A DNA stretch of 35,097 nucleotides from Actinomycetota bacterium (GTDB lineage: Bacteria; Actinomycetota; Actinomycetes; S36-B12; UBA5976): the NCBI GenBank assembly GCA_039795655.1, contig JBDKLK010000001.1, positions 1 through 35,097 on the forward strand, written 5' to 3'. Under the pieces are notes generated by a model. It ran no database searches. It had not been told where the DNA came from and saw only the letters and a program-made list of their open reading frames with translations. Made by a program: the position numbers and the translations under genes. Positions 1 to 35,097 of the stretch are shown one piece after another. How positions within the stretch are numbered: the first letter of the stretch is position 1; each line of letters begins with the position of its first letter.

Positions 1-1
1 A

Positions 2-412
2 AATGACAAGCGATCAATTTTTGGACTAGAGCTTGAAAGAAAGAATCTCGGCACACACATAGGTGCAGATTTACGAGATAAGAGTTGTCCTGTTTGTGGC
101 CATGACAGTTTGGTAATGGGCTCCACTACAGGTGGAACTTTTTGTCGGAATATACCAATTTGTGAATTCTTAGCTCCTAAATGCGAATGTGGAAATCGAA
201 TGATTTACACAGGTCAAGATTCACAAAGGTTTTACTGTTCAGCACATCCGGAAAACGAGTTTCCTCAATGTCCAGAGTGTTCTTGGGGCGTCCTTGTTCC
301 AAGGGTGAACTCAAAAACACTGGAATCTTTCACCATATGTCACGCAAAGCGCTATGCACATAAGCCATCAGTCATCAAAAAGTATAAGAAGAAGCACATA
401 GTTTTTGAATAA
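2..412 (+). CDS. 3' end of a larger gene whose start lies left of the window. The encoded tail carries three Cys-rich zinc-ribbon modules (topoisomerase-type C4 zinc-finger-like).
   Basis: Frame 2 is open from nt 2, with no stop and no ATG/GTG/TTG before 110, so the 110 start in the ORF track is a window-edge artefact. The translation reads ...DKSCPVCGHDSLVMGSTTGGTFCRNIPICEF (CxxC-x15-C-x5-C), then CECGNRMIYTGQDSQRFYCSAH..QCPECSWGVLVPRV..ICHAKRYAH. Confidence 0.55.
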   Translation, partial: NDKRSIFGLELERKNLGTHIGADLRDKSCPVCGHDSLVMGSTTGGTFCRNIPICEFLAPKCECGNRMIYTGQDSQRFYCSAHPENEFPQCPECSWGVLVPRVNSKTLESFTICHAKRYAHKPSVIKKYKKKHIVFE

Positions 413-451
413 GGACTATGAAAAAGGTCGGCGCTCTGAAAAGATAGTCTT

Positions 452-2512
452 TTGCATCAAGAACGTGGGGTTTATGTGGATTTCAAAGATCTAGAACGTA
501 AAGCGAAAGCTGGAGATCCAGCAGCAGCTTTTGAGTATGGCAAAAAGAGTATTGAACGCGGGTACGAAGAAATTGGTCGTAAATGGTTGCAATTCGCGAT
601 TGAAAAAGGCTCTGTCGAAGCTTCTCTTGAGCTCGCAAGAATTCTAAACCTGGCAGGCGATAAAGATGGAGCAAGAAAAGCACTTGTTCTAGCGACTAAT
701 GCAATGCATCCAATGTCTTTCTTCACCGCGGGCATGATTTATCTTTCAGAACAAGACTTTCAGATGGCTGAAGCACTATTCAGATTGGCTCATCAACATG
801 GAGTGGAAGCTGCACTTGAACTTGCAGAAGGAATGCAAATATTTCGATTAGGACAACAAATTGAGAATAAGCAACACCTGAAGCTTGAAGCTGAAGTTGA
901 AAACATACTTGGACACAAAGTTGCCAAGGAAGGAAATTTTGAGGTCAGAAAAAATTGGTGGATAGATTGGTTTCCACCTAACTATGCACCAGAAAATCTA
1001 AGAAAAGCAGGCAAGGCTTACATTCGTGACTTTGATTGGCAGATTTCACAACTAACGATTTACTCTGCCAAACGCGAAAATCTTTCGCATTGGAATGAAC
1101 AGGTCGCGCGCTACGGTAGTGAAGAAAAAGCTGCAGCGAAGGTTTGTAGTGATCCGATTGCACTCCAAAGGGCTGTTGGGTTTGTTGAAGCAAACAACAT
1201 TGCAGAATTTCTCGGTTTAAAAAGTAATATGGAGAGAAAGTTCTCCCAACTAAGCGACGACAACATTCAAGGTCAGTTGCCAAATTATCTGAGCGAACAA
1301 GCGAAAATTTACTTGCGACTTAATCCAGAGGCTGTCCACAGAATTTTGACAATGATTTGTTACTTACTTTGGTCTGATGCTCCAAGAAACAACAAGCTGT
1401 TTGAATCAGAAGCAGCATTAAGTTTTGAATATGAAAATGGTAAATTAGAGTCAGCTGAAAAGAATCACCTCCAAGAACTGCGGCAAGAAATAGAGGACAA
1501 GCAACTTGTGGACTTTCAGATTCTGGAAAGAAACAGAAGCATGGTGCACCACTTTTCGAATGCATTCCCGCAAACAGGACATACACACCTAAAAGGCATG
1601 TGGCCACTCGCAGGCTGGAACGGCGCTGGCAATAGAAAACGAGTTTCTGGATGCACAGTCAATTTCCGAAATGGTGGATGGCATTGTGAAGTAGATCAAT
1701 TTGAAGAAACAGACTCAAGTTCACTTCCAGAGATTCCGCATCAAGTCATTCCTTCAAGAATTGCTAAAAATGCTGTCAAGAAAGTTGCTAAGAAAGTGGT
1801 TAAGGCAAGTCCACCATCCAAAAAAGTAATAGCAAAGAAAATGCCAGCAAAAAAGATAGCTCCAGCAAAGAAGATTACGAATATAAATAAGGCTATGCCA
1901 GCTAAGAAAATCGTTAAGAAAGCCGCTTTGCCAATCAAGAAATCAAATCCTCCGATGCCAAGCTTCGAGAATCTGGAAATGAATGGTTCAGAATTGACTT
2001 TGTCCAGATTGATTGACATCGCAGTTCAAAAAGGGGATCTCCCAATTCCGAAAGCTGCGCCTGGTTGGCAGGATAGAAAAATCGAGATTGGACCGATTGG
2101 TGGAAGGGTTCGGACTAGTGGTTGGATGTTGTTGTTCACCTTCAGCCTTGGAAAAATTTCTGGCAAGGGTGGCGTCTCGAATACCGTTGAGAAGATTGCA
2201 GCTCCTTTCCCGCCAGAAGTGAGAATCTCTGGAACATTAGCTCCTCAGCCAGAACTCACACTTCATATCGCGATACCTGGAACTCCAACTGATGATGATA
2301 GAGCTGTAACACAAACTTTCATCCAAGTGGCAAATGTCGTAGTAGATGTTTTAAGAGTCGCGATAGAAACAGGCACTTTGATTGAACCAACGGAGCAAGC
2401 CTTAGGCGCGATTGGGTTAGTTAAACCCGCATTCATCGTTAGCAAACATAAATCAAGAAACTGGAATGACAGAAACCTCGGCGGAAAATTGCTCTACGGT
2501 GAGAGCCAATAA
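452..2512 (+). CDS. Sel1-like repeat protein with an internal Lys/Ala/Pro-rich basic tract and uncharacterised middle and C-terminal domains
   Basis: 686-aa ORF starting at TTG 452; in-frame GTG 476 is an alternative start. The N-terminal ~130 aa show Sel1/TPR-like helical pairs (WLQFAIEKGSVEASLELARIL; LFRLAHQHGVEAALELAEGM). aa 437-497 form a basic tract with 21 Lys in 61 residues. The stop TAA overlaps the ATG of the next gene (TAATG, 2510-2514). Confidence 0.6.
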   Translation: MHQERGVYVDFKDLERKAKAGDPAAAFEYGKKSIERGYEEIGRKWLQFAIEKGSVEASLELARILNLAGDKDGARKALVLATNAMHPMSFFTAGMIYLSEQDFQMAEALFRLAHQHGVEAALELAEGMQIFRLGQQIENKQHLKLEAEVENILGHKVAKEGNFEVRKNWWIDWFPPNYAPENLRKAGKAYIRDFDWQISQLTIYSAKRENLSHWNEQVARYGSEEKAAAKVCSDPIALQRAVGFVEANNIAEFLGLKSNMERKFSQLSDDNIQGQLPNYLSEQAKIYLRLNPEAVHRILTMICYLLWSDAPRNNKLFESEAALSFEYENGKLESAEKNHLQELRQEIEDKQLVDFQILERNRSMVHHFSNAFPQTGHTHLKGMWPLAGWNGAGNRKRVSGCTVNFRNGGWHCEVDQFEETDSSSLPEIPHQVIPSRIAKNAVKKVAKKVVKASPPSKKVIAKKMPAKKIAPAKKITNINKAMPAKKIVKKAALPIKKSNPPMPSFENLEMNGSELTLSRLIDIAVQKGDLPIPKAAPGWQDRKIEIGPIGGRVRTSGWMLLFTFSLGKISGKGGVSNTVEKIAAPFPPEVRISGTLAPQPELTLHIAIPGTPTDDDRAVTQTFIQVANVVVDVLRVAIETGTLIEPTEQALGAIGLVKPAFIVSKHKSRNWNDRNLGGKLLYGESQ
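1760..1945 (+). repeat. Low-complexity coding repeat encoding a histone-H1-like (M)PAKKI/AKKV basic tract
   Basis: Translation is IAKNAVKKVAKKVVKASPPSKKVIAKKMPAKKIAPAKKITNINKAMPAKKIVKKAALPIKK. The DNA units atgccagc(a/t)aa(a/g)aa recur. Confidence 0.8.
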
Positions 2513-4194
2513 TGCCTAGCAAAATCTTTCCAGCAGACTTCGATATCGAGTTGCTCAATGAATCAGAGAAAAAAGTTCTGGAAGTGCTCATTAAAAAACT
2601 GCCTGATGATTCACGTGTTTATCCCTCAGTAGATGGGTTTGCGAGATTCACAAGAAGAGAAATTGATTTTGTTGTTGTGATCCCTGGTGCAGGTGTTGCT
2701 CTTCTTGAAGTAAAAAACGGATTTGAACTCAAAGACGGGAAATGGACTCAATATGATCGCACCAAAAATAAACGTGATTATTTGAATGTTTCGTTGCAAC
2801 TAGACGCTGAAAGAGAACTATTCCAAATACTTATAGATTCATATCTACATCGCAGATCGCAACCGAGATTTGTTTCTTTTCTAGTGTTAACGGACCTAAA
2901 CCTAGAAAGCAATCAAGTTGTTCCTAAAGACATTGAACGAAGTCGAATTATCCCCAAGAATCAACTAGAACATATTGTCAGCATTGTTTCACAATACCTG
3001 AATGCAAATAAAGGTGTGAATCCTTGTGATGATTACACAATAGAGAAAATAAACGATGCAATTCTCAACCGTGGTGATTTATATGAAGATTTCGTTAAGA
3101 ACACTTCATACAGAGCTGAAACTGTAGAGTCATTGACAATGGAACAAGCTTTCGTTCTAGACATGTTGGAAGACAATTCCCGCGTATATATAAACGGTGG
3201 CCCAGGTACCGGTAAAACTATTTTGGCAATAGAAATGGCACATAAACTCAGTTCCCAAGGGAAAAAAGTAGGGCTGGTTTGTTTTAACCATGGTCTTTCC
3301 TACGAAATCAAGAATCGAATTTTGGGCTGGAACCAAGAACTCACTTTTCAAGGAACTGTTAAAGAGGGATTGGCAGAATATCTCGGTGTCTCGCTTCCAG
3401 TAGTCCCAGAGGGTCAAAAGAAAATAGACCACTATTGGGAAAAAATGGTTCCAAAACTTATAAAGCGTGCTTCTCGAAAACTTGCAAAAGAGAAGAAATT
3501 TGATGCTTGGGTAGTTGACGAGGCTCAAGACATTTCACCGCAAGAACTTGAAAATCTCGAACGACTTTTGCAAGATAAAAAGAATGGCGCTATTTATCTG
3601 TTTGGCGATCCAAGACAGAATATTTTCAAGATAAAGAGCTCAGTTCCTTGGCATCTAGCACACGCACGCCTCATGTTTAATGTTCGTTGTACGGCATCCA
3701 TTGCAAACCTGCTAAATGCACTCACTCCAAACACAAAATCGATTTTTGTAGGTGACACTTCACGTCGACTCCCCGCTTATGTAGTTGTTGAGAACAGAGA
3801 TGAAATTGAAGACGGCGTAGACGAGGCAATCAAACTTCTGCTCAAATCAAATTGGGAGAAGCGAAATATTGCAGTAGTTGCCACTGGTCAGAGACTTGCG
3901 AAACACGATGAACATCGAAAGACGATTGGGACTGATAATGAATACTGGTCTGATTTCATAAATGCCAACGACGTCTTCTACTCAAGGTTGATGGCATTCA
4001 AAGGGTTGGAAAGACCGGCTGTTGTGGTTGCGTTCAATTCCGAATCTCAAAATGATGAAGAAATCAAGGAACTACTTTTCACCGCGGCGGGTCGTGCGCG
4101 AGATGAGCTAGTTTTAGTCTTAACTAAAAGTGATCTTGACTTTTTAAAAGACCTGAAGGAATTAGTGGTCGATTATCGAATTTCTAGTAAGTAG
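2512..4194 (+). CDS. NERD-domain (PD-(D/E)xK nuclease-like) protein fused to a compact SF1 UvrD/RecD-like helicase/ATPase
   Basis: 560-aa ORF. N-terminal NERD-like signature REIDFVVVIPGAGVALLEVKNG. Walker A INGGPGTGKT, Walker B WVVDEAQDI, LFGDPRQ, and C-terminal FKGLERPAVVV and FTAAGRARDELVLV. The start overlaps the upstream stop, with a GGTGAGAG purine run just upstream. Confidence 0.8.
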   Translation: MPSKIFPADFDIELLNESEKKVLEVLIKKLPDDSRVYPSVDGFARFTRREIDFVVVIPGAGVALLEVKNGFELKDGKWTQYDRTKNKRDYLNVSLQLDAERELFQILIDSYLHRRSQPRFVSFLVLTDLNLESNQVVPKDIERSRIIPKNQLEHIVSIVSQYLNANKGVNPCDDYTIEKINDAILNRGDLYEDFVKNTSYRAETVESLTMEQAFVLDMLEDNSRVYINGGPGTGKTILAIEMAHKLSSQGKKVGLVCFNHGLSYEIKNRILGWNQELTFQGTVKEGLAEYLGVSLPVVPEGQKKIDHYWEKMVPKLIKRASRKLAKEKKFDAWVVDEAQDISPQELENLERLLQDKKNGAIYLFGDPRQNIFKIKSSVPWHLAHARLMFNVRCTASIANLLNALTPNTKSIFVGDTSRRLPAYVVVENRDEIEDGVDEAIKLLLKSNWEKRNIAVVATGQRLAKHDEHRKTIGTDNEYWSDFINANDVFYSRLMAFKGLERPAVVVAFNSESQNDEEIKELLFTAAGRARDELVLVLTKSDLDFLKDLKELVVDYRISSK

Positions 4195-4242
4195 TTCTCT
4201 AAACGAGTCTCAATACTATAGTTCTTCATTCCTTGAAAAAAT

Positions 4243-6162
4243 CTAGAAATTTTCTGTTTGTATCCATTCAGATAAGCAATCACCTATACCTTGATGATTT
4301 TCAGCATCAAAAACGCTGATTGAATCTTCACCTAATCCTTGGGTAAGAATGTCTGTAATTGAATTTTCCGATTTGGAGTAATGTAGTTTGCTAGCACTTG
4401 GATCATCAATCTCACCTTTTATAACCAAGTTAACGAGAACTGCATTCCATCCTGTATCCCCCTTCTTCCTAAGTACTCTTCCCATTCTTTGAGTAACAAC
4501 TGTTTTTGAGGGTTTATGTGTGCCCATAAACACTGCTATTCGAGAGTATGGGATATCTACACCTTCATCAAGGATTTTTGGTGCACAAACCGCATCAAGC
4601 TCTCGCTTTCTCTCATCAACCGGCGCGAGTTTCGTGTTTAGAATTGTTGGTCGATCAAAAAGCACGTCCTCACCGTGCATTTCTATAGACCGCACTTTTA
4701 AGTTGAGTAAGAGATCATTGACTTCGGTCATTACTTGTTTGGTATCGCAAAAAATCAGAGTTCTTCCAGTTTGTCTTAATAGTTGTTGAATAGCTTTTAT
4801 TCCTGCTAGTTTGTCTGCTTTTGCAAGAACTTCAAAGTAGTCCTTTAGACTTGATTTATATTTCTGAGCATGTCCCAATTCATCCTCATTTAATCGGATA
4901 ATTTGATCGACTTCTTCATCGAGTGTAGAGCTGGTCTTAAGTTTACGTTTCCAGCCAAATAAATCGTTTTTTGCTAATTGAAGTCTATCTGCTGCTTTTC
5001 TGAATTTTAGTTTGTCATGAATATTACTCTGACACGCAATTGTAATTACCTTGTATTTCGCAACTACATTATCTTCTACTGCGGCTGGATATGAATAATT
5101 AAAAGTAATAGTTTGATTAAAAAATCTAAACAATTTATAGGCATTCGGCCCATCACTTCCTAAATATGCGGTGAGACCTATGGCTTCTTGGTAGTTATCA
5201 ATCAAGATATTCGACCAAGTTTCAGAAGCATAATGATGAACTTCATCAATGACGATTAGTGGCCGCATTCGTTTTTCTGGGTGTTTTTCACTCTTACTTA
5301 CTAGAGATTGAACAAGGGCAACAAGAATGTTTGGACCTTGACCATTCCAGCCGGCGTAGTGACTCTTCCCGTGCATAGAGAATAAATTGAAACTCCCACT
5401 TCTATCAATTTGATAGTGCCTGAAAGGACTTACAGATGCGTTATTGCTCTCTTTGAATGAATCTTCTATCCATTGATCTAGTAGCAATTTACGATGTGTA
5501 ACAACTACAACAGGACGATTCTCAGATATAGCTTCCAAAATGCACAGCAACCCTAGAAGTGTTTTTCCACTACCAGTGGCAGCTTCGATTATCGACTTAC
5601 GCCCGTGAGATGCCCAACTTAGGAGAGCACGATTTTGCCATGTTCGAATTTCGCCGAATGAAGAAAGAAAATCCAAATATTTATTGTCAACTTTCCACTC
5701 TCTACAATGAAACAGGAGAGAAATAAGGAGAAGCATCCCTTCCACCGTAAGATTTGGATACATTTCGCCAGAATTGAAAGAAATATATAGTGTGATATCA
5801 ATTTTGGTGAGATCACTATGAATTGGACAAGTGAAATCCTTCAATTCTTTTTTGTAATCTCGAATTTCACTTGAAAACTTTTTATTATGGACAGCCAAAA
5901 GCACTAAAAGTTTTGATAGTTGACAAGTGCTCTGGTATACAAATCTTTTTGCTGATTGTTCTTCATAAATATCAAGATTGAACTTCCCATTTTCATCAAT
6001 CATCCATGTCACATTTGACGTCATTTTCTCAATTCGGACTTTTAGTTGACTTCCAATAGCTTTTTCAAAATCGAAATCATTTTCGAAATTCAAGTCAAGA
6101 TTTAATTCATTAAAACTTAAACCATATTTTTCAACTAATTCATACAAAGCATCAGTTTGCAT
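4243..6162 (-). CDS. SF2 DEAD/DEAH-box (ResIII-type) helicase with an unassigned ~175-aa N-terminal domain
   Basis: 639-aa ORF. Motif I AATGSGKTLLGL, motif II VIDEVHHY, helicase-C segment TLIFCDT..LDEGVDIP, motif VI QRMGRVLR. It is convergent with the NERD-helicase gene across a 48-nt gap. Confidence 0.8.
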   Translation of the reverse strand: MQTDALYELVEKYGLSFNELNLDLNFENDFDFEKAIGSQLKVRIEKMTSNVTWMIDENGKFNLDIYEEQSAKRFVYQSTCQLSKLLVLLAVHNKKFSSEIRDYKKELKDFTCPIHSDLTKIDITLYISFNSGEMYPNLTVEGMLLLISLLFHCREWKVDNKYLDFLSSFGEIRTWQNRALLSWASHGRKSIIEAATGSGKTLLGLLCILEAISENRPVVVVTHRKLLLDQWIEDSFKESNNASVSPFRHYQIDRSGSFNLFSMHGKSHYAGWNGQGPNILVALVQSLVSKSEKHPEKRMRPLIVIDEVHHYASETWSNILIDNYQEAIGLTAYLGSDGPNAYKLFRFFNQTITFNYSYPAAVEDNVVAKYKVITIACQSNIHDKLKFRKAADRLQLAKNDLFGWKRKLKTSSTLDEEVDQIIRLNEDELGHAQKYKSSLKDYFEVLAKADKLAGIKAIQQLLRQTGRTLIFCDTKQVMTEVNDLLLNLKVRSIEMHGEDVLFDRPTILNTKLAPVDERKRELDAVCAPKILDEGVDIPYSRIAVFMGTHKPSKTVVTQRMGRVLRKKGDTGWNAVLVNLVIKGEIDDPSASKLHYSKSENSITDILTQGLGEDSISVFDAENHQGIGDCLSEWIQTENF

Positions 6163-6248
6163 TGTCCCCCAATAACTTTCAAATGTATGAGAAAATCAGA
6201 GGCAATGATGTCACCATTTGTAGTTCATCTCAAGAACATTGTTGCTAA

Positions 6249-7016
6249 CTAACCCTTAGAAATACTCGAGTTTGTCCAGGTAGAAATACGACGAGGTGCG
6301 CGACCAGTGACGCGAGCTGCTTTGCGATAAAGCATCGCTGGTTTGCCTACTCCGACGCTACGTGTTTCGCCCAGTGGTTCTAGGTAACGCTCGAAAGTTC
6401 TGCGGAAGGCGTCACGCGAATAAACCTCACGGCCCAAGACAGCGCAATGCACTTCAAACAGGTCTGGCATAGTGAAAATTTCATCTAGGAAATTGCGCGG
6501 ATCGATTTCTTTGAAGTATTTGCTACGCAAGTAATCGATAGCTGCATCAATAATTTTTTGGTGATCGAGTGGCAGCACAGCTTGTGAGTTACTAAACCGG
6601 ATTTCGTGGTCATCCACGATTGCAAGTGTTCGGTGTTCTGGATCTTGCGAGACTGCTTCGAGAGCAACCTTGTATGGCACCGCCACAACGTGACCAACCG
6701 ACATAGTCCAACCGCGCGGGTCGCGTTTTGGGTCATCGAGTACGAGGAGCTGGCGGGGAGTGAAACCGATGATGCCAGCTTTTTCTGCCAGGCAGATGGT
6801 CGCGGATTCGGCTAGGCGCTGGTGTTCGCGGACGAAACGACCGGGAATCATCCACTTGTCAGCCTGGAAACCTTCATCCCTACGGACGAGCAGAGTCTGG
6901 AGCGTGCGCTCGCCGGATTCGTCTGGGTCGCTCACGGTCAAAATGGCAATATCGACGGCCATATGAACGCCTGGAAAGCCGTCTAGACTCTCAAAATCAC
7001 TATATGTCAGGGTCAT
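6249..7016 (-). CDS. nrtR: NrtR-family transcriptional regulator (non-canonical Nudix domain + C-terminal winged helix)
   Basis: 255-aa ORF. Nudix fold with degenerate box GRFVREHQRLAESATICLAEKAGI, an RDPRGW segment, and a C-terminal FTMPDLFEVHCAVLGREVYSRDAFRRTFERYLEPLGE..GKPAMLYRK typical of the NrtR wHTH. There is no Shine-Dalgarno, and a TAATAT hexamer ends 6 nt upstream of the ATG. Confidence 0.7.
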   Translation of the reverse strand: MTLTYSDFESLDGFPGVHMAVDIAILTVSDPDESGERTLQTLLVRRDEGFQADKWMIPGRFVREHQRLAESATICLAEKAGIIGFTPRQLLVLDDPKRDPRGWTMSVGHVVAVPYKVALEAVSQDPEHRTLAIVDDHEIRFSNSQAVLPLDHQKIIDAAIDYLRSKYFKEIDPRNFLDEIFTMPDLFEVHCAVLGREVYSRDAFRRTFERYLEPLGETRSVGVGKPAMLYRKAARVTGRAPRRISTWTNSSISKG

Positions 7017-7022
7017 GTGGCA

Positions 7023-7028
7023 ATATTA
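7023..7028 (-). promoter_or_regulatory. Possible -10 hexamer (TAATAT on the minus strand) for a leaderless nrtR transcript
   Basis: Forward atatta at 7023-7028 reads TAATAT on the minus strand. It sits 6 nt from the A of the ATG at 7016, and no SD lies between them. Confidence 0.3.
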
Positions 7029-7035
7029 ATTCGTA

Positions 7036-7099
7036 TTCGCAATTAATCCAAATAGGAATCTGAGAGCAAATGTCAGGGACCCTGTGCTATAATTGCGGA
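7036..7099. promoter_or_regulatory. Pair of inverted 10-mers (TAATTGCG(A/G)A), a candidate operator for the adjacent NrtR-like regulator
   Basis: Forward ttcgcaatta (7036-7045) is the reverse complement of taattgcgaa. Forward taattgcgga lies at 7090-7099, a 9/10 match. The second copy overlaps the -10 box and continues into the small palindrome TGCGgaatCGCA (7094-7105). The first copy lies inside ATTAATT-n9-AATTAAT (7025-7047). Confidence 0.4.
7085..7093 (+). promoter_or_regulatory. Extended -10 promoter element TGcTATAAT for the phosphatase operon
   Basis: Perfect TATAAT at 7088-7093 is preceded by TGc, 65 nt upstream of ATG 7158. GGGAGG Shine-Dalgarno at 7147-7152. Confidence 0.45.
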
Positions 7100-7157
7100 A
7101 TCGCACAAATTAAGTCTCAAACTAAAGAGTGCGCAGTTAACTAAACGGGAGGAAAAC

Positions 7158-7757
7158 ATGGCGAATTCGCCAAAACAGCACGAACCAGAGAGTCACCCAG
7201 AAGCACTTACACGCCCAGCGGCCCCGAAGTGGTTCAACTACGAAGATCCAATTTGGTCTGAAATCGTTCCAGGCCTTTGGCAAGGTGGAACTAACGATGT
7301 GGACATTGTTGGCAATCCACTACCAGCTCCAATCATCTCGGCAGAAAACTTCGACACCGTCGTAACAATGTATGCCTACGCAAATCCGGTTGATTGGTTC
7401 GTAAAAGAATTGCGTTTCGCAATTTATGACCACGACATTGAACACTTCGATCTCGAAGAACTGTTTAGCGTTGTGAAGTTTGCACACGCAGACTGGAAAA
7501 AAGGCAAGCGAGTTTTGGTTCGCTGCCAGGCAGGACTAAATCGTTCAGGTCTTGTCACCGCGTTGATTTTGATTCGCGATGGTTACACACCACAAGAAGC
7601 AATCACAAAACAACGTCTCAATCGCGATGCTTCAGTTTTGTTCAACCAACGTTTCGAAAAATGGTTGATGAATCTCGATGTTGATGTGTGGAGAGCTGAT
7701 GTTTATCCATCAACTTCTTCGTCCCCAGACAATGTTGATTCAAGGTCTGCCGCATAA
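7158..7757 (+). CDS. Cys-based dual-specificity (PTP-superfamily) phosphatase
   Basis: 199-aa ORF with a strong SD. It has the DSP-like IVPGLWQGG segment, an intact P-loop VLVRCQAGLNRSGLV (CX5R-S, nt 7524-7547) and upstream acidic residues (YDHDIEHFD) as general-acid candidates. Confidence 0.75.
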   Translation: MANSPKQHEPESHPEALTRPAAPKWFNYEDPIWSEIVPGLWQGGTNDVDIVGNPLPAPIISAENFDTVVTMYAYANPVDWFVKELRFAIYDHDIEHFDLEELFSVVKFAHADWKKGKRVLVRCQAGLNRSGLVTALILIRDGYTPQEAITKQRLNRDASVLFNQRFEKWLMNLDVDVWRADVYPSTSSSPDNVDSRSAA

Positions 7758-7823
7758 CAGAAGTTAAAACTTCATAACAACTAAATATAACAACCTAAAC
7801 TTAGAAAGAAGTTGATAAACAAA

Positions 7824-8777
7824 ATGACCACTTATGTTCATCCGTTCCACATTGGTCGTGGAACAACAATTGGTCCTCTGACCATTTTCCCGATCTGGAG
7901 TGAAGTGCAACAAGCAATGCCATTCCAGATGCCTGCTGACTTTAATATGTCAGTACTTGAAGAAAAGCGCCCAACAGTGCAATCACTTCGAGTTGAAAAT
8001 ACTTCTAATCAAGGCTTATTGATTCCGGAAGGAACAATCCTTGATGGCGGTATGCAAACCCGTGTTGCAATTCGCGACATTTTCGTGGAAGGCGGTGAAA
8101 GCATGAACCTCGATGTGCGTTGTGTTGAACGCGGTCGATGGAATGGAGCTCGCGAACATGCTGTCGATGGTCGCGCACCAATCAGCGTTGTAGCTGCATT
8201 GCGTGGAATCGGTTTGCGTGACTATGCATCACAAGAAAATGTTTGGAATCGCGTAAGCCGTCTTGAAGGCCATTACGGTTCACGTTCAACCAATTCATTG
8301 CTAGACATCATGAGCGATGAAGGTGTGAACACTCGCCGCGAACGCCAAAGCCGCGACCGACGCAGTCACCGCCGTTTGATTGATCCAGCAATCGTTAGTG
8401 AAATCACTGAGTTTTCACGCAAACCATTGCCAGGCCAACAAGGCGTGATGATTGGTGTGGCTGGCCATCCGGTTGTGCTTGAAATTATGGGTACTCCAGA
8501 AGTATTTGCAGATCAGTACGCATCTATCTTGAACGCAATCACTTTGGATGCAAGCACCCTTGAATACAAACCAACTTCAGGGCGTCGAGCTCGTGCATTC
8601 GCAGCCGAAATCCTGAGTACACCAATAGAAGTAATTGCTGAATCAAGCAACTCACTTTCTTTCGCGGGTGCTAGTCAGCTGACTGACATCCGTTCTATTG
8701 CGAGCATCGACGGCGGCGCTGTCCCTTTCCACACCGCCGTGATTAATCGCAAGCACGAATTGGCGCTGGCCGTTTAG
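7824..8777 (+). CDS. DUF6569 / ARPP-1-like protein of unknown function
   Basis: ATG 7824 is preferred over the in-frame TTG 7812 of the ORF track. N-terminal GPLTIFPIW and VRCVERGRW (nt 8121-8141) match my recollection of this family's signatures. It also has an Arg-rich linker RRERQSRDRRSHRR and a C-terminal GVMIGVAGHPVVLEIMG..ILNAITLDA segment. The family assignment is from memory and not verified. Confidence 0.55.
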   Translation: MTTYVHPFHIGRGTTIGPLTIFPIWSEVQQAMPFQMPADFNMSVLEEKRPTVQSLRVENTSNQGLLIPEGTILDGGMQTRVAIRDIFVEGGESMNLDVRCVERGRWNGAREHAVDGRAPISVVAALRGIGLRDYASQENVWNRVSRLEGHYGSRSTNSLLDIMSDEGVNTRRERQSRDRRSHRRLIDPAIVSEITEFSRKPLPGQQGVMIGVAGHPVVLEIMGTPEVFADQYASILNAITLDASTLEYKPTSGRRARAFAAEILSTPIEVIAESSNSLSFAGASQLTDIRSIASIDGGAVPFHTAVINRKHELALAV

Positions 8778-8809
8778 TCCTTTCGTAGGCCAAGCCCAAT
8801 TCGTTAAAA

Positions 8810-8840
8810 GGGTGGAGCAGTTCGGGGGAATGCTCCACCC
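8810..8840 (+). terminator. GC-rich hairpin, a possible intrinsic terminator or attenuator after the ARPP-1-like gene
   Basis: GGGTGGAGCA (8810-8819) pairs perfectly with TGCTCCACCC (8831-8840) across an 11-nt loop. It is followed by accacTTTTc, only a short T run. Confidence 0.45.
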
Positions 8841-8875
8841 ACCACTTTTCTACACATATATATAAGGAGTCGCCC

Positions 8876-9208
8876 ATGTGGGTATTTTCAGAAACTGGCT
8901 TCATCAGCGCCATCTCCAAGTCTGGTGATTTGTTCCAAGTTCGCGCCCGAGATCGTCAATCTCTAGAAGACCTAGCGGTGAGCACCGGTCTCGAAATCAT
9001 CAAAACACCACAAGGTGATTACCCATACCGCGTGGAACTTGCCCGCGAGCAGTTCGTCACCTGGATGATTGAACAAATGGAAGCTATCGATTACAACAAC
9101 TTCAAATCTCGCGTGCATGACACCCGCGGATATGAATTTGTCAGCCCTCTCCACCAAGTTTGGAGCATCATGCACGAAGTAGAAGATAAGGAAGCACGCA
9201 CAAAATAA
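8876..9208 (+). CDS. Hypothetical 110-aa acidic protein
   Basis: Strong AAGGAG SD 8 nt upstream of ATG 8876. GC is about 55 % in a hand-counted sample, like the genes to its left. I recognise no motif. Confidence 0.6.
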   Translation: MWVFSETGFISAISKSGDLFQVRARDRQSLEDLAVSTGLEIIKTPQGDYPYRVELAREQFVTWMIEQMEAIDYNNFKSRVHDTRGYEFVSPLHQVWSIMHEVEDKEARTK

Positions 9209-10260
9209 TGAACCCAGAACCCGCTAGTCGAAAATCAAAGAATCTATTCCTCAGAAGAGATGTCGTCATTGAAACTTCTTTTGGCTATTTTGCGCGTTTT
9301 AAATTAACTGAATGGAATCTAATCAACGACCAAGTCCGAGTTCTATATAAACCTCGTCGTCGAGATGTGGTTTCACCACGTGAAGCTTTTTATAAACGAA
9401 TGCTAGATGCGGCTAACTTACCTCAGAGGGAGACCACTGAATTACCGCTTGAAGCAGGTGAAACTATCTCCATACATAGATTTGGTGATTGGATCTTCAA
9501 AGTAAATCTAAATGGATTCCTTGATTACTCTGAAGCTGAAATCGGTGACATTCTGGAAATTCACTTCCGAGTGATTAATGGAATTTTTGAAAAAGTTGAA
9601 CTGGCAATTGTGGATCTTGAAGATAGAAGAGTAGACATCAACTTCGCTGACATTGTCATGCAAACGGCACTTATTCAAAATGATCCAATCTGGCGAGCTG
9701 GCGCAGCGCTGATCGAAAAAGCATTGCGTCTAACCAATCCCGAAGATCCGATGTTTTCTGGACACCAAACTGGCTCACTTAGTTTTTGGTCATACAGAAG
9801 TTACAACGCACAGGAAGAAATTTATGTTCAGTGGCGCTGGAATTCTGTGGGTGAGCTTTATGTTGAGGCAGTCTCAAATAAATACGCGTGGCCAAAGATT
9901 CCAGTAGACGGCATAAACCATCTATTGGAAACAGGATGGAGTGGTCCATCCGATGATGAAGAAGAAGACTTGCCAAACTATTTCCGCACATATGAAGAAG
10001 TAGACGCGAAAATAATTGCCGATGAACTAATGAAAGTTTTCCGCGATGTTTATTTCATCAAGCGAGATTGGATCTGGTTATTCCAGCCATTTCATCTTGT
10101 TGAGCGACTTCTAAGTGGTAGGGATGAAGATGACTTTAGATTCAAACCTGATGCCTTCTTTATTTACGACGAAGAACAAACTTTCAAACGTCGTTGCGAA
10201 ATGGGCGTGCAGCTCAGCGAAGATGTCATCATCCCAAGTCATTTGCGTCCGCTGAGTTAG
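9208..10260 (+). CDS. Hypothetical 350-aa protein whose C-terminal half is possibly YbjN / TY-Chap chaperone-like
   Basis: The ATG overlaps the upstream TAA (TAATG, 9206-9210). The segment YVEAVSNKYAWPKIPVDGINHLLETGWSGPSDDEEEDLPNYFRTY resembles the YbjN-type fold signature as I remember it. The N-terminal half is unassigned and AT-rich. Confidence 0.45.
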   Translation: MNPEPASRKSKNLFLRRDVVIETSFGYFARFKLTEWNLINDQVRVLYKPRRRDVVSPREAFYKRMLDAANLPQRETTELPLEAGETISIHRFGDWIFKVNLNGFLDYSEAEIGDILEIHFRVINGIFEKVELAIVDLEDRRVDINFADIVMQTALIQNDPIWRAGAALIEKALRLTNPEDPMFSGHQTGSLSFWSYRSYNAQEEIYVQWRWNSVGELYVEAVSNKYAWPKIPVDGINHLLETGWSGPSDDEEEDLPNYFRTYEEVDAKIIADELMKVFRDVYFIKRDWIWLFQPFHLVERLLSGRDEDDFRFKPDAFFIYDEEQTFKRRCEMGVQLSEDVIIPSHLRPLS

Positions 10261-10377
10261 CAGTTGTCTCTATCACAACGCAAAACAAATTTGAAGCACT
10301 TATAGATGAATACAGCACCTTTTCATAGTTTTCATTGCATTTCTGGTTAAAATAGTTTCAATCAACCCAGGAGAGTC

Positions 10378-12042
10378 ATGATTTCAACATCTAGGAAATT
10401 ACTAATCGCTGCCATCGGAATCATTCTGATCTCATTTGGCCTTGGAACACCTGCCAAAGCAATGCCTTCAGATTGGGACTTCGAGTTTGAACCAAATCTG
10501 ATTACTCAAGGTCAAGCAGCCGTTGTAGTTCTATTTATTGAAGAGTGCTCTACCGCTCCGACAAATTTTGAAGTTAACTTTAGAAATAACAAAGAAAAAT
10601 ATAAGTTGACCAAGTCCAACTGGAGTTTCAAACAGACAATTGCAGAAGGAAACTACACAGCATCATGGGTTTTCACCGGTAAAGGCAATGCTGGAGTCAA
10701 AGCAGGGTATGTTGCATTTGATGCGAAGGTATCAGGTGGCTGCGCAGAAGAAGAAATTTACGGCGATGACTATGAAAGCGTCACAACTGCAAAAGATCCA
10801 ATTTCTGTTGATTGGATTTCTGATTTTTCAATCGCCCCTGACTACTTGGGAATCAAAGCTGGCTGGACTCCTGTGGAATCTGCCATCAAGTATGAAGTTC
10901 AAATCGGTAAAACAGCTGATGAGATTGTGTGGCAAGAGGTCGGCGAAACCAATAATCATCTAATCAGCATTTCAGCTGAAGAATTCAACTTGGATTATGG
11001 ATTCGAGTATGAAATTAGAGTGAGACCAGTATTTAAGAAATCCAAAGGTGAATGGACTGGAAGCAATGGTTGGTGGGGATACGAATCACGTGTCCAAGCT
11101 TGGACTTCATTAGTTGGAGATTCAGATCGCACTGAAGTTACAGAATTTGAAGATGCTGAAGATATTCAATTCAACTATAAAGTTGAAAACTGTCCTGATC
11201 CATCCGAATTTTATGAACCGTGGACTGTCGTAAATGAAATTTCATCTAAGAATGAGATGGGGATTTCAGGAGATGATTACTTAGGTTTGAATGAGTATTC
11301 AAACTCATCAGAATTCACAAACTATAATTTTGATGATACAGGAAATGACCTCATCGTAAGTTGGCAAACTAACCTTGATTTGTCCCCACAAACTTACCAA
11401 TGGGGACAATATTTCGCTGTGCAAACTGGCTGCATTCGCGATAACACTGATTCTCAATTTATAAATACCTGGCCATTCAGCGAGTACTCATATTTCAAGA
11501 TAGTAAAAAATGGAAAAGTCGCTCCGATAACGCTCAATAATGATTCAGCCACAACCCACAGCACAGAATCTTCAATTTTGTTTAAGTGGGGCGCACCACT
11601 CAATTCAAATGATGGCCCTTTCACTTATGAGATTTACGATACAAACTTGTCAGAGGATGTGGCTGACTGGGATTTGTTGAAAACAACATCAAAGCGCAGT
11701 TACCTGATGAAAAATTTGGTGGCTGACCAAGAAGTTTCACTAGGAGTAATTGTCCGTAATTCAGCTGGAACCTCAACTATGGAATTATGGACGAGCACTA
11801 GCAGTGTTATTGCAAAAATGAAAAGTTCAATATCCAAGCAGACTCTAGCTAAGAGACTCGGATTGTCACGATATGCAATTTCAATATCTGCCACAAAACT
11901 TGACAACGTTGTGAATGCCTGCAAGATCTCCAAGAAAAGCATCAAATTTGGTTCAAAAATTGGTGTTTGTGCAGTTCGTTACACCTGGAAAGAAGATGGG
12001 GAAGACAAGTCCGCAACTTCGTACATCTGGACGAAGAAATAG
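10378..12042 (+). CDS. Secreted surface protein with fibronectin type III-like domains
   Basis: AGGAGAG SD and signal peptide MISTSRKLLIAAIGIILISFGLGTPAKA. FN3-like segments (GWTPVESAIKYEVQIG...YEIRVRPV; ILFKWGAPLNSNDGPFTYEIYD...VIVRNSAGTS). Very low GC (about 27 % in one sample). Confidence 0.65.
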   Translation: MISTSRKLLIAAIGIILISFGLGTPAKAMPSDWDFEFEPNLITQGQAAVVVLFIEECSTAPTNFEVNFRNNKEKYKLTKSNWSFKQTIAEGNYTASWVFTGKGNAGVKAGYVAFDAKVSGGCAEEEIYGDDYESVTTAKDPISVDWISDFSIAPDYLGIKAGWTPVESAIKYEVQIGKTADEIVWQEVGETNNHLISISAEEFNLDYGFEYEIRVRPVFKKSKGEWTGSNGWWGYESRVQAWTSLVGDSDRTEVTEFEDAEDIQFNYKVENCPDPSEFYEPWTVVNEISSKNEMGISGDDYLGLNEYSNSSEFTNYNFDDTGNDLIVSWQTNLDLSPQTYQWGQYFAVQTGCIRDNTDSQFINTWPFSEYSYFKIVKNGKVAPITLNNDSATTHSTESSILFKWGAPLNSNDGPFTYEIYDTNLSEDVADWDLLKTTSKRSYLMKNLVADQEVSLGVIVRNSAGTSTMELWTSTSSVIAKMKSSISKQTLAKRLGLSRYAISISATKLDNVVNACKISKKSIKFGSKIGVCAVRYTWKEDGEDKSATSYIWTKK

Positions 12043-12121
12043 TTAATAACTATTCCTTCATTTTCGGAGATTTTGCGTAGAAATTCGGCAACCTCTTCTA
12101 TAGGTGCCCTTTAGGCAAACC

Positions 12122-12136
12122 TAGACTGCTAGTCTA
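12122..12136. promoter_or_regulatory. Small palindrome TAGACTgctAGTCTA upstream of the propeller/FN3 gene
   Basis: 6-bp perfect arms with a 3-nt spacer, 23 nt upstream of ATG 12159. Its function is unknown. Confidence 0.2.
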
Positions 12137-12158
12137 CGTTCACAATCGGAGGATAAAT

Positions 12159-13532
12159 ATGAAAAAACTTTTGTCATTTAGCCTGCTCGCTACTTTGGTG
12201 TTCTCAGTAGCAGTGGCTTACCCATCAAGCGCTAGCACATCAAGTGCAACCGGTCTTGCAATGGCGACTACAGATGGTTACCTAACAGACTTCGCTATCA
12301 GCAGCGATGGAAAATACATGTACACAGCAACTTCTGCTGGAGTTCCATACACAACAAATGAAGATTTGCTTTTGAAGATCGATACCAGCAACTTCGAAAT
12401 TGTTGACACACTTCAACTTGAGTCAGGATTCGATGTTTACGCAATCAGCATTAACCCGGACGACTATTTCATTTATGTCGGTGGCTATAACGGCGATGTA
12501 ATTGCAGTGGAAACTGAAGAACTAACTTTGTCCGATTCAGTTCAATTGGAAGAGCCATACCAAAATGTTCTTAACAGCGTTGTGAGCGCTGACGGCGAAT
12601 TCCTTTACCTAACAACTGATTCAGGTTATGTTGTAAAAGTTAGACTTCAAAATGGTCTTGCTGTTGAAGATACTCTTCACTTGACAGACGGCTCAGCTGT
12701 TTACGCAGGATTCCTTTCTGCTGACGACGCAACTGGCTATTTCATTAAATCGGTTTGGGAATCTAATCAAGCACCAGTTGTCTATAAAGTTAATCTTTCA
12801 AATATGACCGAAACCTCACATGCAAACCTAAATGTTGGTGAGGGCTACATCATGGACTTTATGCCGATCTCAAATACAGAAGGCGCATACATAACAAATG
12901 CTGCCGATTCAACTTTGATTATGGCCGTTGTAAATCTTTCAACTTTGGGAGTAACCACACATGACATCAGTGATGGGTATCAGTTCCACGGGCCATCAGC
13001 AATTTCTGCTGACAAAAAAACTATCTACACATTTCCTGGCAACGATAGTGTTTACCAGCCGCTAGAAATCGATGTTGCAACAAGAACATTAAGGCAACAG
13101 TACTATTTCTTGGGAGAATGGCAAGAAAATGTCTCGAGCGCATTCGTTAACCCTGTTTCTGGCGATGTTTATATTTCTTACGGTGAAGTTTGGTTCGCGG
13201 ACTGGTCAGCAATTTACACACCATCAGGTGTGGACATAATCATTGCAGCTCCGAAAGCCCCGGGTGCGCCAAGAAGCGTCAAAGCTGTTTACGCTCCAAA
13301 GAAAACCACTTTCTCATGGGCAACACCTGCAAATGATGGTGGTGCAGAAATCACAGGTTACAAATACTGCTACCTAAAGTGCACTAAGGCTGCGAGCTGG
13401 AAAACCACCACAAAGAAAACTGTGGTGATCAAAGGTATTGCTAAAGGCACCTCAGGCACATTCGAAGTTCGTGCTGTAAATAGCGTTGGTGCAGGCGAGA
13501 TTAAGAAGCTTAAATTCAAGCAAGCTAAATAA
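12159..13532 (+). CDS. Secreted YVTN-type beta-propeller protein with a C-terminal FN3 domain
   Basis: GGAGGA SD and signal peptide MKKLLSFSLLATLVFSVAVAYPSSAS. Repeated blades (DGKYMYTATSAG, DDYFIYVGGYNGDVIAV, DGEFLYLTTDSGYVVKV, DKKTIYTFPGND, SGDVYISYGE). C-terminal FN3 (APGAPRSVKAVYAPKKTTFSWATPANDGGAEITGYKY...FEVRAVNSVGAG). Confidence 0.7.
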   Translation: MKKLLSFSLLATLVFSVAVAYPSSASTSSATGLAMATTDGYLTDFAISSDGKYMYTATSAGVPYTTNEDLLLKIDTSNFEIVDTLQLESGFDVYAISINPDDYFIYVGGYNGDVIAVETEELTLSDSVQLEEPYQNVLNSVVSADGEFLYLTTDSGYVVKVRLQNGLAVEDTLHLTDGSAVYAGFLSADDATGYFIKSVWESNQAPVVYKVNLSNMTETSHANLNVGEGYIMDFMPISNTEGAYITNAADSTLIMAVVNLSTLGVTTHDISDGYQFHGPSAISADKKTIYTFPGNDSVYQPLEIDVATRTLRQQYYFLGEWQENVSSAFVNPVSGDVYISYGEVWFADWSAIYTPSGVDIIIAAPKAPGAPRSVKAVYAPKKTTFSWATPANDGGAEITGYKYCYLKCTKAASWKTTTKKTVVIKGIAKGTSGTFEVRAVNSVGAGEIKKLKFKQAK

Positions 13533-13550
13533 TCACTAAACAAACACAAT

Positions 13551-13584
13551 AAAAGTGGAGTGGGAGAAATCCCACTCCACTTTT
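13551..13584 (+). terminator. Rho-independent terminator with bidirectional appearance
   Basis: AAAAGTGGAGTGGGA (13551-13565), GAAA loop, TCCCACTCCACTTTT (13570-13584). This is a perfect 15-bp stem with a T run, 19 nt after the stop at 13532. Confidence 0.85.
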
Positions 13585-13622
13585 ATTATTCGTAGAAATC
13601 GGAATTTAAGTAGTGTTGCTGT

Positions 13623-14021
13623 GTGAAAACCATTATGCGAATCGTTTTAGGAGCGTTTCTAGTGTTCGCGGGTTACAGTCATTTCGCAAACACGGCTGAG
13701 TTCATCGCGCAGGTTCCACCTTTCCTGCCAAACCCAGAGTTAGTCATCTATCTGTCTGGTGTGGTTGAAGTTTTACTCGGCTTTTCGCTTATCTTCGTGA
13801 AGAGTTTTCGACCTTATGTGGGAATAGTTACGGCCGCTTTCTTCATTGCTATTTTTCCAGGCAATCTTTCACAATTCTTTAATCACGTTGATGGATTTGG
13901 ATTAGACACTGATTCAGCCCGAGCGATTCGTTTGATTTTTCAACCAGTACTTGTTGTGTGGGCAATTTGGTCAACAGAAAGTTTCGCGACCTTGAAGAAA
14001 TTGTGGAATCGTGAAGTTTGA
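13623..14021 (+). CDS. DoxX-like small integral membrane protein
   Basis: 132-aa ORF (GTG 13623, alternative ATG 13635) with four hydrophobic helices. The segment GAFLVFAGYSHF..FIAQVPPFLPNPELVIYLSGVVEVLLGFSL resembles the DoxX-like/COG4270 pattern. Its 3' end overlaps the next gene by 11 nt. Confidence 0.55.
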   Translation: MKTIMRIVLGAFLVFAGYSHFANTAEFIAQVPPFLPNPELVIYLSGVVEVLLGFSLIFVKSFRPYVGIVTAAFFIAIFPGNLSQFFNHVDGFGLDTDSARAIRLIFQPVLVVWAIWSTESFATLKKLWNREV

Positions 14022-15489
14022 GCGCATTCATTATATTCCGTTTGATCACTTAAATCGCGACTATGGCGTTCTCAAGAGTGCGAATCAGGAAACTGACTTA
14101 ATCGCAATCATTGAAAGCCAGCGCATGATCACTGGTCGAAACTGGCATCCAGAACGTATCTACTTCATGATTTCTGCAGCTCGTCATTTTGCTAAAGAGT
14201 TAAGCGATGGAGGTTTTAACGTTGTTTACCGAAAAGCTGCAACCACGATCGATGGCTTGAAAGAAATAAAGTCTGAAAACAATCTGGACAAAATTGTGTG
14301 CGCAGAGCCATCATCATTTAGACAGTTCGCTCAGCTCAAAGAGTTTGGGGTTGATTACGTTGAGAATGATTTCTTCTTAACCTCGCGACCTCTATTCAAA
14401 TTATGGGCAGATTCTCAAAAGTCTTACTTGATGGAGAACTTTTATCGCAAACAGCGAGTGCGGCTAAACATTTTGATGGATGGCGACAAACCTGTTGGAG
14501 ATAAGTGGAATTACGATTCCGAAAATCGATTGCCTCCGCCAAAGAATTACGAATGGCAGCCTTATCTCGCGCACGAACTAGATGAAATCGATCTAGAGGT
14601 AGCTAGCGAATTAGGTCATACTCCAACTAGAACCTGGGGAACCACTAGAAAACAAGCCATCGCTCAACTTAACTTTTTCCTAGACAAGAACTTCGAGAAC
14701 TTTGGTCCTTACGAGGATGCGATTCCTAAGGACAACTGGGCTGTACATCACTCATTACTTAGCCCTTACATGAATATTGGCTTATTACCCGCAAAAGATG
14801 TAGTGACTGCGGTTCTACAGAGGTATGCAAAGGGCGGCATTCCAATTGAATCTTGTGAAGCATTCATTCGTCAAGTAATCGGCTGGCGTGAATACATAAA
14901 TGGAATGTATTGGTACTTAGGTGAGGATTACAAAAATCAAAATGGTTTGAATGCAAACCGAAAACTACTTCCATTGTTTATTGATCCAACTAAAACCAAA
15001 ATGAATTGCGTTGGCAGCATTGTTAAAGATGTAGATGAACGTGGTTGGGTGCACCACATTCCCCGACTTATGATTTTAAGTAATCTAGCTTTAATCACCG
15101 GAACAAATCCGCAGGAGTATCTAGATTGGATGCGAGAAAGATTTATCGATGCATCGGATTGGGTGATGGTGCCTAATGTAATTGGTATGGCGGTGCATGC
15201 AGATAACGGCAAACTTATGACAAAACCATATGCAGCTGGCGGCGCGTACATAAATCGAATGACTGAGTTCTGCAAAGGCTGCAAATATGATCCCAAAAAA
15301 CGAATCGGTGAAGACGCCTGCCCATACGCAACTCTCTATTGGGATTTTCTAGATAGACACAAAGATGAATTCATAAAGAATCACCGTATGAGCCAGATGG
15401 TTAATGGGTTAAAGCGTCTGAGTGATTTACCAGAGACTAGACAGCGAGCCCAAGAGGTTCTCCGCGGCTTGGATTCCGGCAAGATCTAA
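14011..15489 (+). CDS. FeS-cluster bacterial cryptochrome/photolyase (FeS-BCP, (6-4) photolyase PhrB/CryB-like)
   Basis: 492-aa ORF of the photolyase-related (COG3046-like) type. It has WREYINGMYW and HHIPRLMILSN segments. Four Cys at aa 333, 421, 424 and 437 have spacing 88/3/13, the spacing I recall for the 4Fe-4S ligands of Agrobacterium PhrB. Confidence 0.75.
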   Translation: MKFERIHYIPFDHLNRDYGVLKSANQETDLIAIIESQRMITGRNWHPERIYFMISAARHFAKELSDGGFNVVYRKAATTIDGLKEIKSENNLDKIVCAEPSSFRQFAQLKEFGVDYVENDFFLTSRPLFKLWADSQKSYLMENFYRKQRVRLNILMDGDKPVGDKWNYDSENRLPPPKNYEWQPYLAHELDEIDLEVASELGHTPTRTWGTTRKQAIAQLNFFLDKNFENFGPYEDAIPKDNWAVHHSLLSPYMNIGLLPAKDVVTAVLQRYAKGGIPIESCEAFIRQVIGWREYINGMYWYLGEDYKNQNGLNANRKLLPLFIDPTKTKMNCVGSIVKDVDERGWVHHIPRLMILSNLALITGTNPQEYLDWMRERFIDASDWVMVPNVIGMAVHADNGKLMTKPYAAGGAYINRMTEFCKGCKYDPKKRIGEDACPYATLYWDFLDRHKDEFIKNHRMSQMVNGLKRLSDLPETRQRAQEVLRGLDSGKI

Positions 15490-15525
15490 ACATTGCCCAT
15501 ATTGGCCTAGGAATTTCCATGAATT

Positions 15526-16764
15526 TTAAGGGTATAGACCGCGTAGTCGATGAGCTTCGGCTACACGGTTTATGCCAATCATCAAAGCCGCATCTCGCCA
15601 AGTGACGTTTTGTTCTTTTGCGCGAGTTTCAACTTCGTTGATTGATCTAGTCATGATGTTCGAGAGATTTTCTTTCACTTCATCAGCTGACCAGAAGTAG
15701 TTTTGGTTGTCTTGTACCCATTCAAAGTAAGACACCACAACACCGCCAGCGTTTGCCAAAATGTCTGGCACAACAAGAACACCTTTGTCGTTTAGGACTT
15801 CATCTCCACCAGATGTGGTTGGGGCATTCGCTCCTTCTACAACTATCTTTGCTTTGATATTTGGTGCATTCACATCGGTGATTGCATCAGCTAGTGCTGC
15901 AGGAATTAAAACATCAACATCAAGCGCGAGAAGTTCTTCGTTAGACAGCATTTCTGTACCTGGTGCATTTAGGTTGCCATTTTCTTTGAAGTGGTCCCAA
16001 ACTTCAGCAACAGATTTGAATCCGGTCACACCGCCACCAACATCGCTAACAGCGACAATTTTTAAACCAAAGTTTTCAAGTGCTACTGCAGTCCAGTAAC
16101 CAACCTTTCCAAAACCTTGAATTGCAACGCGTGCATTCTGCGGATCAATACCACGTGATTTCAATGCTGCCATTGTTGAAATTGCAACACCATCACCAGT
16201 TGCAGAAGTTCTACCAAGCGAACCACCTAGAACAATAGGTTTGCCGGTCACAACACCTGGAACCGAAAAGCCTGCATTAACAGAATACGTATCCATCATC
16301 CAAGCCATGTTGCGTTCGTCAGTTCCCATATCTGGAGCAGGAATATCTTTTTCAGGTCCGATGATTGGCAAAATTTCTGATGTGTATCGACGAGTTAATC
16401 TTTCGTTCTCAGAAAGTGAAAGATTATGTGGATCAACAGCGATGCCACCTTTCGCTCCACCATATGGCAAATTTGTTAATGCGCATTTCCATGTCATCAA
16501 CATTGCTAGCGCAACAGTTTCATCCATATCAATAGCTGGGTGAAACCGCACACCACCTTTTGAAGGACCGCGAGTGGTCGAGTACTGAACGCGGAAACCT
16601 TTATAGATTTCAACATTGCCATTGTCGCGGCGAAGTGGAACCGCAACTTCAAGAATGCGGCGAGGGGTGGAAAGGGTTTGCCATTCGTTTTCTGGCAGTT
16701 TCAATAAATCAACCGTGCGACGTAATTGCGCACGGGCAGTATCAAGTGCTGACTCCGTTGTCAT
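15526..16764 (-). CDS. gdhA: Glutamate dehydrogenase (Glu/Leu/Phe/Val dehydrogenase family)
   Basis: Motifs KGGVRFHP, PYGGAKGGIAV and the dinucleotide fold AIQGFGKVGYW. I prefer the internal ATG at 16764 (MTTESALD..., 412 aa) over the ORF-track start at 16902, which would overlap the neighbouring gene and add a non-homologous extension. Confidence 0.85.
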   Translation of the reverse strand: MTTESALDTARAQLRRTVDLLKLPENEWQTLSTPRRILEVAVPLRRDNGNVEIYKGFRVQYSTTRGPSKGGVRFHPAIDMDETVALAMLMTWKCALTNLPYGGAKGGIAVDPHNLSLSENERLTRRYTSEILPIIGPEKDIPAPDMGTDERNMAWMMDTYSVNAGFSVPGVVTGKPIVLGGSLGRTSATGDGVAISTMAALKSRGIDPQNARVAIQGFGKVGYWTAVALENFGLKIVAVSDVGGGVTGFKSVAEVWDHFKENGNLNAPGTEMLSNEELLALDVDVLIPAALADAITDVNAPNIKAKIVVEGANAPTTSGGDEVLNDKGVLVVPDILANAGGVVVSYFEWVQDNQNYFWSADEVKENLSNIMTRSINEVETRAKEQNVTWRDAALMIGINRVAEAHRLRGLYP

Positions 16765-16837
16765 AACTTCAGCGTACGCCGATTGGAATAAAAGTAAAGA
16801 TTGAAACTGTGTGGGATTGTTAACTATTTGGTTAAGA

Positions 16838-17041
16838 CTATTTAGATTCGTCGGCCTTTTTGTTTTTGTCATAGGTGGTGACCATGGCGGTACCGAGAAC
16901 AAAAAGTAGAGCTGGGGAGTATGGGTAAAGCCAATCTGGCATGTTCAAACTGAACTTTTCGTAGATGTTGATTTGGAAGATCCAGTGGCAAGCCACATCA
17001 ATAAATCCAATGACGATAAGTACCAATCCAGCAATGCGCAT
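16838..17041 (-). CDS. Small two-helix membrane protein (hypothetical)
   Basis: Start ATG 17041 (MRIAGLVLIVIGFIDV...) is preceded by AGAGAGG SD with a 5-nt spacer. The longer 115-aa version from 17185 has no SD. It has two hydrophobic helices and no recognised family. Confidence 0.4.
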   Translation of the reverse strand: MRIAGLVLIVIGFIDVACHWIFQINIYEKFSLNMPDWLYPYSPALLFVLGTAMVTTYDKNKKADESK

Positions 17042-17201
17042 AATTACCTCTCTAACGACCCGACTAAGGATGCCATTTCGACTAATATTTCTGTGGACAA
17101 AATCAAGAAATTCCAAATTGTGAGCCTGATTTCTACTCACAAATGTCCGTTTTAGGGTGAATTTTGGGAACTTGGGACTAGTCATTTTCGGGGACCACGC
17201 C

Positions 17202-17207
17202 TAATTT
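17202..17207 (+). promoter_or_regulatory. Possible -10 hexamer TAATTT for a leaderless CHAP-gene transcript
   Basis: The TAnnnT hexamer ends 7 nt before the A of ATG 17215. No SD is present. Confidence 0.3.
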
Positions 17208-17214
17208 CCGCCTC

Positions 17215-17730
17215 ATGCGTTTGCACAAACTAGGCATCGGAGCCGTCGCATTCTTGGTCGCTATGACCTTTGGATTGATGACCACCGCACCAGTTCAAGC
17301 AAAAAACGATGTGCTCTGCAGATCTTGGAAATGGACCTGCGATGGCAAACTCGGTTACAACCCAAACCACTCTTATTGGCGGCAACTAACCGGTCACAAC
17401 TGCACAAACTATGTGGCCTTTCGCTTGATTCGCGATGGAGCTCCAAAGAAGTTCGGACCTTTCGGTGGCAACGCGCAGGTTTGGGATGACTACTTCAAAC
17501 GTCGTGGATTTAAGGTGAACCACAAACCAGCCGTTGGTGCGATTGCGCATTGGAATGGCTGGGAGTTTGGTTCAGGTTCAGGACACGTTGCATACGTAGA
17601 CAAGGTTGGCGAGAACTACATCATCATCGACGAAGACGCTTGGGGCGGACTGAATTATCGACGTAAGATTTTTATGAAGGATTCAAAATGGCCAGGCCGC
17701 TTTATTCATATGGAAAAGAAAAAGTCTTAA
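17215..17730 (+). CDS. Secreted CHAP-domain amidase/peptidase (cell-wall hydrolase-like)
   Basis: Signal peptide MRLHKLGIGAVAFLVAMTFGLMTTAPVQA. CHAP catalytic Cys context GHNCTNYVAFRL and His context GSGHVAYVD. Confidence 0.75.
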   Translation: MRLHKLGIGAVAFLVAMTFGLMTTAPVQAKNDVLCRSWKWTCDGKLGYNPNHSYWRQLTGHNCTNYVAFRLIRDGAPKKFGPFGGNAQVWDDYFKRRGFKVNHKPAVGAIAHWNGWEFGSGSGHVAYVDKVGENYIIIDEDAWGGLNYRRKIFMKDSKWPGRFIHMEKKKS

Positions 17731-19925
17731 GCGATCTGTTCAAGGAAAATAAACCTTGAATCACCATCTTCCTCAATACGTATTTCTAGTTTTTCATTCG
17801 TGTAAGTTTTAAGTTCAGTGAAGTCGCATCGTTTTGCCGTAGAAGCAGATACTTTCAAAACCAAGATACTAGATTCAGAATTCGACAACACTTGAATTGA
17901 CGATTTTGAATCTTTGCTCGCACTAGCAATTTTCTTGAGCTCGTCAAGTAGGTCTTCAGGTATGTCTATTAATACACCTTGGTCGCGCACTGCTAAGACT
18001 TTTACAAAGACGTCATTATTAACAGCATCTTTGACGATACTTAAAGCTGCCTTTGAGAAACCGCCCGAAGTTTTGGGGTCAACCTGAATGATTGCTCGAA
18101 TCAAACTATCGAGTCTTTTAAGTTTCTGTTTATTTTCAGCCGAAACTGATTCTTTCCTCGCAACTTCCTGGAGCGTCTTTGTTGCTTCAGAGATTGCCGA
18201 ATCAAGTTCCTTTGCTAGATCTTCGACTGCCAATGCTGCAGCGTTCTCTCGTATTTCAAGATCACTTAAGTCCTGAGAATTCTGCAAACGCTTTGCGCTG
18301 TTTTTGTTGCCGTACCAAACTATCATCGCGAATATTGGAATACCAAAGCCAGTGTTTACAGAAGCAATTGCCGAACCGGACGTATCTTGCACAATCTGTG
18401 ATCTAAAAAGAACCAATCCAATTAACCACAGACCTGAGGCAAGGAACCAAAATTTAACTTTTGCCCATACAGAAATGGAAACAAGGGCAAAACCAGTGAG
18501 CACGCTGACCATCGCCAGCACATCAAGAGATGAAGTTTCAGAAATGGAAAGATTTACAGATATAACAACTGCCAAACTCAATACTGTTGAGATAGCTAGA
18601 AACAAATAGCCCAATTGCTGTTTTCGCCAATTTGCCAATGCCGCGAGTGCAGTTAACAAAACTGCACTTATGCCAGCCCACTTTTCGGATGTTATGTTTG
18701 AGTTAACAATTGAAAGTGGAATCAATACACCACCTACAGCATTTCCCACTGCCATAGTCGAGACGAGAACACGACTTACATCCACGGAACTCAAACTGCG
18801 ATTTTCAAAAATCCGTTTGTTTAGAGTTATTGATATTTCCGCGCCATTTAGTCGACGAAAAAGTTTCCCATCAATTTCGTTTAGCGACTCTTTTATAACA
18901 ACGCCTTGTCCTATCCCAGACTCAAATTCATTTGTGGAGTCCCTTCCGTTGTGGAAGATTTCTATTCGAAGAGTCCCGTAAAGCAAGGACGCCTTGGATG
19001 AGATCTTTGTAGCTCCAGCATGACGTTCAAAATTTCGACAAATTTCGACAATCACCGCTCGTAGTGCTGAACTCAAGTACTGCGGGATTTCCGTGCCAGC
19101 CCCACTGATATTCAAATCAATTTCAATTGCAACTGAATCTTGCACCTGCGCCATAAGGTCAGAGAAATTGTGAGTACTTGTATCGAGTGGCTTAGCGTTT
19201 CGTTTTCTTGTTTTTATCTGCTGACCTAATAATTCGAAATCAACATTTTTAGAGTCCAAAACTGAACGAATGTCATTTAGAACGGTTTCATGTGTGTGGA
19301 CCAAAAGTTCTCGCCATTTGCGAGTTCTCTCCTGAAGTTGAATCGCAGAATCTCGGCTTTCAGACATTCGACGATTCAAGATATCTCGTGCACGCACTAA
19401 TTCCAGAAGTGGAAACCAGTTACGCAATACCAATGTGCAAACAACGAGAAGTTGCATAATCGAAAAAGTTCTAATTGGTAGTTCGAAGCCAAAGAATTCA
19501 GTGGGAATCCCAACAGCCAGGACAGTCACACCAAGAAAAACTGTGTTTAATGCAATCCAGCCAAAAATCCATTTACGGGGAAGGCTGAGTATTCCAGCAA
19601 TCGCAGATAAGAATATTGCAGTAGAAGCTGTAGCTTTCAAGTCTGGATTGTCACCAAATGCCACAATGGTGAAACTCGAATTTAGCATTGCAAGTAATGC
19701 TAGTAACGTTGCATATCTTGATTTATTAAAGAAAAGTGCCGCGAAAATAAGTAGAAATGAAATTACTACAAATACCAATATCGCTGGAGTTTCAGATTTC
19801 ACGTAGTAAATAAATATGAGGTTGTAATTCAAAACATAGTAGAGCGCAATTCCAATAGTTGATAGTTTGACACCATTACGCAGCATCGCCATCTCAGGCG
19901 TATCTAGATACTTGAATTCTTTCAA
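17727..19925 (-). CDS. Atypical membrane histidine-kinase-like sensor (HisKA_3-type H-box, divergent ATP-binding domain, two multi-TM blocks)
   Basis: 732-aa ORF overlapping the response-regulator gene by 4 nt. H-box-like WRELLVHTHETVLNDIRS (aa ~205-222). N-box-like EICRNFERHAG. The G1 region reads IFHNGRD rather than DxGxG, followed by GIGQGV. There are about 6 TM helices before (aa 20-170) and about 6 after (aa 385-540) this core, then a coiled coil and a 120-aa C-terminal domain. Confidence 0.6.
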   Translation of the reverse strand: MKEFKYLDTPEMAMLRNGVKLSTIGIALYYVLNYNLIFIYYVKSETPAILVFVVISFLLIFAALFFNKSRYATLLALLAMLNSSFTIVAFGDNPDLKATASTAIFLSAIAGILSLPRKWIFGWIALNTVFLGVTVLAVGIPTEFFGFELPIRTFSIMQLLVVCTLVLRNWFPLLELVRARDILNRRMSESRDSAIQLQERTRKWRELLVHTHETVLNDIRSVLDSKNVDFELLGQQIKTRKRNAKPLDTSTHNFSDLMAQVQDSVAIEIDLNISGAGTEIPQYLSSALRAVIVEICRNFERHAGATKISSKASLLYGTLRIEIFHNGRDSTNEFESGIGQGVVIKESLNEIDGKLFRRLNGAEISITLNKRIFENRSLSSVDVSRVLVSTMAVGNAVGGVLIPLSIVNSNITSEKWAGISAVLLTALAALANWRKQQLGYLFLAISTVLSLAVVISVNLSISETSSLDVLAMVSVLTGFALVSISVWAKVKFWFLASGLWLIGLVLFRSQIVQDTSGSAIASVNTGFGIPIFAMIVWYGNKNSAKRLQNSQDLSDLEIRENAAALAVEDLAKELDSAISEATKTLQEVARKESVSAENKQKLKRLDSLIRAIIQVDPKTSGGFSKAALSIVKDAVNNDVFVKVLAVRDQGVLIDIPEDLLDELKKIASASKDSKSSIQVLSNSESSILVLKVSASTAKRCDFTELKTYTNEKLEIRIEEDGDSRFIFLEQIA

Positions 19926-20560
19926 GGCAATAAGCCTTCTTGAACCGCCTGCTTGTAGAGATCAGTCTTTGTTGAGACAGGATTACCGGCTTTGGAATAT
20001 TTTTCACGAACACGTTTTATGTATTCACTTGCGGTTCCAGGCTTAACATTCATTTTTCGAGCTACGGCTTCGAGTTTCAGTCCAGATGCGTAAAGCACCA
20101 TCGCTTCACGTTCGCGCTCTGAAAGATTAACTGACAATTCATCCTTAAAAAGAATGGCGGCTAAGTCCCGTGATGTTGATTGTTTACCTTCAAGAGTTGC
20201 TTCAACGCACTCCAAAAATTCATCGAGTTCAGCTTGTTTGGAAACAAATCCCAAAGCACCCGCAATAAGCGAACTTCGAACCACTCCAGCATCCGCAAGT
20301 GCACTAACAATCAGTACTGGAATCTCTGCTTCGACCAGATCAATTGTGTTTTGAATTGGAGACCTACCATCACCCAAATCCAAATCGAGAACGACACAAT
20401 TGGGTTTATTAGTCTTAAAAGTCTCTAGTGCATCCGCGATGGATTGACCCTGGTAGGCAAAAGTTGCGCCAGGAAAGTTTTCAGACAGGCGACCGACTAG
20501 TGCGGTTCGCACAATCGGGTGGTCCTCTATTACTGCAAAAACCGGGGGATTTTTCTGCAC
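19922..20560 (-). CDS. NarL/FixJ (LuxR-type HTH) response regulator
   Basis: Receiver residues are present (IEDHP, VVLDLDLGD, LIVSA, GFVSK). The C-terminal LuxR HTH reads LSEREREAMVLYASGLKLEAVARKMNVKPGTASEYIKRVREKY. Confidence 0.85.
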   Translation of the reverse strand: MQKNPPVFAVIEDHPIVRTALVGRLSENFPGATFAYQGQSIADALETFKTNKPNCVVLDLDLGDGRSPIQNTIDLVEAEIPVLIVSALADAGVVRSSLIAGALGFVSKQAELDEFLECVEATLEGKQSTSRDLAAILFKDELSVNLSEREREAMVLYASGLKLEAVARKMNVKPGTASEYIKRVREKYSKAGNPVSTKTDLYKQAVQEGLLP

Positions 20561-20626
20561 AGAATTAGCCTAGAAGTTAATTTAGGCTGAAAGACTTTTT
20601 ATTGTCTCCTATTCATGGACGCGAGG

Positions 20627-21208
20627 TCACTGAACCGATTCCAGCCAGAGATCTGCCATGAGTTTGTGTCCTAATACAGAAGGATGAATTCCGTCATCTG
20701 CAAGTTCTTCGATGGTTTGCTGACCAATCAATCCATTTAGGTAAGCGTCGAATGGCACCAATTTTGCACCGTATTTCTTAGCCATGCGATGAACAACATC
20801 AATCTTTGGATCAAGGTCTTCGCGCCATGTTTCCATTTCTGGTTTTACATGAAGCAAGAATGGTTCACACAAAACAAACTGTGGATTGCATGCAGCTTTT
20901 GTTTTCGCTAGAACTTCATCGTAGTTCTTTTCAAAGTCTTCAACACTTGTTGGATCGTTGTCGTCGTAACGACGCCATGTGTCGTTGATACCAATTGCGA
21001 TTGAAACTAAAGATGGATTGTGCGCCAACACATCTTCATCCCAACGTGCGATCAAATCGACTAGGCGATGACCGCTTGTGCCAACGTTGATAATTTCACC
21101 TGAAAGGCGACCACTATTTGCGATGTCGCGAACATAACCATCACCGTATGGAGGCAAATTCAATCTGCCGCAATCTGTAACACTGTCTCCAATAAATACT
21201 GTTGTCAT
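20627..21208 (-). CDS. SGNH/GDSL-family hydrolase (cytoplasmic, no signal peptide)
   Basis: Block I VFIGDSVTD, block III IGINDTW, block V DDGIHPS. Confidence 0.8.
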   Translation of the reverse strand: MTTVFIGDSVTDCGRLNLPPYGDGYVRDIANSGRLSGEIINVGTSGHRLVDLIARWDEDVLAHNPSLVSIAIGINDTWRRYDDNDPTSVEDFEKNYDEVLAKTKAACNPQFVLCEPFLLHVKPEMETWREDLDPKIDVVHRMAKKYGAKLVPFDAYLNGLIGQQTIEELADDGIHPSVLGHKLMADLWLESVQ

Positions 21209-21215
21209 AATCTTC

Positions 21216-22217
21216 CTATTCTGGAATCGGTGCTGTTGCAGACCATGCTGGTCCCAACTCTAAGCGGTGTGAATTTACTTTTGTGTTGAATGCATCCATG
21301 TTGTAAACCGTTTTTGTTTCGCGATCAATAACCATCAAGTTATAGCCACCTTTGTATACACCCTTCCAAGGGATAGGACAGCCAGATACAAGGAAAACAA
21401 AGCGTTTTGCGGCTTTATATGGATATGGATCAGAGTTATCGCAATAGTTCCACATGAACTTAAACGGCTTCGGTGCATCACCGTTGTAGTAACCCATCAT
21501 TAGTCGATCGTGACGTGTTGCTTGGACCTCGGTGAACAAGAAGCGATTGCTATCGACATTGATTGGGTAATAAGCAGAAGTTAGTTTCTTCTTCCAAAGT
21601 TTTGATTCAGTGCCATCAGAAGTTCGTTTCCATATTGAACCTTCGCGTTCAAAAATCAAGCTGAGACCATCGCTGGTGAAATAAGGCATTGAAGATTCTG
21701 GTTTGCCAACTGTTAGATATTGTTTTTCTGTTCCATCAATCTCGATTGTTGCAAGAACACCATTCTCTTTGTAAGTAATGGTGTGACCATTTGGTGAAAA
21801 CTTCGGATCTTCATCACGTTTGTCGTTTGGACCTGTGAGATTAATTGGGTCTGCCCATTTAGTTCCATCCCAATGTGTGACAAAAACATCCCATTCACTT
21901 TCAACCAACCCTGTTTGCGTGCCCATAAAGGTCAGCGCTGTTCCGTCAGCGTTTGGATGGAAGTTAAGTGGTGATTTGGCCGAGGTCCAGGCAGTATCTA
22001 TGCGTACAAGTCGACCAGTAGCGAGATCTAGCTCAAAACCTTTTGATGCCCAATCGCCGTATTCGGTGTAGCGGTGGTAGAACAACTTGCCAGTGAGACC
22101 CAAAGCAGCCACTTTTGGGGCCACACGAGGGGTGATTGCCGGGGCTGAAGCCGGCACAATTGTGAGTAAAACCGCGGATATGGCTAAAACTGATAACAAC
22201 TTGATTTCGTTACGCAT
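21216..22217 (-). CDS. Secreted PD40/TolB-like beta-propeller protein
   Basis: Start ATG 22217 (MRNEIKLLSVLAISAVLLTIVPASAPA signal peptide) follows an AAGGTG SD. PD40-like blades (FHPNADGTALTFMG, KFSPNGHTITYKENG, YFTSDGLSLIFERE). The longer ORF-track start at 22310 would run through the promoter region. Confidence 0.6.
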   Translation of the reverse strand: MRNEIKLLSVLAISAVLLTIVPASAPAITPRVAPKVAALGLTGKLFYHRYTEYGDWASKGFELDLATGRLVRIDTAWTSAKSPLNFHPNADGTALTFMGTQTGLVESEWDVFVTHWDGTKWADPINLTGPNDKRDEDPKFSPNGHTITYKENGVLATIEIDGTEKQYLTVGKPESSMPYFTSDGLSLIFEREGSIWKRTSDGTESKLWKKKLTSAYYPINVDSNRFLFTEVQATRHDRLMMGYYNGDAPKPFKFMWNYCDNSDPYPYKAAKRFVFLVSGCPIPWKGVYKGGYNLMVIDRETKTVYNMDAFNTKVNSHRLELGPAWSATAPIPE

Positions 22218-22235
22218 ATTTCGCACCTTTGAGCC

Positions 22236-22263
22236 TTGACACGACTTTTTCATCGTGTAAGTT
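22236..22263 (+). promoter_or_regulatory. Sigma-70/HrdB-like promoter of the sugar ABC operon
   Basis: Perfect -35 TTGACA (22236-22241), a 16-nt spacer, and -10 TAAGTT (22258-22263, TAnnnT). Confidence 0.45.
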
Positions 22264-22289
22264 ACCCTAACACAAGCCAGTAGGGTAAC
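22261..22289. promoter_or_regulatory. Perfect 9-bp inverted repeat GTTACCCTA-n11-TAGGGTAAC overlapping the -10/+1 region, a candidate operator
   Basis: Read directly: 22261-22269 and 22281-22289 are exact reverse complements. No T run follows on either strand, so it is unlikely to be a terminator. Confidence 0.5.
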
Positions 22290-22337
22290 GAATTCAATTG
22301 GTCTAACCAAGAGCCTACTTGCTGGAGAGAGGAATAA

Positions 22338-23705
22338 ATGAAGAAAAAGAGTCTTCTAGCCGGTCTCGTAGCAAGCGCAATGCTTGCAACCGGTTTGATT
22401 AGCGCAAACGTTGCATCTGCAGCTAACCGCGAAATCACAGTATGGGTTCCAAGCACCCGTGCATGGCAACTAAATCAGTTCAACCAAGCTGCTTCACGTA
22501 TTGAACAAAAGCACCCAGGTTTGACCGTGACCATCGTTGGTGGTCAAGACATGGAAACCTCACTTGCAGCTATTAACGCAGGTAATGGTCCTGACATTTC
22601 TATGGCAAACGGTTCAGGTAACACTGGTTGGTTCTGTGGAACTGGCGCATGGAAAAACTTGAACAAGCAAATCAACGGTGCAAACGGTTTGGATCTAGAA
22701 AAAACCTTTAGCGCTGCATCTTTGAACGGTATCGTTTCAAAGGGCAATCACTGTGCATTGCCATTCAGCTCTGAAATCTTCGGTTTCTTCTACAACAAAG
22801 ATCTTTTCAAAGAAGCTGGAATCAAGAAAGCTCCTGAAACCATCAGCCAACTAACTGCAGCTGCAAAGAAGCTAACTGTTATCCGTAACGGTCGCATCAT
22901 CACTGCTGGTTACATTCCTTGGAATGGTTACATGGACAACGATATGACAGCTTTGTTCTTGGCTATGCAATTCGGTGCAGATTGGTTTACTGCTAACAAC
23001 AAAGCAGCATTCTCATCTGATCCAGCATGGGCAAAAGCATTCAACTGGCAACATGACTTCATTGCAGATGTTTACGGTGGCGGCAACTTCCAAAAGGGCA
23101 GCACTCGTATCCAGGCTTTCATTGCACAAGCTGGTGCATGGTGGTCATCTGACAACGACTTCAACACAGGTCGTCTAGCAATGCTTACACATGCTGACTG
23201 GTTGGGTTCATTGTTCTGTAACCCAGACTGGGATCCATTCAATTGCAACAACCCAGACGTTAACTTCGGCGCAGCTCCAATGCCAGTTGATGACAAGATC
23301 CATGATGAGCAATACGGTGCAGGCATCGTTAGCTCTAACAACATGGGTATTTCTCGTGGAACTGACAACTTCCGTGATGCATGGACAGTTCTAAAGGAAT
23401 TCACAACTGACGTTAAGTTGGCTCGCAACTGGGCAAACGCATACGGCGATCCTTCACACTTGAACGCAGCTCGTGGAGTTGACTCAGGTGTAAACATTCC
23501 AACATGGTTGAAGCCTTTCTTCCGTATTTCTAACCACAAGGGTTCTGGCTACCACAAGTTGCTAAACACTGGTGAACACGAAGAAATCACAGCCGTCAAC
23601 GATCTGTTTGCTGCATGGCAAGCAGGCGGCCTAACAAATCTCAAGGCCGGTCTAAAGGGAATCACCAAAGACATCAATGAGTTGTTGGCGAGAAATTACA
23701 GCTAA
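22338..23705 (+). CDS. Extracellular solute-binding protein of a carbohydrate ABC importer (family 1, NgcE/chitobiose-type by context)
   Basis: GGAGAGAGG SD. 455-aa ORF with signal peptide MKKKSLLAGLVASAMLATGLISANVASAA and no lipobox Cys. It is followed directly by two MalF/MalG-type permease genes. Confidence 0.8.
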   Translation: MKKKSLLAGLVASAMLATGLISANVASAANREITVWVPSTRAWQLNQFNQAASRIEQKHPGLTVTIVGGQDMETSLAAINAGNGPDISMANGSGNTGWFCGTGAWKNLNKQINGANGLDLEKTFSAASLNGIVSKGNHCALPFSSEIFGFFYNKDLFKEAGIKKAPETISQLTAAAKKLTVIRNGRIITAGYIPWNGYMDNDMTALFLAMQFGADWFTANNKAAFSSDPAWAKAFNWQHDFIADVYGGGNFQKGSTRIQAFIAQAGAWWSSDNDFNTGRLAMLTHADWLGSLFCNPDWDPFNCNNPDVNFGAAPMPVDDKIHDEQYGAGIVSSNNMGISRGTDNFRDAWTVLKEFTTDVKLARNWANAYGDPSHLNAARGVDSGVNIPTWLKPFFRISNHKGSGYHKLLNTGEHEEITAVNDLFAAWQAGGLTNLKAGLKGITKDINELLARNYS

Positions 23706-23708
23706 GTA

Positions 23709-24692
23709 ATGTCTCTTCTTTCAGGTAAGGCAGTTCGCCCCTCGCTTAAGCGAGGGGCGACTGCTCCCAAACCAAAGCATGGGGTGAAAACTCCAGGCTT
23801 TTTTATTTTCATGTGCATGCTTCCTTGGACTTTAGGCTTCCTTCTATTTACCGCTTATCCAATGATTGCAAGCTTTTATCAATCATTCACTCGTTGGGAC
23901 ATGGTTAATCCACCTCGTTGGATTGGTCTCGCCAACTACAACCGTATGTTTTATGAAGATGAACTCTTCTGGCATGCATTCAAGAACACTATGTGGATTT
24001 CAGCTACGAGTATTCCAATTCGTATCGCTTTCGCGATGTTTAGTGCCTGGCTGCTAACTAAAGCCGGCAAAACTCGCAACATCTACCGCACTGTCTACTT
24101 CTTGCCTTCAATGGTTCCAGTAGTAGCAAGTACATTGATCTTTGCTTGGCTATTCCAGCCATACTTCGGCATTATCAATATGTTCTTACAAAAACTTCAC
24201 TTGTCTAAGAAATATGACCCAATCATGTGGCTTGATGATCCAAACCTTTCTAAATGGGCTTTGATCATTCTCGGTCTATGGGGTATCGGCGACACCATGA
24301 TTATTTTCTTGGCTGGTTTGCTCGACATCGACAAGTCACTATACGAAGCGGCCAGTTTGGAAGGCGCAAATGCATTCCAACAATTCCGCTACGTAACACT
24401 TCCATTGATGACCCCAGTTATTTTCTTCTCAGCTGTAACTGGTGTGATTGGTAGCTTCCAGTACTTCACGCAGGCATACATTGCCACCGGTCTGACGATT
24501 AATGGTGACTACACGAGGTCGATGTACTTCTACGCGACACATATTTACGAAACCGCTTTCCAACAATATGACATGGGTTATGCAGCTGCGTTGTCTTGGT
24601 TCTTGTTGTTCATCACTTTGATTGCAACAGTAATTATGTTGGTAACCCAAAAGCGTTGGGTTCACTATCCGAATGGATCGATGTTTAAATGA
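23709..24692 (+). CDS. Carbohydrate ABC transporter permease (MalF-like)
   Basis: Six hydrophobic helices and the EAA loop YEAASLEGANAFQQFRYVTLPLM. It starts 3 nt after the SBP stop. Confidence 0.85.
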   Translation: MSLLSGKAVRPSLKRGATAPKPKHGVKTPGFFIFMCMLPWTLGFLLFTAYPMIASFYQSFTRWDMVNPPRWIGLANYNRMFYEDELFWHAFKNTMWISATSIPIRIAFAMFSAWLLTKAGKTRNIYRTVYFLPSMVPVVASTLIFAWLFQPYFGIINMFLQKLHLSKKYDPIMWLDDPNLSKWALIILGLWGIGDTMIIFLAGLLDIDKSLYEAASLEGANAFQQFRYVTLPLMTPVIFFSAVTGVIGSFQYFTQAYIATGLTINGDYTRSMYFYATHIYETAFQQYDMGYAAALSWFLLFITLIATVIMLVTQKRWVHYPNGSMFK

Positions 24693-25582
24693 CAGTTTCA
24701 ACTTACGAGATGTCGGAAGAGACAACAAAGCAATCAAAAGGTGCTTTGCGTAACAAGCGTGTTCGCACTTTCCTTTATGGAATTGCAAATCATTCAGGTC
24801 TATTCACACTTGCAATGATGTTTGTCTTCCCGTTCTACCTTGTAATCATCGTTTCATTGATGAATGGTGACCAAGCGTTGATGAGAAGTTTGTGGCCAAA
24901 TCCACTGACTTTTGAAAACTATCCTGAGGTTTTGAGCACAGTTCCTTTCCTTCAGTGGACTTGGAACACATTTGTGATTGCAGCGTTGAGTGTGGTTGGT
25001 GCAGTTATTGCAAACGTGCCTCCTGCATATGCGTTATCGCACTTGCACTGGAAAGGTCGCCAGACGGTTTTCGTTTTTATTCTGGGTACAATGATGTTGC
25101 CTGGACAGGTAACGATGATTCCGATTTACGTAACCTTTGCTAAGTTCGGTTGGATTCCATCGAACTTGCCGTTGATTGTTCCTAACTTCTTCGCTGGTGC
25201 ATTCTCGATCTTCTTGCTCCGCCAATTCTTTGTGAGTATTCCTTCAGAATTGACCGACGCAGGTCGTGTTGATGGGTGTAGCGAATGGCAGCTGATGATG
25301 AGAATTATTGTGCCGCTAGCCAAACCAGCGATTTACGCAATTGCGATCTTTACCTTTATCGGCCAATGGAATGACTTCTTTGGTGCAAAGATTTATTTGT
25401 CAGCAGATCCAGATCTTTGGACACTCGGTATTGGTTTGACGCAGTTCGGTAATGAACACGCAACAAATATGAATACAACGATGGCCGCATCGGTGTTGTT
25501 TATGTTGCCGCTGATTGTCGTCTTCTTCTTCGCACAAAAAGTGTTCGTCGAAGGTGTTACGTTGACCGGTGTTAAAGGTTAA
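24689..25582 (+). CDS. Carbohydrate ABC transporter permease (MalG-like)
   Basis: EAA loop LTDAGRVDGCSEWQLMMRIIVPLAKP. It has a 4-nt overlap with the upstream permease gene. Confidence 0.85.
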   Translation: MTVSTYEMSEETTKQSKGALRNKRVRTFLYGIANHSGLFTLAMMFVFPFYLVIIVSLMNGDQALMRSLWPNPLTFENYPEVLSTVPFLQWTWNTFVIAALSVVGAVIANVPPAYALSHLHWKGRQTVFVFILGTMMLPGQVTMIPIYVTFAKFGWIPSNLPLIVPNFFAGAFSIFLLRQFFVSIPSELTDAGRVDGCSEWQLMMRIIVPLAKPAIYAIAIFTFIGQWNDFFGAKIYLSADPDLWTLGIGLTQFGNEHATNMNTTMAASVLFMLPLIVVFFFAQKVFVEGVTLTGVKG

Positions 25583-25594
25583 TCATAAATAATT

Positions 25595-25632
25595 AAATGG
25601 CTGCTTAGTTCTTGTGAACTAAGCAGCCATTT
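25595..25632. terminator. Bidirectional rho-independent terminator shared by the convergent ABC operon and nagA
   Basis: AAATGGCTGCTTAGTT (25595-25610), loop CTTGTG, AACTAAGCAGCCATTT (25617-25632). This is a perfect 16-bp stem, flanked by a T run on the plus strand and an A/T-rich run on the minus strand. Confidence 0.85.
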
Positions 25633-26714
25633 TTATAAACAGAATTAATTGAATTATTCCAAAGGATGAAGTCGGCTTTCTTGCCAATCTCCAAAGCGCC
25701 AGTGTTCAAACCAATTGCTTTAGCTGGCGCGGTTGAGCAGGCCCAGGCTGCTTCAACGAGATCAAATCCGTAAACCGAAACTAGGCGAGAAAAAACTCGT
25801 TCCATATTCAGTGTACTGCCGGCAAGTGTGCTTGTGCCAGCAATTACAGCGACATCATCTGCACAAGTGACTTTCATTCCGCCGAGGTCATAATCTCCAT
25901 CTGGCATACCGGCAGCGGATATTGCATCTGTGATGGCAATGACTTTTCGTCCTTTTGCTTTGTGTGCAAGTTGGATGCTCAAGTCGCCAACATGTTTTCC
26001 ATCAGTAATTAATTCAACTGATAGACGATCATCGGTTAATGAGACATCTGCCAAGCTGCTTTCACGGTGATGCAGAGAACGCATTGCATTGAACAAATGT
26101 GTGACAACTGTTGCACCAGCATTTACGCCAATAGTTGCTTCATCTGAGTTTGCATCTGAATGACCGAGAGCAACCGTGACACCCGCACCAACAAACCTCT
26201 TGATTGAACCGATTGCATTTTCAAGTTCTGGTGCGATTGTGATGAGTTTTAAAACTCCGTCAGACGCTGAAATAATATTTTCAACATCTTCACTATTTGG
26301 TGCAGTTAAGACTGCTGGATTTTGTGCGCCGCATTTTGCGCCAGACAAAAATGGACCTTCAAAATGTGCACCTGCAATAGTGCCATCATTTGCAAAAGGT
26401 TTTAGAGCTTTAAGAAGTTCGATTTGTTTTGCAACCGGTGCACTTACCAAACTTGCTAGCACTGCAGTGGTTCCGTGCTTTAAATGGAAATCTGCCGCGT
26501 TTTTAACGTTCGATGGATCGTCGAATGAAAAACCGCCACCGCCGTGACAATGGATGTCGACGAAGCCAGGAATCAATACGCCATCGAAAACAACATCAGC
26601 ATCACCTGAAGAATGAATTCCTGTGATTAATCCAGTGGTTTCATCAAACTCGATAATTCCGTTTGAAATTATTTCAGAAGGAGTTACGAGTTGAGATGCT
26701 TTAACGCGAACCAT
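25605..26714 (-). CDS. nagA: N-acetylglucosamine-6-phosphate deacetylase
   Basis: Motifs DIHCHGGGGF, HFEGPF, ALGHSDA, THLFNAM and ITDAISAAG. ATG 26714 (MVRVKASQL...) lies 4 nt after the upstream stop. The ORF-track TTG at 26732 is an alternative start. Confidence 0.85.
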   Translation of the reverse strand: MVRVKASQLVTPSEIISNGIIEFDETTGLITGIHSSGDADVVFDGVLIPGFVDIHCHGGGGFSFDDPSNVKNAADFHLKHGTTAVLASLVSAPVAKQIELLKALKPFANDGTIAGAHFEGPFLSGAKCGAQNPAVLTAPNSEDVENIISASDGVLKLITIAPELENAIGSIKRFVGAGVTVALGHSDANSDEATIGVNAGATVVTHLFNAMRSLHHRESSLADVSLTDDRLSVELITDGKHVGDLSIQLAHKAKGRKVIAITDAISAAGMPDGDYDLGGMKVTCADDVAVIAGTSTLAGSTLNMERVFSRLVSVYGFDLVEAAWACSTAPAKAIGLNTGALEIGKKADFILWNNSINSVYKNGCLVHKN

Positions 26715-26718
26715 GAGT

Positions 26719-27597
26719 TCAGGATAGAACAACAGAGCGAGAAAGGTGACGCGGTTGGTCCGGATTCACATTTCGCTTGCGTGCCAATTCAGCAGCTGTG
26801 CGATGTGCAAGCACCAAGTGAGCCATTGGATCAATGTCGCGGGTTTCGAAGAAAGCACCGGTTGCTTCAACATCTTTTTGAAGATTTTCCGGTGGTGTGC
26901 CGAAACACCAAACAACACGTCCTGGCTGTGCAATAGAGATTGGTCCGTGACGGTAATCCATTGCTGGGTGAGTTTCAGCCCAGAACTGCGCGGTTTCGCG
27001 AGTCTTCAAAGCTGCTTCACTAGCCATTGCGATTGACCAGCCTGTTCCAAGGAAAGAAATTTGTTCCGCTGATGCATATTGTTCAACCGATTCATTCAGC
27101 ATCAATGCTGCATCCGCAGAGGCTTTGGTCAAGTCTTGACCGATATGTGCACGAAGGAGTGCCAAAGTGCTGGTCGCAAATCGTGTTGAAACTACAGATT
27201 TTTCAGAAGCGAAATCCAAAACAATTGAGTGGCTAGCTGCTTCTGTAGCCGGTGACTCGTGCTTTTCGGTAATAACAACGGTCGGAACCTTGCCCTTTAG
27301 CTTGGAAAGGACGCCTACAGTTTCGGTGGTTGTGCCGGTGCGGGTGAGAGCGATAACACGATCGTAAGGGCGGTTGTAGTTCATTTCGCTGGCTGTGAAT
27401 GAGTCTGCCTCACCTTGACCTGTGCTCTCGCGGAGAAGGGCAAAAGCCATCGACATGAACCAAGAGGTGCCGCAGCCAACTACCGCCACTCGCTCACCCT
27501 TTTGGGGCAGAATTTCGCGAAATTGCCCAGCAAGGGCCGCAGCCTCGAGCCAGTTTTCTGGTTGGGTGGATATCTCTGAGTCGATGTGGAAGGTCAT
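26719..27597 (-). CDS. SIS-domain sugar-phosphate isomerase/deaminase (GlmS C-terminal-like; probable GlcN-6-P deaminase by context)
   Basis: 292-aa ORF with SIS signature RVAVVGCGTSWFMS and a second SIS-like half (ISFLGTGWSIAMASEAALK). AAGGAGCG SD. It lies upstream of nagA in the same operon. Confidence 0.7.
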   Translation of the reverse strand: MTFHIDSEISTQPENWLEAAALAGQFREILPQKGERVAVVGCGTSWFMSMAFALLRESTGQGEADSFTASEMNYNRPYDRVIALTRTGTTTETVGVLSKLKGKVPTVVITEKHESPATEAASHSIVLDFASEKSVVSTRFATSTLALLRAHIGQDLTKASADAALMLNESVEQYASAEQISFLGTGWSIAMASEAALKTRETAQFWAETHPAMDYRHGPISIAQPGRVVWCFGTPPENLQKDVEATGAFFETRDIDPMAHLVLAHRTAAELARKRNVNPDQPRHLSRSVVLS

Positions 27598-27653
27598 CTT
27601 GGGGCGCTCCTTGGGGCTTTAGGGCTCTCTGCTAGGCGTATTTAGTGATTTAT

Positions 27654-27673
27654 TGTAAAGTATCCTAACGCAA
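27654..27673. promoter_or_regulatory. 20-nt motif TGTAAAGTATCCTAACGCAA shared (16/20) with 22256-22275, a candidate common operator/promoter element of the GlcNAc regulon
   Basis: Ungapped alignment to TGTAAGTTACCCTAACACAA at 22256-22275 gives 16 identities. Both copies lie 54-62 nt upstream of a plus-strand ATG in divergent promoter regions. This copy contains a TAAAGT -10-like hexamer. Confidence 0.4.
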
Positions 27674-27727
27674 TATAGGTAGGTTGATTAAAAAGTTAAC
27701 CTATTTTTACCAAATTCCAGGAGGGAC

Positions 27728-28948
27728 ATGAGTGAAGTAACCGCTCAGGTAGTTCCCTCATATCTACGTGAACTCAATGAAAGAAGAGTTCTAGATATTT
27801 TGCGCGAACAAGGCCCTGCTCACGCAGCAGAAATTGCGCGCCTGGCAGGACTATCGCGCCCAACCTCCGCTCAAGTTTTGCGCGCCCTTGTTGAAGTAGG
27901 TCTCGTAAGAGAAGAAATGCCGATGAGTGGTGATCCGCGTCGTGCACGTTCAATGTTTTATGCGGTTTCGGATTTAGGTGCAGTCTTAACAGTAGATATT
28001 GGTGCAAGATTTATTCGTGCAGCTGTCAGCGATATCAACGGCACCACTATTGCAACCGCAAGTCATCCACTTAGTGACACCAAACTTTCTAACGTCATCA
28101 AAACTGTTCATTCTGCAGTTGATGAAGTTCTTAACAAATCAAACTACACCTTAAAAGATATTTTGAGTTTTGTAGTTGGCTCGCCAGGTGTGGTTGATCA
28201 AACTGCCGGACAAATTGCGATAGCAGGAACGATAAGTGAACTGGAAGGTGTAGATCTTGCAGATTTGCTTGAAAAAGAATTCGGATTTAAACCATCAATT
28301 GAAAATGATGTAAACCTAGTTGCAATTGCTGAACAAAATTTTGGTGCCGGAAAGAATCTTGAAACTTTTGCAGTGCTATCTGTGGGTTCAGGTATTGGTG
28401 CTGGATTAATCATCAATGGCGAACTTCATCGTGGGCATCGTGGTGCAGCTGGCGAAGTTTTCTACATTCCGCTTTCTGGTGAAGATGATAAACGCCACAG
28501 CAGCACTGACCCATCAAGTGCAAATGTTGAAGCGTTTGCTGCATCTATTGCCAAAAACTATCCAGATACAAAACTTAAAGCACCTTACAAAACTGTAGAT
28601 ATTTTCCAAGCTGCTCGAGAAAAAGATGCATTTGCATTGGCAGTGGTTACTAACGTTGCCCACCGAATTGCCCTCTATGTTGCTTCGGTTACCTCAGTAA
28701 TTGATGTTGAATCAGTGATTCTTAGCGGTGGTATCGGCCGCCAAGCTGATGTGCTGCTTGCAGAAATCCAGTCTGTTTCATCTCAGATGGTTCCATTTGT
28801 GCCGAATATTCAAGTAACCGAACTTGGTGACAATGCAGTTTTGCTTGGTGCAAACGCGCTTGCAACCAAAATTGCACAAGACGGAGTGTTTGCTCGTCGA
28901 TCGAATGCTTATTCAGCCGCTAGAGAAAATGTAGAGATTGCGCAATGA
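27728..28948 (+). CDS. ROK-family transcriptional regulator (NagC/Mlc-like) lacking the Zn-binding Cys motif
   Basis: AGGAGG SD. N-terminal wHTH RVLDILREQGPAHAAEIARLAGLSRPTSAQVLRALVEVGLV. ROK sugar-kinase-like fold (VDIGARFIRAAV, ENDVNLVAIAE, GIGAGLIINGELHRGHRGAAGE). The protein contains no cysteine at all. Confidence 0.8.
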   Translation: MSEVTAQVVPSYLRELNERRVLDILREQGPAHAAEIARLAGLSRPTSAQVLRALVEVGLVREEMPMSGDPRRARSMFYAVSDLGAVLTVDIGARFIRAAVSDINGTTIATASHPLSDTKLSNVIKTVHSAVDEVLNKSNYTLKDILSFVVGSPGVVDQTAGQIAIAGTISELEGVDLADLLEKEFGFKPSIENDVNLVAIAEQNFGAGKNLETFAVLSVGSGIGAGLIINGELHRGHRGAAGEVFYIPLSGEDDKRHSSTDPSSANVEAFAASIAKNYPDTKLKAPYKTVDIFQAAREKDAFALAVVTNVAHRIALYVASVTSVIDVESVILSGGIGRQADVLLAEIQSVSSQMVPFVPNIQVTELGDNAVLLGANALATKIAQDGVFARRSNAYSAARENVEIAQ

Positions 28949-30228
28949 AATTAGCTGTTATTGGTGGTGGTTCCACTTACACCCCGGAATTAATAGATGG
29001 CGTTTTGCTTAGACGTGATCGTTTACCTATCACCACTATCACACTTTGCGACATTAATCCTGAGCGCCTAAAGATAGTTAGTGATTTCGCAAAAAGAATG
29101 GTTGCGGCTTCTGGTGGCGGTATCGAAATCGAAACCACGGAGAGCCAAGCTGACGCTGTTAAAGGTGCAAGATTTGTGGTTAGCCAATTCCGCATTGGTC
29201 AACAAGCTGCGCGCCACCGCGATGAATTGTTAGGTCGTGAGTTCAATCTTGTTGGTCAAGAGACTGTTGGAGTCGGTGGATTCGCGAAGGGCCTTCGAAC
29301 AATTCCAGTTGCATTGAAACTTGCAGACGAAATTATCAAACACGCACCAGATGCCCAACTTCTCAACTTTACAAATCCAGCAGGCATGATTACTGAGGCT
29401 TTGCTTTCACAACGACCACAGTTGAACACAATTGGACTTTGCAATGTGCCTTGGAATATCAAGAACGAAATTTCTACCACTCTAGATAAACCATTCAAAG
29501 ATTTAGAACTTGATTACATCGGTTTGAATCACTTGTCTTGGGTTCGAGGGTTGCGTTTTGAAGGCCAGGATCTCTCGAACGATGCAATTCGTGGTTTTAG
29601 AGGACTGACCGGAAAACAAGCGCCAGGGGATGATGATCCGATTTGGCAGCCTGAAAGCATCGACATGATTGATGCGATTCCAAACTACTACTTGCTTTAT
29701 TACTACGAGACTCAGCAATGGCTGTCTTACCAAAAGAAACATAACACTCGCGCAAGTGAGGTTATGGAAATTGAAGCTGAGCTATTCAAGAAGTACCAAG
29801 ATCCAGAACTGAAACACAAGCCTGAAGAATTGATGAAGCGCGGTGGTGCTTACTACTCAGATTCAGCTGCTGAATTGATGGCAGATATCGCATCAGATGC
29901 AAACACAATTCATATTGTTAACGCTAAGCATGCAGGCGCGGTTCCGGGAATGATTCCAGACACAGTTATGGAAATTCCTTGCCGCATCAATGCAAAGGGT
30001 GCAACTCCGATTCCAACATCTGCAATGCGTCCAGATGTGCATTCACTGGTTACTACTGTAAAAGACTTTGAGCTTTTAACAATTCAAGCCGCAGTGCATG
30101 GAGATAGCGATGCAGCATTGCGGGCATTGCTTACAAATCCACTTGGTCCAGATCTGTCGATAGCACCAAAAGTTTGGCAGCGCTTGAAAGAAGAACACAA
30201 AGGTTTGCTTGGAGCGCTCGATGACTGA
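28945..30228 (+). CDS. Glycoside hydrolase family 4 enzyme (6-phospho-beta-glucosidase / chitobiose-6-P hydrolase-like)
   Basis: N-terminal NAD fold MKLAVIGGGSTYTPELI. Motifs LNFTNPAG, GLCNVP and YIGLNHLSW. It has a 4-nt overlap with the ROK gene. Confidence 0.8.
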   Translation: MKLAVIGGGSTYTPELIDGVLLRRDRLPITTITLCDINPERLKIVSDFAKRMVAASGGGIEIETTESQADAVKGARFVVSQFRIGQQAARHRDELLGREFNLVGQETVGVGGFAKGLRTIPVALKLADEIIKHAPDAQLLNFTNPAGMITEALLSQRPQLNTIGLCNVPWNIKNEISTTLDKPFKDLELDYIGLNHLSWVRGLRFEGQDLSNDAIRGFRGLTGKQAPGDDDPIWQPESIDMIDAIPNYYLLYYYETQQWLSYQKKHNTRASEVMEIEAELFKKYQDPELKHKPEELMKRGGAYYSDSAAELMADIASDANTIHIVNAKHAGAVPGMIPDTVMEIPCRINAKGATPIPTSAMRPDVHSLVTTVKDFELLTIQAAVHGDSDAALRALLTNPLGPDLSIAPKVWQRLKEEHKGLLGALDD

Positions 30229-31219
30229 TATTTATCTTGGAGTTGATGCTGGCGGTACAAAAACTCACGCTGCAGTTATGAATTCACTTGGAGAAATCAT
30301 TGGTGTTGGCGTCGCAGGTACAGGCAACTGGGAAAGAGTTGGCCTAACTGCTGCAGTTCGCGAACTATTTGTGGCAATTGATGAAGCTTTGCTAGACGCA
30401 AACTGTGATCGCGCTTCTGTTAAGTATGCAACTTTTGCACTAGCTGGAATCGACTGGCAATCCGACCAAGAAATGATGGCGGAAGCCATCGCAAAGAATG
30501 GATTGGGCTGCAAGCCCGCTGTGATGAATGATGCCTTCGCAGTTCTTTATGCAGGAAGCCCAACGGGAAATGGCGTTGCTTCAATTGCTGGAACTGGCGG
30601 CAAAACTGTTGCTAGTGATTTGAAACAAACCAAAGAAACTTTGGGCATGCATCTTGGTGAAGGTGGTGGAGCTGGCCAGATTGTTAGCCTGGCACTTGAA
30701 ACACTTGCCAAAATGCATCACGGCCAAATTGCAAAAACTCCAATGTTTGATCGAGTTATCAAAGCTTTGGGACAGAAAGATTCGAATTCCTTTTTCCAAG
30801 CCGTGGCTAGAGAAAATCTTGGGATTGATGAATCACTTGCACCAATCTTTTTTGAGTTGGCCACCGCAGGAGATGATGCTGCAATTGAAATTGTTACAGC
30901 GACAGCTCACCAACATGCGCACGATGTTATTGGCATAGTTTCACAAATGAATTTCAGTGGAGAAATTCCACTAATTCGTGCTGGCGGTTTACACACTGCA
31001 GAAAATGACATTTTCGATTCTGCGTTCAATCAAATCATTGATTCATCAGGTTTTGTTTTCAAATCAAACGTTTTGAGTGTTGTGCCAGTTGTTGGAGCTC
31101 TAATGCACGCAGCATTGGTGAATAACGGTGGCATGTCTGCCGAAGTTCGGGCGCAGTTGCTGAAAGATGCAAACGGCCGAGATAACGATTTCAGATTAAC
31201 TAATTTACAAGCAGGGTAG
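30221..31219 (+). CDS. BadF/BadG/BcrA/BcrD-type ASKHA ATPase (N-acetylglucosamine kinase-like)
   Basis: ATG 30221 (MTDIYLGVDAGGTKTH...) overlaps the GH4 stop by 8 nt and is preferred over TTG 30209. It has the phosphate-1 motif DAGGTKT and the IAGTGG motif. Confidence 0.7.
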   Translation: MTDIYLGVDAGGTKTHAAVMNSLGEIIGVGVAGTGNWERVGLTAAVRELFVAIDEALLDANCDRASVKYATFALAGIDWQSDQEMMAEAIAKNGLGCKPAVMNDAFAVLYAGSPTGNGVASIAGTGGKTVASDLKQTKETLGMHLGEGGGAGQIVSLALETLAKMHHGQIAKTPMFDRVIKALGQKDSNSFFQAVARENLGIDESLAPIFFELATAGDDAAIEIVTATAHQHAHDVIGIVSQMNFSGEIPLIRAGGLHTAENDIFDSAFNQIIDSSGFVFKSNVLSVVPVVGALMHAALVNNGGMSAEVRAQLLKDANGRDNDFRLTNLQAG

Positions 31220-31227
31220 GAAACAAA

Positions 31228-32859
31228 ATGGTTGAAATCATTGGTGCAAATTCTTCACAAGAATCCGTCATCAACTTTTTCTTCAAGCGACACAACAGTG
31301 TTTTCGCTAACTACGACTGCAATGTCACTGTCTCAAAATCGAATGCAATGACTCGCGAAACTTTTGCGGTGACAGCAACTATCCAGAACAAGGCATTGAA
31401 CATCGAGCTTGCTGCAACCGATATTCATTCAGTTCGCTGGGGTTTGAATGCAGTTAACAAGTGGATTAAAGCTGGAGCCACCGAAAAACTTGAATTGCAA
31501 GACAAGCCAGATTTCCGCTGGCGTGGAGTGGTAGAAGGTTTTTATGGAAACCCTTGGACTCATCAGCAACGCCTAAAAGGTATTGAACACTTTGGTGATT
31601 TTGGTATGAATCTGTACCTAATTGCTCCTAAAGATGCCCAGTGGCAACGTTTCCAGTGGCGTAACCCATTAAACGAAGATTTCATGGCTGAACTTGCGGA
31701 ATTGATTACACGCGGAAACGAAAATGCAGTAGATGTATCAGCATGTGTTTCTCCAGGTTTGTCTGTAACTTATTCAAGCGACGAAGATGTTCAAGCCGTA
31801 GTGAACAAGTTCTTGCAAATGGCATCCGTTGGTGCAACACATTTTGGTCTTTTACTCGATGACATCCCAGATACTTTGACTCACGAAAACGATCTCGCGA
31901 AATACGGCAACGTTGCCCAAGCACACGCTGATTTTGCAAACCGAGTCCGTGCAAAACTCGTTGAAGCAAACCCGCTAGCTCACGTAATTCTTTGCCCAAT
32001 GCATTACGCAGGTCGCGGAACCGAGCCTTACTGCCATGTAATGGGCGACGAACTTCATCCGCAAATTGATTTGATGTGGACCGGTCGTGAAATCTGCAGC
32101 GGTTACTTAGACATCGCTGATGCTGTTGTGTTTGATCGCAGTACTCGCCGACCTCCTTTCTACTGGGACAACTACCCAGTTAATGACGGTTCAATGGCAA
32201 CCCGATTGCATATCGGTCCAATCGATGGTCGTGAAAAAGGTTTGCACAAATATTCAGCTGGCTTACTTGCTAATCCAATGGAACTTTTCGAAGCCTCACT
32301 TATTTCTCTTGGAACAATTGGTGATTACCTCTGGTCAACCGAAAAATATGCCGCATATGAATCGTGGGAAAGAATTCTTGTTGATTTGATTCCAGTTGAA
32401 GCTGATCGCAAAGCGACTAGAGAATTTTTCCGAAACTCTTTGGGCTTGACAGGTCATTGGTCTCCTGAGTTCAATCAAACTATTGGTGCTTGTTCAACCG
32501 CTTGGCGAAATGGCGAACCAGCAAAAGCTGCAGCAGCAGCTCGCGAAGCAGTAACGAAAATTCGCAATAATTCTGCAGTCATTAATGCAGATTCATATTG
32601 CGCTCCTTTGCTTCGCAACGAGATTGCGCCTTGGCTTGAAAAATACGCAAAAGGTGCAGAGTGGCTTGATGGAATGGCCGAAGTTTTGGACAAATGTGTA
32701 GCTGTTGAGGGCGAAGGCTTGCATGGACCTAAGTGGGGCTACCAACGTCTGATTGATCTTCGTGCTGATTTGAACACCACCACACGCAAGTTGTTTGGCG
32801 ACGGCTTTGACATCATGCTCGGGGAGCTCGCCGGTGAAATAAACTTCACTCGTGACTAA
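31228..32859 (+). CDS. GH84 beta-N-acetylglucosaminidase (O-GlcNAcase/NagJ-like), apparently cytoplasmic
   Basis: FRWRGVVEGFYGNPWTHQQR signature and catalytic Asp pair in FGLLLDDIPD (GAT GAC at 31858-31863). WDNYPVNDG segment. No signal peptide. Confidence 0.75.
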   Translation: MVEIIGANSSQESVINFFFKRHNSVFANYDCNVTVSKSNAMTRETFAVTATIQNKALNIELAATDIHSVRWGLNAVNKWIKAGATEKLELQDKPDFRWRGVVEGFYGNPWTHQQRLKGIEHFGDFGMNLYLIAPKDAQWQRFQWRNPLNEDFMAELAELITRGNENAVDVSACVSPGLSVTYSSDEDVQAVVNKFLQMASVGATHFGLLLDDIPDTLTHENDLAKYGNVAQAHADFANRVRAKLVEANPLAHVILCPMHYAGRGTEPYCHVMGDELHPQIDLMWTGREICSGYLDIADAVVFDRSTRRPPFYWDNYPVNDGSMATRLHIGPIDGREKGLHKYSAGLLANPMELFEASLISLGTIGDYLWSTEKYAAYESWERILVDLIPVEADRKATREFFRNSLGLTGHWSPEFNQTIGACSTAWRNGEPAKAAAAAREAVTKIRNNSAVINADSYCAPLLRNEIAPWLEKYAKGAEWLDGMAEVLDKCVAVEGEGLHGPKWGYQRLIDLRADLNTTTRKLFGDGFDIMLGELAGEINFTRD

Positions 32860-33340
32860 TTCGATTTACGATTTAACTTTCACCAAGAACTCTGGTGAAG
32901 AGGTCAGCCTCGGCCAGTTCAAGAATCATCCAATTCTGATTATTAATACTGCAAGCAAATGTGGCCTGACTCCACAGTATGCCGGGCTTCAGGAACTGCA
33001 TGAAAAGTATGCCGATTCAGGCTTGGTAGTAATCGGCTTCCCGTGTGATCAGTTTGCTCACCAAGAACCTGGAAGCGATGCAGAAATCGCTGAGTTTTGC
33101 TCTCTAAATTATGGCGTGAGTTTCACCATCACCAAAAAAGTGGATGTCAATGGTTCAAACGCGCACCCAATTTTCAAGTACTTGAAAAAGCATTCGGGTA
33201 GCTTTTTTGGAAGTGCAATCAAGTGGAATTTCACCAAGTTCCTAGTTTCCCCAGACGGAAAAACCATAAAGCGCTATGCGCCAACACTGCTGCCTGGTGC
33301 AATCGATTCTGACATCTCAAAAATGCTGGGAAAGAACTAA
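32852..33340 (+). CDS. Glutathione-peroxidase-family thiol peroxidase (Cys type)
   Basis: NTASKCGLTPQY active-site Cys context, FPCDQFAHQEPG and KWNFTKFLV. GTG start overlaps the GH84 stop by 8 nt. Confidence 0.8.
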   Translation: MTNSIYDLTFTKNSGEEVSLGQFKNHPILIINTASKCGLTPQYAGLQELHEKYADSGLVVIGFPCDQFAHQEPGSDAEIAEFCSLNYGVSFTITKKVDVNGSNAHPIFKYLKKHSGSFFGSAIKWNFTKFLVSPDGKTIKRYAPTLLPGAIDSDISKMLGKN

Positions 33341-33366
33341 ACTTAAGTTTGGTTTAGGAGATTTCA

Positions 33367-34281
33367 ATGGCAAAGGAACACAGACTTTTTAGATTTTTTT
33401 TGAGCTCAGTATTTGTCTTTTTGCTTGCGGCTGGCTATGTATTAACCAGCGCTAATGCCGCAACAGCAGAGAAATTAATGAATGCTCCTAAAGTAACTAA
33501 GACTCCGACTCCTTCCGAATCCGAGCAAGTGCAGATTTCTGCAGCATTGTCAGCGATTAATAAGGCCCAAAAAGCAAAAGGCTGCAATTTCAATCTAACC
33601 GCTGAAGAAGTTGCGACTTCTGCCGGCAAATGCACTGTGCTTGTGGTGGGTGACTCCCTTGGTAATAATTTGGCGTACGGGATGCAACGTCAACTTCAAA
33701 AAACAGCAGGTATTGATTTAGTTATCAAAAGTAAGTCTTCTACCGGCCTATCCAACTCTTGGTTCTACAACTGGCCAAAAGAAATCAAGCCTTTTATAGA
33801 TGACGCCGATCCTGATTTAGTAATCGTGATGCTCGGAACCAACGATCACCAGAATATGAAAATCAATGGACAGGTCAGTGAGTTTGGCAGCAAGAAATGG
33901 AATGCCAAGTATGAAGCTGAAGCCGCAAAGTTGATTAGCCAGTCAATTGATTCTGGGGCTTATGTGGTTTGGGTTGGATTGCCGATTATGCAATCTTCAT
34001 ATTTCGCAAGCTATATGTCAGTTCTGAATGACAGATCATCATCTGCCGTCGAAGCGACAGATGGTGCAACATTCATTCCTACTTGGGATTTGATGGCTGA
34101 CAGTCGAGGTAAATACCGTGACTGGGCAAAAGTAAACGGCAAGAATCAAAAAATTCGTGGCACCGATGGAATTCACTTCACCTGGGTTGGGCAGAATGTT
34201 TTGGCAACTTATGTGATTTCAGAACTTCAAGATATTTTCAATGTAAAAGTGAAAAGCAAAGGTCAAATGCTTTTTAACTAG
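33367..34281 (+). CDS. Secreted/membrane-anchored SGNH hydrolase (DUF459-like)
   Basis: AGGAG SD and N-terminal hydrophobic anchor FFLSSVFVFLLAAGYVLTSANA. Block I VLVVGDSLGNN, block III MLGTNDH, block V GTDGIHFT. Confidence 0.7.
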   Translation: MAKEHRLFRFFLSSVFVFLLAAGYVLTSANAATAEKLMNAPKVTKTPTPSESEQVQISAALSAINKAQKAKGCNFNLTAEEVATSAGKCTVLVVGDSLGNNLAYGMQRQLQKTAGIDLVIKSKSSTGLSNSWFYNWPKEIKPFIDDADPDLVIVMLGTNDHQNMKINGQVSEFGSKKWNAKYEAEAAKLISQSIDSGAYVVWVGLPIMQSSYFASYMSVLNDRSSSAVEATDGATFIPTWDLMADSRGKYRDWAKVNGKNQKIRGTDGIHFTWVGQNVLATYVISELQDIFNVKVKSKGQMLFN

Positions 34282-34287
34282 CAGTTA

Positions 34288-35097
34288 CTAATTGGCGTTT
34301 AAGAAAAGGTATTCAACTACCAAGCTCGTATCCCAAACAAGTGCGATACTAATCAAAAGCAGTGCAAAAACCGCTAGTTTGTCTTTTTGCAGTCTGTGAG
34401 AATGCCGAATTGGGTTTTCAAATAGATGGTAAGAAATTGCAGCGCAGATAAATGTTCCTGATATAGCCGCAACCTGTTGCGGAAGTGAAACTTCAAAAAG
34501 CCTTGCTGAAAGCAATAACCAAGGAAAATGCCACAAATAAAGCGAATACGAAATGTCACCAACATAGGTGAGTGACTTTGCAGAGAGCCAGGTGGCTGGT
34601 CCTTTGCCGTATTGAGCAGTTCCGCTCCAAATGATTAATGCGGTGGCCGCACATGGAATCCAAGCGTTTATTCCAGGAAAGGCTGAACTTTCTGAAAGAG
34701 TAGCAACTGCATAAATCAAAACGCCAAATGCCGCAATTGAATTCAAACCATTTATTCGCTTAGTTTTGTCAGCAAGTGATACTGGAATCACCGCTACCAA
34801 ACCACCTAGTGCTAATTCCCAAAACCGAGTGAATGGTGAGTAGTAGGCGGCAATTGGATTCGAGTTGGTGTAAATAAAACTCCATATAGCTGAGGTTGTA
34901 ACTGCACCTACTAGAAACAATTGATAGCTGCGAAGTCGGCTGTTCGAACCTAAATATGAAATTGAGAAAATAATTAGGGGATAAATAAAGTAAAACTGTT
35001 CTTCAACCGCTAATGACCAAAAGTGAGTTAGCAAGGATTGGTCAACTCCGGCTATGAAGTAGTCCGAGCTACTGTTTATTAAATTGAAGTTTGCAGA
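34288..35097 (-). CDS. Acyltransferase family 3 (OafA/YrhL-like) membrane protein whose 5' end lies outside the window
   Basis: The reading frame stays open from 35034 to the window edge (SANFNLINSSSDYFIAGVDQS then LTHFWSLAVEEQFYFIYPL, the conserved mid-protein motif). Multiple TM helices follow. Confidence 0.75.
   Translation of the reverse strand, partial: SANFNLINSSSDYFIAGVDQSLLTHFWSLAVEEQFYFIYPLIIFSISYLGSNSRLRSYQLFLVGAVTTSAIWSFIYTNSNPIAAYYSPFTRFWELALGGLVAVIPVSLADKTKRINGLNSIAAFGVLIYAVATLSESSAFPGINAWIPCAATALIIWSGTAQYGKGPATWLSAKSLTYVGDISYSLYLWHFPWLLLSARLFEVSLPQQVAAISGTFICAAISYHLFENPIRHSHRLQKDKLAVFALLLISIALVWDTSLVVEYLFLNAN

Follow-up and report, generated by a model that had tools for sequence, protein, structure and literature searches.

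A NERD nuclease-SF1 helicase gene overlapping a rare multi-domain gene next to an ARG-centric-like cluster in an actinobacterial contig

Organization and composition of the locus

The window analyzed here is an entire contig of 35,097 bp, and the genes of interest lie at its left end (Table 1), with the first of them open at the contig end. Genes 1, 2 and 3 are co-directional. As had been noticed from the sequence in the preliminary description, the spacing between genes 1 and 2 is 39 nt when gene 2 starts with the TTG codon at 452 (as in the NCBI annotation), and the TAATG sequence at positions 2510–2514 combines the stop codon of gene 2 with the start codon of gene 3, so that the two genes overlap by 1 nt. 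A scan for promoters and terminators yielded signals at or below chance level, with no terminator-like site between genes 1, 2 and 3. Gene 4 converges on gene 3 and has the same direction as gene 5. Searches of the window detect no structured RNA, retron-like non-coding RNA or tRNA, and only short, chance-level matches were found among potential island-bounding repeats.

Table 1. Features of the left part of the contig (coordinates are those of the window)
Feature	Coordinates	Strand	Description
Gene 1, 3' part	2..412	+	136 codons; C-terminus of UvrD/helicase-IV-type SF1 helicase
Gene 2	452..2512	+	686 aa; rare multi-domain protein; adaptor/sensor role proposed
Gene 2, aa 11–116	482..799	+	Sel1/TPR-like helical repeats
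Gene 2, aa 165–350	944..1501	+	all-helical domain (predicted; pLDDT 74–95)
Gene 2, aa 377–412	1580..1687	+	HxH...C-x10-C element (H377, H379, C401, C412)
Gene 2, aa 431–512	1742..1987	+	disordered Lys/Ala/Pro-rich tract (H1-like/PAKKA-like)
Gene 2, aa 515–686	1994..2509	+	alpha/beta C-terminal module; predicted YbjN/T3SS-chaperone-like (TY-chaperone) fold
Gene 3	2512..4194	+	560 aa; NERD (PD-(D/E)xK) nuclease fused to compact SF1 helicase
Gene 4	4243..6162	-	639 aa; SF2 helicase (ResIII, 9e-21; Helicase_C)
Gene 5	6249..7016	-	NrtR-like Nudix + winged-helix regulator (NrtR_WHD, 2.5e-11)
Gene 6	7158..7757	+	dual-specificity (rhodanese-phosphatase superfamily) phosphatase (DSPc, 1.5e-9)
Gene 7	7812..8777	+	ARPP-1 domain protein (Pfam ARPP-1, 1.8e-39)
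Gene 8	9208..10260	+	TY-Chap3 domain protein (5.5e-6; 27.5 bits, cut-off 27)

The block of genes 1–3 had been taken for acquired, AT-rich DNA on the strength of two 60-nt samples. The two counts themselves are accurate (31.7% and 35.0% GC) but unrepresentative of the block: GC content has a standard deviation of 6.5 points among 60-nt windows, and the block as a whole (positions 1–4194) has 41.3% GC versus 43.5% in the remainder of the contig. At the gene scale, none of the genes to the right has the 53–57% GC previously attributed to them, the maximum being 52% in gene 5. The GC3 values of genes 1–3 (0.33–0.36) equal those of gdh (0.33) and nagA (0.32). The compositional case for horizontal transfer is rejected.

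Domain architectures of the gene 1, gene 2 and gene 3 proteins

The encoded C-terminal part of the gene 1 protein ends with three Cys/His zinc-binding units (CPVC..Cx5C, CEC..CSAH and CPEC..CH) followed by a short basic tail. The three zinc ribbons that had been noticed at this end are all conserved in the sole relative found, P0003 (67% identity), which contains UvrD_C/UvrD_C_2 domains and is similar to the NCBIfam DNA helicase IV family (positions 564–673 of 684, 2e-17). The gene downstream of P0003 differs from gene 2.

Gene 2 is assigned to no family in Pfam, PADLOC or NCBIfam, in agreement with the initial failure to recognize its domains. A word-index search, in which the protein matched only itself, suggested a strict orphan; this was overturned by an exhaustive HMMER search of 1.84 billion representative sequences, which identified three multi-domain homologs (P0124, P0125 and P0126) and 8 further proteins (P0127–P0133 and P0135) that share only the C-terminal module and have other N-termini. 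Searches of genome and metagenome contig collections yielded no confirmed loci of gene 2 relatives. A phage origin of this gene was considered and discarded, with no match among 50,697 phage records.

The N-terminal region of the gene 2 protein is modeled by AF2 with pLDDT of about 85–92, its Foldseek matches are Sel1/TPR structures, and phmmer detects similarity, with E-values down to 7e-11, to proteins that Pfam calls Sel1/TPR. These observations support the Sel1-like repeats proposed previously, but in Pfam itself the repeats stay below threshold (Sel1, E=0.033, 15.2 bits vs 30.7; TPR_2, E=0.004, 17.5 bits vs 27). The AlphaFold/Foldseek analysis that had been suggested for the middle region of the protein predicts a helical domain for which there is no PDB match in Foldseek (all E>2, probability <0.15) and no Pfam match at E<=5. 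The histidine and cysteine columns of the HxH...C-x10-C element are invariant in the alignment of gene 2 with P0124, P0125, P0126 and P0128, and residues 401–414 form a beta-hairpin in the model; this element is a candidate zinc knuckle. The tract that had been described as histone-H1-like and basic is real: it contains 21 K, 12 A and 10 P per 82 aa, is modeled with pLDDT <50, and shows a weak NCBIfam match to the Rv3852 family (E=0.0012). A lysine-rich tract is present also in P0124 and P0125.

For the C-terminal module, the same structural analysis, with a model built from a 12-sequence alignment, predicts a beta-meander sheet with helices packed on one face (AF2 pLDDT 80–93). A Foldseek search with this region identifies YbjN (6vu7), AmyR (5fr7), ExsC (3kxy), SycE and SicP, with target TM scores of 0.55–0.66 and probability 1.0, although the E-values are only about 1e-2. 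At the level of sequence profiles, there is no Pfam match at E<=5 and no PDB profile match, and hhalign gives a probability of 0.1% for similarity to the TY-Chap3 domain of gene 8. The module is thus similar to the TY-chaperone superfamily (Pfam TY-Chap1–3) in predicted fold but not in sequence or profile. It is about 170 aa long and has a conserved C-terminal extension with the pattern SxNW...G. What further sets it apart is that the same protein carries Sel1 repeats, the novel helical domain and a basic tract.

In the gene 3 protein, Pfam identifies the NERD domain (2.2e-9, aa 17–126), AAA_19, UvrD-helicase and UvrD_C_2, in accord with the fusion of a NERD nuclease to an SF1 helicase that had been recognized by eye, and all six motifs quoted for it are present (EIDFVVV at aa 50, LLEVK at 64, GGPGTGKT at 229, VVDEAQD at 334, FKGLERPAVVV at 496 and AAGRARD at 525). 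A search detects 702 homologs of the protein, which belongs to a large family of approximately 550-aa actinobacterial NERD+SF1 helicases. In 16 relatives at 27–48% identity, the NERD residues E50, D52, E66 and K68 are invariant, as are, in the helicase part, the Walker A motif (G229–K235), DEAQD (D336–E337), Q369, R392, KGLE and R528. A PADLOC search with gene 3 identifies the RTasNERD-Hel model (9.6e-29, with aa 4–540 aligned to positions 3–513 of 519) and the candidate system C3a187 (NERD+UvrD, 3e-20). Gene 3 is complete and belongs to a common family that has already been catalogued. NERD nucleases in other architectures have been validated by experiment as defense effectors, namely in HEC-02 (10.1101/2024.01.29.577857) and ZwsA (10.64898/2026.04.06.716636).

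The claim of the preliminary description that the locus corresponds to no named system holds only in part. The combination of gene 3 with an otherwise unknown 686-aa protein, with which it is translationally coupled, sets it apart from the other NERD+UvrD fusions (PF08378 with an SF1 core), whereas the architecture, the length and the intact catalytic residues of gene 3 itself are those of C3a187 and RTasNERD-Hel, and genes 5–8 fit a published prediction discussed below. The RTasNERD-Hel model derives from cluster 485, which is co-located with 7/17 UG34 reverse transcriptases (RTs) (PMC9226505). Given that this is the top PADLOC model for gene 3, matched over the full length (1e-28), the locus could conceivably be a degenerate or partial RT system of the UG34/DRT type, with the NERD-helicase as the accessory effector of an RT located off the left contig end. 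We regard this as highly improbable: unlike in the UG34 systems, where the RT adjoins the NERD-helicase, there is no RT domain in genes 1 and 2 or the other ORFs scanned in the visible contig, gene 1 encodes a helicase tail, no Rfam non-coding RNA is found in the window, and no RT is noted among the annotated neighbor loci. Membership in DRT/UG34 is accordingly rejected for the visible contig, with no RT gene adjacent.

Other nuclease-helicase systems match less well. Nhi and GajB of Gabija have in common with gene 3 the general logic of a nuclease combined with an SF1/UvrD-type helicase in defense. The comparison with Nhi made initially is not apt, however: the PADLOC model of Nhi matches only aa 218–257 of gene 3 (40 aa around Walker A, 1e-10), with no full-length similarity, and the protein is not a member of that family. 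Likewise, GajB models cover only part of the helicase core, and assignment to Gabija was discarded, there being no GajA (OLD/TOPRIM) partner among the neighbors.

Genomic neighborhoods and the link to ARG-centric systems

The preliminary description regarded the coupling of the Sel1/basic-tract protein to the NERD helicase as obligatory. Relatives of gene 2 are absent from all of about 86 loci of helicase relatives, and the NERD-helicase is absent downstream of P0124, P0128 and P0131, the members of the gene 2 family with visible downstream DNA. The linkage is not conserved, which is one of the outcomes that the preliminary description named as refuting its proposal, and the claim is not supported; the pairing is observed once, at this locus. 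Analysis of the neighborhoods of 75 helicase relatives reveals 366 proteins in 292 clusters with no fixed partner, and a tightly abutting co-directional upstream gene, of diverse types, in 11 of the 75 loci. From these contexts, the NERD-helicase family appears to behave as a self-contained module that is found beside many different partners.

These observations are compatible with an incidental juxtaposition, in which genes 1–3 are independent single-gene elements that happen to share a transcription unit within a defense island, gene 3 acts alone, as the majority of its relatives seem to, and gene 2 is unrelated to it. Conserved partners are lacking in the helicase family, 64 of the 75 loci contain no tightly coupled neighbor, no helicase adjoins two of the gene 2 relatives (P0124 and P0128), and the gene 1 relative P0003 precedes a different gene. 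However, a 1-nt overlap of stop and start codons usually reflects co-translation of functionally linked products, and P0125 and P0126 are followed by closely spaced or overlapping co-directional genes. Furthermore, in an Aeromicrobium locus (L051), the gene for a protein combining TY-Chap3 and TY-Chap1 immediately precedes (by 55 nt) a helicase relative, an order that parallels that of genes 2 and 3; a vWA protein is also encoded close by. On balance, we consider the incidental explanation possible but doubtful.

The relatives of gene 3 are located on chromosomes and occur widely in Mycobacteriaceae, Gordonia, Rhodococcus and Blastococcus. Together with the native-like composition of the block, the weak NCBIfam matches to HelD and helicase IV, and the similarity of the lysine-rich tract to actinobacterial nucleoid proteins of the Rv3852 family, this distribution could be taken to suggest a housekeeping role, with gene 3 and the helicase IV/HelD-like gene 1 involved in DNA repair, fork processing or RNA polymerase recycling, and gene 2 serving as a nucleoid scaffold. 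Such a role seems improbable given that the neighborhoods are highly variable, unlike those of conserved repair operons, that the HelD/helicase IV scores are well under the family cut-offs (35 bits vs 419), and that gene 2, being nearly absent from sequence space, fits a core function poorly. In addition, the islands of the closest relatives contain an HpaII restriction-modification system, ScoMcrA-HNH, EVE-NOV_C, RmuC and T5orf172, so that close relatives adjoin restriction-modification, McrA-type and EVE genes as well as the ARG-centric genes described next.

Genes 5–8 (NrtR-like regulator, DSP phosphatase, ARPP and TY-Chap3) match the published core of a predicted type of conflict system, the ARG-centric systems directed against ADP-ribosylation (Iyer, Burroughs, Anand, de Souza and Aravind, 2022; PMC9503650, section 3.8). 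The same paper describes the ARPP family. Besides ARG, these systems are characterized by a Nudix-HTH (NrtR-like) or WYL one-component regulator, a phosphatase of the rhodanese-phosphatase superfamily, and ARPP and/or a chaperone that binds peptides (TY-Chap1/2/3, vWA or SseB). As in these systems, a Nudix-HTH (NrtR-like) protein, an R-P/DSP phosphatase, ARPP and TY-Chap3 are encoded in one cluster. The ARG-centric systems reportedly accrete REase nucleases linked to helicases (PMC9503650), a feature that gene 3 displays at a distance of 2 kb from gene 5, although NERD and SF1 helicases are not named in that work. The difference is that the defining ARG enzyme (with no coupled ART or sirtuin) is missing from the visible 35-kb contig, as determined by tblastn with an ARG-DSP probe. 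Gene 5 is similar to the NCBIfam ADPR-responsive repressor (NtrR) family (8e-20, under the cut-off). A candidate NrtR operator dyad at positions 7026–7046 was rejected; it occurs once, and 22% of shuffled sequences match that. Among the loci of helicase relatives, L007 contains copies 47% identical to gene 6. In gene 4, the N-terminal 170 aa have no Pfam match, and the SF2 core, but not this N-terminal third, aligns with PbeA and Dnd-type helicases (PADLOC PbeA, 2e-41); assignment to PbeABCD/Dnd was discarded because TIGR04095 scores 92 bits vs a cut-off of 600 and there are no PbeB, PbeC, PbeD, dnd or ssp modification genes.

The proximity to ARG-centric components recurs in the helicase family. 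Of about 80 loci, 14 have an ARG-DSP gene (Pfam ADP_ribosyl_GH, 1e-50) no more than 6 kb from the helicase, counting those with coverage of 100 aa or more of the ARG domain (3 more cases are partial), and these loci span Geodermatophilaceae, Mycobacteriaceae, Gordonia and MAGs. NrtR-like genes are present in 7 helicase loci, ARPP-1 in L012, and TY-Chap homologs, apart from L051, in L043 and L056. The helicase family thus appears to adjoin ARG-centric systems unusually often, as gauged from these gene neighborhoods against an estimated ARG background frequency. The link is at the level of neighborhood because ARG is mostly on the strand opposite to the helicase (in nearly all loci), at a distance of 0.25–5.6 kb, and the counts are not independent events because many loci come from related mycobacteria. 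About 80% of the helicase loci contain no ARG-centric component within 6 kb, and the proximity could merely reflect co-residence in defense islands.

Proposed function and implications

The analysis establishes which domains are encoded, that the catalytic residues are conserved, that gene 2 is rare, what fold is predicted for its C-terminal domain and how often particular genes recur in the neighborhoods. The reading that we favor, with some reservation, is that positions 1–10,260 of the contig, which comes from an uncultured, low-GC actinobacterium, are a conflict (anti-phage) island, with gene 3 as the effector, gene 2 as an adaptor or sensor, and ARG-type neighbors. The defense-like context put forward in the preliminary description is in line with the analysis. 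In this island, the SF1 helicase of gene 3 would translocate on nucleic acid at the expense of ATP, and its NERD nuclease would cut. Genes 5–8 would represent an ADP-ribose-processing system, without a visible ARG enzyme, on whose signaling the response might depend. Translational coupling ties gene 2 to gene 3, and the gene 2 product most probably serves as an adaptor or sensor specific to this lineage. Through its Sel1/TPR repeats and TY-chaperone-like domain it would recognize a protein or peptide, e.g., one of phage origin or a host protein modified by ADP-ribosylation, and the HxH...C-x10-C element and the lysine-rich tract might anchor it to DNA. In this way it would recruit or license the nuclease-helicase through physical interaction. 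Gene 1, a second helicase of the UvrD/helicase IV type with topoisomerase-like zinc units, could be either a third subunit or an independent neighbor.

An extension of this scheme, which we consider unlikely, is that gene 2 is the founder of a new chaperone-type class of sensors, in which a Sel1/TY-chaperone-like protein, tethered to DNA through its zinc knuckle and lysine-rich tail, recognizes such a phage or ADP-ribosylated host protein and then activates a NERD nuclease-helicase. Should this be the case, the nuclease arm of the ARG-centric systems would be "chaperone-guided", and the order of TY-Chap followed by helicase in L051 would be an independent second instance.

So far, the role of the ARG-centric systems in countering phage-driven ADP-ribosylation is a purely computational prediction. 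The locus described here, with a putative chaperone-fold adaptor and a NERD-helicase beside a cluster of an NrtR-regulated phosphatase, ARPP and TY-Chap, together with the recurrent proximity of the helicase to ARG, NrtR, ARPP and TY-Chap, provides a compact and concrete test case. If the adaptor does not gate the nuclease, the NERD-helicase would be a free-standing module and the 686-aa protein a lineage-specific oddity. If it does, a protein-sensing route would be added to nuclease-helicase immunity, and a function would be found for a widespread actinobacterial gene family, its mycobacterial members included.

The NERD-SF1 helicase and adjacent genes

Gene 3 contains NERD and SF1 helicase domains (Pfam), and all six nuclease and helicase motifs quoted in the preliminary description are found in their places. 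A PADLOC search aligns the protein over its full length with RTasNERD-Hel (1e-28) and with the candidate C3a187, "NERD+UvrD"; matches to Nhi and GajB are partial only, and both assignments were rejected. The RTasNERD-Hel model is based on cluster 485, found alongside 7 of the 17 UG34 reverse transcriptases (PMC9226505). No reverse transcriptase is visible in the window, and it is most improbable that the locus is a remnant of a reverse transcriptase system. The gene 3 family yields 702 matches, the majority of about 550 aa and from Actinomycetota, and the NERD-helicase architecture is also found on plasmids from several other phyla. The NERD residues E50, D52, E66 and K68 and all helicase motifs are invariant in 16 relatives (27-48% identity), and therefore the nuclease and helicase activities both appear to be under selection. 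NERD nucleases with other architectures, HEC-02 (10.1101/2024.01.29.577857) and ZwsA (10.64898/2026.04.06.716636), have been validated as defence effectors. A housekeeping repair role for the locus seems improbable. For P0005, the closest relative of gene 3 (locus L002, 7914-9593), the gene caller probably placed the start some 29 codons too late. In tblastn, gene 3 aligns with this locus from 7920 onwards, and the extension supplies the missing N-terminal portion of the NERD domain.

As described previously, genes 1-3 are co-directional ORFs with a 39-nt gap between the first two and a TAATG overlap between the second and the third. A mini-ORF with an ATG start (ATGAAAAAGGTCGGCGCTCTGAAAAGATAG) occupies most of the gap. 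The start of P0124, the full-length homologue of gene 2, is better aligned with an in-frame GTG at 476 than with the annotated TTG at 452. The window is the entire contig of an uncultured Actinomycetota MAG, and its proteins carry the identifiers RLZZ330_1, _2 and _3; gene 1 therefore cannot be completed from the present assembly. The three Cys/His units reported as zinc ribbons in the gene 1 tail are present (CPVC..Cx5C, CEC..CSAH and CPEC..CH). The sole relative of gene 1 in 5.8 billion clusters (P0003, 67% identity) contains UvrD_C domains and aligns with the C-terminus of DNA helicase IV at 2e-17; these matches make gene 1 itself an SF1 helicase, one whose tail carries zinc units. The gene that follows P0003 on its 1-kb contig has no relationship to gene 2, so that this sole comparison lends no support to a conserved link between genes 1 and 2.

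The block was also considered to be AT-rich, acquired DNA. The two 60-nt samples behind this view were correctly counted (31.7% and 35.0% GC); the standard deviation among 60-nt windows is 6.5 points, and the block has 41.3% GC versus 43.5% for the rest of the contig, which does not bear out the claim. At third codon positions, genes 1-3 (GC3 0.33-0.36) have the same GC content as gdh and nagA. No island-bounding repeats, tRNAs or Rfam families were detected in the window, and a promoter/terminator scan is uninformative. On the whole, the earlier observations are mostly correct, and the interpretation is partly supported.

Gene 4, convergent with gene 3, has the orientation of the NrtR-like gene 5. 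Its core resembles PbeA and Dnd-restriction helicases (PADLOC, 2e-41) and its first 170 aa have no match, but the locus differs from these systems in that PbeBCD and the dnd genes are absent. No relatives of gene 4 were found in the 90 loci compared.

Coordinates of the genes, protein regions and sequence elements of the locus
Feature	Position	Orientation	Description
Gene 1	2..412	co-directional with genes 2 and 3	ORF, cut by contig end
Mini-ORF	418-447		9 codons
Gene 2	452..2512	co-directional with genes 1 and 3	ORF, 686-aa protein
Gene 2 repeat	aa 11-116		Sel1/TPR-like (AF2 model)
Gene 2 helical domain	aa 165-350		AF2 model
Gene 2 short hairpin			AF2 model
Gene 2 HxH...C-x10-C element	1580-1687 (aa 377-412)		candidate zinc knuckle
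Gene 2 basic linker			disordered (AF2 model)
Gene 2 C-terminal domain	aa 515-686		alpha/beta (AF2 model)
Gene 2/gene 3 junction	2510-2514		TAATG
Gene 3	2512..4194	co-directional with genes 1 and 2	ORF, NERD-SF1 helicase
Gene 4	4243-6162	-	639-aa SF2 helicase
Genes 5-8	6249-10260	-; +	NrtR-like Nudix-wHTH regulator (-); DSPc phosphatase, ARPP-1, TY-Chap3 protein (+)
AT-rich dyad	7026-7046		gene 5/gene 6 intergenic region
Related imperfect element	about 7089-7113		gene 5/gene 6 intergenic region

The 686-aa protein

Gene 2 belongs to no family in Pfam, PADLOC or NCBIfam; a word-index search recovers gene 2 itself alone, and searches of genome, metagenome and phage collections gave no relative. 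An exhaustive HMMER search of 1.84 billion representatives identifies P0124 as the only full-length homologue (38%) and P0125 and P0126 as partial homologues. In eight further proteins, the similarity to gene 2 is confined to its C-terminal ~170 aa and the N-termini differ; some of the eight contain CxxC...CxxC motifs.

Five regions are resolved in the AF2 model, whose mean pLDDT is 70.6. The N-terminal repeat scores below the Pfam threshold; the proteins related to it in sequence are bona fide Sel1/TPR proteins. No fold match was obtained for the helical domain. The fold of the C-terminal domain is similar to those of YbjN, AmyR and type-III-secretion chaperones (target TM 0.55-0.66, probability 1.0), and no sequence-profile link to the YbjN/type-III-secretion chaperone fold was detected. 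The basic tract claimed for gene 2 is present (21 K in 82 aa). Immediately N-terminal to the lysine-rich tract lies the HxH...C-x10-C element (H377, H379, C401 and C412), which is invariant in all five multi-domain members of the family and is a possible zinc knuckle. In the shorter family members P0130-P0132, CxxC...CxxC motifs precede the gene 2-type C-terminal module in place of this element.

Distribution of the gene 2-gene 3 pair

The upstream genes differ among the closest relatives of gene 3: there is no co-directional one in L002, an EVE+NOV_C protein separated by a 2-nt gap in L004-6, and an overlapping 110-aa protein in L007. No gene 2-like sequence was found in 80 further helicase loci (tblastn and an HMM of the C-terminal module), and the 366 proteins encoded next to the helicase fall into 292 clusters. 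A tightly abutting co-directional upstream gene is present in only 11 of 75 helicase loci, and the types are heterogeneous, including RNase_T-TerB-BRCT, MazG-like, cyclase-STAND, ABC-type ATPase, methyltransferase and TY-Chap proteins. The RNase_T exonuclease-TerB-BRCT fusion abuts the helicase start in two Geodermatophilaceae, Blastococcus and Modestobacter (L012, 4700-5998; L020, 4650-5984), and in L012 ARPP-1 and an NrtR-like gene lie just upstream of this pair. In L004 (3974-7794; freshwater Actinomycetota MAG, GCA_041181965.1), where the coupled helicase is 38% identical to gene 3, the island also encodes a ScoMcrA-SBD-HNH protein, an RM pair of the HpaII type, a UvrD-like helicase of 1,095 aa and a 923-aa protein that matches no Pfam family.

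Among the gene 2 relatives, P0124 has only non-coding DNA between its end and the contig end, P0128 is followed by a small ORF on the opposite strand, and P0131 by a 244-aa uncharacterized protein and a convergent UvrD-type helicase (698 aa, of which the N-terminal 200 aa are unassigned). Co-directional genes, partial at 263 and 311 aa, lie a short distance downstream of P0125 (contig ERZ21989587, 1,815 bp) and P0126 (contig ERZ21982217, 3,021 bp), respectively. P0124 (L008, 1-9800) is divergent from a DUF499/DUF7680/DUF1156/SNF2-helicase cluster that looks like a defence-type methylase-helicase system, and at the contig end there is an apparent tRNA 3' end on the minus strand, which ARAGORN does not call because of its truncation. 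P0131 (L010, 1-12244) has an extra ~100-aa tail after the gene 2-type module, and its island encodes a PLD-SNF2 protein and five consecutive proteins without any Pfam family.

Thus, with no gene 2-like sequence in the helicase loci and no NERD-helicase after P0124, P0128 or P0131, the "obligatory coupling" of the two genes proposed earlier is not supported, and on present evidence their pairing is unique. It could be that the juxtaposition of genes 1-3 is incidental; with this distribution on one side and the overlapping junction on the other, we regard this as rather unlikely.

The predicted ADP-ribose-processing neighbourhood

Genes 5-8 match the core described for predicted systems centred on ADP-ribosylglycohydrolase (ARG) that counter viral ADP-ribosylation (Iyer et al. 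2022, section 3.8; PMC9503650). Such systems are described there as acquiring REase nucleases that are linked to helicases; NERD is not named. No ARG enzyme is encoded in the whole 35-kb contig. Among about 80 helicase loci, 14 carry an ARG-domain gene within 6 kb of the helicase (at least 100 aa of the domain covered), and three more are partial cases. These loci come from Geodermatophilaceae, Mycobacteriaceae, Gordonia and uncultured lineages; order and distance vary, and in nearly all of them ARG and helicase are on opposite strands. The helicase of L061 has an ARG-DSPc fusion (matching ADP_ribosyl_GH at 1e-50) among its neighbours, together with an NrtR-like regulator and a calcineurin-like phosphatase. 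The helicase neighbours in L012 include ARPP-1 and NrtR, and L007 encodes a DSP phosphatase with 47% identity to gene 6. In L051 (Aeromicrobium halocynthiae), the NERD-helicase relative (5956-7620) is preceded, at a distance of 55 nt, by a co-directional gene for a TY-Chap3+TY-Chap1 fusion (4548-5894), and a vWA protein is encoded close by on the opposite strand. L043 and L056 encode homologues of this TY-Chap protein at 1.6-1.7 kb from the helicase. Genomes generally have few ARG genes. Against this general background, a frequency of 14-17 in about 80 loci would be far above the random expectation, and shared residence in defence islands and the relatedness of the mycobacteria could contribute to this number.

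Two elements lie in the divergent gene 5/gene 6 intergenic region, the AT-rich dyad TTAATTCGTATTCGCAATTAA and an imperfect one related to it. The dyad is a possible operator that, with its single occurrence and its counterparts in 22% of shuffles, is indistinguishable from chance.

The best-supported reading of these data is a predicted scheme in which gene 3 would be the nuclease-helicase effector module and gene 2, co-translated with it, a lineage-specific adaptor or sensor. The Sel1 repeats and the TY-chaperone-like fold of gene 2 would serve as protein- or peptide-binding modules, and the candidate zinc knuckle and the basic tract as a DNA tether. The gene 2-gene 3 pair may then be one of the variable effector arms on an NrtR-regulated ADP-ribose-processing cluster. 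The locus would thus add a new adaptor protein to a predicted kind of conflict system built on an already catalogued nuclease-helicase family.

Follow-up and report, generated by a model that had tools for sequence, protein, structure and literature searches.

A five-gene cluster from a freshwater actinobacterium is probably one functional unit, an ARG-less form of the Actinomycetota ARG-centric ADP-ribose (ADPr) systems (ARG, the ADP-ribosylglycohydrolase, with its ADP_ribosyl_GH domain) that works in the way proposed below. It spans positions 6249-10260 of the window, the 35,097-nucleotide stretch of DNA analysed here, in the order nrtR on the minus strand, then dsp, arpp, a hairpin, S110 and TYchap3 on the plus strand, and a 141-bp intergenic region (7017-7157) separates the divergent nrtR and dsp genes. 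The GC content of the module is 0.47-0.50, versus 0.37-0.39 on the helicase side and ~0.41 on the downstream side. A preliminary description of this DNA had reported an NrtR-type regulator divergent from an operon lacking NAD genes. HMM matches and a survey of the 35 kb agree with it: no NAD synthesis or salvage gene was found among window ORFs of at least 100 aa, excepting ORFs nested inside module genes. Its three family assignments (NrtR, DSPc, ARPP-1) were upheld by HMM searches, while its interpretation of the locus is partly supported. It ended the module at 9208 and missed the TY-Chap3 gene, with which the unit runs on, it passed over the lack of ARG, usually the central enzyme of this family, and it drew a helicase cluster into the story. 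The sister strain L011 retains the same five genes as a block with different flanks on both sides, and the neighbouring helicases are therefore placed outside the unit. Genes for ARG, Macro and NADAR domains are absent from the 35 kb window, as is any ARG remnant.

The regulator (6249-7016, minus strand; 255 aa) consists of a degenerate Nudix sensor domain and a C-terminal winged helix. It matches Pfam NrtR_WHD (PF21906, E=2.5e-11) and, across both Nudix and wHTH domains, the structures 3gz5 (NrtR of Shewanella) and 2fml (both E=1.3e-13). The NCBIfam NtrR model aligns with residues 14-234 (E=7.9e-20), but the score, 71 bits, stays under the model's cutoff of 400, which rules out the equivalog. 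A single catalytic R/E residue survives in the Nudix box (G59-X5-H65...T73-I74-C75-L76-A77-E78), and from this degeneracy the regulator is judged unable to hydrolyse its own ligand.

Of 66 non-redundant NrtR|ARPP intergenic regions across the family, 55 contain a 20-bp palindrome, TTAGCGCA-N4-TGCGCTAA, and 38 contain it twice. A position weight matrix (PWM) built from this operator places the two best-placed motif matches of the window inside the 141-bp intergenic region. Both are operator-like imperfect palindromes and together form the arms of an inverted repeat, I1: palindrome A (TTAATTCGTATTCGCAATTA, 7026-7045) adjoins the nrtR start codon and scores 3.2 bits (rank 9 among 35,078 window positions), and palindrome B (TAATTGCGGAATCGCACAAA, 7090-7109) extends over the -10 element and the probable start of transcription and scores 6.6 bits (rank 1 across the 35 kb). 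These sites, at 3-7 bits, compare with 20-27 for canonical ones, and neither fits the ideal palindromes within three mismatches. In the relative L012, palindrome B has an altered spacer (GGAA to GTTA) and retained arms. Inspection revealed an extended -10-like element for the dsp operon (TGcTATAAT, 7085-7093, plus strand), which lacks a -35 match and was missed by a two-hexamer promoter scan. Related loci carry TGCTACAAT at this position with a canonical operator directly after it, and the intergenic region is conserved among the relatives compared.

The first gene of the operon encodes a stand-alone DSP-fold Cys phosphatase of the rhodanese-phosphatase superfamily (7158-7757, plus strand; 199 aa; DSPc PF00782, 38.2 bits versus a gathering score of 33.5). 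Translation of nt 7524-7547 gives CQAGLNRS, the P-loop Cys123-X5-Arg129-Ser that had been described as an intact CX5R-S loop, and Asp91 and Asp93 sit 30-32 residues upstream of it. The protein matches phrog_10650, 'dual specificity phosphatase' (E=2.9e-15), and scores 64.6 bits against Gordonia phage Yvonnetastic gp121 versus at most 16.5 bits against ARG-fused DSP domains. By these comparisons the stand-alone phosphatase resembles actinophage enzymes more than it does the ARG-fused DSP domain, which is a new detail, and is not the orthologue of that domain; its substrate may therefore differ.

The second gene encodes an ARPP-1 protein, a predicted enzyme (7824-8777, plus strand; 317 aa from ATG, or 321 aa from an alternative TTG start at 7812). 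It matches PF20208 with E=1.8e-39 and 136 bits; in the databases used this family bears the name 'ARPP-1' only, and not DUF6569. All 21 invariant columns of a 28-sequence alignment are present, among them H9, E46, Q78, R80, C100, E102, R105, W106, Q137, W141, Q205 and H303. Both sequence features reported previously were recovered: the CVERGRW motif is encoded by nt 8121-8141, and the Arg-rich linker is a real insertion, limited to the sequences nearest the window ARPP (about 37% identity or more) and modelled with lower confidence. The AF2 model as a whole has pLDDT 93 and pTM 0.91. Neither the sequence nor the fold has a match in the PDB (best fold hit E=0.026, TM <=0.15), and no phage homologue was found in 50,697 records.

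Between arpp and S110 lies a hairpin with a 10-bp stem followed by ACCACTTTTC (8809-8840, plus strand); the surrounding segment, 8778-8875, folds with -28.9 kcal/mol (z=-1.9). The hairpin is unchanged in L011 and L012 and differs by one loop base in L013, within a block that is 88% identical. It fails a simple terminator rule and has no Rfam match. It is possibly an attenuator or weak terminator, and because of it S110 and TY-Chap3 may be transcribed separately from dsp and arpp. The 110-aa acidic protein that had been noted after the hairpin is there, mildly acidic with a pI of 5.1. This protein, S110 (8876-9208, plus strand), is a small alpha/beta protein (AF2 pLDDT 92) with no match in Pfam, NCBIfam, PHROG, PADLOC or the PDB. 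It has two matches among BFVD viral models (E about 1e-7, TM 0.77-0.80) and relatives in 6,518 representative clusters at E <=1e-3; the S110 family is thus large, unannotated and common in phages, a further new detail. In every host locus that includes the region 3' of ARPP, S110 is the next gene; the one exception is L017, which has a WhiB-like ORF in between. In P0141 it is fused to TY-Chap3.

TY-Chap3 itself is a predicted peptide-binding chaperone (9208-10260, plus strand; PF22552, E=5.5e-6, 27.5 bits versus a gathering score of 27), a family also annotated in relatives' loci. Its start codon overlaps the S110 stop codon by one base, the final A of the stop (TAATG), which points to translational coupling. 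TY-Chap3 is fast-evolving, with 64% amino-acid identity to L011 versus 91-95% for the other four genes.

The linkage of regulator, ARPP and phosphatase, on which the preliminary description had built its proposal, recurs widely: a divergent NrtR adjoins ARPP in 67 of 71 species loci, and the gene after ARPP contains ARG in 58 of 75 and DSPc in 43 of 75, the ARG usually being fused to a DSP domain. The canonical order, NrtR | ARPP followed by an ARG-DSPc fusion, was seen in Aeromicrobium and on two other long contigs. The nearest ARG-bearing relatives keep the dsp-arpp-S110-TYchap3 order and have ARG within that operon, 10 nt after TY-Chap3 in L102 (ARPP 81% identical) or two genes past it on the P0003 contig (75% identical). 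The window and L011 both lack ARG, as do NrtR|ARPP loci in five Micromonospora species and the P0026 clade. Between the two ARG-less lineages dN/dS is 0.05-0.105 (nrtR 0.05, dsp 0.105, arpp 0.10, S110 0.074); the module genes are under purifying selection, and the form without ARG seems to be preserved, again a new detail. The distribution is patchy, with ARG present or absent among close relatives, and recent transfer of the module block is suggested because its dS is lower than that of the core genome. Defence-type neighbours occur in several genomes (SIR2_2, MmeI, Type ISP, GmrSD, NERD-UvrD, HNH), and a defence role drawn from them is guilt by association.

We propose the following scheme. 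The NrtR-like protein would repress both divergent promoters via the two palindromes, one lying over the dsp -10, a step for which the family operator is well supported, although both sites in the window match it poorly. By analogy with characterised NrtR proteins, ADPr or a phosphorylated derivative would release the repressor. The Cys123/Arg129 phosphatase would then take the terminal phosphate off an ADPr-derived sugar phosphate, ARPP would act on the ribose moiety or an ADPr adduct through invariant Cys100 with its cluster of Gln78, His, Glu and Arg, and S110 with TY-Chap3 would be an accessory target-binding pair. The most likely role would be reversing or mopping up ADP-ribosylation during phage attack. 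Because ARG is absent from all 35 kb, a model of adduct removal is without its key step in the window; in the ARG-less form, another part of the genome may provide ARG, or ARG may be dispensable.

Other readings of the locus can be weighed against this scheme. Free ADPr is a reactive sugar, and the operon could be a housekeeping response to ADPr or NAD damage rather than an anti-phage system, removing or dephosphorylating ADPr-derived products or non-enzymatic adducts that arise through endogenous NAD turnover or the cell's ADP-ribosyltransferases. NrtR proteins are metabolic ADPr sensors, and the 'nrtR1-draG' operon of Streptomyces, an ADPr-related and not NAD-biosynthetic regulon, was already listed in 2008 as serving endogenous reversible ADP-ribosylation (PMC2330246). 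The strong purifying selection likewise resembles that on metabolic genes, and the P0026 locus sits among housekeeping genes (L31, RF-1, PrmC, SHMT). We nevertheless regard this reading as unlikely, given the patchy distribution and variable presence of ARG, the low dS of the block, the recurrent defence-type neighbours, the fast evolution of TY-Chap3 and the close phage homologues of the phosphatase and S110. It is still less probable that the phosphatase is a Tyr/Ser/Thr protein phosphatase in a signalling pair with ARPP, its partner or substrate adaptor, the regulator sensing another nucleotide and ADPr chemistry playing no part in this ARG-less form. The best solved relatives of the phosphatase, at E about 1e-6, belong to the small archaeal-type protein tyrosine phosphatases, its phage homologues bear the PTPc annotation, and the window has no ARG, Macro or NADAR gene; yet those annotations are name transfers and not assays, in the 58 species counted above this ARPP clade has ARG fused or next to it, the nearest relatives with the same gene order carry ARG, and the alignment with ADPr-binding NrtR covers the whole regulator.

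The invariant Cys/His/Glu set of the enzyme-like ARPP, its tight negative control and the defence-island context would also suit a toxic effector, in which ARPP, with or without the phosphatase, arrests growth and NrtR silences it until infection is signalled by NAD+ breakdown products, as in abortive infection. We consider this very improbable: ARG, which usually partners ARPP, acts in reversal and not as a toxin, and no antitoxin-like gene is evident. A strain 99.9% identical to the window (L002) has a 79-nt deletion in nrtR; if real, it would mean that a derepressed operon is tolerated, which might be counted for this reading, and that constitutive expression is non-lethal, which counts against it. 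Finally, the absence of ARG here and its presence in close relatives could mark a decaying remnant whose function was lost on ARG deletion. This is scarcely credible and largely refuted by the selection analysis, and the five intact ORFs, the conserved hairpin and intergenic region, and the ARG-less loci of Micromonospora and P0026 also oppose it.

As a type, the system is not new: the locus corresponds, in trimmed form, to the ARG-centric ADPr conflict systems that Iyer, Burroughs, Anantharaman and Aravind predicted (Viruses 2022;14:1977, section 3.8; PMC9503650). These are predicted to counter viral ADP-ribosylation, the published model stressing ADP-ribose removal from macromolecules, and the gene set around ARG comprises a Nudix-HTH regulator, an R-P phosphatase, ARPP, TY-Chap3 and variable helicases or REases (PMC9503650). 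The ADPr link and conflict role suggested in the preliminary description thus both stand as a published prediction for this gene set, and the pairing is not new. Shared with the window are the Nudix-HTH negative regulator, the rhodanese-phosphatase-superfamily phosphatase, ARPP and TY-Chap3, the lack of a linked ART or sirtuin, the variable helicase/nuclease neighbours, the occurrence in Actinomycetota and modules that closely related genomes gain and lose. The window differs in lacking the defining gene, ARG, in having a separate phosphatase gene 5' of ARPP, of an actinophage-like clade, unlike the ARG-fused DSP, and in an extra conserved gene, S110, that is unnamed in the text of that paper (PMC9503650). 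Our literature search found no experiments on any module member, the ARG-centric system being a computational prediction.

DraT/DraG and DarT/DarG share with the window's canonical relatives an ADP-ribosyl-removing hydrolase and central ADPr chemistry. Unlike these ART-coupled reversal pairs, ARG systems encode no transferase with the hydrolase and are controlled transcriptionally by a ligand-sensing repressor in place of toxin-antitoxin pairing, and in the window even the hydrolase is missing. AraR-type Nudix regulators of Bacteroides (PDB 5bs6) have the two-domain architecture of the window regulator, which matches them weakly (AraR_C E=4.3e-4; 5bs6 E=3.3e-7); AraR responds to arabinose and governs the use of sugars, whereas the window regulator has stronger NrtR matches and ADPr-linked genes. 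NAD genes are usual in NrtR regulons and missing from the window, and the GT-N7-AC core that most NrtR groups are reported to have (PMC2330246) does not occur in the family operator. Closest among these regulons are the 'nrtR2<#>nrtX-nrtY' divergons of Actinobacteria-2b and some gamma-proteobacteria (Rodionov et al., NAR 2008; PMC2330246), in which a Nudix-like and wHTH regulator is likewise divergent from two function-unknown genes with palindromes in the shared intergenic region, and which may be an earlier sighting of the NrtR|ARPP pairing.

The five-gene module occupies 6249-10260. An NrtR-type regulator on the minus strand (6249-7016; NrtR_WHD, PF21906, Pfam E=2.5e-11) diverges from plus-strand genes encoding a DSP-fold Cys phosphatase (DSP; 7158-7757; DSPc, 38.2 bits, exceeding the Pfam gathering score), an ARPP-1 protein (ARPP; 7812/7824-8777; PF20208, Pfam E=1.8e-39, 136 bits), a 110-aa protein without a Pfam match (S110; 8876-9208) and a TY-Chap3 protein (9208-10260; Pfam 27.5 bits, the gathering score being 27, an assignment that is borderline in the window and clear in relatives). 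A hairpin with a 10-bp stem lies between ARPP and S110 (8809-8840), as identified by fold prediction and by comparison with the contigs of a sister strain (L011) and two near relatives (L012 and L013). The NrtR, DSPc and ARPP-1 assignments made earlier from the sequence alone hold, and the motif positions of that preliminary description were exact (CQAGLNRS at nt 7524-7547 and CVERGRW at nt 8121-8141), while its picture of the module was incomplete in leaving out TY-Chap3. It had also described the operon as free of NAD genes. The NrtR family controls NAD synthesis and salvage, whereas no such gene was found among window ORFs of at least 100 aa or in any neighbourhood surveyed, ruling out a classical NAD regulon.

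We place the boundaries at 6249 and 10260, with the helicases outside, because the TY-Chap3 start overlaps the S110 stop codon (TAATG), the same five genes are found on L011-L013, and the flanks differ in the sister strain. On its 172.9-kb contig, NODE_23 of ERZ4228695, WhiB and small genes lie upstream of the module where the window has helicases, and DoxX/DPRP follows directly downstream where the window has fn3 genes. Membership of the helicases was thereby ruled out, as they are missing from the sister strain. The remaining window genes encode these helicases, two secreted fn3 proteins and ordinary chromosomal functions (a DPRP photolyase-related protein, glutamate dehydrogenase, a sugar ABC transporter, ROK, GH4 and NAGidase); neither tRNAs nor Rfam RNAs were found in the window. 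The two fn3-containing proteins (554 and 457 aa; 10378-13532) have signal-peptide-like N-termini, and their genes are placed differently in related strains, indicating that this surface-protein region is variable.

The neighbourhood survey envisaged in the preliminary description was run with one genome per species. Among 108 relatives the best 80 loci were retained, nearly all of them labelled Actinomycetota. Where enough upstream sequence was available, NrtR was divergent within 700 nt of ARPP in 67 of 71 loci. The gene after ARPP matched ADP_ribosyl_GH in 58/75 loci and DSPc in 43/75, with more matches to other DSP-type models; these tallies are Pfam counts, the iterated ADP-ribosylglycohydrolase (ARG) and DSP HMMs having been cross-contaminated via fusion proteins. 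Three long contigs, including that of Aeromicrobium sp. Leaf291, carry a minus-strand NrtR divergent from ARPP and an ARG-DSPc fusion. The window's clade has a split layout, either NrtR divergent from DSP, ARPP, S110 and TY-Chap3, or two DSP genes and, further along, NrtR divergent from ARPP and S110. This clade is low in GC and comes from metagenomes of freshwater look; the sister strain contig carries rhodopsin genes, and we infer that it is close to Nanopelagicales. WhiB-family genes recur within or beside modules (loci L003, L006, L010, L011 and L017), between ARPP and TY-Chap3 in L006 and directly behind ARPP in L017.

No ARG (PF03747) was found by Pfam among window ORFs of at least 100 aa. 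A tblastn search of the window with four query proteins (three ARG-DSP fusions and the ARG of L102, a relative's locus) was likewise empty, ruling out an ARG hidden elsewhere in the window or surviving as a pseudogene, and neither the window nor L011-L013 holds an ARG or an ARG remnant. The presence of ARG varies among close relatives: in L102, whose ARPP is 81% identical, a 317-aa ARG begins 10 nt past TY-Chap3, and on the contig of P0003, a homologue with 75% identical ARPP, ARG lies two genes past TY-Chap3. Further ARG-less loci with divergent NrtR and ARPP occur in five species of Micromonospora and in the P0026 homologue's clade; ORFs after ARPP in Micromonospora and other ARG-less loci had no useful Pfam matches and are possibly not genuine reading frames.

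The form without ARG is not in decay and persists under purifying selection: dN/dS between the window and the sister strain is 0.05 (nrtR), 0.105 (dsp), 0.10 (arpp) and 0.074 (S110). TY-Chap3 shares 64% amino-acid identity between the same two strains, and such fast evolution is as expected of a conflict-facing part. At the DNA level the nrtR-dsp-arpp-S110 block (window 6247-9210, L011 7376-10335) is 88.3% identical, compared with 74.8% over the alignable part of TY-Chap3 and 76.7-78.6% for flanking core genes. Synonymous divergence (dS) is 0.32-0.50 for dsp, arpp and S110, and ranges from 0.65 to saturated for core genes. The higher identity and lower dS of the block suggest that it was exchanged horizontally in recent times, after the genomes split.

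The regulator shares the NrtR-family architecture of an N-terminal Nudix-like domain and a C-terminal winged-helix DNA-binding domain, aligning across both to Shewanella NrtR 3gz5 and to 2fml (E=1.3e-13, PDB sequences); on the NCBIfam NtrR model it scores 71 bits, far under the equivalog cutoff of 400. In this family, binding of ADP-ribose (ADPr) releases the protein from DNA. Read from the sequence, the Nudix box retains only one catalytic Arg/Glu residue, a degeneracy that fits the non-catalytic sensor type of NrtR described by Rodionov et al. in 2008 (PMC2330246).

The NrtR operator is a 21-bp palindrome, with a GT-N7-AC core in most groups, located upstream of the regulated genes (PMC2330246). 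The intergenic regions between NrtR and ARPP (L003-L095) carry instead a 20-bp palindrome, TTAGCGCA-N4-TGCGCTAA, without this core. Allowing up to three mismatches, it is present in 55 of 66 non-redundant loci and in two copies in 38 of those, and in several loci the second copy lies directly behind a TGCTACAAT -10-like element. Mostly doubled, this palindrome marks the NrtR-ARPP divergon across Actinomycetota. In the window a pattern search found no match within three mismatches, so that an exact or near-exact family operator was ruled out. A position weight matrix built from the family sites gave its best score in the entire 35 kb at site B (7090-7109; 6.6 bits) and its ninth-best at site A (7026-7045; 3.2 bits). 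The two sites are weak versions of the family palindrome and coincide with the arms of an inverted repeat that was found independently. Site B overlaps an extended -10-like element, TGcTATAAT (7085-7093), seen by inspection and missed by a two-hexamer scan, and in L012 the differences in site B are confined to the spacer. We propose that the regulator may repress by promoter occlusion at site B, the putative operator, a step kept conditional because both sites are weak. The hairpin at 8809-8840 is identical in L011 and L012 and altered at one loop position in L013; it may dampen read-through towards S110 and TY-Chap3. A contig 99.9% identical to the window (L002, JGI 3300047560) is missing 79 nt within nrtR, corresponding to window 6871-6949 (approximately codons 23-49). 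The deletion shifts the frame, giving a called NrtR of 200 aa compared with 255 aa; either the variant is natural and derepressed, or the assembly is in error.

The window DSP carries the hallmark of the DSP/PTP superfamily, a C-X5-R-(S/T) P-loop with an upstream general-acid Asp: the loop is complete (C123-QAGLN-R129-S130) and D91/D93 lie 30-32 residues upstream. Among solved structures, its nearest relatives are small PTPs of archaeal type (E ~1e-6). It is much nearer to actinophage phosphatases than to the ARG-fused DSP domains, from which it differs in clade, scoring 64.6 bits against gp121 of Gordonia phage Yvonnetastic and at most 16.5 bits against the fused domains. We conclude that in the window's clade the fused DSP has been displaced by another member of the rhodanese-phosphatase superfamily. 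Phages of Mycobacterium, Gordonia and Rhodococcus (24 records) and of Halogranum (two records), 26 in all, encode homologues 30-38% identical to it, which carry no annotation beyond PTPc or dual-specificity phosphatase.

ARPP was described by Iyer, Burroughs, Anantharaman and Aravind (Viruses 2022, section 3.8; PMC9503650), who reported an absolutely conserved Cys and Gln and predicted an architecture of duplicated four-stranded beta-meanders with an inserted beta-barrel bearing the conserved residues. Both residues are present in the window protein (C100 and Q78), which retains all invariant columns, including H9, E46, Q78, R80, C100, E102, R105, W106, Q137, W141, Q205 and H303. In an AF2 model (pLDDT 93, pTM 0.91) the N-terminal half is predicted to be beta-rich and to hold the invariant residues, with beta-meanders modelled at 207-222 and 268-308. 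The fold had no significant match in the PDB by Foldseek (best E=0.026, TM <=0.15), a profile search of PDB sequences found none, and no ARPP homologue was detected in 50,697 phage records.

Searches of Pfam, NCBIfam, PHROGs and PADLOC gave no match for S110. Its AF2 model (pLDDT 92) comprises three strands, a helix, a strand and three helices; neither Foldseek nor sequence profiles gave a significant PDB match, and two predicted viral proteins matched at TM 0.77-0.80. By profile search the family extends to 6,518 representative clusters at E<=1e-3 and 3,857 at E<=1e-10, and a follow-up search found no functional name or Pfam domain among the 120 best proteins listed. We located members in the window (8876-9208) and in relatives and phages (L096-L099, L104-L109 and L111-L190). 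The family is common in viral contigs and phage genomes. Homologues 41-56% identical are encoded in 80 IMG/VR viral contigs, and others lie in actinophage-like contigs of 57-130 kb and in Actinomycetia phage DSL-LC01, within a group of small genes that precedes the terminase. In DSL-LC01 (L096) an annotated WhiB gene lies ~4 kb upstream of the S110 gene. A rough neighbour-joining tree, built without support values, did not separate host and phage copies. In hosts S110 is coupled to ARPP and TY-Chap3, lying directly behind ARPP in all loci for which that side of the contig is available except L017, where a WhiB-like ORF intervenes; in phages it stands alone or, in one Gram-negative group, after a Nudix hydrolase. 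The homologue P0141 is an S110-TY-Chap3 fusion. In some proteins the S110 domain is N-terminal and is followed in the same chain by TY-Chap3, a sigma-70 region 4 HTH or other, uncharacterised domains.

Several explanations of S110 were weighed against these data. In a first survey S110 appeared only in ARG-less loci, as would be expected if it substituted for ARG; this was rejected because L102 and the contig of P0003 have S110 and ARG in one operon. Kinship with TY-Chap3, the domain to which S110 is fused in P0141, was ruled out by an hhalign probability of 0.1%. A general phage link between Nudix enzymes and S110 drew on six related Gram-negative phages (L104-L109: Morganella Mecenats66, E. 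coli ECML-606-1, Aeromonas ST4, Pseudomonas Jeremy and Touem01, and Yersinia fHe-Yen8-01), in which the gene order is a giant virion protein, a 165-aa gene, a NUDIX hydrolase and, directly after it, the S110 homologue; the NUDIX domain was confirmed in five of the six (Pfam E 1e-10 to 1e-16). Neither the 80 IMG/VR viral contigs nor the actinophages show the adjacency, so that we regard it as the synteny of one lineage and reject the general link. The giant protein is annotated as an ADP-ribosyltransferase in three of the six records, an annotation for which neither Pfam nor a search of PDB sequences gave confirmation. It is conceivable, though we consider it unlikely, that with S110 a large uncharacterised family has been seen in hosts for the first time, and that this family forms a new domain that binds or processes nucleotides or ADPr and is employed by phages and hosts alike in their conflicts over ADP-ribosylation; the ARG-less NrtR-phosphatase-ARPP-S110 core would then be a self-sufficient ADPr-handling machine, with ARPP rather than ARG removing the adducts.

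A conflict role of the module is supported by genomic association only. Upstream of it are a NERD-UvrD helicase (PADLOC RTasNERD-Hel, E=9.6e-29) and a PbeA-like/dnd-restriction-type helicase (PADLOC PbeA, E=2e-41; TIGR04095, E=3.6e-26), and related loci adjoin SIR2_2, MmeI, Type ISP, GmrSD, HNH and SbcCD genes. The region at 452-6162 is a separate candidate defence cluster (GC 0.37-0.39) that is missing from the sister strain; it encodes a 686-aa protein without a family match, the NERD-UvrD helicase and, on the opposite strand, the PbeA-like helicase.

To our knowledge, ARG-centric systems are the only answer so far proposed for bacteria facing phage-inflicted ADP-ribosylation, and we know of no biochemistry for their components other than ARG and the regulator. 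The persistence of the regulator, phosphatase, ARPP, S110 and chaperone without ARG moves attention to ARPP, which has a confident model without structural relatives in the PDB and in which a set of Cys, Gln, His, Glu and Arg residues is invariant. ARPP, not ARG, may be the constant catalytic core of these systems. Handles for experiments are provided by the consensus operator defined for the NrtR clade, a compact cassette of five genes, ARG-bearing and ARG-less natural variants whose DNA is 76-88% identical, and a small protein shared with phages. Should it show nothing out of the ordinary, the locus would simply add a member to a class that has already been predicted.

ARG-centric systems, as defined by Iyer et al. 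(PMC9503650), have a central ARG without a linked transferase, repressors of the Nudix-HTH or WYL type, phosphatases of the rhodanese-phosphatase superfamily, chaperones, with the newly described TY-Chap1, 2 and 3 among them, and variable REases and helicases; ARPP and a peptide-binding chaperone (TY-Chap1, 2 or 3, vWA or SseB) are accessory parts, and the systems are predicted to counter viral ADP-ribosylation. Every listed core part is present in the window except the defining ARG. The one-component Nudix-HTH negative regulator has its counterpart in the divergent NrtR-type gene (6249-7016), the phosphatase in the DSPc gene, although of a different clade from the ARG-fused DSP, and the accessory pair in ARPP-1 (136 bits) and TY-Chap3. 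The lack of a coupled ADP-ribosyltransferase (ART) or sirtuin also holds, with no ART or SIR2 domain found by Pfam among window ORFs of at least 100 aa; a PADLOC SIR2 match on DSP (E=0.0094) is noise. The 'nrtR2<#>nrtX-nrtY' divergons of Actinobacteria, listed as of unknown function by Rodionov et al. (2008; PMC2330246), and the nrtR-draG operon of Streptomyces in the same study are probably early sightings of such loci. Our literature search turned up no experiments on ARPP, TY-Chap3 or operons of this kind, and gating by ADPr and the enzyme chemistry are predicted here from knowledge of the families. The preliminary description, which read the locus as an ADPr-linked module, thus pointed in the right direction, but the system is not new, having been predicted in 2022. 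Taken together, membership of the window locus in the ARG-centric class is well supported, except for the missing ARG, and what is new in it is the lack of ARG, a phage-like stand-alone phosphatase and an extra small protein shared with phages.
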